Shown piece after piece: positions 1 to 52,331 of a stretch of DNA of 52,331 nucleotides (position 1 is its first letter; each line of letters starts with the position of its first letter). The notes beneath the pieces were generated by a model. It was given only the letters and a program-made list of their open reading frames with translations, did no database searches and had not been told where the DNA came from. The translations under genes and the position numbers were made by a program. This stretch comes from a virus (taxonomy: Duplodnaviria; Caudoviricetes): the IMG/VR virus record IMGVR_UViG_3300024520_000102, positions 1-52,331 of that record; one strand, 5' to 3'.

Positions 1-12
1 TATCATCATCGC

Positions 13-204
13 TCATTTTGTTGTTATCTCCTCACTGTTCGGTGCATCATAATCAGGATACCAAAGGTCAGCATTTATCACATACGCCCCAGCCTCAAAA
101 TGGTTATCTTTAGACCAATACGCAAATATCCACTGTCTAATAGTAACATCCCACACTATGCACCTTTGGCCTGCTTTGGGGGCTTGCTCCATTGCTGACT
201 TCAT
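13..204 (-). CDS. small phage hypothetical protein (DUF551-like)
   Basis: 63 aa ORF coupled to the upstream ORF; P-x5-CIVW...W pattern resembles DUF551-type phage proteins. Confidence 0.5.
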   Translation of the reverse strand: MKSAMEQAPKAGQRCIVWDVTIRQWIFAYWSKDNHFEAGAYVINADLWYPDYDAPNSEEITTK

Positions 205-398
205 CGCTTGTATTCCTCCATCTTCAATTCGTGTACCGCTTCTCTAAGGGCCAGCCGTGCCGTGCCGTAATAACACCCCGTCAACTCTACTAGTTGCGCC
301 TCTTGTGCCTTGCGGTCTGTCTTGTCGATTGTGGCTAGGTTACGGGCCACAGCTATGATTTCTTTACGGCGCTGTCTGTTGTAAGCATATCCTTTCAT
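201..398 (-). CDS. hypothetical protein
   Basis: 65 aa ORF, 4-bp overlaps with both neighbours. Confidence 0.55.
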   Translation of the reverse strand: MKGYAYNRQRRKEIIAVARNLATIDKTDRKAQEAQLVELTGCYYGTARLALREAVHELKMEEYKR

Positions 399-721
399 GC
401 TATCGGCCTTTCGGCGTGGTATTCTGTCTTAAACCTTTTACCACATTGGCATAAGCAGTAAACATAACCGTCAATATCATAGCCGCCCGTGTGATAATTG
501 TTAAATTCTTTAATATCATCTCTGATATAACGTACCTGCGCCTCAACGCCATCATCTAAAACATCACAAACATCAAACGAGATGCTACAGTGCGGGCAAA
601 CATCGGAGGCAATAGGAAATAGCTCACTAATGGGCGGCGCATCGTAAAGAGTGATAGAAAAAACTCGCATGGCTATGGTTAATTGTGGGAAAATTGGCTG
701 ATACATCGTTAATGTGGTCAT
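395..721 (-). CDS. hypothetical Zn-binding protein, probably leaderless
   Basis: CPHC...CQCG motifs; ATG lies 6 nt after the -10 box of promoter copy 1. Confidence 0.6.
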   Translation of the reverse strand: MTTLTMYQPIFPQLTIAMRVFSITLYDAPPISELFPIASDVCPHCSISFDVCDVLDDGVEAQVRYIRDDIKEFNNYHTGGYDIDGYVYCLCQCGKRFKTEYHAERPIA

Positions 722-727
722 TAGTCA

Positions 728-782
728 ATGGTACTCTATTTTACTCAGTAGTGCTTGACGCTTGCTCTACGCTTGCCCTATT
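728..782 (-). promoter_or_regulatory. phage repeat-promoter copy 1
   Basis: minus strand: TAGGGCAAG CGTAGAGCAAG CGTCAAG-N20-TACCAT. Confidence 0.8.
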
Positions 783-1089
783 GTCTCATTTGAACAATTT
801 CAGGCTCTTGATTAGGAGCAAAATGATACACCCCCGTTTCTTTCTCTACGAATACCACATTGCTATACCGCTCTACGTTAGCGGCCCAAACAAGGACGGG
901 ACACTCGTATTGTACATTGTGAATTACAATTTTATTAGTAACTACAACCCATTCATAATCTTTTCTTGGGTTGTCACAATGCAAATCGGTGTAAATGGGG
1001 AAAGCACACTCACTATCGGCAAGCACATCTGCAATCCACCCGTCAGGCGAAACTTCTGTACCAAAAAAAACGCCGTCATCTGTTAGCAT
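778..1089 (-). CDS. hypothetical protein
   Basis: 103 aa ORF with GAGGA upstream, in a tightly packed minus-strand operon. Confidence 0.6.
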   Translation of the reverse strand: MLTDDGVFFGTEVSPDGWIADVLADSECAFPIYTDLHCDNPRKDYEWVVVTNKIVIHNVQYECPVLVWAANVERYSNVVFVEKETGVYHFAPNQEPEIVQMRQ

Positions 1090-1270
1090 TAAACATTTCC
1101 TCTGTCAAATCTTCATACTCAAAATCAATAAACATATCTTTATTGTGCCTCACAAGTTGCCCGAACTCCCCAACTTTTGCCTCTAGTCGCTTTAACCAAA
1201 TGGTGTTAGGGAATAGTCGTGATAGCTCGGACAGGGCCAACATCTCGTTAATTAGTCGGTTTGCCCTCAT
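1076..1270 (-). CDS. hypothetical protein
   Basis: 64 aa ORF, TAATG coupling with the upstream small ORF. Confidence 0.55.
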   Translation of the reverse strand: MRANRLINEMLALSELSRLFPNTIWLKRLEAKVGEFGQLVRHNKDMFIDFEYEDLTEEMFNANR

Positions 1271-1449
1271 TAACTTTTGGCATCATCCGCCTGTGCCTCC
1301 AGCGCTTTTATAAACGCTTGCGTTAATCTAACAGTATTGTCGTGATAGACTTTAGAGTGATATTGAGTTGCACCACCCCACCCAATCCCGAAAAATCCAA
1401 GGCATACACTAGTTAATACGAAAAAAAAAACATCGGGACTAATGAGCAT
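1270..1449 (-). CDS. small membrane protein (59 aa, absent from ORF track)
   Basis: own translation MLISPDVFFFVLTSVCLGFFGIGWGG...DDAKS; GGAGG upstream; TAATG coupling to the next gene. Confidence 0.6.
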   Translation of the reverse strand: MLISPDVFFFVLTSVCLGFFGIGWGGATQYHSKVYHDNTVRLTQAFIKALEAQADDAKS

Positions 1450-1540
1450 CTTTCCAAGCCTCCCATGCCAGCTTGGAGACGAAGCCAGCTATAAGACATA
1501 ACACAAGTAAAACAATTATTGCTAATGGCGAAATCATCAT
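1439..1540 (-). CDS. small single-TM peptide (33 aa, absent from ORF track)
   Basis: MMISPLAIIVLLVLCLIAGFVSKLAWEAWKDAH; ATGA overlap with the upstream ORF. Confidence 0.5.
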   Translation of the reverse strand: MMISPLAIIVLLVLCLIAGFVSKLAWEAWKDAH

Positions 1541-1866
1541 TGTTGTAGTTCCTCGTTATCATTATCGCTAATCAGTATATCTAATATCGGATTTATAAAA
1601 CGATCTCTATTTTTAATCCGCATATCTAAAGTTTCCACTTTCTTATTTATCCGGCTGGTTTCAGCGATTATCTCGCGCTGTTTTCTTTTTATATCGAACA
1701 ATTCCGCCCACACGGCGGCGTTTATCCCAACTTGGGCATTGATAGACACTACCACCCCCGCATGCTTGCGGTTGCATTGCTTTAACGTCTTACGTAATTC
1801 GTCAATCTCTGCAAAAACCTTAGAATTGTCAGGCGGCTTGGGGAAAATACGGTTTAGTAAGCTCAT
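1537..1866 (-). CDS. coiled-coil hypothetical protein
   Basis: 109 aa, heptad-like character, coupled to the upstream gene. Confidence 0.55.
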   Translation of the reverse strand: MSLLNRIFPKPPDNSKVFAEIDELRKTLKQCNRKHAGVVVSINAQVGINAAVWAELFDIKRKQREIIAETSRINKKVETLDMRIKNRDRFINPILDILISDNDNEELQQ

Positions 1867-2174
1867 GCGTCTCGTTCCTTATCCTTCAAGGCTTTGGTTA
1901 GTATGTCCATTGCTAACGACTGATACTCTTTTGATATGTCCAATTGCTTGTAAAGCGATTCTAGTGCTTCGGTAGTTCTCATGGCCCTCGCGTTGTCTTC
2001 GGTCAACAACTCTATATAGCGCTCGTTTTCCTTCTCTCTAGTCGCTTTGTTGTCCATTCGCTCTTTCTCAAGAGAGCGCCATAGGAAAACTACCACGGCC
2101 ATGAGGGATGCTATAATAAAGCCAGCGACAGGCCCGAACGCCTCCGCCCCAGTTGTTAAAAGTTCATCAGGCAT
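1863..2174 (-). CDS. putative holin-like protein (N-terminal TM helix plus charged coiled coil)
   Basis: hydrophobic GPVAGFIIASLMAVVVFLW then a highly charged helix, architecture of BhlA/UviB-type holins. Confidence 0.45.
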   Translation of the reverse strand: MPDELLTTGAEAFGPVAGFIIASLMAVVVFLWRSLEKERMDNKATREKENERYIELLTEDNARAMRTTEALESLYKQLDISKEYQSLAMDILTKALKDKERDA

Positions 2175-2183
2175 AATATAGAC

Positions 2184-2212
2184 ATTCTACCATGTAGATG
2201 GCGAATTGTCAT
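2184..2212 (-). promoter_or_regulatory. sigma70-type promoter
   Basis: ATGACA-N17-TAGAAT with TG extension, 9 nt before the ATG at 2174. Confidence 0.6.
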
Positions 2213-2216
2213 TATT

Positions 2217-3854
2217 TTATGATAACCTAGAAATCGCCTTAATTGCAAACCCATGCGTAATCATTTTCGCAATCGTTCCTTTAGTTGTGTGCTTTGTTAC
2301 GCCTTGCACATTTAGCTTTTTAGCGAGTTTCTTTTGCGGCTCACTTGCCTGAGTAGAGCGCCATGCCTCACCCTCTTTTGCTAGTTTCGCATTCCCCCAC
2401 TGGTTTGCTATATCCTCACTAATTAAGAATATATCCTCAAACACGCCGTTAGTATGTTGTCTAGCTTTCCAGTCCCAAGTATCTTTTTTCTTGCCAACTA
2501 AAAATAAATCATAACCATTCGGGGATGGTCTTAGCAATAATATCCGCTCGTTATTATCGTGAGCAGTACCAAGGCCAAGCGACTTACAACCATCTGGCGC
2601 ATTATACCACACCCAAGGCGATTGGCTGAGATATTCTAGTTTTTTAGCTACCAACGCCATGGGGTCTCCATTCAGGAATGAAAACTCATTTCCGTCATAA
2701 GTAAATCCACCCTCTACGTTATCATCACTAGAGCTATCATCAGGTTTTATATACTCTTTACGTTCTAGCGGTGTACCTAGAATATCCCCTAACATAGCAA
2801 TGTTGCGGGTATTACTTGGCGCATAATCAAGGATTACAGCATCCGTTTTGTTTGGGAATATCCTTAACGCCCTGCCGATAATTTGAGTGTAGAGGCTATC
2901 TGATTGAGTTGGCCTAACCTGATGAATTGCAGATACTTGGGGAACGTCTAGCCCTTCGGTGAACAAAGCACAATTACATAATACCTCATATTCCCCGCCC
3001 CTAAACCTTTCCAGAATGGCAGAGCGTTCTTTTTTGTTGGTCTTCCCATCAGCCGCTATTGCTCTTACTCCAGCCTCTTTGAATTTCTCCGCTAAATCAT
3101 AAGCACCTTGCACCGTTGTAGTATAAGCGAGCGATTGCCGACCATCAACATACTTTTTATGACTTTCTACTACTAGCTCGAAACAGTTATCGGTTTCAAA
3201 TACCTTACTGAGTTGTTTCTGGTTAAAGTCCCCCATCTGCTTTTTAACACCTTGCAGGCTTATCCCGGTTTGAATACTCAGAAACTTAACCGGTGCTAAA
3301 AACCCATTTTCAATCCCGAAACTTATAGTATACTTACCGCTCACTTTTTCGAATACTGTTGACAAACCATCGTCATCAGAGCGTAAAGGCGTAGCGGTTA
3401 CCCCAAGATGTTTGAGATTTGGATTATCTTTCCGCAACCGTTCATAAAGGTTTTTGTAGGTATTCGCTGTGGAGTGGTGAGCCTCATCAGTAATGATAAA
3501 ATCAATTTTCCCATAATCGAGAACTTGGCTCACTCTCTTTTCGCTTGCCAGAGTTTGAATGGTTGCTATTATCAAATCACTCTTATACTCATTCTTGTTA
3601 GCCATCACGATACCGGCTCTTGAAGCTAAGTAGGGAAAATATTGCTCTAATCGTTCCATTGGTTGGTCAATTAGCTCTTTTCGGTGAGCAATAATAATAC
3701 CACGTTTATCACTCTTAAGTACTTTATCAAGTAAGGCCGAGAAGATGATAGTTTTACCTAGTCCCGTGGCCGCTACTAATAAAATACTATTGTGAGTTTC
3801 CCAATCTGTGGCTATATTGTTTATTGCTTCTGTTTGGTACGGTCTTAATTTCAT
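2217..3854 (-). CDS. SF2 DEAD/DEAH-box helicase (RadD/IRC3-like)
   Basis: LRPYQ, ATGLGKT, DEAHH, GVTATP, LFTEGLDVP, QIIGRALR motifs. Confidence 0.93.
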   Translation of the reverse strand: MKLRPYQTEAINNIATDWETHNSILLVAATGLGKTIIFSALLDKVLKSDKRGIIIAHRKELIDQPMERLEQYFPYLASRAGIVMANKNEYKSDLIIATIQTLASEKRVSQVLDYGKIDFIITDEAHHSTANTYKNLYERLRKDNPNLKHLGVTATPLRSDDDGLSTVFEKVSGKYTISFGIENGFLAPVKFLSIQTGISLQGVKKQMGDFNQKQLSKVFETDNCFELVVESHKKYVDGRQSLAYTTTVQGAYDLAEKFKEAGVRAIAADGKTNKKERSAILERFRGGEYEVLCNCALFTEGLDVPQVSAIHQVRPTQSDSLYTQIIGRALRIFPNKTDAVILDYAPSNTRNIAMLGDILGTPLERKEYIKPDDSSSDDNVEGGFTYDGNEFSFLNGDPMALVAKKLEYLSQSPWVWYNAPDGCKSLGLGTAHDNNERILLLRPSPNGYDLFLVGKKKDTWDWKARQHTNGVFEDIFLISEDIANQWGNAKLAKEGEAWRSTQASEPQKKLAKKLNVQGVTKHTTKGTIAKMITHGFAIKAISRLS

Positions 3855-3860
3855 AAATTT

Positions 3861-3915
3861 ATATTATCACGGTTTAGAGCGTTTAACTTGACGGGAAGCC
3901 TACGGGTTGCCTACA
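3861..3915 (-). promoter_or_regulatory. phage repeat-promoter copy 2 (leaderless helicase mRNA)
   Basis: TGTAGGCAACC CGTAGGCTTCC CGTCAAG-N20-TAATAT-N6-ATG. Confidence 0.8.
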
Positions 3916-3926
3916 ATCAGTACTGT

Positions 3927-4274
3927 TTAGTCCTCTAATTTTGAATTGTAATCTCGTACGTCATCAGGTGACATTGTTCGCCAAGAGCCGTCATAATTCT
4001 CTCTGACCACATCATCAGGCAAAAACATTGTTATTCGACCTGCCTCATAAGCAAGTCTAACTATTTTAGTTCCATATGTATCACCATGTACAATCACAGG
4101 ACAAACCTCGTACGTAAAACCACTGTACCCATCTTTAATCTCAATTGTCGCCCACGCTAAAACCTGATAAAACGAAGCGCTTTCATCCTCAGTACCTTCA
4201 AAATGTAAAGTTCGCACCCAACAAGGTACGCTCACATGTGCCATGCTTACTACTTTATGTTTTGTAGTAGCCAT
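3927..4274 (-). CDS. hypothetical protein
   Basis: 115 aa ORF with G-rich RBS. Confidence 0.6.
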   Translation of the reverse strand: MATTKHKVVSMAHVSVPCWVRTLHFEGTEDESASFYQVLAWATIEIKDGYSGFTYEVCPVIVHGDTYGTKIVRLAYEAGRITMFLPDDVVRENYDGSWRTMSPDDVRDYNSKLED

Positions 4275-4292
4275 AACCCCCCCTAAAACACA

Positions 4293-4394
4293 AAACGCCC
4301 GAACTTACTCACAAGTTGTCACGTATCACTTAAGATACCTTGCTTTCGGTTCAGGCGTGTTTGATTAGTTAAACTTAAGTGATTAACGTGACAA
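4293..4394 (-). ncRNA. structured 5' leader with interleaved complementary segments (a-b-a'-b')
   Basis: 4374-4394 complementary to 4316-4334; 4349-4362 complementary to 4293-4304. Confidence 0.55.
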
Positions 4395-4398
4395 GGAT

Positions 4399-4427
4399 AT
4401 TATACCATGAACCGATCTATTACTCAA
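4399..4427 (-). promoter_or_regulatory. sigma70-type promoter
   Basis: TTGAGT-N17-TATAAT with TG extension. Confidence 0.7.
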
Positions 4428-4449
4428 AAACTTATATCCTATATTTTTT

Positions 4450-4562
4450 TCACAACCGTTTACAACCGTTACAACCAGTTACATGCAAACTGTCGCTATA
4501 CACAATACATGTTTTAGACTACTTTACATGTAAACGGTTTGAAACGGTTGAAACGGTTGTGA
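4450..4562. repeat. inverted arrays of short iterons, putative replication origin
   Basis: three CAACCGTT-like units facing three AAACGGTT units around an AT-rich core, right after the D5 helicase stop. Confidence 0.65.
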
Positions 4563-4569
4563 TACACAT

Positions 4570-6237
4570 TTAAGTAGAATATAACTCTATATTTATCCAA
4601 ACTTTTTTACCATTTTTAGATTGTCTTGAAAATCCTAGACTTTCCATCCGTTTATTAAATTTTCTATGTGTCAATTTATTAGGATCATCATAGGAAAAAC
4701 TCTCATAACTAAAACGCATATCTTTAACAGGTGTGCAGGCTCCAGTTTGTAATATACAGTTTTCTTCTATAAAATCAGGAAAATTGTCAGCCTCTTGGTG
4801 GTATGTTTCCGTTACCGCCTTGACGCTTTCGGGTATTTGCAAGCCGTGTTTTTGCCACTCAAGACACCCTGCAATAGACCAATTCAAAGCACCTGATATT
4901 TCAGACTGTAATTTCTCGATTAACTCAGTATCTCGTTTATGTTCAAATGGATTATCGGGGTCAGGGTTCTCAACAAATCTATGGATAAATGGAATTAAAA
5001 TTATTCTTTCCCATATCGCCCCGTCTAAACAATCAATAACGGGCTTAGGGTTTGTGATAAGGAAAATTTGATGTGTAGGCTTCCATTCTTGCGCCTTCTC
5101 ATATAGTCCCCTGCCAACGATAATGTCCCCCCCCGTTATCAGTTTAATAGTTGCTTCTTTTAGCTTGGCTTGTTTCTCGGTTTCTGACACATACCCAAGT
5201 CTTAAGCCTTTCAGTTCCATAAGGAAAGGGGTAGCACCTCCGTTTCTACCAGTATCAATAATTACATCAGAATGTATAGGCTTCATCAATGGTGATAGTA
5301 TATCTTTTAGAACCGTTACCAGTGTCGATTTTCCATTCCTGCCATCTTCCCCCCAAAATATCGGGAATATATGCTCTGTAGCTAATCCGGCGATTGAGTA
5401 ACCTATTAACCTCTGTATAAACCTTGCAAGCTCAATATCCCCCCCGAATATCTCAAGTATGAATTGTTCAAACCGTGGGCACTTAGCATGCGGGTCAAAA
5501 TCTGTACTAGATGCAGTTTTAATATAATCTGATGGATTACCATCTTTAAGCTGTCCAGTCGTTAAGTCAACCGTGCCATTATTCACGCCTAACAGCATGG
5601 GGTTATTATCCCAAACCTCCCCCTGAACACCCATAAGAGCCTCTGATAATTCTAATATTCTTTTAGTACGGTTTAACGCTCTTAACTTATTGCATCGCTC
5701 CATAAACGACGATGATAATAGTTTTAGTTGGTCTCTTTTTTCTATATCATCCTTGCTAATCTTGCCCCCACCATCCTTAATCCTACCTATTTCTGCACTC
5801 TTTGCCGCATATTCTGCATTAAGAGACATTGCCGATAAATGATATTGATTAGAAACCTGTACAATAAACAGAAACTTGATTGTATTTTTATCCGCTTGCC
5901 AGTGTACGCCATTCCATATATGCCATCTTTTAGCGGTGTTATCATACACTACACGGTTATGATACAGCTTATCAAAAATATAACTATCGCCTTGTTCGTT
6001 TTGATAGTAACAATCCTTAACAAATCCAATATCCAAGGCTGGCAACTGTTCTTTAATACATACCTTCGCAATCTCACCATTTACTGGCATCGGTAAATCA
6101 TCAACATTATCAAGAGCATAACGAACCGCATGTAGAGCCTTTTCTGTTTGCTCTTCTGTGTAACCTCTTGCCTTGTCTGCTATGCTGAAAAGCTCACTCT
6201 TTAGCTGTAACTCAGTTGGCTTTTCTGGCATTGCCAT
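4570..6237 (-). CDS. P4/D5-family SF3 replicative helicase (no primase domain)
   Basis: D5_N-like WHIWNGVHW and LLGVNNGTVDL; Walker A GEDGRNGKST; IKLITGGD; AIWERIILIPF. Confidence 0.9.
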   Translation of the reverse strand: MAMPEKPTELQLKSELFSIADKARGYTEEQTEKALHAVRYALDNVDDLPMPVNGEIAKVCIKEQLPALDIGFVKDCYYQNEQGDSYIFDKLYHNRVVYDNTAKRWHIWNGVHWQADKNTIKFLFIVQVSNQYHLSAMSLNAEYAAKSAEIGRIKDGGGKISKDDIEKRDQLKLLSSSFMERCNKLRALNRTKRILELSEALMGVQGEVWDNNPMLLGVNNGTVDLTTGQLKDGNPSDYIKTASSTDFDPHAKCPRFEQFILEIFGGDIELARFIQRLIGYSIAGLATEHIFPIFWGEDGRNGKSTLVTVLKDILSPLMKPIHSDVIIDTGRNGGATPFLMELKGLRLGYVSETEKQAKLKEATIKLITGGDIIVGRGLYEKAQEWKPTHQIFLITNPKPVIDCLDGAIWERIILIPFIHRFVENPDPDNPFEHKRDTELIEKLQSEISGALNWSIAGCLEWQKHGLQIPESVKAVTETYHQEADNFPDFIEENCILQTGACTPVKDMRFSYESFSYDDPNKLTHRKFNKRMESLGFSRQSKNGKKVWINIELYST

Positions 6238-6394
6238 TCACCTCGTTTTTCTTCGTTGGCATACCACCCTTGATTAAAATTCGCCTCATTATCACACTGA
6301 GAGATACGTCCTCATTAAATGCTAACTGTCGAAACCATTGCCTTTGAAATGGTAATACCTCAGCAGAAACCACCGGCTTTTTTCTTTGCTTCAT
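6212..6394 (-). CDS. small DNA-binding protein (ribbon-helix-helix-like)
   Basis: 60 aa basic; strand-helix-helix pattern ...LAFNEDVSLSVIMRRIL. Confidence 0.5.
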   Translation of the reverse strand: MKQRKKPVVSAEVLPFQRQWFRQLAFNEDVSLSVIMRRILIKGGMPTKKNEVNGNARKAN

Positions 6395-6428
6395 TGTTCA
6401 CTCCGTTGTATAATTTATAAGCTAGAAC

Positions 6429-6456
6429 ATTGTACCATACTATAAAGAATAGTCAA
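6429..6456 (-). promoter_or_regulatory. sigma70-type promoter for the RHH/helicase operon
   Basis: TTGACT-N16-TACAAT with TG extension. Confidence 0.6.
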
Positions 6457-6460
6457 TCAT

Positions 6461-6515
6461 TGTAGCTTAAGCGTATAGTAAGCGTCAAGCAATATCAAAA
6501 AGTATGGTGTATACT
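6461..6515 (+). promoter_or_regulatory. phage repeat-promoter copy 3
   Basis: TGTAGCTTAAG CGTATAGTAAG CGTCAAG-N20-TATACT. Confidence 0.8.
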
Positions 6516-6554
6516 TTAGAAGCATTTAATTAAACAAATTAAAGGAGCATCACA

Positions 6555-7349
6555 GTGACCGAACAAATAGTAAAATATGAAGCAAAAAACATGGTAAAAA
6601 CAGAGCCACCTAAGTCTTTGAATGAGTTGGTAGAAATGGCTGGTTTTCTTGCAAAATCACGTTTTTGGGGGATGGATGAAAATCAGATAATTAGTTTAAT
6701 GTTGGTAGCTCAGGCGGATGGTATTCCGGCTGTTAATGCGTTACGAGAATACAGTCTTATCAAGGAGAAACCAAGCATGAAAGCCGAAGCAATGCAGGCA
6801 AGGTTTCAACAGCATGGGGGTATTGTTAAATGGTTGGTAGTTTCAGATGTTGAGGTATCCGCCGAGTTTAATCATCCAAGTTCCAGCCCTGTGGTAATTA
6901 GCTGGACTATCGAGATGGCACAGCGGGCAGGGTTGGCAAATAAGGACGTATGGAAAAAGTATCCGCTTGACATGTTACGTAGTCGTTGCATTTCCAGAGG
7001 TGTCCGCACTTGTTACCCCGGCGTTATTCTTGGGATTTACACGCCGGAAGAGGTTGAATCGTTTAGTGAACCAGTCACTCAATACAATACTGATATTGTG
7101 GACGTTACGCCTGCCGGTGAGGTTGTCGCAGTACCAAAAACTAAAAAAACACTTACTCAATCTGACATGATAACCAACTTGTTAGCAAAACATGGATTAA
7201 GCGAAGATGAGGCGCTTTATAAAATCAGAGAACTCAGTAATATATCTGATTGGCCCGACGTTGCCCGTTCAGATATAGCAAGTTGGGAGAAAATCGACCA
7301 ATTGTTATCAGATAACGAATTAACCGACGAAGAAAACGAGGCCATGTAA
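6555..7349 (+). CDS. RecT/Bet-like single-strand annealing protein
   Basis: AQRAGL...WKKYPLDMLRSRCISRGVRTCYP...GIYTPEE signature; AGGAG RBS. Confidence 0.8.
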   Translation: MTEQIVKYEAKNMVKTEPPKSLNELVEMAGFLAKSRFWGMDENQIISLMLVAQADGIPAVNALREYSLIKEKPSMKAEAMQARFQQHGGIVKWLVVSDVEVSAEFNHPSSSPVVISWTIEMAQRAGLANKDVWKKYPLDMLRSRCISRGVRTCYPGVILGIYTPEEVESFSEPVTQYNTDIVDVTPAGEVVAVPKTKKTLTQSDMITNLLAKHGLSEDEALYKIRELSNISDWPDVARSDIASWEKIDQLLSDNELTDEENEAM

Positions 7350-7681
7350 TGTCATATCTTACAACCTACACTCTAACATGTGACACTAACGCCATGATAG
7401 AAGAGTTAAGACAAGAAAACGAGGCCGCATCAATAGCATTTAACGAGTTAGGTGAACCATTCGAAAAAATAGGATGGTTCACATGGCGTGAAGACCTGCA
7501 AGAGTTCAGCAAAAAACACCCCGACGATTTATTTATTCTGGAGGGTGACGGTGAAGACACAAGCGACTTATGGAAATGTTACTTTAAGAATGGTAAATCT
7601 CAAAAGGCATGGGCCAAAATCACCTATGATGAATTTGATCCTGAGCAACTAATCGAATTTGAGGACAAGCCGCCGTTTTAG
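7349..7681 (+). CDS. hypothetical phage protein
   Basis: 110 aa, TAATG coupled, acidic C-terminus ending PPF. Confidence 0.65.
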   Translation: MSYLTTYTLTCDTNAMIEELRQENEAASIAFNELGEPFEKIGWFTWREDLQEFSKKHPDDLFILEGDGEDTSDLWKCYFKNGKSQKAWAKITYDEFDPEQLIEFEDKPPF

Positions 7682-7725
7682 CGTAGGCTTACCGTCAAGT
7701 TAAACGATTAAAAGCATGATATAGT
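7682..7725 (+). promoter_or_regulatory. phage repeat-promoter copy 4
   Basis: CGTAGGCTTAC CGTCAAG-N20-TATAGT. Confidence 0.75.
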
Positions 7726-7815
7726 AATCTCAATTCACCACCTCACCTCAATTAAAACTTACCTAAGCCATAAGAATACAAGCGGGGTGGGGTGGTGAAT
7801 AATGAGGACAATGAA

Positions 7816-8889
7816 ATGAAATACGATACTCAACAAATTAACGAACTTGAGCGGATTGAGGATTATATAGGTAAGTTTATAGACTTGAAACGGACTGGTA
7901 AAAACTTAAAGGGTTGCTGTCCGTTCCATAACAGCGCATCAGGTGAAAGTTTTGTTGTATTTCCTGAGACACAATCATGGCATTGTTATGGTGCGTGTCA
8001 TGAGAGTGGTGATAGGATTAAATTCCACATGAAAAAGTTCAATCTTGAATTTAAAGATGCTTGCAAGGATTTGAGCAACGGGCATACCTTATCTGAGGAT
8101 TACAAGCCCAAACCCACCCCAAAACGTCCCAAAATCAATGAGAGCTTCTACCCCGCTAAAGAGGATTATGATAATGCAGAAAACGCAACGGGTAACGCAT
8201 ACACAGAACTCAAAAAAATCCCTGTTGAGATTTTGCAAGAGTTGAAAGCTAAACAGGTTGACGATAAGATTTTAATCCCAATGTTTGGCGGTGGGAAAAT
8301 CAAAGGCTTTCAAGATATACAGTCAAGCCGTGATTGGGGTGCTGAGAAAATTACACGTGGTAATACGGGTTCTGCGATACTCGGCAAACTTAAAAATGGC
8401 GTTCCGATTTTATTAGGTGAAGGTATCGCAACTTGCGCCAGTGCCTACATTGCAACAGAGAAAAATTTACCCGTGGTAATCGCTTTTAACTCAGGTCGGT
8501 TGGCTTTAGTAGCGAAGGTGCTACGAAAACGATACGCCGATAGTGAGATATATATCTTGACTGATTTAGATAAAAGCATGACGGGCCAAAACATGTCAAT
8601 AGATATATCTGAAAATGTTGACAATGTTTACCCCATCATGCCGTCTAATAATTTGCACGGTATGAAATCTTTTGATTTCTCTGACTTGCATCTAAAATAC
8701 GGTTTAGATACCGTTGGTGAGGTAATCAACAATACAATCACTAAGCCCCCATGTGGTAGCGGACAATGTAAACCTGACGGAATATCAAAGGTTATGGTTG
8801 GTGGGAAACTACAGTGTTTGAATTGTGATAAATCTTATAAAGAAATCCCGTACGGGGTGAATATATTAAATCGAAGGTATGAAGAGTAA
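7816..8889 (+). CDS. DNA primase (CHC2 zinc finger plus Toprim)
   Basis: CCPFH...WHCYGAC zinc finger; GEGIAT, IAFNSGRL and DLD Toprim motifs; start set at MKYD after GAGGA. Confidence 0.85.
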   Translation: MKYDTQQINELERIEDYIGKFIDLKRTGKNLKGCCPFHNSASGESFVVFPETQSWHCYGACHESGDRIKFHMKKFNLEFKDACKDLSNGHTLSEDYKPKPTPKRPKINESFYPAKEDYDNAENATGNAYTELKKIPVEILQELKAKQVDDKILIPMFGGGKIKGFQDIQSSRDWGAEKITRGNTGSAILGKLKNGVPILLGEGIATCASAYIATEKNLPVVIAFNSGRLALVAKVLRKRYADSEIYILTDLDKSMTGQNMSIDISENVDNVYPIMPSNNLHGMKSFDFSDLHLKYGLDTVGEVINNTITKPPCGSGQCKPDGISKVMVGGKLQCLNCDKSYKEIPYGVNILNRRYEE

Positions 8890-9350
8890 TGAAAGACTTA
8901 ATAGAAAAAATATTACACGATCATGGCGTAAAACTTTACGTTTCAGGTTTTGCCACAGGCGACTTGCCAGTAAGTACAAATATAGAAGTCAAAAGCGGCA
9001 GGTATTTAGTTCAGGTAGGAGATGACGAAAGCGAGGTTGCGCTATTTATATCTAATTGTCTTAATGATGATGGGGAATGGGAACACATAAAAAAGGTATC
9101 CACATGTGCCATAACCAATGAAGAAACGCTATGCCGTTTGGTATCTATTAGAATTGGCTCTCTGTATTATCCAAGTGAGAATAAATGCTTATTTAACAAT
9201 GCGGATAAAAGAGTATCTGTTTTTGGGTCAACCGGTACGATTGTGGGAAGTGTAGGCAGTCAATTAGATGTATCACTGTGGAAATATAAAATAAAATTTG
9301 ACAACGGCGATGTAGGAATGGCGTTTAACTGGCAAGTAAGGGATAGTTAA
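8889..9350 (+). CDS. hypothetical protein
   Basis: 153 aa, TAATG coupled. Confidence 0.6.
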   Translation: MKDLIEKILHDHGVKLYVSGFATGDLPVSTNIEVKSGRYLVQVGDDESEVALFISNCLNDDGEWEHIKKVSTCAITNEETLCRLVSIRIGSLYYPSENKCLFNNADKRVSVFGSTGTIVGSVGSQLDVSLWKYKIKFDNGDVGMAFNWQVRDS

Positions 9351-9376
9351 TATGCTTAATCGAGATTACAGGGAGA

Positions 9377-9640
9377 TTGATAATGGATTTTGATTTAAGA
9401 GTAATATTATCCGCTTTGGGATTTGTACAAGGAACTGGCTTTAATGGTGAAGTGTGGACAAATCCTGATGATGAATGGATGACGCAAGTGTGGGCTTGCT
9501 TGAAAGGTAAAATGGATAACAACAATAGATGGTATGATGCGAGAGGCCACTTTGACCTCGCTGACTTCGCCGATTTTTATAAGTGGTTGGGGTCTGTTTC
9601 TGCAAAAGATCATTACTCTAGTGAGGCGTTTGAGCGATGA
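9377..9640 (+). CDS. hypothetical protein
   Basis: 87 aa, GGGAG RBS. Confidence 0.55.
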   Translation: MIMDFDLRVILSALGFVQGTGFNGEVWTNPDDEWMTQVWACLKGKMDNNNRWYDARGHFDLADFADFYKWLGSVSAKDHYSSEAFER

Positions 9641-10062
9641 AACGTAAATCATACAGTAACGCTAAATATTGCCTTGTAATCAAGGGCAAAGTTAAGCCAT
9701 TCAAAACCAAAGCCACCGCTAAGGATTACGCCATTAACAATAAGGTTGACGTGGTACATATATTTGATAGTGGCAAAGAAGCGTATAGATACATTGAACT
9801 TATTGAGATGGTGGCGACTAATGAAATAAAAGGTTTAGAATTACAGCCTAAATTTACACTATCGGAAAAGTTCACTGACTGGTACACGGGCAAAAAACAC
9901 CGTGCCATTACTTATAAAGCAGATTTCAAATACTATAATAACCTAAAATCTCAATGGTTTGTAGAAGAGGTGAAGGGATATAAAACCCGTGAATTCAGGC
10001 GAACAGAGAAACTATTCAGTAAAATGTCTGAGGGCTTAGGAGTAGCGTATATTATTACGTGA
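9637..10062 (+). CDS. DUF1064-family PD-(D/E)XK nuclease
   Basis: FDSGKEA, LELQPKF, ITYKADF, VEEVKG motifs. Confidence 0.8.
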   Translation: MKRKSYSNAKYCLVIKGKVKPFKTKATAKDYAINNKVDVVHIFDSGKEAYRYIELIEMVATNEIKGLELQPKFTLSEKFTDWYTGKKHRAITYKADFKYYNNLKSQWFVEEVKGYKTREFRRTEKLFSKMSEGLGVAYIIT

Positions 10063-10071
10063 GGACAACCA

Positions 10072-10491
10072 ATGAAACCAAAATACAGAATTCAAGAAAT
10101 GATGATACCGATAAACGGAGACTACCCCGCCGTCATAGTCAAAGCGTTTTTTCGAGAGGGTAGCCCGTTATGTGTTCATGAAGCTATAAATAATAGCGGT
10201 TGGGTGATAACGGAAATAGCAACAAAACGAAAAGTTGGCACTAATTATACAGCAACTGGTTATTTTCAAACAAGCGAACAGGCCCGACAGTGTGAATTAG
10301 TTATAGCGCCGTGGTTTGATAACGGGCAGGCAGAGAGCAATAAACATGCGATTTTAGAGGCAATTAAACGTCACTTGGGCAATAATCCCCTAGACGATCA
10401 TGTCCCCTTTGTGCCTCCTCCAAACAGTAGTTATATGTTATATCCGAATGATTGCGACGACGACGATACTAGCGAGGAGTTTGGTTTGTGA
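10072..10491 (+). CDS. hypothetical protein
   Basis: 139 aa, GAGGA RBS. Confidence 0.6.
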   Translation: MKPKYRIQEMMIPINGDYPAVIVKAFFREGSPLCVHEAINNSGWVITEIATKRKVGTNYTATGYFQTSEQARQCELVIAPWFDNGQAESNKHAILEAIKRHLGNNPLDDHVPFVPPPNSSYMLYPNDCDDDDTSEEFGL

Positions 10492-10549
10492 GTTAGTTTA
10501 CAGAGTAAAAAAATGCAAAGATACGGTTATTCTGTAAACGCTTGGTATA

Positions 10550-10582
10550 CCCTCCCCGCCGCCGATGGGGTGACGGGGAGGG
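10550..10582 (+). terminator. GC-rich hairpin, probable terminator or processing site
   Basis: CCCTCCCCGCCGCC...GGTGACGGGGAGGG stem; no strong U-tract. Confidence 0.45.
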
Positions 10583-10593
10583 ATTAACTACAG

Positions 10594-10648
10594 CGTTGGG
10601 TAATCGTAGGCTTTCCGTCAAGTACGGATTAAAAAACCATGATAAGAT
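10594..10648 (+). promoter_or_regulatory. phage repeat-promoter copy 5
   Basis: CGTTGGGTAAT CGTAGGCTTTC CGTCAAG-N20-TAAGAT. Confidence 0.8.
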
Positions 10649-10683
10649 GAACCTATCTTAAAGCAGTCAAGGACTTAAACATT

Positions 10684-11283
10684 ATGACCAACTACACCGT
10701 AGCAAATTTCGCCAGACTAACAATAAAACTAACCCTCGCACAAAAGTTTCAACTAGCGATAAAAACCTTTTCGGTCACCGAGTTAAAAGCGTTGGTTTTG
10801 AAATCAGAGCGCAAAACGTTCCGAATTATTGAGCGTAAATCATCAATGATTACTCAAGACAAGCCGTTTCATAACTTACATCTGGAATACAAGCCAAAAC
10901 AAGGCCCTGTTATTCGCTCACTACCTTTGGCGGTTGTCACGAGAAAGACCGTCGTTAGCTCTAGTTATATGGATGGCTACAGTATTGAGTTAGCCCCTGA
11001 TTTTCATATCAACTATGATAAATGGCTTGATAATTGGGGAGATACTCGATTTCGTAGACTATATAAAAATGCGGAAAATGATAGTTTCAATGGTGGAGTA
11101 GAGATTGACTTTCCTACCGCTAAAAAGCGAATGATTGAATGGGGGAATAAATACCCTAACCAACGAAATAACGTTAATGAGATGGATTTATTTTGGCAGC
11201 TGTTTCGGTCTGAAATGACTGATCGTTATGGTAAACTGGTAACAATCGAGGCACTAACAAAGGATGGGATGAAATGGAAATAG
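10684..11283 (+). CDS. hypothetical protein
   Basis: 199 aa after AAGGA RBS. Confidence 0.65.
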   Translation: MTNYTVANFARLTIKLTLAQKFQLAIKTFSVTELKALVLKSERKTFRIIERKSSMITQDKPFHNLHLEYKPKQGPVIRSLPLAVVTRKTVVSSSYMDGYSIELAPDFHINYDKWLDNWGDTRFRRLYKNAENDSFNGGVEIDFPTAKKRMIEWGNKYPNQRNNVNEMDLFWQLFRSEMTDRYGKLVTIEALTKDGMKWK

Positions 11284-11726
11284 GACTAACCAACAAGATA
11301 ATTGAGATATATCCTAACCTAGATAGTGAGATACTCTACTATTTAAGTAAGCATCTTATAGGAAAATGGCCGCAATTGAACACAACAACTGAGTTAAGAT
11401 TAGTAAATTTATATCAATTAGCATTCAATTATCCTTTTGACCCACCTACACCAATCGTTGGCAATCGCACATTAAAACCAACTAAGGGGATTAAGGCGAA
11501 AATTGCCCGAATTGCTTATGAGTTTTATAAACATGATAGGTTGGAATGTTTAGGGTTTTACGAAGAGCCTACACTTAACGAAGACAATTTTTATACAAGA
11601 ACTATAGAATTAGAATTACTGAATATACGACAACCGAACAATAACCTGCATGGTTATTTTGGATATGAGCCACTAACTGACACGCTTTATATTAAACAGT
11701 TAGAGGATGGGATGAAATGGAAATAG
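11274..11726 (+). CDS. hypothetical protein bracketed by 23-bp direct repeats
   Basis: 150 aa; ends DGMKWK like the upstream gene. Confidence 0.65.
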   Translation: MEIGLTNKIIEIYPNLDSEILYYLSKHLIGKWPQLNTTTELRLVNLYQLAFNYPFDPPTPIVGNRTLKPTKGIKAKIARIAYEFYKHDRLECLGFYEEPTLNEDNFYTRTIELELLNIRQPNNNLHGYFGYEPLTDTLYIKQLEDGMKWK

Positions 11727-12004
11727 AACTAGATAAAAATAATATTGATCTGTGGATAGACGGACTGATTTTAGAGCCTCCGTTATCGCCACTGCAACTC
11801 GCATGTGTTCAGCAAGTGCTAAAAACGCCTAATAATTTCGCAACTTATGACAATCTACTGAGTTATTTATATGGTACTACAAAACGAGTTACGATGCGTT
11901 TTGATTCGTTAGTACGTCGTATTAACGAAAGAGTACCAAATCTGATAAAACGCAAGAGAGGGCACGGGGTGTATATAAATAAGGCAGGTCAACATGGGAA
12001 TTAA
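11717..12004 (+). CDS. stand-alone OmpR/PhoB-type winged-helix DNA-binding protein
   Basis: LSPLQ...LKTPNNFATYDNLLSYLYG...SLVRRINERV...IKRKRGHGV matches the Trans_reg_C pattern; no receiver domain. Confidence 0.65.
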   Translation: MEIELDKNNIDLWIDGLILEPPLSPLQLACVQQVLKTPNNFATYDNLLSYLYGTTKRVTMRFDSLVRRINERVPNLIKRKRGHGVYINKAGQHGN

Positions 12005-12563
12005 GCCAGATCAATGGATACATAGAAATATAGCACACGGTTTAATTCATCCGTGTCTACCAAGTCAGCTAAACGGCATAAGTCATGGCGTGTCAAGCTA
12101 TGGCTATGATGCGAGGCTAGATAGTGAGGTTAGAATGTTTTGTAACGCCTTTGGTGTAATTGACCCAAAAAACTTTAATGAAGACTTACTAACGAGTTTG
12201 CCAATAGAGGTTGGTGTTAATGATAAGTATGTTATATTGCCTCCTTACGGTTTTGCTCTGGCTACTACAATAGAAACATTCTCGATACCGTCCAATTGCG
12301 TCGGCATTGTAACGAACAAAAGCACGTACAACCGTTGCGGGCTGGTGATGGGAGTGGCAATTCTCGAACCTGAATGGGTTGGACAGATTACCTTAGAATT
12401 AAGCAATAAAACACCCCTGCCGCTACGGTTATACATTGGTGAGGGAATATGCCAAGTTGTATTTTTAGAAGCATCTGAGGACGACCAGTGCAGACAAACA
12501 TACGCCGATAAAAAGGGAAAATATCAAGGACAGACTGGCGTAACCACAGCGAAGGTAAAATAA
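11994..12563 (+). CDS. dcd: dCTP deaminase
   Basis: SHGVSSYGYDARL, KSTYNRCG, LEPEWVGQITLELSN, EGICQVVF, YADKKGKYQGQ. Confidence 0.95.
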   Translation: MGIKPDQWIHRNIAHGLIHPCLPSQLNGISHGVSSYGYDARLDSEVRMFCNAFGVIDPKNFNEDLLTSLPIEVGVNDKYVILPPYGFALATTIETFSIPSNCVGIVTNKSTYNRCGLVMGVAILEPEWVGQITLELSNKTPLPLRLYIGEGICQVVFLEASEDDQCRQTYADKKGKYQGQTGVTTAKVK

Positions 12564-12596
12564 GACTAAAACGCAAGAGAGGGCACGGAGTATATA

Positions 12597-12812
12597 TTGA
12601 TAATGACAAAACACTATGAGATTTTTGAGTTAAGCAAAAGAGGGCGTTTGCGTATGCCTACTGAGTGTTCGTATGGTGTCAAAGGCTCCTTATTCGGATG
12701 GAATGAATACGAAACGAAACAAGCCGCATATGATGATATAGAAAAATTAGGGCTTGTAGGAGAAGTCTATATTGTTTTAGAGGTTGTAATAAAGGAGAAT
12801 AGAGATGGTTGA
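12597..12812 (+). CDS. hypothetical protein
   Basis: about 70 aa ORF in the operon. Confidence 0.55.
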   Translation: MIMTKHYEIFELSKRGRLRMPTECSYGVKGSLFGWNEYETKQAAYDDIEKLGLVGEVYIVLEVVIKENRDG

Positions 12813-13008
12813 CATAAAAAAGTATAACATCAAACGAGTGGTTATTAAGGACGTGGGAAACGATTGGGGAGAGCCTCGTTTTTCAAAAGCTGAGGTTATC
12901 AGATGTGTGTACGACATGGGGTCGTCTTGGTTAGCTATCAACGAGAATTCAAATATTGATACTGCAACGCCGCATGTCATTAGCAAGGATGATTGTGAAC
13001 GAATATGA
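12805..13008 (+). CDS. hypothetical protein
   Basis: 67 aa, AAGGAG RBS. Confidence 0.55.
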   Translation: MVDIKKYNIKRVVIKDVGNDWGEPRFSKAEVIRCVYDMGSSWLAINENSNIDTATPHVISKDDCERI

Positions 13009-13349
13009 GAAATATCAGTTTTAGCAAAACAATACCACAATTCAAAGCGAGAACTAAAACCGTTACACGTCGTATCGGTTGGGAGTTCCTCAGACCCGGT
13101 GATTTACTGATGGCTATAGAAAAGGGCCAAGGGTTAAAGAAGGGGGGAAAGGTTGTCAAGTTAGGGCCTATTAGAATTTTGAAAGCATTTAGAACGCCGC
13201 TTAGTCTTATTGACCAGCAAGATGTTATCAGGGAAGGCTTCCCTGATATGTCACCTGATGAGTTTGTGGCGTTTTTTTGTAAAGCTATGCGATGCCAGCC
13301 GGATAAAATCGTGACAAGAATTAGATTTGAATATGTAGAGACTGTTTAG
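13005..13349 (+). CDS. ASCH/PUA-like domain protein
   Basis: ISFS...TKTVTRR...GDLL...REGF pattern. Confidence 0.7.
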   Translation: MRNISFSKTIPQFKARTKTVTRRIGWEFLRPGDLLMAIEKGQGLKKGGKVVKLGPIRILKAFRTPLSLIDQQDVIREGFPDMSPDEFVAFFCKAMRCQPDKIVTRIRFEYVETV

Positions 13350-13847
13350 ATGCAATATCGTACAATGGCAGATTTTGAATTTTGGCACATGGAGCCGTTA
13401 TTCGATTGTTATCGGGAGATAAAACAAATGGAAAATCAAGAATTAAACTTAGAACCAAAAACGCCGCAGGACTTTTTGAACAATGCTATTTATGTAAAAG
13501 CTAATCATTTAGCTTTACAGTATGAAGTAGAAGAAATCACAGAGGATGAGATTGAGGCGGCAACAGAAGAAATTAGATGCGGTTATGATGTAGAAACAGG
13601 ACTGGATGCTTCTGAAATTGTAAGGAATTGGGTAACATATTTTATCGTTACACATGTTGCTAAACTGATACAAGGTCGGTGGGTTGGCTGGCTATATTGC
13701 AACACAACCGACGAATACCAAGATAGTGCTAACTCGTATGACTGGCTTGGGAACGCTCACTTCTTAGATGTTGAGGAACGAATACAGACAGTTCAAATCT
13801 TTAGCCGTCAGCCAAGCGTAGAGCAAGCGTCAAGCACTACGGAATAA
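13350..13847 (+). CDS. hypothetical phage protein (start possibly 13428)
   Basis: GRWVGW...DWLGNAHFLDV; resembles 17097..17552. Confidence 0.6.
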   Translation: MQYRTMADFEFWHMEPLFDCYREIKQMENQELNLEPKTPQDFLNNAIYVKANHLALQYEVEEITEDEIEAATEEIRCGYDVETGLDASEIVRNWVTYFIVTHVAKLIQGRWVGWLYCNTTDEYQDSANSYDWLGNAHFLDVEERIQTVQIFSRQPSVEQASSTTE

Positions 13848-13860
13848 AGCATGATAAGAT
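13806..13860 (+). promoter_or_regulatory. phage repeat-promoter copy 6 (inside the 3' end of a CDS)
   Basis: CGTCAGCCAAG CGTAGAGCAAG CGTCAAG-N20-TAAGAT. Confidence 0.8.
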
Positions 13861-14134
13861 GGATTATGAAATGATAAACAAACACCAACAAGCAAAACTA
13901 AAAGTCGCTCAAATCATCCGTAGTACTCAGCAATGGCCCAACGCAGTGGCTACCTTACAGCTTTGGGGCTACCGATGGAACGGGAACGAGTGGCGACAAT
14001 CAGAGCCAAACGGCGGTTTATACGGAGTTTGCCAGTCATGTTGGTTGAAAGCTGGTGAAGTTCATTCTGTCTTAAATGGCAAGTGGGTTTGTATGGCTTG
14101 TGATGATATTGATGAAGGTAAAAGGGAAAATTAA
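13859..14134 (+). CDS. hypothetical protein with C-terminal CxxC pair (start probably 13871)
   Basis: CQSC...CMAC. Confidence 0.6.
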   Translation: MDYEMINKHQQAKLKVAQIIRSTQQWPNAVATLQLWGYRWNGNEWRQSEPNGGLYGVCQSCWLKAGEVHSVLNGKWVCMACDDIDEGKREN

Positions 14135-14334
14135 TGCCAAAACTAAGAAAGTTTACCTTTTGTAAAGGTAAATATAAAGATTTAGATACATACAGGATAG
14201 GATGGGTGGGCGTCTTGCCAATTAGAACCTTTGATGGTTATGAGTTTCTATTCCGTCATCAATCACCATTCAAAGATTTTCTAGGTAATCGTCTGAAATC
14301 AGGGACAGATTACTATGTGAAAAAGGAGAACTAG
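14134..14334 (+). CDS. hypothetical protein
   Basis: 66 aa, coupled both sides. Confidence 0.55.
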   Translation: MPKLRKFTFCKGKYKDLDTYRIGWVGVLPIRTFDGYEFLFRHQSPFKDFLGNRLKSGTDYYVKKEN

Positions 14335-14654
14335 TGGATAACTGCTGTCCGTTTTGCGGATACGAGGGCGAAGTATTAACAAAAGAATATACTAACAAAA
14401 CGTATTCTATACAATGCCCGAAATGTTGGGCGACGGGGCCAATCTCTGAGTTTGAGAACCTCGCATGGGAAGGTTGGAAACATCGGCATGGAAAGGGCGT
14501 AATATGGAGCGTTGACGAAAAACTACCGGATAAGAAAGGCAACTATCTTGTGATTTTAGCCACAAATGAATGGAATTGGAAAACGTTTGACGGTGAAAGA
14601 TTTGTACTTTGTGACGTTATCAAATGGGTTGATTTGCCTGAAATAACAGAGTAA
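14334..14654 (+). CDS. Lar-like (restriction alleviation) zinc finger fused to DUF551-like domain
   Basis: CPFCG...CPKCWATGP then WSVDEKLP...YLV...VIKWVDLPE. Confidence 0.65.
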   Translation: MDNCCPFCGYEGEVLTKEYTNKTYSIQCPKCWATGPISEFENLAWEGWKHRHGKGVIWSVDEKLPDKKGNYLVILATNEWNWKTFDGERFVLCDVIKWVDLPEITE

Positions 14655-14661
14655 CAAATAC

Positions 14662-14804
14662 CGACAGTCAGCATGTGGTGTAAATGCTTAGACAGCAAAG
14701 TAGTTGTCTGGATTGCGAGAGGCTAGGCGGTAGCCCGTCGATAAGTGGCTCGTATATTTAATCTTCCAAAAAGATTGACGGGAGTCCGATTCCCCCACTG
14801 TCGA
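14662..14804 (+). ncRNA. tRNA-like RNA with a large structured insert in place of the anticodon arm
   Basis: acceptor CGACAGT/ACTGTCG, D-arm GCAT/ATGC, T-arm GGGAG-TCCGATT-CCCCC, about 90 nt of internal hairpins. Confidence 0.6.
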
Positions 14805-14926
14805 ATAGCGAAACTAAGTAGGTTAGCTACCTGCTAAAGTCGTTAAGCGTGGGGTGCATACCTCACACGCAAAACCCCCTTTCACGAGGCCAGCCATTAA
14901 TTTCTATTGGGGGTTGAGGGCTGGTC

Positions 14927-14994
14927 AGGGCTGTAGTTTAATTGGTAGAACGCCGTTGTATACGGTAGTGTGGGGTCGATACCCATCAGCCTAA
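14927..14994 (+). tRNA. atypical tRNA-like gene with a shortened anticodon arm (nominal GTA, Tyr)
   Basis: GGGCTG-TA-GTTT-AATTGGTA-GAAC D-arm, GTGGG-GTCGATA-CCCAT T-arm, CAGCCT; anticodon stem only 3-4 bp. Confidence 0.55.
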
Positions 14995-15052
14995 ATAGAT
15001 TACCCCCCTTTGGTGGTTTAGCGAGTGGCTAAATCATCATCGGGGTTAGCTA

Positions 15053-15087
15053 AAAAGCAGGGTATCATAGATACGATACCCTGCTTT
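15053..15087 (+). terminator. intrinsic terminator-like hairpin
   Basis: AAAGCAGGGTATC...GATACCCTGCTTT. Confidence 0.65.
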
Positions 15088-15103
15088 AATCAAATTAGAG
15101 GAT

Positions 15104-15304
15104 GTGATTATGTTAGAAAATACCAACGGGGTAACAATTAAAGAGTTAATCGAGTGGCTTCAACAGTTACCGAACAATAACGGTACTGTTTGGGTGGGGG
15201 ATAGTGAGGGCTACTCTAATGAGTGTGTTGAAGTTTGGATGTTAAATCAACGAGAGACATCTTGTGATGTACTACTTAGTATTAGAGTTGTGGAGCAAGA
15301 ATAA
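15104..15304 (+). CDS. hypothetical protein
   Basis: 66 aa, TIKELIEWLQQLP pattern common in phage ORFs. Confidence 0.6.
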   Translation: MIMLENTNGVTIKELIEWLQQLPNNNGTVWVGDSEGYSNECVEVWMLNQRETSCDVLLSIRVVEQE

Positions 15305-15341
15305 TGGGACGAATATTGATTTTGCTAGGGCGGGGTTAATT

Positions 15342-15635
15342 ATGGACTTAGAAAACTTAAAAATTCAGCGAAAAACACATATACAAGCAATCAAAAACGC
15401 AATTGAGAAAAAAGAAGCAATTGAACAACAGATTGCTGACAAACTTTGCCCGTTTAAGATTGGGGATACAGTCAAATATGCAGGCGCACAGGATAGTAAA
15501 GACAATGTGATTGTTGTTGGTTGTGAGTATTACAGTGATACTCAATGTTCTATTTTTGTTGCAAGAATAAAAAAGAATGGAAAGGCGTACAAAGAGAGAA
15601 ACAAAGCATGGGGGCAACTCAAGTTAGTTGAGTAG
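15342..15635 (+). CDS. hypothetical protein
   Basis: start set at MDLENL; CPFKIGDTV...IKKNG. Confidence 0.6.
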   Translation: MDLENLKIQRKTHIQAIKNAIEKKEAIEQQIADKLCPFKIGDTVKYAGAQDSKDNVIVVGCEYYSDTQCSIFVARIKKNGKAYKERNKAWGQLKLVE

Positions 15636-15825
15636 AAAAATGATACACTATAATTCTAAACTATTTCAATTTGTGAAATCAGACGGGTTATTTTGGATGA
15701 GGCTTTTTAGAACTTACGGCTTTGCTATAAAAGACACACGTAAACACCCCAAACTCTTTTCTGAAAAGCAAGGATTTCATTATCAATTCACATTAAATAC
15801 TTTCCATTTTAGACTATTAAAATGA
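15628..15825 (+). CDS. hypothetical protein
   Basis: about 62-65 aa ORF in the operon. Confidence 0.5.
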   Translation: MSRKMIHYNSKLFQFVKSDGLFWMRLFRTYGFAIKDTRKHPKLFSEKQGFHYQFTLNTFHFRLLK

Positions 15826-15888
15826 GTAGAAAGCGAAAAGCGCCTCAACAAGGGATTGAGGCGCTCAAGGCAAAGGAGAGAATAAATA

Positions 15889-17100
15889 ATGGGGCAAGAA
15901 TACAATAAAATCATTATAGCATTGTTTGCGACGGTTGTCTACCTTTACCTTGCCCCAATTAAATTTTATGTCGAATTGTGGGCTAATCTCGGCGCAATCG
16001 CTATCACCATCGCCATACCTTTAGCGGTGGCTTGGGCCTTTGCCATCCCATTCATTAAAGCGTTCTATCACTATCAAGACCGTGAACGAGACTGGCAAGA
16101 ACGGCAAGTTGAGTTAGTGATTAAAAGGGAGAAAGTGCGAGGCTCTAAATCTCCGATACTTGAAAGCAACCCCCCAACTTTGCTGGCAGATAACGACCCA
16201 CAAATCGAGATTAACAACGACTGGCTTAATACCTTTTGCCTTCCGTCTCACAATCCCCACATCGCTGTTTTTGGCGGTACAGGAGACGGTAAGACGACGC
16301 TAATTCAGTTAATGGTATGGTTGCTACAAAAACCCCACAAATCAGCAGGCTACCACATCTATGACCCGCACAACGAAGCAGATAAATGGTTTACAAAAGT
16401 GGTTTCTGATGATTTGGGTTATGCCGAGAACTTTGCACATTATGCCGTGGATGTGTTGCAAAAACGCAAAGAGCAAAAGCCTGATTATATCGACATCTTA
16501 ATAGCTTCTGAAATTGGCGAATACTCAAATACTAAATTCAGTAAAATCATTGAACCAGTCGCCACGGCTGGCAGAAAGTATGGCGAAGTGTTGATTATGG
16601 ATAATCAGGGTTTTACTAAATCAAGTTGTGGTTTTGACCCTCAACAGTTATCTAACTTTGGTAAAATCTTTATGGGGGATTGCGCTTTTGATGCAATGAG
16701 CCATGCTATATTTTCGCAACGGTCAAACAAGCAACATAAAAAGATATGGCAAGAGCAATTAACCAAACTCGCTAGTCAAAATCGAGGTAAAGCGGTAAGT
16801 GACCCTGACCGAACTAGATACGGGTTAGCCGTGCCCACGGTTGGCATGCCGTTCGTTTTTGAGCTAGACAGCATAGACGTGGAGGCTTTGGAGTTTGAAC
16901 AGAAGGCAGATATAAACCAGTTGTTTCTTTTGCCACCAAAAGAACAGACAGACCTTGAGGTTTTGACGGCAAATAGTGATAAGATTAAACGTAAAAAAGG
17001 CGTGATTACTCAAGCATCGGTAGGTGATATTTTGGGGATACCAAACGCTGGCAGTTATCGGGGCAGGATATTAAACGTGATAAAGGAGTATGAACAATGA
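15889..17100 (+). CDS. membrane-anchored P-loop ATPase, FtsK/HerA/VirD4 superfamily
   Basis: two N-terminal TM helices; HIAVFGGTGDGKT Walker A; YDPH; GRKYG..IMDNQ; Walker B position reads ILIASE. Confidence 0.75.
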   Translation: MGQEYNKIIIALFATVVYLYLAPIKFYVELWANLGAIAITIAIPLAVAWAFAIPFIKAFYHYQDRERDWQERQVELVIKREKVRGSKSPILESNPPTLLADNDPQIEINNDWLNTFCLPSHNPHIAVFGGTGDGKTTLIQLMVWLLQKPHKSAGYHIYDPHNEADKWFTKVVSDDLGYAENFAHYAVDVLQKRKEQKPDYIDILIASEIGEYSNTKFSKIIEPVATAGRKYGEVLIMDNQGFTKSSCGFDPQQLSNFGKIFMGDCAFDAMSHAIFSQRSNKQHKKIWQEQLTKLASQNRGKAVSDPDRTRYGLAVPTVGMPFVFELDSIDVEALEFEQKADINQLFLLPPKEQTDLEVLTANSDKIKRKKGVITQASVGDILGIPNAGSYRGRILNVIKEYEQ

Positions 17101-17552
17101 TAGAAATAACAACAGAGGGCATGACAGCTACACAATGTTTGATGGCGTATGCGTTACGGTTTGCGGTCTCGGATAGTGTGGATAATGAGAGCTATGAGGT
17201 TAGTTTTCTCGAAACTAACTTAACATCTGATAACGTGGACAGTGTTTTTCAAAGAGCCATAAGTATAGAAGACGATTCAGACTTTTATTACTTATCCATC
17301 AGAGACCAAGGTATACCAAGCGAAGTTAAACCTAAAGAAACATCTCGACATTATGAGGTTGAGGAGTATGTGATTGATATTCATGGCGACGGGTCGGTTT
17401 TGGTCGGTTTTCCTTACTGGTTCGGAGGTGGGAAGCACGGAAACGCAAGCCAGATTGATTTTTTTGATGATGCTTATTTTGTGGTAAAAACGCAAGAGAT
17501 TAAGGTTGTTAATATTTATCAACGATTAAAAGCTAAATTCGGAGAACAATAA
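17097..17552 (+). CDS. conserved phage hypothetical protein
   Basis: SRHYE...VGFPYWFGGGKHG motif. Confidence 0.65.
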   Translation: MIEITTEGMTATQCLMAYALRFAVSDSVDNESYEVSFLETNLTSDNVDSVFQRAISIEDDSDFYYLSIRDQGIPSEVKPKETSRHYEVEEYVIDIHGDGSVLVGFPYWFGGGKHGNASQIDFFDDAYFVVKTQEIKVVNIYQRLKAKFGEQ

Positions 17553-17555
17553 ACA

Positions 17556-17665
17556 CCTACTACTACCCTACTACTACCCCCACAGCGGCCTGTATAGGGG
17601 CTGTAGAGGGTAGTAGTAGAGTTGTTATGAAGAGTTATGAACTGGGGTTATGAAGAGTTATGAAC
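17556..17665. repeat. composite inverted plus direct repeat element before the wHTH gene
   Basis: CCTACTACTAC x2 inverted to GGGTAGTAGTAG; GTTATGAAGAGTTATGAAC x2 over the start codon. Confidence 0.75.
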
Positions 17666-17941
17666 ACAATCAATTTAACGATAGACAAGAACCGGAGACT
17701 GATAAGCATAGACGACCAAGTGCTACAACTCAGCAAAAAACAATATCGGCTGATGGTGTTACTAGCTGATGGGGCCGTCAGCTACGGTGAACTGTGGCAA
17801 GAACTAGATTATCACAGCAAATCAGGCTTTAATAGCTTATTGCATCGCACAATAAATAAAACAGGAACAGGCGTATTCCGCCAAGCGAGAGGGTGGGGTC
17901 TGAGCTACAGTAAAAGCGTGATTGTGAGTGTGAAGGAATAA
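17660..17941 (+). CDS. stand-alone OmpR/PhoB-type winged-helix DNA-binding protein
   Basis: LTIDKNRRLISIDDQVLQLSKKQYRLMVLLA...VSYGEL...SLLHR...RGWGL matches the Trans_reg_C pattern. Confidence 0.7.
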   Translation: MNTINLTIDKNRRLISIDDQVLQLSKKQYRLMVLLADGAVSYGELWQELDYHSKSGFNSLLHRTINKTGTGVFRQARGWGLSYSKSVIVSVKE

Positions 17942-17944
17942 ACA

Positions 17945-18223
17945 ATGACAAACTATCATATCGGGATTAAACCCGTCTGGGCAAACGCTTACAGTGTGCC
18001 GCATTGTTGGGGCTATGAGGGGATGACCAAAAACACAGTAACTCATGTTGTTTTTGATGAACCATTTGAGGCAGGCCGCTTAAAGCGGGCCAAAGGTGAA
18101 TATTTATGCAGTCAGTCGAAAGGAGACGGCAAATACTTACCACGAAACAACAAGGTATTCAAAGAAATTACTTGTAAGAAGTGTTTTAAGATGGCTTTGA
18201 GACTAGGAATTATAATAGCGTAG
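17945..18223 (+). CDS. hypothetical protein (possible Zn-binding)
   Basis: H..LC...TCKKC. Confidence 0.6.
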   Translation: MTNYHIGIKPVWANAYSVPHCWGYEGMTKNTVTHVVFDEPFEAGRLKRAKGEYLCSQSKGDGKYLPRNNKVFKEITCKKCFKMALRLGIIIA

Positions 18224-18273
18224 GGTAATCGTAGGCTTGCCGTCAAGTACGGATTAGAAAAGCATGGTAGAAT
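18219..18273 (+). promoter_or_regulatory. phage repeat-promoter copy 7
   Basis: CGTAGGGTAAT CGTAGGCTTGC CGTCAAG-N20-TAGAAT. Confidence 0.82.
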
Positions 18274-18302
18274 GAGCCTATCTTAGGAAGTCAAGGACTT
18301 AA

Positions 18303-18491
18303 ATGATGATTAACACACCTATCAAAGCTATCACTATCGGCGCTCAAATTGTAGTAAAGAGTGTTAAGTATACTGTAATCCACACTACGCCACACACAAT
18401 AACGTTGAAACGAAAAAGCGGTCGCAAGCATTACAAAGCGGCTTACACCAAAACCGAAAATCAATATTACCTCCTAGGGTTGCCGAGATGA
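18303..18491 (+). CDS. hypothetical protein
   Basis: 62 aa after AAGGA RBS. Confidence 0.55.
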   Translation: MMINTPIKAITIGAQIVVKSVKYTVIHTTPHTITLKRKSGRKHYKAAYTKTENQYYLLGLPR

Positions 18492-18706
18492 CCATCAAAC
18501 AATTTTACGCCATCATCACTCAGGCGGGCCACAACGCTAACCATTTCAGTGTAGCCCGTGGCAGTCGCTCACTCTCGGTAATCTATGAGCGACGACGATT
18601 TAACACGGTTGGGCTGTCTCAACAAGTAATCAATTCTATAATGTCACTATTCGCTGATAGTCGATTAACCGATTGGAACGAAATAATTATACCGGTGGGA
18701 ACATAA
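18488..18706 (+). CDS. hypothetical protein
   Basis: 72 aa, ATGA coupled. Confidence 0.55.
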   Translation: MTIKQFYAIITQAGHNANHFSVARGSRSLSVIYERRRFNTVGLSQQVINSIMSLFADSRLTDWNEIIIPVGT

Positions 18707-18709
18707 CAA

Positions 18710-18958
18710 ATGGACATGGAAAATCTCGCAAAACAATTGAATAATTTAACGATTGGGAATATTCCTGTTAATACAAAAGCTGAATATCTAAAAAAGTCAG
18801 ATAGCGTCTCTTTGCAATTAGCTGGTGGTAGATATACGCTCGCAGAATATGAAAAGCATATTTTTTGCTCAAAAGATGGACGGTTTTGTCTTTTGCCGCT
18901 AACGTCTGCGACGGCATTATCAATAGTAATGAAACTTTGGGAGAAAAATAATGACTAA
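18710..18958 (+). CDS. hypothetical protein
   Basis: 82 aa in the operon. Confidence 0.55.
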   Translation: MDMENLAKQLNNLTIGNIPVNTKAEYLKKSDSVSLQLAGGRYTLAEYEKHIFCSKDGRFCLLPLTSATALSIVMKLWEKNND

Positions 18959-19283
18959 AACAATGTTCGCAGTAGGCAAAGTCAACAATGGCAAGATTGA
19001 ATATCGACAACCAAGCATAGCCGCTACAATTCGAGAAGCGTTAAAGGGCCTCGTAGGTCACGAGGGTCTGATTAACCATAGCCCGCTAAAAGAGGGGCAA
19101 GTAATCACAAACGGGCATAGGACTTGTAGGATTACTAAATTAGTTTGGGATGAGAAAAAGGCGCAAATTTACGCCCGAACCAAGAACGTCAACGCCGCTG
19201 GCAATCCGGCTGGTAATCCCCGATTGACAGGGTACAGGCCGGTTAATGACTTGGTAAAAGAGGGGTGGGGGTGTGTGGAATGA
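18951..19283 (+). CDS. hypothetical protein
   Basis: 110 aa, GGAG RBS. Confidence 0.6.
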   Translation: MTKTMFAVGKVNNGKIEYRQPSIAATIREALKGLVGHEGLINHSPLKEGQVITNGHRTCRITKLVWDEKKAQIYARTKNVNAAGNPAGNPRLTGYRPVNDLVKEGWGCVE

Positions 19284-19600
19284 CACTAGTTATAGAGCCT
19301 AGGCAGTGGGCAGAACCTCACCCCATTAAGGGCGTTTTAATAGTCGATGATGAGATAGACAGAGCAATTCTTACAGATATTGTTACATTTAGGCGTTTTA
19401 TATTAGGAGTTAATATTTTTAACACACCTACCAATATTACGATTGATCTACAAACACCCAACGGTGAAACGATCTACGAATATACAGACAAAAACGCTTT
19501 TGTGTTTTGGGAGCAATTGGCAGAGATGGTTTCCAGAGAAGTTAAAATAAAAATGCTTAAATTTTCAGAGCGCTTGAAGGAGAAAAATGACGACAATTAA
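19280..19600 (+). CDS. hypothetical protein
   Basis: ATGA-coupled start MTLV; C-terminus (FWEQLAEMV) resembles the next gene (FWLGLRKMV). Confidence 0.6.
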   Translation: MTLVIEPRQWAEPHPIKGVLIVDDEIDRAILTDIVTFRRFILGVNIFNTPTNITIDLQTPNGETIYEYTDKNAFVFWEQLAEMVSREVKIKMLKFSERLKEKNDDN

Positions 19601-19907
19601 AATTGAAGCGCCAGCAATAGACGGTATTTTTTTTGCACACAGAGACGACGACGATACGAGATATGGCACATTAACTGATGTAAAAACACTTAATCGTTTT
19701 ACTTTAAGAATAAGATACAACAATGACGACACGTTAAAAGTTTGGTTAGACGTTTATGGCGCTGTTTATGGTAGGGCCTCTCCTTTGTGTACATGGCATA
19801 AAGGAGAGGCTGAGGACTTTTGGCTAGGGTTAAGAAAAATGGTTGACGAAAGAACAAGTGAAAAAATGCAACGATGGTATAGTCTAGCTTCGGACCGCAA
19901 AGTTTAG
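19587..19907 (+). CDS. hypothetical protein
   Basis: 106 aa, AAGGAG RBS. Confidence 0.6.
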   Translation: MTTIKIEAPAIDGIFFAHRDDDDTRYGTLTDVKTLNRFTLRIRYNNDDTLKVWLDVYGAVYGRASPLCTWHKGEAEDFWLGLRKMVDERTSEKMQRWYSLASDRKV

Positions 19908-19912
19908 AACTA

Positions 19913-19940
19913 AAAAAGAGCCTCCTAGGAGGCTCTTTTT
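19913..19940. terminator. bidirectional intrinsic terminator between the early and late arms
   Basis: perfect palindrome AAAAAGAGCCTC-CTAG-GAGGCTCTTTTT. Confidence 0.85.
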
Positions 19941-19943
19941 GGT

Positions 19944-21257
19944 TTAACGTTCTAGTACCGTATACGACCCGTCCAACTCAGCTGTTACGTTAGCCGTTCC
20001 TGAATTGTTAGCAATCATCAGTTTGATATAATCGTTCTCATCCATCGTTACGCCCGCCGTGAAGCTGAAAAACGCAACGTTTCGCCCACCAGCTAAACTG
20101 TTGACGGGCCTTAGTTGCGAGTAGACATCAACAAAGCCAGCAATACTATTATCCCACCTCACCACCTTTAAGACTAATTCGTCGTTTGATGTTCCATCAA
20201 TAGTAAAATCTCCGAATATTCTGAACTCTCTGGGGTTTTTACCGAGATGGCGCAGTTGCCCGTTGGCGAATACATCAAAATGCTGTAAATCGGTAGCGGC
20301 AAAAGTTCCTAGCAAGTCCTCGAATTGGGCCATTGTATCAATTTCGGTTTCAATCTCAACGGTTGTTGTCTGCACACCACCAACAAAGGTATTCATTACT
20401 CCTTGATTTCTCCACCAGTCTGATGATAAATCGCCAGATGCAATATTAGGTAAGATTGTGGCATCCTCCGCATCGCTTACGCCGTTTCTGGTAAAAATAG
20501 CGCCGTGAATTTGAAAGGTAGAAGGGTTAGGAAAGTTTGATGGGGCGAAGTCGGTAAAAGGGGCAAGCGTCCCCATATCGGCGTTTATGTCGGTTAAAAA
20601 TCGACTTTCCATCATGAAACCAGCGCCCGCTTTGAATAACGGTTCAGTCATGGCGTTGTCGATATTTCTAACAATACTAGTCGTAATCCGATAACCACCG
20701 ACCCAAATGCCGACCAACTCTAAAGACGGTTGTCCCCCAAATCTCCCCGTCCCAAATTCCAACCCTTGCCGATAATTATCAATTTTGCCGAGACTGGTAC
20801 AATTATTGTAGTTGATGCGGGCAAATTCAAACGCTTCAAAGCCAGTGTCTGAAACCAAATCGTAAACCTGACTATTTGCTCCAGTGACTTCTATGGCATA
20901 ATCAGCCCCTAGGATGTTACCACTCCCACCCACTGGACTTGTGAACATGGTATAATTTGGAGCGCTTGACGTTAATTTACTAATATCAAAATCAAAACCA
21001 CGAATATTTAAGCCACCGACAGGGGCAACAATAGGCATGGCTCCAAGATCAACTGTCCCATCCAACCAGTACTCAATATCTGATCGTGCATTTTCAAAGT
21101 CAGCCGCTGTCTTAACAACCTTTATTGAATCAAAGTTGACAAAACTTGAGGCCGTCATTGCCGTTACTATTCGTTCCCTAAAATTTGCTGATAAATCTGG
21201 TGTAATTTGGCTTAATCGTTCCCATTGCTGTGCTTGTTCACGTGTCCAATTTCTCAT
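19944..21257 (-). CDS. virion protein, probable tail fibre/spike
   Basis: 437 aa, beta-rich, last gene of the tail module. Confidence 0.6.
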   Translation of the reverse strand: MRNWTREQAQQWERLSQITPDLSANFRERIVTAMTASSFVNFDSIKVVKTAADFENARSDIEYWLDGTVDLGAMPIVAPVGGLNIRGFDFDISKLTSSAPNYTMFTSPVGGSGNILGADYAIEVTGANSQVYDLVSDTGFEAFEFARINYNNCTSLGKIDNYRQGLEFGTGRFGGQPSLELVGIWVGGYRITTSIVRNIDNAMTEPLFKAGAGFMMESRFLTDINADMGTLAPFTDFAPSNFPNPSTFQIHGAIFTRNGVSDAEDATILPNIASGDLSSDWWRNQGVMNTFVGGVQTTTVEIETEIDTMAQFEDLLGTFAATDLQHFDVFANGQLRHLGKNPREFRIFGDFTIDGTSNDELVLKVVRWDNSIAGFVDVYSQLRPVNSLAGGRNVAFFSFTAGVTMDENDYIKLMIANNSGTANVTAELDGSYTVLER

Positions 21258-22460
21258 TTAACTCTCCTGAATTACTAATGAAGCGTAGTAAGTTTCGTTA
21301 ATTGATGACATATTCTGAACTGCTAGTATAAACTCATCCGCCGTCCCGTCAATCGCAACGCCGGGGCGAATAGTTGAAATGGTGGCAGGGGTGACAATGT
21401 CGCTGGCCTTATTCCCGTACCCGCTGATTAGCTGAAACCCACCGCTTAGAGTATTCACGTTAGTCCGACTAATATCATACTCAATAGCGGCATCCGATAG
21501 TGTCACCCATGACACTGCGTCAACGCCCGCTATAGTTGGATTGACTATTAAAACCCATCTAAAATCGGCGTTTGAAGTACAAATAATGGATGCCTTGATT
21601 GTGTTGATTGTTGCCCCTTCCCACCCCGAACGCAATCGAAACGAGAGTAACGGGTGTATACTGGTATTATTTCCAGTTGAAAACGAGGTTGTGCCACGGT
21701 CTATGGCCCTAGTTTGGCCCGCCTCTTGTTGTCCGCCCGCACTCTTCACTACACAGCAAATTGTATCTAGTTCCGATATTCCGCCCGTCCCATCGTTTTC
21801 TATGCTATACCGAATTGGAAGATTTGGGGATTGCATATAGACATCCGTGTACGTGGTATTAGCATGGTGTTCCGCATGGGCGTAAACAGGCAGGCCGTCA
21901 AGCTGAAAACCGAACCGAACCGAACCAACGCCCAACCATTCCATATCAAAAATGAATATTTGAACTTTGGTAAAGTCCATAGTGTAACCACTATCAGCCC
22001 AAGCTACTCCGTTGAACGTCCAATCTGCAATGGCTATTTTTCTATCAACTCCATTTTTACGGATGCCAAAATAGAAGTCGTCTGAGGCTTCAAAGAATAT
22101 ACCATTATCATCCTCAAAATAACCAACCTGTTTAGTTATTCCGCTTTCCTTATCGTTTATATTACCAGTGATGGCGATTTCTTGAGACTTGCCCGGCTGG
22201 TAGTTCAGACATCTAAACGACTGCCTCACTCGTTTTCCCGCCGTCAGGTTAGCAACAGCTAACACAGACTTAGCATCCGCTATAACGAACGTGCTAGACG
22301 TGCCAGAGCCACTGGTTTCTTGGTCGTCAAAGTGAAGAGGTAAGTTATCGTGTATCTGTTTGGCATCAAATAAAGTAAATGGATTAGATACTTTTAAGTT
22401 GCCAAAGGCATCCAACATAGTTATATTTGCTGTGAAAATTGAGTTTTCGGTGTATGACAT
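21258..22460 (-). CDS. virion protein, probable receptor-binding/lectin-like
   Basis: DAFGNLKVSNPFTLFD...YQPGKSQ...DMEWLGVGSVRFG pattern of phage tail-associated proteins. Confidence 0.65.
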   Translation of the reverse strand: MSYTENSIFTANITMLDAFGNLKVSNPFTLFDAKQIHDNLPLHFDDQETSGSGTSSTFVIADAKSVLAVANLTAGKRVRQSFRCLNYQPGKSQEIAITGNINDKESGITKQVGYFEDDNGIFFEASDDFYFGIRKNGVDRKIAIADWTFNGVAWADSGYTMDFTKVQIFIFDMEWLGVGSVRFGFQLDGLPVYAHAEHHANTTYTDVYMQSPNLPIRYSIENDGTGGISELDTICCVVKSAGGQQEAGQTRAIDRGTTSFSTGNNTSIHPLLSFRLRSGWEGATINTIKASIICTSNADFRWVLIVNPTIAGVDAVSWVTLSDAAIEYDISRTNVNTLSGGFQLISGYGNKASDIVTPATISTIRPGVAIDGTADEFILAVQNMSSINETYYASLVIQES

Positions 22461-22478
22461 AGTTTATATCCTTTGTAG

Positions 22479-22544
22479 CGTAGGGTAAACGTAGGGTAAT
22501 CGTATAGTTTCCGTCAAGTACGGATTGAAAATGCATGGTATTAT
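22479..22544 (+). promoter_or_regulatory. phage repeat-promoter copy 8
   Basis: CGTAGGGTAAA CGTAGGGTAAT CGTATAGTTTC CGTCAAG-N20-TATTAT. Confidence 0.85.
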
Positions 22545-22599
22545 GATATTTAGAAATTAGTTCCTAGTGGCTTCACCACCCACTAGCACAACTAAATAG

Positions 22600-22673
22600 C
22601 CTGCCCTTTGGGGAGAGGCGGAGGCACGACCGAAAGGTCTCACCCGGCTCTATGAACCAAAGGGATGAACAGG
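22600..22673 (+). ncRNA. structured RNA with a kink-turn and GAAA tetraloop
   Basis: CCCTTTGG/CCAAAGGG stem; GG-GGA-GAG / CTC-TAT-GAA-CC K-turn; GACC-GAAA-GGTC. Confidence 0.6.
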
Positions 22674-22736
22674 ATAAGGGCCAATACATAAGCTGACAAA
22701 GTCAGCTAAACTTTTTTCTACACTGGGAGGTGTAAT

Positions 22737-23153
22737 ATGGAATTTGTAAAAAATCAAGTCGTGGTAAATCTGGGAATGGAAGTTTCTCAAGTGGTCGAAA
22801 TCCGAAAAGATGGCGATTTAATCCTAACTGATGGCGATGTTAGATGGCTGGCTTGCTCAACTAAAACCCGTCCAGCAACTAAGGATGAGGCTTTATTCTC
22901 AGGGGTGTCAGTTAATCCTGAGCTTTTAACAGAAGAAACCTTTGGAGGAGAAAACGAGAACAACCGTTTTATGCTCCAAACGTTCCTAAATCGGTGGGGT
23001 ACTGTTGAGTACTTCGTAAAAGATGCTTTATACTGTGATGCTCTCGGTTACAGCGAAATCCGATGGCAGGCCGATTGTAGGAAAACCGCAATCTTAAACG
23101 CCATGATGGATACTCACGATATTGATTGCGAAGGCGACAGATTGGAATGGTAA
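22737..23153 (+). CDS. hypothetical protein (antisense cassette 1)
   Basis: 138 aa, GGAGGT RBS. Confidence 0.7.
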   Translation: MEFVKNQVVVNLGMEVSQVVEIRKDGDLILTDGDVRWLACSTKTRPATKDEALFSGVSVNPELLTEETFGGENENNRFMLQTFLNRWGTVEYFVKDALYCDALGYSEIRWQADCRKTAILNAMMDTHDIDCEGDRLEW

Positions 23154-23215
23154 GAAAAATACAAGTTGGCAGACCTTAAAAAAACTGCCAGCCAACTAAC
23201 TAAACGGAGATCAAA

Positions 23216-23401
23216 ATGTTAAATTATCAAACTAATAGAACTATGATAGACAGTAAAATCAGGAATTTAGCATCATTGCCGGGTGGGTTACGATGTAAGT
23301 ATCTCGTGACGTTAAAAGGCGAAAATGATACTCTTATCGCCAAGCAATGGAAACGGAAGTTGCCAATAGCAAAAGCTAACCAAGTGATAATTAAATTCTA
23401 A
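23216..23401 (+). CDS. hypothetical protein (antisense cassette 1)
   Basis: 61 aa, GGAG RBS. Confidence 0.55.
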   Translation: MLNYQTNRTMIDSKIRNLASLPGGLRCKYLVTLKGENDTLIAKQWKRKLPIAKANQVIIKF

Positions 23402-23407
23402 AACGTT

Positions 23408-23926
23408 TTACAAAACAATCCAATCTGTCCCATCACAATGAACCTGTCGGCTAGTCCATTGTTTGGAGATTATCAAAGTAGCGCCGCCGTTTATTGTGCC
23501 ACTATCGGGCGTTAAGGTCACTAGATTAACCGAACTATCAATTTTAACTATGTTGTAGAATTGGCGTATGTTCGCCGTCGTCAGGGTGACAACTATGTCC
23601 CCCGTCGTTGCGTCACATTTAACCGTGTAATCATCGGTCAAAAGTGTTTCTGATACTGTGATAGTTCGGATATTTAGAGTAACGGTACTCGGTACAATAC
23701 CGGCTATTTCATTCTGAATAACCGTGACAGCGCTCTCAAGACTAAGCACCCTTGCCGTTAGCGATGCTATCAACCCTAAAACGTAATCAAACGCAGACTG
23801 CACGGTAAACGAAGCGCCGTTAATCCCCACGATCTCAGACTGTTGAGGTTGGGCGAAGTTGCGCCGGTTGGCGGCTGATTTCTCTAGTGATTTAATTCGT
23901 TTGACAACGTCTAATTCAAAGCTCAT
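23408..23926 (-). CDS. minor tail/fibre protein
   Basis: N-terminal coiled coil, then DATTGDIVVTL...KIDSSVNLVT...TING...DGTDW. Confidence 0.7.
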   Translation of the reverse strand: MSFELDVVKRIKSLEKSAANRRNFAQPQQSEIVGINGASFTVQSAFDYVLGLIASLTARVLSLESAVTVIQNEIAGIVPSTVTLNIRTITVSETLLTDDYTVKCDATTGDIVVTLTTANIRQFYNIVKIDSSVNLVTLTPDSGTINGGATLIISKQWTSRQVHCDGTDWIVL

Positions 23927-23937
23927 AAGATTATTAC

Positions 23938-24003
23938 CGTAGGGTAATCGTATAGTTCCCGTAGGGTTAGCGTCAAGTACGATAGTGGAAAGTAGGTTAT
24001 ACT
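23938..24003 (+). promoter_or_regulatory. phage repeat-promoter copy 9
   Basis: CGTAGGGTAAT CGTATAGTTCC CGTAGGGTTAG CGTCAAG-N20-TATACT. Confidence 0.85.
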
Positions 24004-24042
24004 GTAGTCAGTTCCAAATTAACCAGTAACAGGAGAAACAAA

Positions 24043-24294
24043 ATGGCTCCAGACATCTTAGCTTTACTTATAAAGTTTCCAAGCAGAAAAGTTATAAAAA
24101 CTATGTCGCCCGAACTTGGCGATCTAATAGAAGAATCTCAATCAGATAATGGTGTCGCCATTGTTGTGAAAAAAACAAGATGCACTATTGTAATTCAATA
24201 TGTTCAATATGGTGTAACATGCACATATCGCTATAGTCATTTGTCACATTTGCCCGTTTTTGCAAAAGGTTATAAGCCCCAAAGAAGCAACTAA
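24043..24294 (+). CDS. hypothetical protein (antisense cassette 2)
   Basis: 83 aa, AGGAG RBS. Confidence 0.6.
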   Translation: MAPDILALLIKFPSRKVIKTMSPELGDLIEESQSDNGVAIVVKKTRCTIVIQYVQYGVTCTYRYSHLSHLPVFAKGYKPQRSN

Positions 24295-24381
24295 TTATGT
24301 CACGGAGATTAAAATGACTAACTTAAATACTAAATTACACCAAGCGCAAGCAATGCAAACCAATCGGGAGGCTAAAATATA

Positions 24382-24744
24382 ATGTCACGTAAGCGAATTT
24401 ACATGCCACAAACAAGAATAGATCATTATGAAGATAAAATCGCCATGCGATTATTTGGGAAGGGTATAGATAGTGCAAAAGATATTTTTTCATTTTTACA
24501 ATTTAATCAGGAAAATGAAAAACGAATTTTATCCGGTTTCATGTCTACTTTTTGGCGGATAACGGAAGAACACATTAAGGATTTTACCATTAACGGGAAA
24601 ATTGATAGTCGTTACCAAGTCGCTCCTTATGCTGGACATTTCGGGGTAAAATATTGCGTACACGATACTGATACCGGTATTTTTCATACTGCCAAATTAA
24701 GTAATAATAATTTGGAGATTACTGGAATAATGAGGCTGATGTAA
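24382..24744 (+). CDS. hypothetical protein (antisense cassette 2)
   Basis: 120 aa, GGAGG RBS. Confidence 0.65.
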   Translation: MSRKRIYMPQTRIDHYEDKIAMRLFGKGIDSAKDIFSFLQFNQENEKRILSGFMSTFWRITEEHIKDFTINGKIDSRYQVAPYAGHFGVKYCVHDTDTGIFHTAKLSNNNLEITGIMRLM

Positions 24745-24748
24745 TCTA

Positions 24749-25021
24749 ATGGAGACAATAAAAATGAATTTCTACAATCTCTTGATTAAAGAACCATACA
24801 AGCAAATTCACAAGTGGCATAATGGAGAAATACAGCGGCTAATAACAGAGTGTGAGCAATTCACGTTTGAGCGCTTATTAGACCAGCTAACTCACGAATT
24901 TTGTGACGGATATCCCATGACAGTTTCTGATAAGTTTGAGCAATTAAAACTTGATATAGAAAAAGAAGCGCGTATCAAGTTTTTTGCTACAATGGTAGCG
25001 ATAGATAGAAAATTAACTTAA
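24749..25021 (+). CDS. hypothetical protein (antisense cassette 2)
   Basis: about 85-90 aa, convergent overlap with the tail gene. Confidence 0.6.
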   Translation: METIKMNFYNLLIKEPYKQIHKWHNGEIQRLITECEQFTFERLLDQLTHEFCDGYPMTVSDKFEQLKLDIEKEARIKFFATMVAIDRKLT

Positions 25022-25957
25022 CACCGAAGCCGTAAGCACAGGAGGCCCAAAATCACCGCCCCTGATTTTCAACTCTTCGGTATCAGCTATCCACTTGTTA
25101 CCGCCTAACTCAACCGCAAAAGTCGAGAAACGTAGGGCAAAATCGGACGTGCTTTCAATATTGAAAAAGAACGCCGTCCCTTTTTGCTCTGCTAAATCGG
25201 CAAGGTCGGTCAACACATCAAAGAGCGGGCGATAACGGATGTCCTCGATTGTAACAATCGGGGCCTTGCTCAAATCATTAGCCACCGATAAGCGAGGTAC
25301 AGACCTCTCATCTATCGTCATGGCGTTCCGTGCTAGTAGTTTAGCAAGGTCATCCGCATGGCCTGTGAGTGGGCCAACGTCTAAGACGATCCTGTCCTCT
25401 AGCAGGCTGTTTAAGCCTCTGAACTGTAACTCCGCCTCGTTCTCATCCAATGTCACCCGCTTTAGTCGCCACAGTTCAGTTTGCCAGCTTGGTACATCTA
25501 GCACCGCCAAGCTGTTGTTTTCAAACTCGGTAGCCATCAGTGGCAATTCAAAAACCTCACCAAACTTGAGGGCATTATTAAAATCTGCGCTCTGCGTTGG
25601 TCGGGTTTTATTCTTGCTAATGATCGTCAATCCCGCCTCGGTTAGGGTCGTTTCGTCTGAACTATCAGCAGATGTGAATATCTCAGCACGGCCTAAGATT
25701 GCCGTAGTGTCAAGGTCAATATCTTCAACCGTGAACTGGCTACGCTCAGAGCCAAAGCCAGAGCCACCGACAAACGCCACGTTTTTCTGTAGCGTCCAAT
25801 CAAAGGTAATGGTTGGGGATATGAAACGGTCAATCTGTAGAGAATGTGGCAGAGTAATTGTCAGAACGGGTATATTATTAAGGCTTCGCACCACGTCAAC
25901 TGAGAGAGGTTTGATTATTCGGTTATATCGACCTTGTGGGGTGAAAAATCTAAGCAT
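25013..25957 (-). CDS. siphovirus Gp37-like tail hub protein, apparently with permuted segment order
   Basis: NVAFVGGSGFGSER and GRAEIF motifs, LNSLLEDRIV, ADDLAK, LFDVLTDLAD; follows the Dit-like gene. Confidence 0.7.
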   Translation of the reverse strand: MLRFFTPQGRYNRIIKPLSVDVVRSLNNIPVLTITLPHSLQIDRFISPTITFDWTLQKNVAFVGGSGFGSERSQFTVEDIDLDTTAILGRAEIFTSADSSDETTLTEAGLTIISKNKTRPTQSADFNNALKFGEVFELPLMATEFENNSLAVLDVPSWQTELWRLKRVTLDENEAELQFRGLNSLLEDRIVLDVGPLTGHADDLAKLLARNAMTIDERSVPRLSVANDLSKAPIVTIEDIRYRPLFDVLTDLADLAEQKGTAFFFNIESTSDFALRFSTFAVELGGNKWIADTEELKIRGGDFGPPVLTASVLS

Positions 25958-25990
25958 TATTAAATTCCATTAACTAAAGGAGCAACAAAA

Positions 25991-26197
25991 ATGATAAAGA
26001 ATAACAATGTAAAAGTAGGAAGTATGGTAAGAATTCATGGGCGATATGATGACAGATTAGCTTTAGTCACGGAAGAATGCACGAGTGGGGGGGTGTGTGA
26101 TATTTGGATTAAATATATTGATAATGAGTTTGATACCCCTGTTCCTTTTCAATCAGATCATAAGCATTTAACCGTGGTAAAATCATTAGATGACTAA
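25991..26197 (+). CDS. hypothetical protein (antisense singleton)
   Basis: 68 aa, AAGGAG RBS; no repeat-promoter seen upstream. Confidence 0.6.
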   Translation: MIKNNNVKVGSMVRIHGRYDDRLALVTEECTSGGVCDIWIKYIDNEFDTPVPFQSDHKHLTVVKSLDD

Positions 26198-29100
26198 GCA
26201 ACTCTAATTTCAAACCGTCCCGTAAACGGGTTATACCGTTTACTCCCCACCTCAACATCATCGTAACACCCCACTGCTTTATCAGTAATTTCGTATGAAT
26301 AACCACAGCATGGAGCGACTGGCACGTCTACAACGTCAGCCGCTTCGTCTGTGTCATCAGCACAACATAGAGCGTTTATACCGTGGTGGCTCGGTTGACT
26401 GATGATACTAGCCTCTGTCAGCGCTGTGGCGTTGTCTATGAAGCAAATTATATCGTTGTTCCCTTCCAGTAGAAACATTTCGGTTTCAGTGCCAACTTCA
26501 AACGGTATGTCCTGTAAATAGCTACTTTTGGCGCTTGGCTGTCCCTCTAGGTTTATCTCAACATATTCACCATCACCGATTAGGTAATCAAATAACAACC
26601 CCTTACCCGTTGAGTTATTCCTAACCTCCAGTAGTCGCCCTTCGCCCCTAACTACTATTCTTGGCTTGCTCTCAACGCTACCACTATAAAAAATGCTAGT
26701 TACTCCGCTTGACCTTAACGCCCTAATCCCTTGATAGCCGATAGCAATCAGCCCATTAGAACCGCTGGCAATGGTGTTAGTCTTAGTTCCAATCTGAAAC
26801 CTAAGCCCTAAATCACGCAATACGAAGCCGTCCCACACAAAAGCGCCACCCTCTCCAACAGACAATAAATCCTCATTTTCGTCAACGGTCAACGCCCTAA
26901 TTCGCCCGATGTTTCGCCCAACAACAACCATTTCCCCATCAACCCATTGGTTGATCCCTTGGTCGTTTCCAACATACAGGGCATCATTGATACTCTGAAC
27001 CGCAAAAGTTGCAGGGCCAGATAATTGCCCTTGCCATTGACCATTTTGTAGACTGATAAAATTATAGTAGGGAAAGAACCCACCGGGGTCATCAATAATG
27101 GTGTAATTCGTTATCACTTCACTCTTACTACTTTCAGTTAGCAAGTTGTCAGCCGAATAGTCAAACGTGATGGTATTCTCGTTAGTAGCACCGCTATCTG
27201 TGGTCGTCAACAGTGTGACAATCACCGAACCGCCCGGCGTTACCCCCGTCAGGTCAATCGTTGGCGTTTTGGTGGTGTAAACGTTGGCGTTAGCGTCGTT
27301 TGACCAGTCCCATGATGCGATTGGGTCATCTTCGCTCTCACCGCTTGCCGTCTCTGTTGTCACGCTCTCACAGTCACCACTATCATCAGTTTCAATACAG
27401 CATGAAGCCGTAAACGGAATAGCCGTGAGGATACTATACTCTTTTTTATTCTCACTTGCTCTAAATTGGAGTAATGTACTAGCGCCGTCATCATCGTCAT
27501 ACACATTATACACGATGGTTTGTGTAAGCGTGTTACCGCTTGCCGTGGTAACGACTAAAGTCAGAGTGACATAATCCGCTACAGGTGCGGGCATGACATC
27601 GTAACCAATTACGTCTCTGGTTGCGGCAGTGTTTACATTGCCGTCATTGCTCCATGCATAACTTACGATTGCGTCATTATCGCTTACATTGTTATTGTCT
27701 GTGGTTAATTTGAGTGTAGTGTATTCACTAGACACAACCTTAATCTGTACATCTAACTCAATCGGAGTTATATCTGCCGTTGGCTCACAGAACAATTCAA
27801 AATCAGTTGTTTCGGCCCCGATAGTCTCACCGATTATACCGTTTGACGTATTGAACAGGCCCGCCGCCGAAACATTACCATCACGGTCAATATCTATATC
27901 AAAAACCTCACCAACCAACCCATCGGCAAGCGTTGACCACACTCCGTTTTCTAGCCGTTCTATTCTGTCCTTTGTCCCTGCTACATAAATGCGGCCTCGA
28001 TTGTCGGATTGTATTACTCTAAATTGGTCGCTGTCTGTCCATAGATTTAATGTAATTCGTGACGGGTCACCACTTCGCCAGTAGCTAACACGTGAAAGAT
28101 TAGCGGCTGTTTGTTCAAGCAAAAAGAAAGTCCTGTCAGGTGTTACGGTAAAGTCGCTTGGTACATCTCCACCGACAAACCCGATTGCATTAGTCCATGC
28201 ACCATCAATATACAAACCAAACTGATTTAACAGAGTAGTTCCGGCGTTGACGAATAGCCCCATCGCGTACAACTCATCGCCAAAGTATTCTAATTTGAAT
28301 ACTTCACCATCCGGTATCCCGCCGGTTGGCTCTACCCACTTACCCGCTTCGTCTCTAATCGCTAAATGTTTAGTAACGACTAGCTGAGAAACTTCTAACG
28401 CCTGCCCCCGTTCTCGCATCCGGTGAAAGAATGGGTTATAGGCCGTAAAGTTTAGCCTAACATCCTGTTGATATAGGCCCGATATGTTGCCCTCTAATCC
28501 TCCGTTGTACACGGCATCAATCTGGAGTAGTCGCCCGTCACATTCGCAATCTTGATACAAGAGCCTGAGCAACCCGTCTTGGCTGGCGATATTTGGTTTT
28601 ACAATTCGTTCAATTCCGAATAAGTCACATTGAACTAAATCCAACTGAGCGCCACAAACAGAACCCGATAGCGAAAAATCACGCTCGTTCGCTATCGTGC
28701 GACGGTATAGAGCGCCGGGCTGTAGAGCTAAATTAGTAGCGGTATTATCGTATGTGGTAAAATTCACATCAGCGAAGTTAGTAAATTGTAAACCGTATTC
28801 TGAGAAGTTTTCTATCTTGCCACCGCTCCGAGTTGTTAGCCGTTTACTCTCACTTTGGTGGGGAACGCCTAGCCAGTAATAGTTATTGCTGTCATCATTC
28901 CCAAAGCCAAGGGTAGACCCATCGAAGTAAGTTGATGCCACCCCGCCCGCTTCTAGTTGCACGCCATCAAAATACACAATTCGGGTAACGTCGTTTGTAC
29001 CAAGATACAGCGATACCCCGACTGTCCCCGCTGTTAGCGAGGCCGTGGCCGTCAACCGTTGCCAATCTATATCAGTCGGCTTAGTCGATATTGCTATGAT

Positions 29101-29463
29101 GTTGGTCGGGACAGTCTGCCAGATGGCAAGCGTAACCTCTCTAGTTTCGCCTGTGAGGGCGAAAGGATACAGGACGTAACACGAGGCGGTATATACCCCA
29201 TCGTCGGGGATAGTAGCGGTTATATCAGTTCCGACATCATCGTTGGCTGTTACCCCATCACCCCACATTTGGAGCGAATACCCCCCGTTGTGACTGGTTA
29301 TACCTGTCCTTGCAACGGAGGCATACCCTGACCAGCCGACTAAAGAACGCTCAAATGAGGGGTTAGTTATGTGGTTTTTAGCAGGGTGAGAGGTAATGAT
29401 ATACCAATTTCGTGGTAGCTCATAGCCGGTTGTGTGGCGTGGAATTATCTTATGTGTTTTCAT
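26194..29463 (-). CDS. distal-tail (Dit)-like protein with carbohydrate-binding, beta-propeller and PKD-like insertions
   Basis: NPSFE...FDGVQLE CBM; PGALY...FTAYNPFF and YSGSVESKP...LLEGNNDI Dit halves; two I-x-S-(Y/W)-x-WSND repeats. Confidence 0.75.
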   Translation of the reverse strand: MKTHKIIPRHTTGYELPRNWYIITSHPAKNHITNPSFERSLVGWSGYASVARTGITSHNGGYSLQMWGDGVTANDDVGTDITATIPDDGVYTASCYVLYPFALTGETREVTLAIWQTVPTNIIAISTKPTDIDWQRLTATASLTAGTVGVSLYLGTNDVTRIVYFDGVQLEAGGVASTYFDGSTLGFGNDDSNNYYWLGVPHQSESKRLTTRSGGKIENFSEYGLQFTNFADVNFTTYDNTATNLALQPGALYRRTIANERDFSLSGSVCGAQLDLVQCDLFGIERIVKPNIASQDGLLRLLYQDCECDGRLLQIDAVYNGGLEGNISGLYQQDVRLNFTAYNPFFHRMRERGQALEVSQLVVTKHLAIRDEAGKWVEPTGGIPDGEVFKLEYFGDELYAMGLFVNAGTTLLNQFGLYIDGAWTNAIGFVGGDVPSDFTVTPDRTFFLLEQTAANLSRVSYWRSGDPSRITLNLWTDSDQFRVIQSDNRGRIYVAGTKDRIERLENGVWSTLADGLVGEVFDIDIDRDGNVSAAGLFNTSNGIIGETIGAETTDFELFCEPTADITPIELDVQIKVVSSEYTTLKLTTDNNNVSDNDAIVSYAWSNDGNVNTAATRDVIGYDVMPAPVADYVTLTLVVTTASGNTLTQTIVYNVYDDDDGASTLLQFRASENKKEYSILTAIPFTASCCIETDDSGDCESVTTETASGESEDDPIASWDWSNDANANVYTTKTPTIDLTGVTPGGSVIVTLLTTTDSGATNENTITFDYSADNLLTESSKSEVITNYTIIDDPGGFFPYYNFISLQNGQWQGQLSGPATFAVQSINDALYVGNDQGINQWVDGEMVVVGRNIGRIRALTVDENEDLLSVGEGGAFVWDGFVLRDLGLRFQIGTKTNTIASGSNGLIAIGYQGIRALRSSGVTSIFYSGSVESKPRIVVRGEGRLLEVRNNSTGKGLLFDYLIGDGEYVEINLEGQPSAKSSYLQDIPFEVGTETEMFLLEGNNDIICFIDNATALTEASIISQPSHHGINALCCADDTDEAADVVDVPVAPCCGYSYEITDKAVGCYDDVEVGSKRYNPFTGRFEIRVA

Positions 29464-29478
29464 AGTTTTATTTTATAG

Positions 29479-29544
29479 CGTAGGGTAAACGTAGGGTAAT
29501 CGTATAGTTCCCGTCAAGTACGAATTAGAAAAGTAGGTTATACT
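29479..29544 (+). promoter_or_regulatory. phage repeat-promoter copy 10
   Basis: CGTAGGGTAAA CGTAGGGTAAT CGTATAGTTCC CGTCAAG-N20-TATACT. Confidence 0.85.
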
Positions 29545-29590
29545 GTAGTCAGTTCCAAATTAACCAGTAACAACTAACGGAGATTATAAA

Positions 29591-30178
29591 ATGGCTAATT
29601 CAATTATGAACCCCGCTTATTATTTATCAGTAAAAGCAGATGAGGCCGGAATGACTGCTAAGGCTAAATTAAAACTAGTAAAAGGTTTAGACACTTTCAG
29701 ATTTAACCTAGACAATGAATTATTCGACACTAACGAAACAACAATCTATGATTATGACGACATGGCTATCATGGAAGCATATTGGAACGGTAAGTCAATA
29801 ACTGAAACAGTTATTGCGTTGACTGCTACAGACCAAGATGACACAGACCAAGTAATGTCAACAACAACTATGACTAAAGAACGAATAGTACAACATTTAC
29901 AGCATCTCGCAAATAACAATTTTTTAACAGGTGACATTACTGACACCCACACCGCCGTTTCCTACATCAAGGGAAACGCCTACGCCGACCATATGAATAA
30001 AATTATCGACCTTATCGCTCACAAAGACTTATCTGTTGCAACTCTTGATTTGGCCTCTGATCTGCAAGGCGGGCGTTCAAAAAGTACTGATGTTGTTATG
30101 GACTTGCAGTTTGAAATGCAATGGTTAGCTAAAGCTAACGCTCTGGCTACCATTACGCTAGACAGTCTAGTTGAATGA
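29591..30178 (+). CDS. hypothetical protein (antisense cassette 3)
   Basis: 195 aa, GGAG RBS. Confidence 0.7.
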   Translation: MANSIMNPAYYLSVKADEAGMTAKAKLKLVKGLDTFRFNLDNELFDTNETTIYDYDDMAIMEAYWNGKSITETVIALTATDQDDTDQVMSTTTMTKERIVQHLQHLANNNFLTGDITDTHTAVSYIKGNAYADHMNKIIDLIAHKDLSVATLDLASDLQGGRSKSTDVVMDLQFEMQWLAKANALATITLDSLVE

Positions 30179-30226
30179 TGCCTTTTTATTAGCTGGTTAC
30201 AGTCAAGTTAGAATAGGAGTAACACA

Positions 30227-30418
30227 ATGAAACATAAAAAAGAAATGAGTGGAAAAGAAATGCGCCTTGCAATTTTGCAAGGCAAGGCCAAGCTATTACG
30301 CAGGGTTGGAGTACAACGCCGCCCTGTTTATCAGATTGACGATAAAATTTATGAACAAGCTATTTATTTTGATGATGGATACACACACTCTCATTTTTAT
30401 TTAAAAGGCAATGATTAG
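30227..30418 (+). CDS. hypothetical protein (antisense cassette 3)
   Basis: 63 aa, AGGAG RBS. Confidence 0.6.
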   Translation: MKHKKEMSGKEMRLAILQGKAKLLRRVGVQRRPVYQIDDKIYEQAIYFDDGYTHSHFYLKGND

Positions 30419-30427
30419 ATTTAGGCC

Positions 30428-33400
30428 CTAAGCCAAAGCCTGCAACCTGCCAAAGTCAGCGGTTAAACTAGCCGCTGGCTGTTGGCTGTTTACAGTCAAG
30501 TTAAAATTATTCACACTTGAGCTATTTTGCACTGAACTAAAAGAGCTAAATGAACCGCTTGCAATACCGCCCGCCGCTCCACCAGCCGCCGTAGCATTAG
30601 CGCCTTGAGCCGTTCCTCCACCGCCTGCCGCTTGGATTGCTTGCAAAAATGAGGCAATCTCTCCTAGCAGGTTTTTAATTTCAGTCAGTGGCTCTATAGC
30701 CGCCTCTGCATTGCTTGCTACCACGTCCCACCACATCCCAAACGCCTCGACAACCGGATTAAGTTTTAGTAGCATGCTGTTCATCCGTTGCAAGTCCTGT
30801 GTTATCTTCCTAATCGCCGTATCCGCCGCTCCTAGCGCAGGGTTGACGTTTCCGCTTACTGTACCTGCCACAGTATCAAAAGCGGGTATAACGTTAGCTG
30901 ACATCACAGAGCCAACTTGAGAGAGAGCGGGCGACAATTGGCCTGTCAATGTGGCGCTAGTTGCAGTTGCCTCCTCTTGAAAAACACCGGTGACATCCCC
31001 AATGTCTGCGAAGGCAGGGGCCACGGTTGACGATACAATTTCGCCCGTCTCGGCTAAGGCCGAGCCTAGCCCGTCCTTAATTGACGTTGCAAAGGCGAAT
31101 ATTCCGCCTCCAGATGGGTCGGCCTCACCGCCCGTCAGGAGTTCTCCAAGGTTTAACTCAGGTAACTCTAAGCCTTCTGTCAGCGTTCCTAAGCCCTCAC
31201 CAACAGCGGCGATACCAGCCCCTAGAGTACCTGTCAATGCATCCGCTACTAAGCTGGCGTTGTTTATGATACCTTGTACTAGTCCTTGTATTAAGTTGAG
31301 GCCGAATTCGGCAAATAGAGTAGATGGGGAGGCGATACCAAAAAATGCGGCGAACTCATCAGCAATTGCCTGAGATATGGCTGTTATGCCTGATGTTAAG
31401 GCAGTAAGCCCAATCTCAAGACCTGTTGCGATTCCTTGCGCTAATGCAATCCCAACCGCATTAAACGCTAACAATGCCTCATTTGCTGTCAGTTCGCTAA
31501 TTCTGCCAAGTGTAGTATTTAATTCCGAGACTGTGGCAATCTCTAATTCTCCGCCTGTAAAGTACTCGACAAAACCAGCCCCTAACTTAGCCGCTAATTG
31601 TCCGCCTACAACAATCAAAACACCAGCCGCCGCCGCTAACCCCCTCCCAATCTGTAACGCTAAACCAGTCAGAACGCCTGCCAATTCGGGCAATTCCTCG
31701 GCACTTGTTGTGATACCTGCCACAATGATGCTTGCTATCTGCGTCGTCATGGTGTCTACGCCCGCAAGAAATTCTGAGCTATTCGTAAACTCGACAAAGC
31801 CGTCAATGAGAGGCGCAAGAAGAGCCGTCGCACCTTCTATAAGATCATTTCTAAGATCATTTCTTATGGATGACGCTCCGCTTATCGCTGTTGAGAGAAT
31901 AGAGCCGAAATCAAAGGCCGCTATCTGGCCTATGTCGAAAGTAGAAAACACGTCAAACAAGGAGGTGAATTGAGCGCTTAATTCGTTAATTAGTCCTACT
32001 GTTTCAGGACTAAAGCCAAGCACCGCAGCCAAGCCTCCAGCCGATTCAATAGCCCCTAAGCCCTCGAAGCTGGAAAGGAATGCATTAACGCCGGGGACTA
32101 AGCCCTCGTCAAACGCTTGACCGATGGCGTATATCTGATTTGCCGTGTCAACACTAAAGCCAAAATCAAAAGCGAGGTCTGATAAATCACTGCCGATTGC
32201 TGAGAAGTCTATAGGGCCAAATTCGGGAATAGTCAGCCCTGAAAAATCAAAGTCAGGTAACGTCAACTCTGGTATTTCAATACCAGCTAACGCCGTCTGA
32301 AAAACATCACTAAATTTTATTAAATTGTCAGTGGCCCTGACCAGTAACGGGCCACCAAAAGCGAGTAACTTATCACCAATGGTATCTAAAACATCATTTC
32401 CAACATTCTTGAGTATTTGCAGTTTGCTCGCTATAGTGGCGTATCTTGCGTCGCTCTCTTTAATGGCGGCGTTGTTCTCTTCCCACCCTCTGTTGGCTAC
32501 GTCGATACTTTCGGCTAATTGCCCCTGAGCGCCTGCTATTAGCTTAAATGTGCTAACTGCTTGGCTGTTTTTATCTAAATCTAATACACTTAATGCCCCT
32601 TCAATTGACCCGCCCGCCGCTTGTATTGCCTCCAATCCTCCGGTATAAAGCTCTAGGCCCTTAACAGCGTCATTAGCTATAATTTCCCTAAATTGGTCTA
32701 TTGACGTGATCACATTGCCTTGCTCATCAACAAACGTTTGGGCGTTTTTTGATGCAATATCATATAGCTGACCAATGCCGGGATCAGTTACTAATTGACC
32801 ATTTGTAGATATTAGTTGTTGCTCAGTACCTCGTAGGGTTGATAATTCATTCTCTAAATCTTGCACACCTCGCACGGCCTTAAATAAACCACGCCCTTCG
32901 GTTGCTCCTAGTTGGTCGCCAAAGTCCTCAGCCGCCCCGCCTGCCGCTATAAACGCCGCTCTTTGGTCTAACAATGAACGCCCTGTTATACCTGATTGAG
33001 CTTCCATTGTTTGCAAATTGCCTTTTGCGAGTGTTAATTTTTCTATTAACGCCTGTTGCGCTTCGTTATTTTCGCCAATCGCCCCCGTATTATCTGCGAA
33101 TGTATCAGAACTACCTTTGACGATGCTATCAATTTCAGCTAAGGCTTTTGATACCGCCGTTCCCCCCGTTTCGGCTGTAATCCCCACAGATGAAAACGCC
33201 GCCCCAATCCCTAAAATATTAGCCTGAGTAAGACCCGCTGAATTTCCAGCCCCCGCAATCCTTTGTGTAAATCTTAAAATTTGAGTTTCTGTCGTTGCGG
33301 AATTGTTACCTAATTCAACAACAGCATTGCCTAAATGCTCAACATTAGCGGCCCTGTCGTCAACAGAACCCGCATATACATTAGTAACCTGAGCTAAAAC

Positions 33401-33949
33401 GGTAGCTAGTTCCCCCTCATCTATTCCTGTTGATACACTAGTTCTTGTTATGCTCTCAGCAAAATTAACTAATGTTTCTTGTGCATCATCGGTATCTAAC
33501 CCAACAGTAATCCCAAGTTGAGCGCCTAGCCCTGCTGTTTCCGCTAATGTGTCAAATGTAGCGGGGATTTTTTTGGACAAATCGCTCAACGCTTGGTCAA
33601 ATTCCAAACCAGCCGCTGTTAATTCTAGCAATCCATCGGCGTTAATATTCGCCAACCCGTCAACGACTTTAGAAACGGAAGCGAAGGCTTGCTCTTGAGC
33701 GATTGAAACAGAGACACCCGCCGCCCCTAGTCCCACCATACCAGCCGCAAGTGCCGCTACGCCCGCTAAAGCGGCCCCGCCTGCAATTGCGCCAACATTC
33801 CCGAAAGAACTACCGGCGGCGCTCATGCTGTCGCTGGTCTGAACTGTGACACGGTTTAGACTTTTTATTTCGCTCCGATAAGTCCCAGCCGAACGAGTAA
33901 AGCTACTTATATCGAATATGGCCTCTAAGCCTATTTTTTGAAATGCCAT
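30428..33949 (-). CDS. tail tape measure protein (TP901-type core)
   Basis: 1173 aa Ala/Gly-rich; LGNNSATTETQI...AETGGTAVS core; follows the chaperones. Confidence 0.92.
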   Translation of the reverse strand: MAFQKIGLEAIFDISSFTRSAGTYRSEIKSLNRVTVQTSDSMSAAGSSFGNVGAIAGGAALAGVAALAAGMVGLGAAGVSVSIAQEQAFASVSKVVDGLANINADGLLELTAAGLEFDQALSDLSKKIPATFDTLAETAGLGAQLGITVGLDTDDAQETLVNFAESITRTSVSTGIDEGELATVLAQVTNVYAGSVDDRAANVEHLGNAVVELGNNSATTETQILRFTQRIAGAGNSAGLTQANILGIGAAFSSVGITAETGGTAVSKALAEIDSIVKGSSDTFADNTGAIGENNEAQQALIEKLTLAKGNLQTMEAQSGITGRSLLDQRAAFIAAGGAAEDFGDQLGATEGRGLFKAVRGVQDLENELSTLRGTEQQLISTNGQLVTDPGIGQLYDIASKNAQTFVDEQGNVITSIDQFREIIANDAVKGLELYTGGLEAIQAAGGSIEGALSVLDLDKNSQAVSTFKLIAGAQGQLAESIDVANRGWEENNAAIKESDARYATIASKLQILKNVGNDVLDTIGDKLLAFGGPLLVRATDNLIKFSDVFQTALAGIEIPELTLPDFDFSGLTIPEFGPIDFSAIGSDLSDLAFDFGFSVDTANQIYAIGQAFDEGLVPGVNAFLSSFEGLGAIESAGGLAAVLGFSPETVGLINELSAQFTSLFDVFSTFDIGQIAAFDFGSILSTAISGASSIRNDLRNDLIEGATALLAPLIDGFVEFTNSSEFLAGVDTMTTQIASIIVAGITTSAEELPELAGVLTGLALQIGRGLAAAAGVLIVVGGQLAAKLGAGFVEYFTGGELEIATVSELNTTLGRISELTANEALLAFNAVGIALAQGIATGLEIGLTALTSGITAISQAIADEFAAFFGIASPSTLFAEFGLNLIQGLVQGIINNASLVADALTGTLGAGIAAVGEGLGTLTEGLELPELNLGELLTGGEADPSGGGIFAFATSIKDGLGSALAETGEIVSSTVAPAFADIGDVTGVFQEEATATSATLTGQLSPALSQVGSVMSANVIPAFDTVAGTVSGNVNPALGAADTAIRKITQDLQRMNSMLLKLNPVVEAFGMWWDVVASNAEAAIEPLTEIKNLLGEIASFLQAIQAAGGGGTAQGANATAAGGAAGGIASGSFSSFSSVQNSSSVNNFNLTVNSQQPAASLTADFGRLQALA

Positions 33950-33962
33950 AAGTTATTGTCTC

Positions 33963-34262
33963 TTATTTCTTAGGTGTGTTTTTCTTAGCTTGTAACTTTT
34001 GGTCAACATCCATAATTGCCATTTTCTTGTTCTGATTGACGAAATAGGCAGTCCATTCTACACGATGCCAATAATCTAGCCCGTCCCACTCATCCTGAGT
34101 TACGCCTAATTCCTTCATGCAATATAGCTCAAAAACCCGCCCGTCTTCGTCCCCCCAAGGGGTTGAAAATTGCTTAAGCCAATAGTCAAGCGGTTCGCCT
34201 TTATAGTCCGTTGGCTCAAAAGGTTTCGGTGACTTTCGCCACGTCTTCACCTTTGACCCCAT
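33963..34262 (-). CDS. tail assembly chaperone, downstream (T-like) frame
   Basis: overlaps the upstream chaperone in the +1 frame; no RBS seen before its ATG. Confidence 0.7.
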   Translation of the reverse strand: MGSKVKTWRKSPKPFEPTDYKGEPLDYWLKQFSTPWGDEDGRVFELYCMKELGVTQDEWDGLDYWHRVEWTAYFVNQNKKMAIMDVDQKLQAKKNTPKK

Positions 34263-34743
34263 TTAATGCTTGAAAAACTTCTTTTAGGCGTAGTTGCTCG
34301 CTTTCAGATGGAGCAACCTCGCTAGCAATCCACATCAATTTAATTTCATCTGCGCTCATATCATCTAATAAATCCATTTCTCTTAACTCTTCGATGAATT
34401 CATCGGATGGTGTATCCACAAACGCATTGGTCATGGTCAGGGTGTTAGAGTTTGCGGTGAAGGTGGCGTTATATTGCTTAAGTTTTGCCTTATACGATGC
34501 CCACAGCGATTTGTCACTATCGGAGGCTTGGGGGCTGTCAACCATCACCTGAGTTATCAACTCTGTTACGCTATGCTCCCCGCCCGTTGGCGTTTTGAAG
34601 GTGTGCAGATATGTTGGCTGTTCGGGCTTCTTAATCTCTCTATGAGTTAGCTTTTCAGCTTTCAGCATTAAGAGCCATTTGTTGATTGGTTTAATTTTGT
34701 AGGTCTGTCCGTTATCGTTTACGAACATTTGGGATTTAGTCAT
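34216..34743 (-). CDS. tail assembly chaperone (G-like)
   Basis: between tail tube and tape measure; ends ACC-TTT-TGA. Confidence 0.75.
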   Translation of the reverse strand: MTKSQMFVNDNGQTYKIKPINKWLLMLKAEKLTHREIKKPEQPTYLHTFKTPTGGEHSVTELITQVMVDSPQASDSDKSLWASYKAKLKQYNATFTANSNTLTMTNAFVDTPSDEFIEELREMDLLDDMSADEIKLMWIASEVAPSESEQLRLKEVFQALNGVKGEDVAKVTETF

Positions 34744-34763
34744 AATTGGTATTTTCCTTTAAC

Positions 34764-34795
34764 AAAAAACCCCCCTCAACTGAGGAGGGTTTTTT
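34764..34795. terminator. intrinsic terminator after the tail tube gene
   Basis: AAAAAACCCCCCTCA-AC-TGAGGAGGGTTTTTT. Confidence 0.8.
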
Positions 34796-34808
34796 GATTT
34801 AGTTTAAT

Positions 34809-36278
34809 TTATCGCTTAACGTTGGTAGCTTTAATGATGATACCACCCGCCCCCACCGCATACGGTTGGCCGCCTGCCATTGCAATAGCGTTATATCCGG
34901 TGTTGGTGATAGCGTCTGTTAGTTCCCATGTTCGCCCACCATTGATACTGTATACAATTGTACCCGGATTTGAACCAGCCGCCTTATTGTACACTACCCA
35001 AACGGTACAGCCGTCAACGACCATATCAATGCCGGTATTGCCCGTAGCGCCGGGTACTGATAGCTCGTTAATAACTTCGTCCTGCTCAATCAGCGTATAG
35101 TAAAATTCGCCAGTGGCAGTAAATGCAAGCCATGCCTCATCACTCCACTCAAGAGATATGATATTGCCGGTGATTGTGGCTTGGCTGATTGAGCTTTCTG
35201 TCCAACTCTCACCGCCGTTTTTGGTGAATAAAACATGACCACTATCGCCACCAACTAAGCCGGTAATGTCGTCAAAGAACGAGCCGGCGTTCAAGGAATC
35301 AGAGCCGTGAGCCACGCCATCATATAGTTGAGACCAACTAATGGCGTTGTCCTCAGAGACGTAGATTTCTCCGATAGAGGTTAGCAGGAATAGTTTATTG
35401 TTAGGGCCTTCAAACAGCGCATTAGGGCCACCTGCTACGCCAGCGGTAGCGAGTGGGACGGCGGTATAAGTAATGCCGTCATCAGTATAAACGATGTCAA
35501 CGCCCGGCGTTAGTTGAACGTTTAAAGCGTAAACGTTACGGACAAAGCCGCCTGAAATTGTGGCAACAACAGAGGCGACGCTATCAAGAATAGCGGTACT
35601 AATGTCGCCCGTCCCGTAAATCTCACCCTGAACACATCTGTTAGCGAGTGTAACACTTTGCAGAGTTGAGGTATCATCCTCTCCAGCCGCTACCATCGTT
35701 TCACAAGCGGCAATCGTATCATCACAACCAGCGCCACAGTTATTCTCATCATACGCAAAATCAACAGCGTTGATGTCATAGGGGTAGGCGGTGTTAGGGA
35801 TGTCAACTAGTTGATATGGTCTGATCTCGGTAACGTCAGATGGGCTTGCAATCATCGTGTAAGTTTTACCTAACACGTTATCAGCCCTGAAATCTCCACC
35901 TAATCCGGTTACTCCAATTGATTGAAACTCGGTATTTTCAAAGCGGTACACAACTTGCCACCCACCAAAAACGCCACGTTTCGGGCAATGGAGAGACATG
36001 TAAATAACCCAATCACATTTACCCTCGCTTACTAGAGTATCAAACCAGTTAGCCTCGGTGTCAAAGCTACTTTGAATTGTTAGCTCTACATCTTCTGGAG
36101 CGTCTAAGGTTTTGGTGGTCGCCTCATACTTGCCAAGCGAATTGATACAATAAACGGTTGTTTTTGTACCTTCTGAAATTGTAAAATCATCGGGCAAACT
36201 ACACGGAATTTCATAAATCTCATCGCTACAGTCTGGTTGTAGCCATAATGTAGCGCCACGACTTGTTAATTCTGTCAT
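34809..36278 (-). CDS. major tail (tube) protein with C-terminal BNR-repeat beta-propeller
   Basis: position before terminator and chaperones; Asp-box repeats SEDNAISWS, TKNGGESWT, SINGGRTWE. Confidence 0.7.
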   Translation of the reverse strand: MTELTSRGATLWLQPDCSDEIYEIPCSLPDDFTISEGTKTTVYCINSLGKYEATTKTLDAPEDVELTIQSSFDTEANWFDTLVSEGKCDWVIYMSLHCPKRGVFGGWQVVYRFENTEFQSIGVTGLGGDFRADNVLGKTYTMIASPSDVTEIRPYQLVDIPNTAYPYDINAVDFAYDENNCGAGCDDTIAACETMVAAGEDDTSTLQSVTLANRCVQGEIYGTGDISTAILDSVASVVATISGGFVRNVYALNVQLTPGVDIVYTDDGITYTAVPLATAGVAGGPNALFEGPNNKLFLLTSIGEIYVSEDNAISWSQLYDGVAHGSDSLNAGSFFDDITGLVGGDSGHVLFTKNGGESWTESSISQATITGNIISLEWSDEAWLAFTATGEFYYTLIEQDEVINELSVPGATGNTGIDMVVDGCTVWVVYNKAAGSNPGTIVYSINGGRTWELTDAITNTGYNAIAMAGGQPYAVGAGGIIIKATNVKR

Positions 36279-36742
36279 CTTGAAAATCTCCTTAAGTTGG
36301 CGGATAAATTCCGCCCTATTTTTTTCAGCCGCTTTCTAGCTAGTGGCTCAATTTGCTTATCGAATTCACGTGCTTTGATGCCGGGGAGGGGTTTAGGGCT
36401 AAAGTATGTCCCAAAGAACGCCCCTTTTTTAGCTGGTATTCTGCCAACTTTGGTTTTTGCTACAAAATCATCGGGTTTCTTCATTCCTACCCATCTAACC
36501 CGTGTACCACCTGACACGTAATTATAAATAGCTTTCCTAGTCGATACCTCAACCCTCAACGCTCGGTTTGTATACTTCGTTTTAGGTCGCCAGTTCGGGG
36601 TGTTTTTCTTTGACCACGTTCTAGTTGTCAGTGCAAATTGCGCCGACATAAACGCCCCAATGTCATCAGCGGCCCGTTTTAATTCCTTCTCTGCCTTCTT
36701 AAAATCTGGCACTTTTGCGGTAATCGCCTTAGTTTTTATCAC
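36275..36742 (-). CDS. neck/tail-completion protein
   Basis: basic 155 aa, YVSGGTR...PGIKAREF motif of HK97-gp10-like proteins. Confidence 0.6.
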   Translation of the reverse strand: MIKTKAITAKVPDFKKAEKELKRAADDIGAFMSAQFALTTRTWSKKNTPNWRPKTKYTNRALRVEVSTRKAIYNYVSGGTRVRWVGMKKPDDFVAKTKVGRIPAKKGAFFGTYFSPKPLPGIKAREFDKQIEPLARKRLKKIGRNLSANLRRFSR

Positions 36743-38041
36743 CTACCAAACAACTCCACCGATTTTATTCTCTTGCAGATTTCTTAAAATCCGATACGCC
36801 ATAACTTCTCCCCATCGCGTCCCAAACGGGCTACTCTCTACAATCTCAAAGCCGACATTGTTCGAGTTGTAGCTGTTGCCCGTGCCGTCGCCCGCTTCCC
36901 TTTGGACTTTGAAAAAGTCATTAGAGGAGTTAGCGGCGCATGAGCAATCGCATATATCGCCTAGCCTAGTTGCTGAAAGATAATAGAGCGCCTTTTCAAA
37001 CTTGGCGCAAACACCAGTAACGCAAGATGCGCTATCACAGTTTTCTGTCTGGCAGGGGTTGGCGAAATAGTATAATTCGACTTTATCAGGTCTACATAAT
37101 GTAGAGCAGTCGGTTAAGTTACAGAAGCCGTCAGTCACGTCATAGTCAGCAGGAATTGGAACGCCTCGATTATTGCCGATTAGTTGAACGCATACGGTTT
37201 GCTCTGTTGCGGTGCATACGTCACAATTACCACCGCAACCGCAACCGTTCGAGGTATAACTGCTATATTTGCCTTGGTTAGTGAAGTCGGGATAAGTCTC
37301 TACCGCCGTTACGCTCTCGGTAAATAGGACATCATCCGCCAACTGGCATACATCTAATTGTCCAGTGTCGTAAAATGGGGAATACAGGTCTTGGCTTATG
37401 ATTTGGTATGAGTTGAGTTCAATGATTAGATTAACGCCGTCGTTTTGAGTGACGGTGATTGGCCCAACGTCTCGGCCATCGGAGAATTGCAGACTAATCC
37501 AACAATCTTTGGTACTCTCCGGTGGAGAACCTAAAACCAAGGTAACGACAGCAGTCTCGAAAAATCCGTCACTGTCCCTATCTTCAAATGTTAGTTGCCC
37601 GCCCGTTTGGGTGGCTGTGGCTAAGACGTTTTCAGTCTTAATCCCCATTTCTTGGAACTCAGGACTGAGAGGATATGAAGGCCATGCGGTATCGTAGGTT
37701 GTCGAGTATCTGCCATCATAACTACTGTATTGATGAGTGATATTAGGGGGAAAAGGGGAGTTTGCGGGGTAGCTTTGGGTATCACATACAAACTCAGGAT
37801 GAATTGAATTGCCAAGATAGGCGGTAATTTCCTCAACTGAAATGTTAATTTGTGTCGCTAAATCAAAGTAGTTGAGGCTACCATCGACAGGATACATGCC
37901 CCACTGTTCATTACAGGAGGTTCGGGGTAGGGGGGGATTAGGGCATGACATAAATGTTAAGTTATAAAATTCAGCCGGTGGTATGTGAGCTAACTGTCGC
38001 CACCGCTCAAGGCTTAATTTTGTGTTAGGAATTGTTGGCAT
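36743..38041 (-). CDS. head-tail adaptor-like virion protein, Cys-rich
   Basis: position; SLERW N-terminus and SPFGTRWGE C-terminus. Confidence 0.55.
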   Translation of the reverse strand: MPTIPNTKLSLERWRQLAHIPPAEFYNLTFMSCPNPPLPRTSCNEQWGMYPVDGSLNYFDLATQINISVEEITAYLGNSIHPEFVCDTQSYPANSPFPPNITHQYSSYDGRYSTTYDTAWPSYPLSPEFQEMGIKTENVLATATQTGGQLTFEDRDSDGFFETAVVTLVLGSPPESTKDCWISLQFSDGRDVGPITVTQNDGVNLIIELNSYQIISQDLYSPFYDTGQLDVCQLADDVLFTESVTAVETYPDFTNQGKYSSYTSNGCGCGGNCDVCTATEQTVCVQLIGNNRGVPIPADYDVTDGFCNLTDCSTLCRPDKVELYYFANPCQTENCDSASCVTGVCAKFEKALYYLSATRLGDICDCSCAANSSNDFFKVQREAGDGTGNSYNSNNVGFEIVESSPFGTRWGEVMAYRILRNLQENKIGGVVW

Positions 38042-38052
38042 TTATATTATAC

Positions 38053-38118
38053 CGTAGGGTAAACGTAGGGTACTAGTAGGGTTTCCGTCAAGTACGATAG
38101 TTGGAACTGTAGTATACT
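38053..38118 (+). promoter_or_regulatory. phage repeat-promoter copy 11
   Basis: CGTAGGGTAAA CGTAGGGTACT AGTAGGGTTTC CGTCAAG-N20-TATACT. Confidence 0.85.
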
Positions 38119-38167
38119 AACGTTAGAAATCAACCAGTAACTAACTAAAACAAAGGACTTAAACATT

Positions 38168-38593
38168 ATGACTAACTCAATCAACTTTCCCAAAATAGCA
38201 ACTTATATCGGAACCAATGATGAGAAAGACCACTGTGAAAAATGCGGAAAAACTGGTCTCAAGCGAGTAATGTGGTTTTTTGATGATATTACAGGTAAAG
38301 ATTGGGCATTAGGGACCACTTGTGGCGCAAGATTAATGGGTATTAGCGAAAAAACAAACGCAAAAAACGAAAGTAGTATTTTTTCTACGCTTCAAGATTT
38401 GACAGGTAAACAAATAGAGATGAAAGGCGTTATATTTAACGTTTTGAAAGTAAAAGGTAACGAAATAAAAATATTGAAGGATGGATTAGAACCGATAACA
38501 ATTCGTAAAAATTTTTATGGTCATACAATAAAACTAATAAACTCATATTTCATAACTTTGAAAAAATCAACCAATTTCAAAGTTGTAAACTAA
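38168..38593 (+). CDS. hypothetical Zn-finger protein (antisense cassette 4)
   Basis: CEKCGKTGLKR...GTTCG. Confidence 0.7.
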   Translation: MTNSINFPKIATYIGTNDEKDHCEKCGKTGLKRVMWFFDDITGKDWALGTTCGARLMGISEKTNAKNESSIFSTLQDLTGKQIEMKGVIFNVLKVKGNEIKILKDGLEPITIRKNFYGHTIKLINSYFITLKKSTNFKVVN

Positions 38594-38847
38594 ACGCCCT
38601 CACTCTCAACAACGCTCTGCTTTTTAGCAGAGCGTTGTTTGCGCTTTGGCTTAGGTTTGGGGTAGTCAGCAATCTTAAAAATCGTCACATTGTTAATTGC
38701 TGGTTCGGGGCAGGTGAAAACCGTACCATGTACCACGTTCAAGCTCGGCGTAAACTGTCGCCCGTACGCCGTCACGTCTAAGCGCATCGGTTCGGTCTGT
38801 TTTTCGTCAAAATATTTAGCTCTAATAAACTTTTGTTTACTTCTCAT
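38590..38847 (-). CDS. hypothetical protein
   Basis: 85 aa with basic tail, in the head module. Confidence 0.55.
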   Translation of the reverse strand: MRSKQKFIRAKYFDEKQTEPMRLDVTAYGRQFTPSLNVVHGTVFTCPEPAINNVTIFKIADYPKPKPKRKQRSAKKQSVVESEGV

Positions 38848-38951
38848 AACGCTACCTTCGGGACAAACTGCCCCGTTAGGGCCTCCTCAACGCTTGCCCT
38901 TTTTAGACCCGCCTCAACTAAACACGAGAGACCAAAGCCAATAGAGAGTAA

Positions 38952-39650
38952 TTAAAGCGGTTGATAGTCGGGTAATCGGTCTATGGCCCATTCGTTCCTT
39001 GAGAAACTTCCTGCATCATCAACTAAATCAATAGTTTGTCCTAATCGGTGACTAATGAATACTTGTATCAAGTCGCCTGAATTTAACTGCACAGTGGAAG
39101 CCCCAACGCCTTGAATTTGGCTGTCTACATTCCGAATGTATTCAACAGGTTGCTTAATGAAAATCGGCACTCTAAAAACACTATTAACATATACCAACAA
39201 TTGAATAAAAGGCCCTTCAAACCATCGACCAGCATTGTTATTGATGATAGTTAATGCAGAGCCACTAAACATATAAAAACCAGTATTCCCTACAGTAAAT
39301 GTTTTTGTGCCATTATCCCAATTGTCAGCCAAGTTAGGATTTAACCCTACCTCGTTGACATCCATTTTAGTCGTAAAATTCCCTGCTGGCACACTTTGCG
39401 GAGGCGATGTTACAGCGCCCCGCCAATGTGTGAGGGTTTCACGTCCTGTTATTGCATCCCATTGGGAAGTTCCACAAGTTGCATCCACGTTTATATACCA
39501 GCTTGGTGGGGTGGCAAGAGTATCCAACCACATGGACATGGGGCAAAACGTCCCATTTCCAGAGGTGTCACAATTGTCATCGGTTGCGCCGGGCGGCCCA
39601 ACCCCCGTAAAGTTATTCTCAGGACAATCACAAGGGTCTATACATGGCAT
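38952..39650 (-). CDS. virion protein with C1q/TNF-like beta-sandwich
   Basis: TFTVGNTGFYMF...VQLNSGDLIQV pattern; Cys-rich N-terminus. Confidence 0.6.
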   Translation of the reverse strand: MPCIDPCDCPENNFTGVGPPGATDDNCDTSGNGTFCPMSMWLDTLATPPSWYINVDATCGTSQWDAITGRETLTHWRGAVTSPPQSVPAGNFTTKMDVNEVGLNPNLADNWDNGTKTFTVGNTGFYMFSGSALTIINNNAGRWFEGPFIQLLVYVNSVFRVPIFIKQPVEYIRNVDSQIQGVGASTVQLNSGDLIQVFISHRLGQTIDLVDDAGSFSRNEWAIDRLPDYQPL

Positions 39651-39652
39651 TG

Positions 39653-40045
39653 TTATTTGTCCTCAATTATTAAAAGTAAGTTTGTAATGCCGACTACAGC
39701 GACGTAAGAGATTAGACTATACCAGTATATACCACCCGTAACAATCGTAATCGGTAAGGCTACATACCAGCTTAAGCAGTATGGGCAGGTGACAACGCCC
39801 TCAATCGTACCGCCTAACGAACGTTTCCAAAAGTATACCATCTTCTCATATTGAATAAGCTCTTTGTCGTACTCTTCCCACTCTTCATCAACTTCTGTTG
39901 ATGCTTCTGGGGTTGTTGGTTCTGTCGGCTTGTTACGTTGTGCGAACAGTCGCAACCTCTCAAAAATGTTGAAAGGGCCGTCTTCACGGCTGACTGTTCG
40001 CACAATGGCATAAACAGCAAAAGAGGCAATAATTAAATCTGCCAT
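39653..40045 (-). CDS. DUF1360-like membrane protein
   Basis: EDGPFNIFERLR...CPYCLSWY plus TM helices. Confidence 0.7.
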   Translation of the reverse strand: MADLIIASFAVYAIVRTVSREDGPFNIFERLRLFAQRNKPTEPTTPEASTEVDEEWEEYDKELIQYEKMVYFWKRSLGGTIEGVVTCPYCLSWYVALPITIVTGGIYWYSLISYVAVVGITNLLLIIEDK

Positions 40046-40272
40046 TACACCCCTATTTTTACGGTGTTATCCGCCGTGTCTCTCCATAACTCATTAACAG
40101 CCGCTCCCGCCGCCCCTTGGTTCGCACCGGATTTTAAGCCGGTGAGAAACAAAGATGACATGGTAGGGCTTGCCGATGGGTTGATAGTGGCAGAGACATT
40201 AACACCGGTAACGCTAAAAATAATGTGAGCGCTGTCAACGAAACGAAAAAACAAACGAGTGGCAAGGCTCAT
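40045..40272 (-). CDS. small virion-associated hypothetical protein
   Basis: start set at MSLATR (TAATG coupling, GGAGG RBS). Confidence 0.55.
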   Translation of the reverse strand: MSLATRLFFRFVDSAHIIFSVTGVNVSATINPSASPTMSSLFLTGLKSGANQGAAGAAVNELWRDTADNTVKIGV

Positions 40273-40595
40273 TAAGTCACCTCCACCGTTGAGGCGTTCC
40301 AAATTACGTCTATATCAGAACCGCCCGCATTGGCTAAGTTGAAAGTAACATCAAACTTTTGATGGTCGAGGTTCAACCCAAACTTATGAGTTGACGCAGG
40401 CGGTAAAATCTGACTATGACTTACCCCTGCTGTGTCGTCAAACGTGATGGTGATTAAGTTACCGCCCGGATTGTAAAAATCCATCTGGCGCATATTAACC
40501 GATGTTACCACGTTCACATTGCCGCCGTTGGGGACGGTGACGGATGCCCCTTCCATTACCCAAGCAACCATGCCCCTAACTCTTCCGATTGCCAT
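40272..40595 (-). CDS. hypothetical beta-rich virion protein
   Basis: 107 aa, coupled. Confidence 0.55.
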   Translation of the reverse strand: MAIGRVRGMVAWVMEGASVTVPNGGNVNVVTSVNMRQMDFYNPGGNLITITFDDTAGVSHSQILPPASTHKFGLNLDHQKFDVTFNLANAGGSDIDVIWNASTVEVT

Positions 40596-40909
40596 TATTC
40601 AGCCACCTTTTTCTTAGGCCGACCACGCCGCTTTTTTGGCGTGGTCGGTGCTACAGGTTCGGGCTGGGGGGTAGGTGGCTTGATTAAAACGTAGCGATTA
40701 GGCATGCGTTTTTGGTCATCTTTATGCACATATATTTCAGCCAAGTTTGAAAAGTAACCATACTTATTTACTTTTCGGGTCGGGCTGTTTGCTGTAATTT
40801 TAACTGATGAGTTGGTGGTAAAGACAACTTTAACATAGCCCTTTTTACCAGCCAACTCATCATTATTTTTGAGTTGAGCCACTTGATTACCTCCCGTACA
40901 ACTACACAT
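40595..40909 (-). CDS. hypothetical protein after the capsid gene, with AT-hook-like tail
   Basis: KKRRGRPKKK C-terminus. Confidence 0.6.
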   Translation of the reverse strand: MCSCTGGNQVAQLKNNDELAGKKGYVKVVFTTNSSVKITANSPTRKVNKYGYFSNLAEIYVHKDDQKRMPNRYVLIKPPTPQPEPVAPTTPKKRRGRPKKKVAE

Positions 40910-40911
40910 TA

Positions 40912-42261
40912 TTAGGTATTAACGTTTGGTAATGGTTTGGTCATCAGGTTACAAGCTCTAACATTCTGAACACGCCCGCACAAATGGGGAGCGGTCAAAC
41001 GTAGTTGAGGCTCAACCAGCATATCGACTTGGAAACAGCGGCGTAACTCTTCTATAATGAAGTGATAGCGCCCGCCGTCTGTCCATCCTTTAGCGTCATT
41101 ACTCGGCTGATTGGCAGGCCCTAGAGCTGGTTCAATAGCGGTATAGTTTCGATATTGCATATCTAAAGTATCAACTACTCCGCCGTTTATCCCGCCGACT
41201 TGAGTGGTCAAGAAATAAATATCACTCTCATCGTAAGGTCGGCCTGTTGCGCCATCCGTGCCAGTGGTGTTAGGGATAAAATCATCAAAAACCACGGGAT
41301 AGACTTTGCCATTTAACATAAGTTGAGGAGTAGCCATTAAAGCGTTGCGGGCGTTAATAGCCTGCACCCCACCATTGCCATCAGTAACGTTAATAACTCC
41401 AGTTGTGACACCATCGGCTGCCATTTCGCTAAACATATGCTTGGCAATTTGAGTCCACAATTGACGACGCATGACGATAAGCTGTCCGGTAATCTCAACA
41501 CCTTGTAAAAAGGCTTTTTGGTCTAAAGTGTCTGCCATTTCGTAGAGGTTCTCATACAAAATCGGTGAGGTATCCCCGCCGACACAGACAGACCCAAAAT
41601 CTAACAATTCAGAGTTAAGGATAGCTCCGTCAGCTTGCACTCCGCTCTCAAGAGTTACGAGGGTGGCATCCGTGCCATAATCAGCACTAACTAATTGAAC
41701 CAATCCTCGCATTTCTTTATAACCAGTCCCGACATCGTTAGCGGTGTCACCTTCCCAGACCTGTGTCGCCATTTCTCGGTAAATTCGTTGACGCATAGCG
41801 GCCATTTGACGTTGTACCGCTCCCATTGTAATTAAATTACGTTGGTCGTCACTGGCGCTTGCTCCCATGTTGGTCAACTCCAGAGGAGTACCGCCAACAA
41901 AGAAAAAGTCTGTAAATGCACGTTGACAAGCTAACTCAATCAGCTTGCTCGTTTCTTTTGTCTGAGTTTGGCGGTTAATCCGACCAAAAGTAAAACTCAT
42001 CTTGGCGAATTCGTCATTCTCGTTAATCGTAGGTGGTTCTTCACATGGTGTAGATGGTTCACTACCTGTGATGCCCCAATCACGTGACACCAAAGCGGCT
42101 GATGTGGAGGTTACATTCAAACTTGGTGAGCTTGGAATATAATTCATTACGCTGGTATTTGGGCCGTACCACGTATTTAAGACAGGGCTTTCAATGTTAC
42201 AATCAAAGAAAAACGCCCGTTCATTATAGCGGTTCTCGGCTTGTTGGCTTGTTGCTGGCAT
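40912..42261 (-). CDS. major capsid protein
   Basis: 449 aa; VWEGD...EMRGL, YPVVFDD, SDIYFL, LRLTAPHLCGRVQNV HK97-like C-terminal pattern. Confidence 0.8.
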   Translation of the reverse strand: MPATSQQAENRYNERAFFFDCNIESPVLNTWYGPNTSVMNYIPSSPSLNVTSTSAALVSRDWGITGSEPSTPCEEPPTINENDEFAKMSFTFGRINRQTQTKETSKLIELACQRAFTDFFFVGGTPLELTNMGASASDDQRNLITMGAVQRQMAAMRQRIYREMATQVWEGDTANDVGTGYKEMRGLVQLVSADYGTDATLVTLESGVQADGAILNSELLDFGSVCVGGDTSPILYENLYEMADTLDQKAFLQGVEITGQLIVMRRQLWTQIAKHMFSEMAADGVTTGVINVTDGNGGVQAINARNALMATPQLMLNGKVYPVVFDDFIPNTTGTDGATGRPYDESDIYFLTTQVGGINGGVVDTLDMQYRNYTAIEPALGPANQPSNDAKGWTDGGRYHFIIEELRRCFQVDMLVEPQLRLTAPHLCGRVQNVRACNLMTKPLPNVNT

Positions 42262-42262
42262 A

Positions 42263-42778
42263 TTATGCCTCCTCTAAACTAAAAGTTATACTATCCTCAA
42301 AAACAGATACATCTTGGTCTGTTTCAAAGACAGCGCTTGATAATTCAATTTTATATTTGTCATATAAGGCTTCTATCCTAGCCCCGATTGGTTTCCATTC
42401 CTCGGTTTTGAGCAACCAAGCGGCGTAAACATCAGCAATATCCATGCCAAGTTCGCCAGCCGTGGCTGACATCATTGGAAGTTTTGCCGTATCACGTTCC
42501 CCACCCGTGTAAGCCTCAACTTCTCGGTTCTTTTGCTCGTAAGCAAAAACCTTGCCGGGCGTTGAGGTGATATACTCACTCTTTTTCTGCTCAGAACGAT
42601 CTAAAATCAATTGTTCAGTTTGGCGCTTACGCCCGTTGTTTAGCCATGCTACGTAAGCAGAGCTTAATTCGCTTTCAGGGATACTAGGGCCGTCGAACAC
42701 AATGCCGCTATACCCTACGCCGACAATATTATAAGTCTTTTCTCTGTCAACTAACCAGATAGCTTTTTCTAAGTTCAT
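42263..42778 (-). CDS. fibre assembly chaperone-like protein
   Basis: YITSTPGKVFAYEQKNRE...PMMSATAGELG pattern; follows the fibre gene. Confidence 0.55.
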   Translation of the reverse strand: MNLEKAIWLVDREKTYNIVGVGYSGIVFDGPSIPESELSSAYVAWLNNGRKRQTEQLILDRSEQKKSEYITSTPGKVFAYEQKNREVEAYTGGERDTAKLPMMSATAGELGMDIADVYAAWLLKTEEWKPIGARIEALYDKYKIELSSAVFETDQDVSVFEDSITFSLEEA

Positions 42779-42780
42779 TG

Positions 42781-45138
42781 TTATACCATCCTCATTAGCT
42801 CTAACTGAGCATAGATATTTTCGCCAGTTTGGGGGGCATATGGGGCTGTAGGTGGGGTGTAATCCCCCGGTAACACTGTAGACATTTTTATTTCATCCAT
42901 GTAACCGTTTAAATAGGTAACATCTCCATGCCCAAAGTTCAAGGGTACCGTGCCGTCAGTCATCGAAGCCGTAAACGGTGCGCCAATAGCCGCCCCATCA
43001 ATATAAAATTGGAAATTACCATTATCTCTAACCAGAGCTAAATAATACCACGTGGAGAGACTGGCGGACCATGATCGGGTCGTCGTCGCTCCTGTGGTAA
43101 TGAGTTTTAACTCGTTATTGGATCCGTTAAACTCTACATAGTATCCTAAATCGGACCCGCCCACTAGTTTGTGCAAAAACGGAACTGTTCCAACTAGTGA
43201 CGACAAATAAAACCAAAAGCTGATTATAAAATCAGAGGTGTTGCCGAAGTTAAAATCAGCATGATTGGCGGTAGTTAGATAATCTCCCGCACCATCGAAT
43301 TTAATGGATGTCGTTCCAAAATTGGGCTTAACGACAGTTGTTGAATGCTCGACATTACCCACGGGTGTCACGACATGCCCAAGTGCGCTATCTGTAAAGA
43401 TAGTACTGCCATTCGTTGTGTCGCTATGGATTAGTAATACATCGCCCTCCGCATTTGGAGCGCCAAAAGTTCCGGTGGTCGTCGCACGGTGTACCAATTG
43501 TAACGAATCTCCCGGCTGTAAGGTTTTAACGGTTGACATTGACGACTGATCTGTAGATGAGTTAATCCCCAAATCGGTCACACTGCCATTGTATTTTAGA
43601 GCTAGTTTATTGTTACCCGCTCCGGTTGATGTAGCCTGAGCGCTGATCTTGTATTGTCCACCTTGCCCCGCCGCAATGGTTGCAGTATTGGCGGCTATTG
43701 TCGCCAATGTTGGGCCAGTGGTGTCGTCTAAAGCCCGCACCCGCCAAGCTCCAGAGGTGAACGCTCCGCCCGTCTCAGATTTAATAATCTGAATAGCGGC
43801 GTTTACCGACTGAGCAACGGAGGCATTAACAGCGGCGGTAAAGTCGCTGATTGTCGCCGCTACTTGCGTCCCTGTGTGATTAGCTCGGTCTCGGTCTGTG
43901 GCGTGATAATGCAATGCGCTAGTACCAGCGTCCGTTAAGTCAACAGCGTTACTAGTGGTTAGAATTGTGCCGTTCTCATCTGGCATGGTCACCGTTCGGG
44001 CATTGCCAGTTAAGATTTGGGAGGCATCAAAGGCGATAAGTTTAGTCGGGTCCGCTGTGTTACCTATACGAAACGTCCCGTCCAAGGTGTTAGCCGCTAC
44101 CTCGGCATTGATTGCCGTGGATAAGTCGCTAATGGTTGCGGCCAACTGAGTTCCGGTGTGGTTAGTTCTGTTTCGGTCTGTGGCGTGATAGTGTAAGGCA
44201 CTGTCACCCGCATCGGTCAAGTCGGTAAACTGGGTATCAGTTAAGATAGTCCCGTCAGCATCCGGCATGGTCACCGTTCGGGCCTGACCCGTCCCAACTC
44301 CAGTAGCATCAAACAAAATTCGCTTGGTAATATCGCCTGTGTTGTAGATTTCAAACGAGCCATCTGCGAAGGTCGTAATAGCGACGGGCGGCACTGCGTC
44401 AACGGTTAGCTTTACAAACTCAATCGGAGTTGTCTCAAGGGTGATGGCTGGAGTTGTACAGAAAAACAGGGTTTCAGCCCCAACCGTACCGTTAAGTGGG
44501 ATACATTTGCGCTCTATAATCTCAATATCGGTATTTGCATCTGCTGACCGAGTTCCACCGACATCATAAAGGCCGTTTTGTCCACCAGCGGTCTGATTCT
44601 TGACTAGAATTCTGTCAGCCGCTACCAAGACATACCCATCAATGATATCGCCAATATCTAAATCAGTACCAAGTGTTATGTTTGCCGTTGTTGCAACCGC
44701 TACATCAGCCCAGAACGTGCCAGTGGTGAGAGCGTCAGCGTATGCTTTGGTGACGGCATCTCCTGACAGAGTTGGTGTGCCTAGATCGGTTATTTTATTA
44801 CCCCCCATATCAATGACTGGAGCGGTTAGGGTTTTATTTAACAGTGTTTGCGTTGCGTCAAGTAGTGCGAACGTGCCATTAACATCAGGAAAAATAAAGG
44901 TTCTAGTTGTCCCTGCACTAATACCCGTTAGGTCATACTCGACTATTTTACTCTGTACAGCTTCGTTATAAAGCTGTAAATCCGCATCTGAGAAGACAGG
45001 AGTACCGACAACGCCAGTACCACTAAAGTCTTCCATAGCCGCAACCACTCTGTCACCCCAATTCAAATGAGTACGGGCTGGGCTGTTGGCTATTCGCTCC
45101 CAATTTAGAGCCTTTTGTATTAGCTGATTGTCTGCCAT
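42781..45138 (-). CDS. fibre/decoration protein with internal repeats and C-terminal LamG/concanavalin-like domain
   Basis: DRILVKNQT...NGLY; duplicated RTVTMPD...NHTGTQ.AATISD; FDGAGDYL...WYYLALVR...NGYMDEI. Confidence 0.75.
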   Translation of the reverse strand: MADNQLIQKALNWERIANSPARTHLNWGDRVVAAMEDFSGTGVVGTPVFSDADLQLYNEAVQSKIVEYDLTGISAGTTRTFIFPDVNGTFALLDATQTLLNKTLTAPVIDMGGNKITDLGTPTLSGDAVTKAYADALTTGTFWADVAVATTANITLGTDLDIGDIIDGYVLVAADRILVKNQTAGGQNGLYDVGGTRSADANTDIEIIERKCIPLNGTVGAETLFFCTTPAITLETTPIEFVKLTVDAVPPVAITTFADGSFEIYNTGDITKRILFDATGVGTGQARTVTMPDADGTILTDTQFTDLTDAGDSALHYHATDRNRTNHTGTQLAATISDLSTAINAEVAANTLDGTFRIGNTADPTKLIAFDASQILTGNARTVTMPDENGTILTTSNAVDLTDAGTSALHYHATDRDRANHTGTQVAATISDFTAAVNASVAQSVNAAIQIIKSETGGAFTSGAWRVRALDDTTGPTLATIAANTATIAAGQGGQYKISAQATSTGAGNNKLALKYNGSVTDLGINSSTDQSSMSTVKTLQPGDSLQLVHRATTTGTFGAPNAEGDVLLIHSDTTNGSTIFTDSALGHVVTPVGNVEHSTTVVKPNFGTTSIKFDGAGDYLTTANHADFNFGNTSDFIISFWFYLSSLVGTVPFLHKLVGGSDLGYYVEFNGSNNELKLITTGATTTRSWSASLSTWYYLALVRDNGNFQFYIDGAAIGAPFTASMTDGTVPLNFGHGDVTYLNGYMDEIKMSTVLPGDYTPPTAPYAPQTGENIYAQLELMRMV

Positions 45139-45141
45139 CGG

Positions 45142-46113
45142 TTACACCCCCTTTGTCCACAAGCCAGCTAAGGCATGGTTGCCATTGGTAGCCGCTTTCG
45201 GTGACTGTAACAAAAGTTGATCACCATCCTCTAACACATCGTCAGTATCATCATTGTTGATATTGCTTTTACTAAATTGTGCCGTAATTTGTTTGGCCCA
45301 ACTCGGCTGGGCAATTGCTACCCGTGCTTGTTGCTCTCGTTTTTGAGAGGCAACGACGCTTTTAGTCAACGTGTCAACTTGGGCTTTTAACTCAATGACG
45401 GTACTAGCCAACGCCGTAATAACCTCACGAACCTCTGCCATTTCCACATTTGGAACGGGTTCTGGCTGTTCATCTTCCTCAACAACCGCCTCCGTAATTG
45501 GCTCCGGTTCGGGGTGTTCACCCCCCTCAACGTCCTTAGTAAATACGCCGGATTGCTCCAGCCCCTCAGCTTTGGTGTCAAGCTCTTTTTCTAAATCTGC
45601 AATAACTCCTGCAATCAATGCAGGTAACATTGCTTTTTGTTGTTCGGTAAATGCCATCTTTTCATCCTCCACAATTTTAACTTCTGTAAAATGGTTAGCC
45701 GCTCGTTTAAGAGGTAAAATACTGGCCTCGTAAGAGCGATATTTTGTGATTATTTCTTTTCCTGTAGCCTCATCAATTTCAACTACAACTTCATTAGCGC
45801 CGTGAGACATGCCTAATTCACCATAACGGGCGCTCATATCCTCAACAATACTAACTTCATCTGCTGAGATAGGCCATGCCATTGCAAAAAATGCGCCACT
45901 ATAACCCCACCATTCCGCCCTAGCTTCAAAAGCTAGTTTTGCTGAATGACGCTGGAGTAATAACGGCGCATTGGATGGGTTTTCGTTTAGAAACTTCTCA
46001 AAATCACGATGGGCATCGTCGGTTATAGTTTGCTGTTCTCGGTCTTGAAAACGATTAGTGAACACACCAACTAAATATGCCCTTTCGCCATCTTGTTTGA
46101 TTAGTTTTAACAT
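45142..46113 (-). CDS. prohead protease/scaffold
   Basis: FQDREQQTI, LGMSHG, YEASILP..AAN protease motifs; acidic coiled-coil C-terminus. Confidence 0.75.
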   Translation of the reverse strand: MLKLIKQDGERAYLVGVFTNRFQDREQQTITDDAHRDFEKFLNENPSNAPLLLQRHSAKLAFEARAEWWGYSGAFFAMAWPISADEVSIVEDMSARYGELGMSHGANEVVVEIDEATGKEIITKYRSYEASILPLKRAANHFTEVKIVEDEKMAFTEQQKAMLPALIAGVIADLEKELDTKAEGLEQSGVFTKDVEGGEHPEPEPITEAVVEEDEQPEPVPNVEMAEVREVITALASTVIELKAQVDTLTKSVVASQKREQQARVAIAQPSWAKQITAQFSKSNINNDDTDDVLEDGDQLLLQSPKAATNGNHALAGLWTKGV

Positions 46114-46166
46114 TTAATATTCTAACAGTTGATAATTTAATATTAAAGCATTAGTTTAAAAAAATA

Positions 46167-46240
46167 AAGCGAGAACGGGAATCGAACCCGTCAAATGGGG
46201 CTTATGAAACCCCCGTCCGCACCAGCCGACATCCCTCGCA
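46167..46240 (-). tRNA. tRNA with CAT anticodon (Met or Ile2), no encoded CCA
   Basis: GGGGT-TTCATAA-GCCCC anticodon arm, ACGGG-TTCGATT-CCCGT T-arm, GCGAGG/TCTCGC acceptor. Confidence 0.8.
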
Positions 46241-46256
46241 ATAATTAGACGTTATG

Positions 46257-46285
46257 AATTTACCATGATAAGGATAAATTGTCAA
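46257..46285 (-). promoter_or_regulatory. sigma70 promoter for the tRNA
   Basis: TTGACA-N17-TAAATT with TG extension. Confidence 0.75.
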
Positions 46286-46306
46286 GAAATCAATTAAACG
46301 TTAAAC

Positions 46307-46334
46307 AAAAAAGCGCCGAAATCGGCGCTTTTTT
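46307..46334. terminator. bidirectional intrinsic terminator downstream of the mini-array
   Basis: AAAAAAGCGCCGA-AA-TCGGCGCTTTTTT. Confidence 0.85.
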
Positions 46335-46348
46335 GTTTGTATATTGGT

Positions 46349-46440
46349 CTTGCAGTATCCTCTGTAGCGGATCGTAGGGTAACACCAAAATTCGTGATCA
46401 TTGACGAAACGGGATGGCTCTTGCAGTATCCTCTGTAGCG
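46349..46440 (-). CRISPR. mini-CRISPR array: truncated repeat, 34-nt spacer, full 37-nt repeat
   Basis: CTTGCAGTATCCTCTGTAGCG at 46349 and 46420; minus-strand repeat GTGTTACCCTACGATCCGCTACAGAGGATACTGCAAG with hairpin and ACTGCAAG 3' tag; no cas genes. Confidence 0.75.
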
Positions 46441-46449
46441 AATAATCTA

Positions 46450-46749
46450 TTATACAGCAACTAGCCCACATTCGGCAATACCTACAACATAATCATGGTC
46501 TTTAACTTTAACAAAAACCTCTGCCACAGGCCGGATATTATTATAAAATTTCATATGCCTATCTGGCTTTATGCTAATATTGTTATCTTTCTGCTTCTGT
46601 AGCATTTCAATATAAATAGATATTGTGTTGCCTGGCAATTCATCCCTCATATCATTTTTAATATGAGAAAGCGCTTCATCAAAAGTATTGAAAAAATCCA
46701 AGCAAACTTCATTATTACATCTATCATATACTAAATAATTTTTTCTCAT
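46450..46749 (-). CDS. hypothetical protein ending in a copy of the portal C-terminus
   Basis: AT-rich 99 aa ORF; both end CGLVAV. Confidence 0.6.
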   Translation of the reverse strand: MRKNYLVYDRCNNEVCLDFFNTFDEALSHIKNDMRDELPGNTISIYIEMLQKQKDNNISIKPDRHMKFYNNIRPVAEVFVKVKDHDYVVGIAECGLVAV

Positions 46750-46758
46750 CCAATTCCC

Positions 46759-48702
46759 TTACACCGCAACTAGCCCACATCCACAATGGTAGCCTTTACA
46801 AGCTAACCCTCTACTTCTCGGCAATAGTCCACCATCCTGCCACTGTTGGCCCGTCTTCATCTGCCCGTTAAAGCCCAAACAAGTGGTACAGTTATCTTTT
46901 CCTACCGTTATGCGCCACTGCAAAAGGCCCAACGCTAAGTTATTAACAATCCCTAATTGATTAAACCATTCTATATTGTTGACATACTTTGGTATCTGGT
47001 TATTAAAAATACTGTTAATTGCCTTCCGTTGCTCTGCTCTTGCCAAGGCTAAAGCGGCAATAATCGAGGCTGTGATTGTGCCGTTCTCAATCATTGATTG
47101 AGTTTCAGCGTCAATAACGGCCTGTTGTTCAGCGGTTGGTGTTACGGTGTTACTACCCTCCTGAAAAGCTCTTAGGCCAAAGCCAGCGATTAACGCCCCT
47201 AACGCATCATTATAATCACTCTCGGTAATCTCACCGTCAACCAACTGCTCTGTAATCGTCTCAAGTTGGCTTTCAAACTGAGTGCCGGAAGTTGACTTTT
47301 TTACCTCTTCGTCTTCCTCATCATCTTCTGTTTCCTCATCCTCCGGTGGCTGTTGTTGTGCTATCTCCTCTGCTTTTGCTTGGCGCTCTTCTGTTCGTTG
47401 TTGCTCCTCTTCATACTGTTGGATGGTGATAATCTCATAATCAAAGGCTAGTTTCTGTTGTGCAACTTCTACCGACATCAGGCCCGAATTAACCGCCGTG
47501 CTTAAGTTACTAATCCTCATTCCCTCAATTTCGGCTTCTAATTTATCCTCTTGTGCATCAACAAAATCGTGAATGAAATAGCAGTTATCTGGAGCAAACC
47601 ACTTATTGAGATTGTACGTCATCATCCCCAAGAACCAAGCGGGTAACTTGCCCGATGACTTTTTGTCCTCTATTTCAGCCGTGGCCGCTGTTCTCCCAAC
47701 CGAACCAGAGCGCCAAAACTCGCTAATGTCCATATCAAACGCTAGTGCTAGAGCGTAGAAAACATCGTCTAATGTTCTAGCACGGTCATAGCCTTCGGGA
47801 AACTGATTTAACTCCATAGCTTGGGGCATTTTTGCATCAGGATCGTTAATCATAATCAACGGAGGGCGGGTATAATGCTTATGCCCTAATTCGTTTGAAC
47901 GTTGGTATTGCTCGTTCAAACTCTCACTCATCCCCTCCTTATGTTTCGGATGCCACCCTAGACCGACCCAAATCTGACGCATTGGCCTATCGCCATAACT
48001 CTCAAGTTCAATATTAACCGCCGCATTGCCTAGTTCTAGCATCTCCAAAGCTCTGGAAATGGGGCAAAAGCCAACGCCTAGCATTTTAGCCCGACTGCTT
48101 GGCGCATCACTAAAAAACATAGCTCTGGAGCGATGGATTTTAATAAACTTATCATCCTTTGGGCGTTGGTAGAGTAGCGGCCATGTGGCGTGCCCTGTTC
48201 TCTGAACCCGTAGGCTATCTAAGGCAGTTAGGCCCGTTGGATATGTATAAAAGCCCGTGCCGACTAGCTCAGTCGGTCTCAGGGCCGTGCTATATGCCCC
48301 TTTGCCGTCAATCAACATAAACCCGCCGTTGTCTGTGTTAAACACATCAGAAAGGAATTGCTCACCAACGTTAGGCCAGTTATCGTCTAGCACTTGCTGG
48401 CTAATTTTAGACTGTTGCACGTTAGCGTCATCATCAGGGTCTAACGGCACACTCTTAAATTTCATTGCCTTGACCTTTTTTACCATCGCTTGGGTTGCGG
48501 AGGCGGCGGCAAAATTGCCCTGTACAAAGTCAACTAGGGCCGCATCGCGGTACTTAGACCAGTAAGCTGGTAAAACGCCGCTAGTGGCGCTTGTGTGCTG
48601 TAGGTAGTCATTCAGGAAGGGTAGCGAGCCTACACTGATGCCGTTTCCATTTAACTCGTTTATGTCTCGTTTTTGCTGTGGTATATCGAATTCGTTATTC
48701 AT
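46759..48702 (-). CDS. portal protein fused to a MuF/gp7-like head morphogenesis domain
   Basis: DNGGFM, GVGFCPISRA, ALAFDMD portal-like region; acidic linker; C-terminal W...CTTC...G...CKGYHCGC. Confidence 0.78.
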   Translation of the reverse strand: MNNEFDIPQQKRDINELNGNGISVGSLPFLNDYLQHTSATSGVLPAYWSKYRDAALVDFVQGNFAAASATQAMVKKVKAMKFKSVPLDPDDDANVQQSKISQQVLDDNWPNVGEQFLSDVFNTDNGGFMLIDGKGAYSTALRPTELVGTGFYTYPTGLTALDSLRVQRTGHATWPLLYQRPKDDKFIKIHRSRAMFFSDAPSSRAKMLGVGFCPISRALEMLELGNAAVNIELESYGDRPMRQIWVGLGWHPKHKEGMSESLNEQYQRSNELGHKHYTRPPLIMINDPDAKMPQAMELNQFPEGYDRARTLDDVFYALALAFDMDISEFWRSGSVGRTAATAEIEDKKSSGKLPAWFLGMMTYNLNKWFAPDNCYFIHDFVDAQEDKLEAEIEGMRISNLSTAVNSGLMSVEVAQQKLAFDYEIITIQQYEEEQQRTEERQAKAEEIAQQQPPEDEETEDDEEDEEVKKSTSGTQFESQLETITEQLVDGEITESDYNDALGALIAGFGLRAFQEGSNTVTPTAEQQAVIDAETQSMIENGTITASIIAALALARAEQRKAINSIFNNQIPKYVNNIEWFNQLGIVNNLALGLLQWRITVGKDNCTTCLGFNGQMKTGQQWQDGGLLPRSRGLACKGYHCGCGLVAV

Positions 48703-48769
48703 TTGTTTTCTGCCCTGCTTATTTGATAATTATATCCATTTAAGTTTAGCATAAAAAAGGAGAGAAAAC

Positions 48770-48797
48770 AAAAAACCCCCTGAGTTGGGGGTTTTTT
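48770..48797. terminator. intrinsic terminator after the methyltransferase
   Basis: AAAAAACCCCC-TGAGTT-GGGGGTTTTTT. Confidence 0.8.
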
Positions 48798-48804
48798 ACA
48801 AAAC

Positions 48805-51075
48805 TTAAAACATTTGACGTTGACCTTCTTTAATATTTAATATTTTCATATTTTTAACTGCAAAATCGAAATACGATGGTTTTAATTCGCATCCAATCGC
48901 ATCACGCCCCATCCTTAATGCCTGATAAACTTCGCTTCCAATCCCCATAAACGGTGTGAATACTGTTTCATCCGGATTTGTCCATAAGCGAATACAACGC
49001 TCAATTGTGCCTAGCTGGAGAGGGCATACATGCCTCTCATCGTTAGCATGCCGTGCTTTTTGAAAGCCTTGTAATGTGTCACTTTCGAGAATGTTATACC
49101 ATGTGGCAGTCATTCCACTATCGGCGGCTCTGTCTTCCTCTCCATCTTCAAAAACACCGGGCCATATCGGATTAGCTAATTCGATCCATCCGTCTCCATC
49201 CATCCCACCCCTAACTGGTATCTGATTTTCTCCGTCCTTTCGGAACTTCAAAATATAATCAGGCAGAGCAGGGCGTAGCCATACTCGGTCTTTTTTCATT
49301 TGCGTCATAGTCAGAGCTTTTGAATGAGTGCGGATGCTTTGCGCCTGCTGGTTTTTATCTATCGGTATCCTGCCATCAAAAATCCAACCTTCGGCAATGT
49401 ATGCTCGTATAACATCACCGCTAAAATCTTTAAGACCAATATAGCCATCTTTCCCAAGCATTGCCGGAATATCCGCAACATGTACAGCCGTAACACGCCC
49501 CGGCTTTGTAATACGCAAAAGATCACGAATGATATATTTGTAATGGTTGAAAAATGTATCACTATCGGAACTATTACCTAAATCTCGCTCAGTCGGCGTG
49601 TATGTGTACAAATCTACAAAAGGAGGGGAGTATACACTCAAATCAATCGAGCAATCATCCATGCTATTCATGCGCTCACAACTATCACCTTTCATCAGTT
49701 TGTATGATTGTTCCTGAAAAGTTCCATTTACCGTATCGGTCTCGTATTCAAACTTAGATTGATGCCCACCTTTCAATGTATCGCTTTGAATTTCTTTAAT
49801 CAGTACATTCCCCATATCTAAAGCCCTCTCTCCTTTTTTGATAATGTTATCATATATCGCCTGCTCTATTTCGGTAAACACAATCCATACATTCACCTTT
49901 TCATCTTGCCCAAATCGCCACTGCCTACGAATTGATTGATAAAATATCTCCCAACTATCGGATATTCCGCAGAATATCATATTGTGGCAATGCTGAAAAT
50001 TCATACCAAAACCTGCTATTTTAGGCTTTGTGATTAAGTGTTTTTCGCCGTCTAGGAATTGCTGAAAACGTTCTAATTTTTGATTTGGTTTGTGTTTACC
50101 TGCAACCTGTACACTGTCAGGTAATTCGTTTCCCAATTTATCACATTCGGCATTGAACCATCCCCAAATCAAGAATTGTTCATCAGGATTTTTGGCTACA
50201 ATATCCAAAGTCGCATTAACTTTATCTGCCATTGTAACCTTGCGAACCTTAGCACGGTCACTAATACCCTTTAATCCCGTATTAAACATTTTACCATCAC
50301 TCATGTCATGCTTATGGTCAACGATGACGGGGATATAATTTATTTTTGGCAAAATGTAACCATCATCTGAATAGTCACCAATATCAGATGGTAACTTGAG
50401 CGTAATTGACCAACTGGAAACCCATCTATAAAATCCCTCTCTCCCATGTTTACGCAGTCGCCACCCCTTATCATCGTGAACAAAAAACTTAGCTAACATT
50501 TCCTCACGGCTCATAACCCCAAGAAATGCCGCATGGTTAGCCATTTCTGCCACGTCATTAGGTGCAGGCGTAGCAGTGAAGGCGAAACGATATGGTACGC
50601 ATGCCCAATCTTGAATGAGCTTAGTTTTAGTTTTACCTGCGATTGACTTGAGAATGGAACTCTCATCTAAGTACAAGCCCCCAAACGTTGACGGGTCAAA
50701 CTTATCTAGCCGTTCATAGTTTGTGATATAAATATCATCATGAAAGTTTATGTCTGAGTTGTTTTGAGCATATTTAATCTCAATACCGAACAACTCCTCA
50801 GCTTGTTTAATCGTCTGATGTGTTACGCCTAACGGCGCTACAATCAATTGAGGCTTAGTTGTAGCCTCCGCTATTACTCTTGCCAGTTCAATTTGCATGA
50901 TAGTTTTACCTAGCCCCGTATCGGCAAAAACAGCATAGCGGCCTTGCTCAAGAGCCAATTGTATAATTTTTGCTTGAAATGGAAACAATACTGAATGAGG
51001 TACATAATCAATATCCACAGATTGACCATTCCATACTACAGCCTTGGTATGTAAAAACTCTTTATAAGTACTCAT
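48805..51075 (-). CDS. SNF2-like helicase fused to an N4/N6 DNA methyltransferase (beta class)
   Basis: DTGLGKT, LDESSILK, TATPAPND, GFGMNFQ, IRRQWRFGQ; then SPPF, HVCPLQL, TPFMGIGSE, GCELK. Confidence 0.9.
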   Translation of the reverse strand: MSTYKEFLHTKAVVWNGQSVDIDYVPHSVLFPFQAKIIQLALEQGRYAVFADTGLGKTIMQIELARVIAEATTKPQLIVAPLGVTHQTIKQAEELFGIEIKYAQNNSDINFHDDIYITNYERLDKFDPSTFGGLYLDESSILKSIAGKTKTKLIQDWACVPYRFAFTATPAPNDVAEMANHAAFLGVMSREEMLAKFFVHDDKGWRLRKHGREGFYRWVSSWSITLKLPSDIGDYSDDGYILPKINYIPVIVDHKHDMSDGKMFNTGLKGISDRAKVRKVTMADKVNATLDIVAKNPDEQFLIWGWFNAECDKLGNELPDSVQVAGKHKPNQKLERFQQFLDGEKHLITKPKIAGFGMNFQHCHNMIFCGISDSWEIFYQSIRRQWRFGQDEKVNVWIVFTEIEQAIYDNIIKKGERALDMGNVLIKEIQSDTLKGGHQSKFEYETDTVNGTFQEQSYKLMKGDSCERMNSMDDCSIDLSVYSPPFVDLYTYTPTERDLGNSSDSDTFFNHYKYIIRDLLRITKPGRVTAVHVADIPAMLGKDGYIGLKDFSGDVIRAYIAEGWIFDGRIPIDKNQQAQSIRTHSKALTMTQMKKDRVWLRPALPDYILKFRKDGENQIPVRGGMDGDGWIELANPIWPGVFEDGEEDRAADSGMTATWYNILESDTLQGFQKARHANDERHVCPLQLGTIERCIRLWTNPDETVFTPFMGIGSEVYQALRMGRDAIGCELKPSYFDFAVKNMKILNIKEGQRQMF

Positions 51076-51118
51076 TAATTCTCCTATGGTGTTTATAAAT
51101 TTCGTAATTCCTTAGTTT

Positions 51119-51173
51119 ATCTTATCATGATTTAGAGCGTTTAACTTGACGGTAAACCTACGATTGAGTTACG
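51119..51173 (-). promoter_or_regulatory. phage repeat-promoter copy 12
   Basis: CGTAACTCAAT CGTAGGTTTAC CGTCAAG-N20-TAAGAT. Confidence 0.8.
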
Positions 51174-51176
51174 CTT

Positions 51177-51218
51177 ATAAACAAAAACCCGCTAAATGTT
51201 TAGCAGGTTTTTGTTTAT
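51177..51218. terminator. intrinsic terminator insulating the methyltransferase promoter
   Basis: ATAAACAAAAACCCGCTAAA...TTTAGCAGGTTTTTGTTTAT. Confidence 0.75.
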
Positions 51219-51244
51219 ACTAACTTTATCAAAGAATGGTTTCA

Positions 51245-51445
51245 TTATTCGTCATTCCAGCACTTGCAACCAGTAGAGCTATCCCAACATGAGTTACAAG
51301 TATCTAAGATTTCAAACAGAATATCAATTATCTGCTTATCTGTAAACTCTAACTTTTTCAACTTTTTAATGAAAAAAGTTGGCGGACAATCAAAATTCAA
51401 TCTAACAAACTCATCTAACGTATTTTTTTCTTTATAAGTACTCAT
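51245..51445 (-). CDS. small hypothetical protein sharing its start region with the methyltransferase
   Basis: start set at MSTYKE after AAGGAG; C-terminal CNSC...CKC. Confidence 0.6.
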   Translation of the reverse strand: MSTYKEKNTLDEFVRLNFDCPPTFFIKKLKKLEFTDKQIIDILFEILDTCNSCWDSSTGCKCWNDE

Positions 51446-51470
51446 CAATTCTCCTTTATGGTGTAATCCA

Positions 51471-52331
51471 TTATGCAATCGCCATGCCCCCTGTATCGCT
51501 CAAATCCGCCCCAAATACCGCCGCATCTAACCTATTTGGGCTTGGGTCGCCCGGCTTCCACGTGGTCATTTCCGCCTCTAACTCCGGCAAGTCGCCTACT
51601 ACGTGAGCCTCCCCGCTTGCAAATTTTACCGCCAACGGTTCAGCCCTAAGCCGTTTGCCTCTGGAGGATGTCACAACCCTGACAGGGATGTTCTTGCCTC
51701 CCTCAGTTTGAGCAATCGAGTACTTGACCATATCCCCGCCGTAGTTCTTCTCAGCGATAACCTCATCAGCTTGCCAGTCGTTGTAAGCCTTAATTACGGC
51801 CTGAAACCTAATGGCGACCTTACCCCGCAAAGTGTAATCGGCCAAAATGTAGGTGTGATAATCGGCGCATTGCCCGACGACTACAATCCCTTGAGAGTCA
51901 CCGTCTTCTGAACCGGACGGGTCAACGCCGATAACAATTGTTACCATCTCTGGCGCTCTTGCTATTCTGGTTTCGGCTATTAAGTCGTAAGACCAGAGCG
52001 CTCCCTCTGTGTCCACGTCCCATGACCCCTCACGCCACAGTTGCCCTAATCGGCCCTTGAGTGATTTGAGGTATCGTTCATACTCTTTATTGATGAACTT
52101 GTTATCGCCTAATTTGGTGTGGACGTATCGAGTTTGGGGACTTCGGGTCTTAGGGTCAACGAAATGGCTTTTATACCACAGATGCCCGATACCGCCCGGA
52201 TTTGAGGAGGCGTATAATCTCGGAACCCATCCCTTTTTTGCACTTCTCAACGAACCCCTGATCAAATCATAATGATTTTTAGCCGGTGAATTAGGTATTG
52301 TGGTGGTATCATCAATGGCAACTATATCATA
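51471..52331 (-). CDS. terL: terminase large subunit, 5'-truncated by the window edge
   Basis: frame open to the edge (YDIVAIDD); SSNPGGIGHLW; IVIGVDPS, AEKNYGG, SPNRLDA nuclease motifs. Confidence 0.92.
   Translation of the reverse strand, partial: YDIVAIDDTTTIPNSPAKNHYDLIRGSLRSAKKGWVPRLYASSNPGGIGHLWYKSHFVDPKTRSPQTRYVHTKLGDNKFINKEYERYLKSLKGRLGQLWREGSWDVDTEGALWSYDLIAETRIARAPEMVTIVIGVDPSGSEDGDSQGIVVVGQCADYHTYILADYTLRGKVAIRFQAVIKAYNDWQADEVIAEKNYGGDMVKYSIAQTEGGKNIPVRVVTSSRGKRLRAEPLAVKFASGEAHVVGDLPELEAEMTTWKPGDPSPNRLDAAVFGADLSDTGGMAIA

Follow-up and report, generated by a model that had tools for sequence, protein, structure and literature searches.

The window, by which we mean the whole stretch of DNA that was analysed, comprises the 52,331 bp of a linear IMG/VR virus record, which is rated about 51% complete. 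It carries terminase, portal-like, tail and tape-measure-like genes. On the minus strand, at positions 46443-46349, a 5'-truncated repeat of 24 nt is followed by a 34-nt spacer and then by a full 37-nt repeat (Table 1). The neighbouring genes all lie on this same strand, and the array is embedded in the head and packaging module, with the portal gene on one side and a tRNA gene on the other. Beyond the tRNA come head and tail genes, including those for Laminin_G_3, BNR-repeat and minor-tail or tape-measure-like proteins. Since the open reading frame upstream stops just short of the first repeat unit, there is no room for an array leader. A 22-nt duplication adjoins the array locus.

Table 1. 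Features at and around the array, listed in minus-strand order
Feature	Position	Strand	Basis or remark
Terminase large-subunit fragment	51471-52331	minus	PHROG
Fused helicase and DNA methyltransferase	48805-51075	minus	PHROG
647-aa ORF, portal and Mu-F-like leads	46759-48702	minus	ESM Atlas
99-aa ORF	46450-46749	minus	no PHROG and no Pfam match; stop 6 nt before first unit
Candidate sigma-70-like promoter, TTGCCG-18 nt-TATAAT	46478-46449	minus	consensus match only
First repeat unit, 5'-truncated, 24 nt, ATTCGCTACAGAGGATACTGCAAG	46443-46420	minus	direct reading of the sequence
Predicted crRNA, 71 nt before 3' trimming	46427-46357	minus	computed by applying the general Cas6 rule
Spacer, 34 nt, AGCCATCCCGTTTCGTCAATGATCACGAATTTTG	46419-46386	minus	single occurrence in the window
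Full repeat, 37 nt, GTGTTACCCTACGATCCGCTACAGAGGATACTGCAAG	46385-46349	minus	sequence and family comparison
Intrinsic terminator, 17-bp perfect stem with GC-rich core and U-tract	46338-46295	minus	repeat scan and MFE fold
Promoter-like site of tRNA-Met	46285-46257	minus	consensus scan
tRNA-Met (CAT)	46240-46167	minus	downstream of the array; context, outside the array

The uncultured marine phage that carries this locus has a G+C content of about 42%. It has no DNA relatives among 50,697 phage records, and its portal-like protein has none in the viral contig collection or in those phage records. ESM Atlas matches of the 647-aa open reading frame come from viruses only and offer no hint of a host. 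Three seawater DNA runs from three studies, all represented by DNA contigs, contain the stretch or part of it, one of them perhaps being its source, and their contigs reveal no variant, indel or joint across positions 45600-47400; no RNA run was found among those that contain the stretch. One of the three (X2), an independent seawater run, yielded identical pieces, including 46276-46412, with 46413-46454 uncovered, and another of them (X3) has no coverage of the array.

Direct reading of the sequence confirmed the order of elements that an earlier note on this DNA had described, which was a partial repeat, a spacer, a full 37-nt repeat and a terminator on the minus strand. The span given there, 46349-46440, covers the 21 identical bases of the two units but leaves off 3 nt of the first unit, which extends to 46443. 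Across the 24 nt that they have in common, the units are identical at 23 positions, and the sole mismatch is T46441 versus C46370. A repeat scan of the window lists the pair as a direct repeat (D2) with 71-nt spacing. The 21-nt core common to both occurs twice in the window, and two matches were obtained in none of 100 dinucleotide shuffles. The first unit is a copy that has lost its 5' portion, since the 13 nt that precede it do not resemble the corresponding portion of the full repeat. The length of 37 nt rests on family comparison, and the part duplicated within the phage is only 24 nt.

Despite its truncation, the first unit retains a stem-loop (ATTC...GGAT, with one G-U pair) and an 8-nt 3' tag, ACTGCAAG. 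The earlier note had held that these are what Cas6 processing needs. Both are indeed present, but the hairpin is marginal, with a computed stability of only -0.9 kcal/mol, such that processing at this unit may be inefficient. The corresponding hairpin of the full repeat (ATCC/GGAT) reaches -4.2 kcal/mol, the same value found for a related bacterial repeat (L065) and for a second phage (G406), both described below. The first unit has a degenerate box, which reads TTATTCG where the full repeat has CGATCCG. Taken as a whole, the cassette contains precisely the parts required for a single crRNA: a stem-loop with its tag, a spacer and, downstream, a complete repeat.

The array lies between a promoter-like site and a strong terminator. 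Ten bases beyond the full repeat begins a 17-bp perfect inverted repeat (46303-46338) whose stem is present in the MFE fold (z -3.8 for a 166-nt stretch), and an A-tract on its far side potentially makes the terminator bidirectional. The promoter-like site agrees with the consensus at 10 of 12 positions, a count made with a sigma-70 consensus that may not be that of the phage's host. Its -10 box overlaps the stop codon of the 99-aa open reading frame and ends 5 nt before the first unit. A search of the window with Rfam gave no matches at the gathering threshold. When the limit was relaxed to E ≤ 10, 70 sub-threshold matches appeared in the region, nearly all of them to the terminator hairpin and corresponding to terminator hairpins of sRNAs. 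One sub-threshold match, to CRISPR-DR10, spans exactly 46349-46385 (11.7 bits, E 6.8, gathering score 39) and is treated as a lead only.

The exact 21-mer core has no matches in either the viral contigs or the genome contigs, and the genome contigs were scanned for two copies of the 3' 12 nt (GGATAYTGNAAG) located 45-75 nt apart. This search recovered at least 120 loci, and 101 of the 120 listed are from Chloroflexota as judged by record titles, a taxonomy that was verified for four taxa. The classes represented are Anaerolineae, Ktedonobacteria, Chloroflexia, Dehalococcoidia, Caldilineae, Ardenticatenia and Thermoflexia. A cyanobacterial repeat and kinship to a cyanophage array had also been considered, and this idea was dropped when the genome scan pointed to Chloroflexota.

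Among the matches listed, 77 distinct repeats are present in at least three identical copies per locus, and we take these to define the family. Records labelled as Chloroflexota supplied 71 of the 77, and the other six come from records that include Saprospiraceae, Atribacterota and Clostridiales. The family pattern is 37 nt long and reads GT...CGATCCG...(A)GGATACTG(A/C)AAG, with a 3' end, GGATACTGNAAG, that comprises the 3' half of the stem and the 8-nt tag. Again among the matches listed, CGATCC is present in 74 of the 77 repeats and a GT start in 62, and the tags end in GAAAG (71), GCAAG (4) or GTAAG (2). The spacers of these arrays (n = 1519 among the matches listed) are 29-45 nt long, 36 nt being the commonest length; exactly 34 nt is the length of 23 of them, and 29 are of 34 nt or less.

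Both phage units carry GGATACTGCAAG, a match obtained by construction because this motif was the search key. Outside the search key is the CGATCC(G) box, which forms the 5' half of the 4-bp stem and lies 6-8 nt upstream of GGAT. The full repeat of the phage has CGATCCG with an 8-nt loop, as do L065 and L032, and it has a GT start at the expected distance, with a 5' boundary that is set by homology for the one full copy present. Its tag, CAAG, is the rarer one in the family. A sequence-only model (R1) made from the 5' 25 nt of the 77 repeats was run on both strands of the whole window with filters off. The match is weak (6.8 bits, E 0.64), and the top position among approximately 105,000 falls where predicted: it covers 46366-46378 of the minus strand, a stretch within the full repeat. 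The nearest family members among the matches listed are L065 (a Dehalococcoidia MAG) and L032 (a Caldilineaceae MAG), each identical at 27 of 37 positions, followed at 26 of 37 by L112, L110 and L021; closer relatives may exist beyond the at least 120 loci recovered. These features support the placement of the phage repeat in a 37-nt, cas-linked CRISPR repeat family that occurs as multi-spacer arrays, chiefly in Chloroflexota.

The linkage to cas genes is evident beside several relatives. The L032 array is preceded by genes for Cas7/DevR, a Cas6-domain protein, Cas1, Cas2 and Cas4, the L065 array by Cas7/DevR, Cas4 and Csa1, and the L112 array by a type III RAMP protein, Cas4 and Csa1. Genes for Cas1 and Cas4 precede the L033 array, whose tag is CAAG as in the phage. 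Another array with a CAAG tag, L047 of Ktedonosporobacter rubrisoli, has no cas gene within about 3.5 kb. The neighbours of L032, L065, L112 and L033 imply that the family serves class 1 systems, both type I-like and type III-like. The resemblance to repeats of Chloroflexota class 1 systems that the earlier note proposed is thus supported, and these same four loci supply the similar repeats in cas-linked arrays whose complete absence it had named as grounds for abandoning the idea. The exact repeat variant was found in no array of the three collections searched.

The phage itself was described previously as lacking cas genes, and this holds for the assembled part of its genome. Seventeen Cas queries taken from L032, L065 and L112 had no match at E ≤ 10 among 462 stop-to-stop frames of the window, and Pfam models for Cas6 (PF10040, PF01881), DevR (PF01905) and RAMP (PF03787) likewise gave no matches there. 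The claim is valid for 52,331 bp, or about 51% of the genome, at the sensitivity of single-sequence phmmer searches and four Pfam models.

A sample of 401 Chloroflexota genomes yielded no array with the phage's own repeat, although one of these genomes has a solitary unit at 3 mismatches. A metagenome scan for CGATCCG-N8-GGATACTGCAAG returned five single-copy matches and no array. Four of the five look like chance or unrelated sequence, two of these being the same sequence. In the fifth, L124, a 35-nt spacer separates a repeat from a degenerate repeat; the element points away from a cas8-like gene (E 7e-101 to the L032 protein) and lies upstream of that gene by about 230 nt. Because L124 was picked by the search pattern, the tag and loop length it has in common with the phage are not independent evidence. 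Its arrangement hints at a host-side regulator. To judge from the taxonomic bias of the repeat family, the host of the phage is likely a marine member of Chloroflexota. Other hosts are possible in view of the phage's G+C content, about 42%, and of the six family repeats that come from records not labelled as Chloroflexota.

Searches with the spacer revealed no target. No second copy exists in the window at up to 3 mismatches, and the best ungapped match elsewhere in the window (20 of 34) equals that of shuffled spacers, in agreement with the earlier report of no self-match by eye. Seeds of 24, 18 and 18 nt have no exact matches in the viral contigs, and the 50,697 phage records hold nothing credible, the sole match being 22 nt at E 4. 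None of the 401 Chloroflexota genomes has a match at up to 3 mismatches. Comparison of the spacer with viral and Chloroflexota sequences, which had been proposed as a check, thus found no protospacer. A target in a sister phage would have gone unseen because the collections hold no relatives of this phage. In the reverse direction, 1672 spacers from family arrays among the matches listed have only chance-level matches of 13-25 nt to the window and to G406. Between the phage spacer and L124, L032 or L033 the matches are of 9 nt and at chance level, and L065 and L112 have no such match.

When the same two-copy scan was applied to viral contigs, it returned eight loci, six of which are unrelated repeats. 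One of the others (L134) is a 6-kb fragment with an array at its end. The remaining locus (L135) belongs to G406, an IMG/VR contig of 43,506 bp with 82-bp terminal repeats that CheckV rates 100% complete. Its array begins with a truncated unit, TGATCCGTTTGAGGATACTGAAAG, continues with two spacers, of 37 and then 36 nt, each followed by a full 37-nt repeat, and closes with a 17-nt repeat tail. The first repeat is cut at the same place as that of the window phage, immediately 5' of its stem. The proteins of G406 include primase, helicase, methyltransferase and terminase-like ones, and no Cas homologue was found in it. One helicase-like protein is similar between the two phages (34% identity), which are otherwise unrelated.

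The two mini-arrays have in common the repeat family, the truncation of the first repeat, the lack of any cas gene found on their contigs and unique spacers for which no target was found. In viral contigs, the two G406 spacers match only G406 itself. The G406 array differs in having two spacers, the tag ACTGAAAG, a 6-nt loop, the 17-nt repeat tail and 24-nt direct repeats that flank it. For the window array, the anatomy, membership in a cas-linked family, the lack of a cas homologue in 52 kb and the recurrence of the same architecture in G406 are matters of observation.

What we infer beyond these observations concerns transcription, Cas6 processing, loading, the target and the host. The interpretation that we favour, and to which we give an even chance of being correct, is that this locus is a leaderless viral mini-CRISPR array that supplies one crRNA for class 1 effectors of the host and is aimed at a competitor. 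Transcription of the minus strand would proceed either by read-through from the portal and small open reading frame genes or from the promoter-like site, and the transcript would end at the strong terminator. Should the promoter-like site be genuine, the transcript would begin at or beside the first unit. In class 1 systems, Cas6 as a general rule cuts at the 3' base of the repeat stem and thereby leaves an 8-nt 5' tag on the crRNA. Host Cas6 would accordingly cleave both repeat units 8 nt before their 3' ends, and the crRNA released would comprise the 8-nt tag ACUGCAAG, the 34-nt spacer and a 29-nt 3' handle. This RNA could then load into a class 1 effector of the host, of type I and/or type III. 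The loaded effector would be directed against a competing mobile element, which would amount to superinfection exclusion.

A guide against a competitor fits the published viral mini-arrays (PMC6858448, PMC7099407, PMC11656645). Several observations were counted against it. [quoted passage not shown] In addition, no protospacer was found, the first hairpin is weak, the spacer is short at 34 nt, and the genome is only about 51% complete.

The strongest competing explanation is that the cassette produces an RNA for counter-defence. This could be a crRNA mimic that titrates Cas6, Cas7 or Cas5 into dead-end complexes, in the manner of an RNA anti-CRISPR (Racr), or a Cracr-like regulator that acts on a host cas or toxin promoter through partial pairing, such that the host effector would repress the host's own immunity genes. 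Both mechanisms have been described for phages (PMC10651486; bioRxiv 10.1101/2024.10.29.618823). The truncated first repeat with its degenerate stem is reminiscent of crRNA-like elements, the promoter-like site is directly upstream, and the lack of a full-length target in the collections searched is what would be expected of a partial-match regulator. Furthermore, L124 suggests that hosts of this repeat family may have such regulators. A Racr is a solitary repeat without a spacer, however. The window cassette retains a spacer of full length as well as a second repeat that is complete, and G406 has two spacers of canonical length. Comparison of the spacer with L124, L032, L065, L112 and L033 revealed no seed match of at least 9 nt beyond chance. 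Moreover, the 219 published Cracr candidates target types V-A, I-F, I-E, I-C and I-B in three other phyla (bioRxiv 10.1101/2024.10.29.618823). We regard counter-defence as a serious contender, but on balance an unlikely one.

Less probable still is that the locus is a fragment of a host array that was passively captured by illegitimate recombination and is now decaying without function. Truncation of the first repeat and mutation of its stem would be natural outcomes of such a history, as would the failure to find a target or an identical host repeat in the collections searched. One study proposes recombination with host arrays as the way in which phage mini-arrays gain spacers (PMC7099407), and both the 22-nt duplication by the locus and the 24-nt repeats that flank the G406 array point to recombination. 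A decaying fragment would not be expected to comprise exactly one complete crRNA unit, to lie in sense orientation to the operon directly between a promoter-like site and a strong terminator, or to preserve a 21-nt core that is identical in both units. The locus is also identical in a second seawater sample, and the unrelated complete phage G406 keeps the same truncation point along with intact repeats. For these reasons we consider passive capture improbable.

There is only a slight chance that the array is part of a CRISPR-Cas system belonging to the phage, with cas genes on the half of the genome that was not assembled. The contig is linear and about 51% complete, and phages with full or partial CRISPR-Cas systems do exist (PMC11656645). 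Nevertheless, the array resides among packaging and head genes with no cas-like gene nearby, no Cas homologue was found in the analogous complete genome of G406, and a single spacer is typical of viral mini-arrays that lack cas genes. Finally, a non-CRISPR origin might be entertained given only two copies, 24 nt in common and no Rfam match at the gathering threshold; the locus would then be a direct repeat that arose by chance, or else two sites for protein binding or attenuation. This is very unlikely because two core copies arose in none of 100 shuffles and because a single cas-linked family accounts for the 3' motif of 12 nt, the GT start, the CGATCCG box, the spacing and the 37-nt frame alike.

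Viral mini-CRISPR arrays are a known route by which viruses borrow host immunity, and the documented cases come mainly from viruses of Sulfolobales and from prophages of well-studied bacteria. Both mini-arrays without cas genes and solitary repeats in viruses are already known, so the window array is a further example and opens no new category. To our knowledge, almost no phages of Chloroflexota have been cultured. In the literature that was searched, we found no report of mini-arrays with Chloroflexota-type repeats or in Chloroflexota phages; survey tables may list either contig. The window array and that of G406 would extend mini-arrays to phages facing the Cas6-dependent class 1 systems typical of Chloroflexota, and the repeat provides a testable host hint for an orphan marine phage.

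The most interesting detail is that the truncation point is the same in two unrelated phages. This common point suggests a hypothesis regarding the minimum that a virus needs for guide RNA processing. A more speculative proposal, which we consider doubtful, is that phages meeting this repeat family have converged on a "single-guide cassette" in which truncation is selected and which acts as a Cracr-like regulator rather than as a weapon against rivals. Such a cassette would consist of a promoter, a repeat cut down to the Cas6 stem-loop and 8-nt tag, a spacer, a full repeat and a terminator. If this is true, then truncation removes the site for spacer integration along with most of the homology that could delete the spacer, and a type I or III effector of the host would be turned on the host's own cas or toxin promoters. 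The Cracr principle would thereby be extended to a new phylum and to Cas6-dependent systems.

Several known systems provide points of comparison. The mini-arrays of phages and prophages attributed to Faure et al. 2019 are reportedly leaderless, carry one or two spacers and lack cas genes. [quoted passage not shown] The window array is similar in residing in a phage genome with one spacer, no cas genes found and no host-type leader. It differs in that neither a host-identical repeat nor a spacer match to a related virus was found in the collections searched.

Another precedent comes from SPV1 and SPV2, portogloboviruses of Saccharolobus whose genomes carry mini-CRISPR arrays (Medvedeva et al. 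2019, PMC6858448). These arrays are likewise intergenic and hold one or two spacers, their repeats belong to a class 1 family of the host, the viruses lack cas genes, and the use proposed for the arrays is also to load host effectors against a competitor (PMC6858448). In the SPV arrays a host-like leader with a promoter is present and the first repeat is complete, whereas the phage array is leaderless and its first repeat is 5'-truncated. SPV repeats match those of the host and SPV spacers hit the sister virus; for the phage, the best family repeat among the matches listed is identical at 27 of 37 positions, and no target was found. Furthermore, the SPVs are archaeal viruses, whereas the window phage is a tailed phage of bacteria.

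Cracr RNAs are crRNA-like regulators encoded by viruses (Liu et al., bioRxiv 10.1101/2024.10.29.618823). The window cassette resembles them in being a phage repeat-spacer unit with a degenerate repeat that could reprogram host Cas proteins, and some Cracr RNAs occur in small arrays. A Cracr is defined there by partial complementarity of its spacer to a host cas or toxin promoter; against L124 and the cas loci compared, the window spacer has matches at chance level at most. The published examples act on types V-A, I-F, I-E, I-C and I-B in Pseudomonadota, Bacillota and Actinomycetota (bioRxiv 10.1101/2024.10.29.618823).

The last comparison is with Racr, the RNA anti-CRISPR that derives from a solitary repeat unit (Camara-Wilpert et al. 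2023, PMC10651486). The likenesses are an origin from a repeat, the lack of cas genes, residence in a phage and a promoter-like site just upstream (PMC10651486). A Racr has no spacer, in contrast to the phage cassette with its spacer of near-canonical length, its complete downstream repeat and its two units set 71 nt apart. The same source describes SRUFinder, which counts a solitary full match as a mini-array when a partial match lies no more than 100 bp away (PMC10651486). As described there, this mini-array class has the very architecture of the window cassette.

Arrays built from the same repeat family as the window array also occur elsewhere in IMG/VR (see table). A second phage mini-array resides in an unrelated complete genome (G406), where it is bordered on either side by a 24-nt direct repeat starting TTGACGTGCCT. 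This mini-array ends with an additional 17-nt repeat tail, which abuts the last repeat directly. Another array from this family is located on the contig fragment L134, on which no Cas homologue was found. It may belong to a phage, or L134 may be host DNA that was misclassified.

Features of the window and of related repeat-bearing loci, with coordinates in the record named
Feature	Location	Strand	Details
Second phage mini-array, same repeat family as window array	L135 8050-8290 = G406 about 40090-40330		Complete 43.5-kb genome
L134 array, same repeat family	Last ~190 nt of 6178-bp IMG/VR contig		At least 3 identical 37-nt repeats; contig rated 13% complete
22-nt direct repeat, two copies	Window 46450-46471 and 46759-46780	Minus	20/22 identical
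tRNA-Met(CAT) with its own promoter-like site	Window 46167-46285	Minus	Directly 3' of array terminator
SNF2-type helicase and DNA methyltransferase domain fused in a single ORF	Window 48805-51075		756 aa; PHROG 16, 62 (helicase); 67, 498 (methyltransferase)
Two structural-module protein regions	Window 34809-36278 and 42781-45138		BNR/Asp-box beta-propeller-like (PF14870, PF02012, weak); concanavalin-A-like Laminin_G_3 (E 1.8e-13)
L124 repeat, spacer and degenerate repeat	L124 (2451-bp metagenome contig) about 2220-2330	Reverse	Same-family repeat (CAAG tag); 35-nt spacer
Solitary repeat-like unit	L128 1475-1526 (G286, Chloroflexota genome)		23/26 identical to 3' part of phage repeat

The window array is itself accompanied by a short duplication. 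The two copies of this 22-nt sequence constitute the final codons and stop of a 647-aa portal-like ORF and of a 99-aa ORF, whose products consequently both terminate in ...CGLVAV, and TATAAT is present only in the copy adjacent to the array. The duplication may be a trace left when the 99-aa ORF was inserted downstream of the portal gene, ahead of the array. Alternatively, it may be a duplicated regulatory site.

On the other side of the array, the promoter-like site of the tRNA-Met(CAT) gene reads TTGACA-17-TAAATT with a TG. Together, the array and this tRNA form a small non-coding island within the head and packaging module. One contig from the independent seawater sequencing run X2 agrees with the window as far as position 46305, which lies in the terminator, and then continues with ~255 nt of unrelated sequence. 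This contig could derive from a variant genome or from another organism that has the tRNA region in common.

Elsewhere in the window, the fused helicase-methyltransferase ORF is flanked by the terminase gene and the portal gene. The BNR/Asp-box-like and Laminin_G_3 proteins of the structural module are candidate receptor-binding or decoration proteins.

Repeat-like units are also found in a Chloroflexota genome and on a metagenome contig. The solitary unit in G286, one of 401 sampled Chloroflexota genomes, is intergenic and lacks neighbouring copies. Chance alone is estimated to yield about 0.05 matches of this type across all 401. The unit on metagenome contig L124 is oriented away from a cas8-like gene and sits upstream of it, at a distance of ~230 nt. 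Within L124, the spacer of this unit gave no seed match. This arrangement of repeat, spacer, and degenerate repeat could constitute a host crRNA-like regulatory mini-array.
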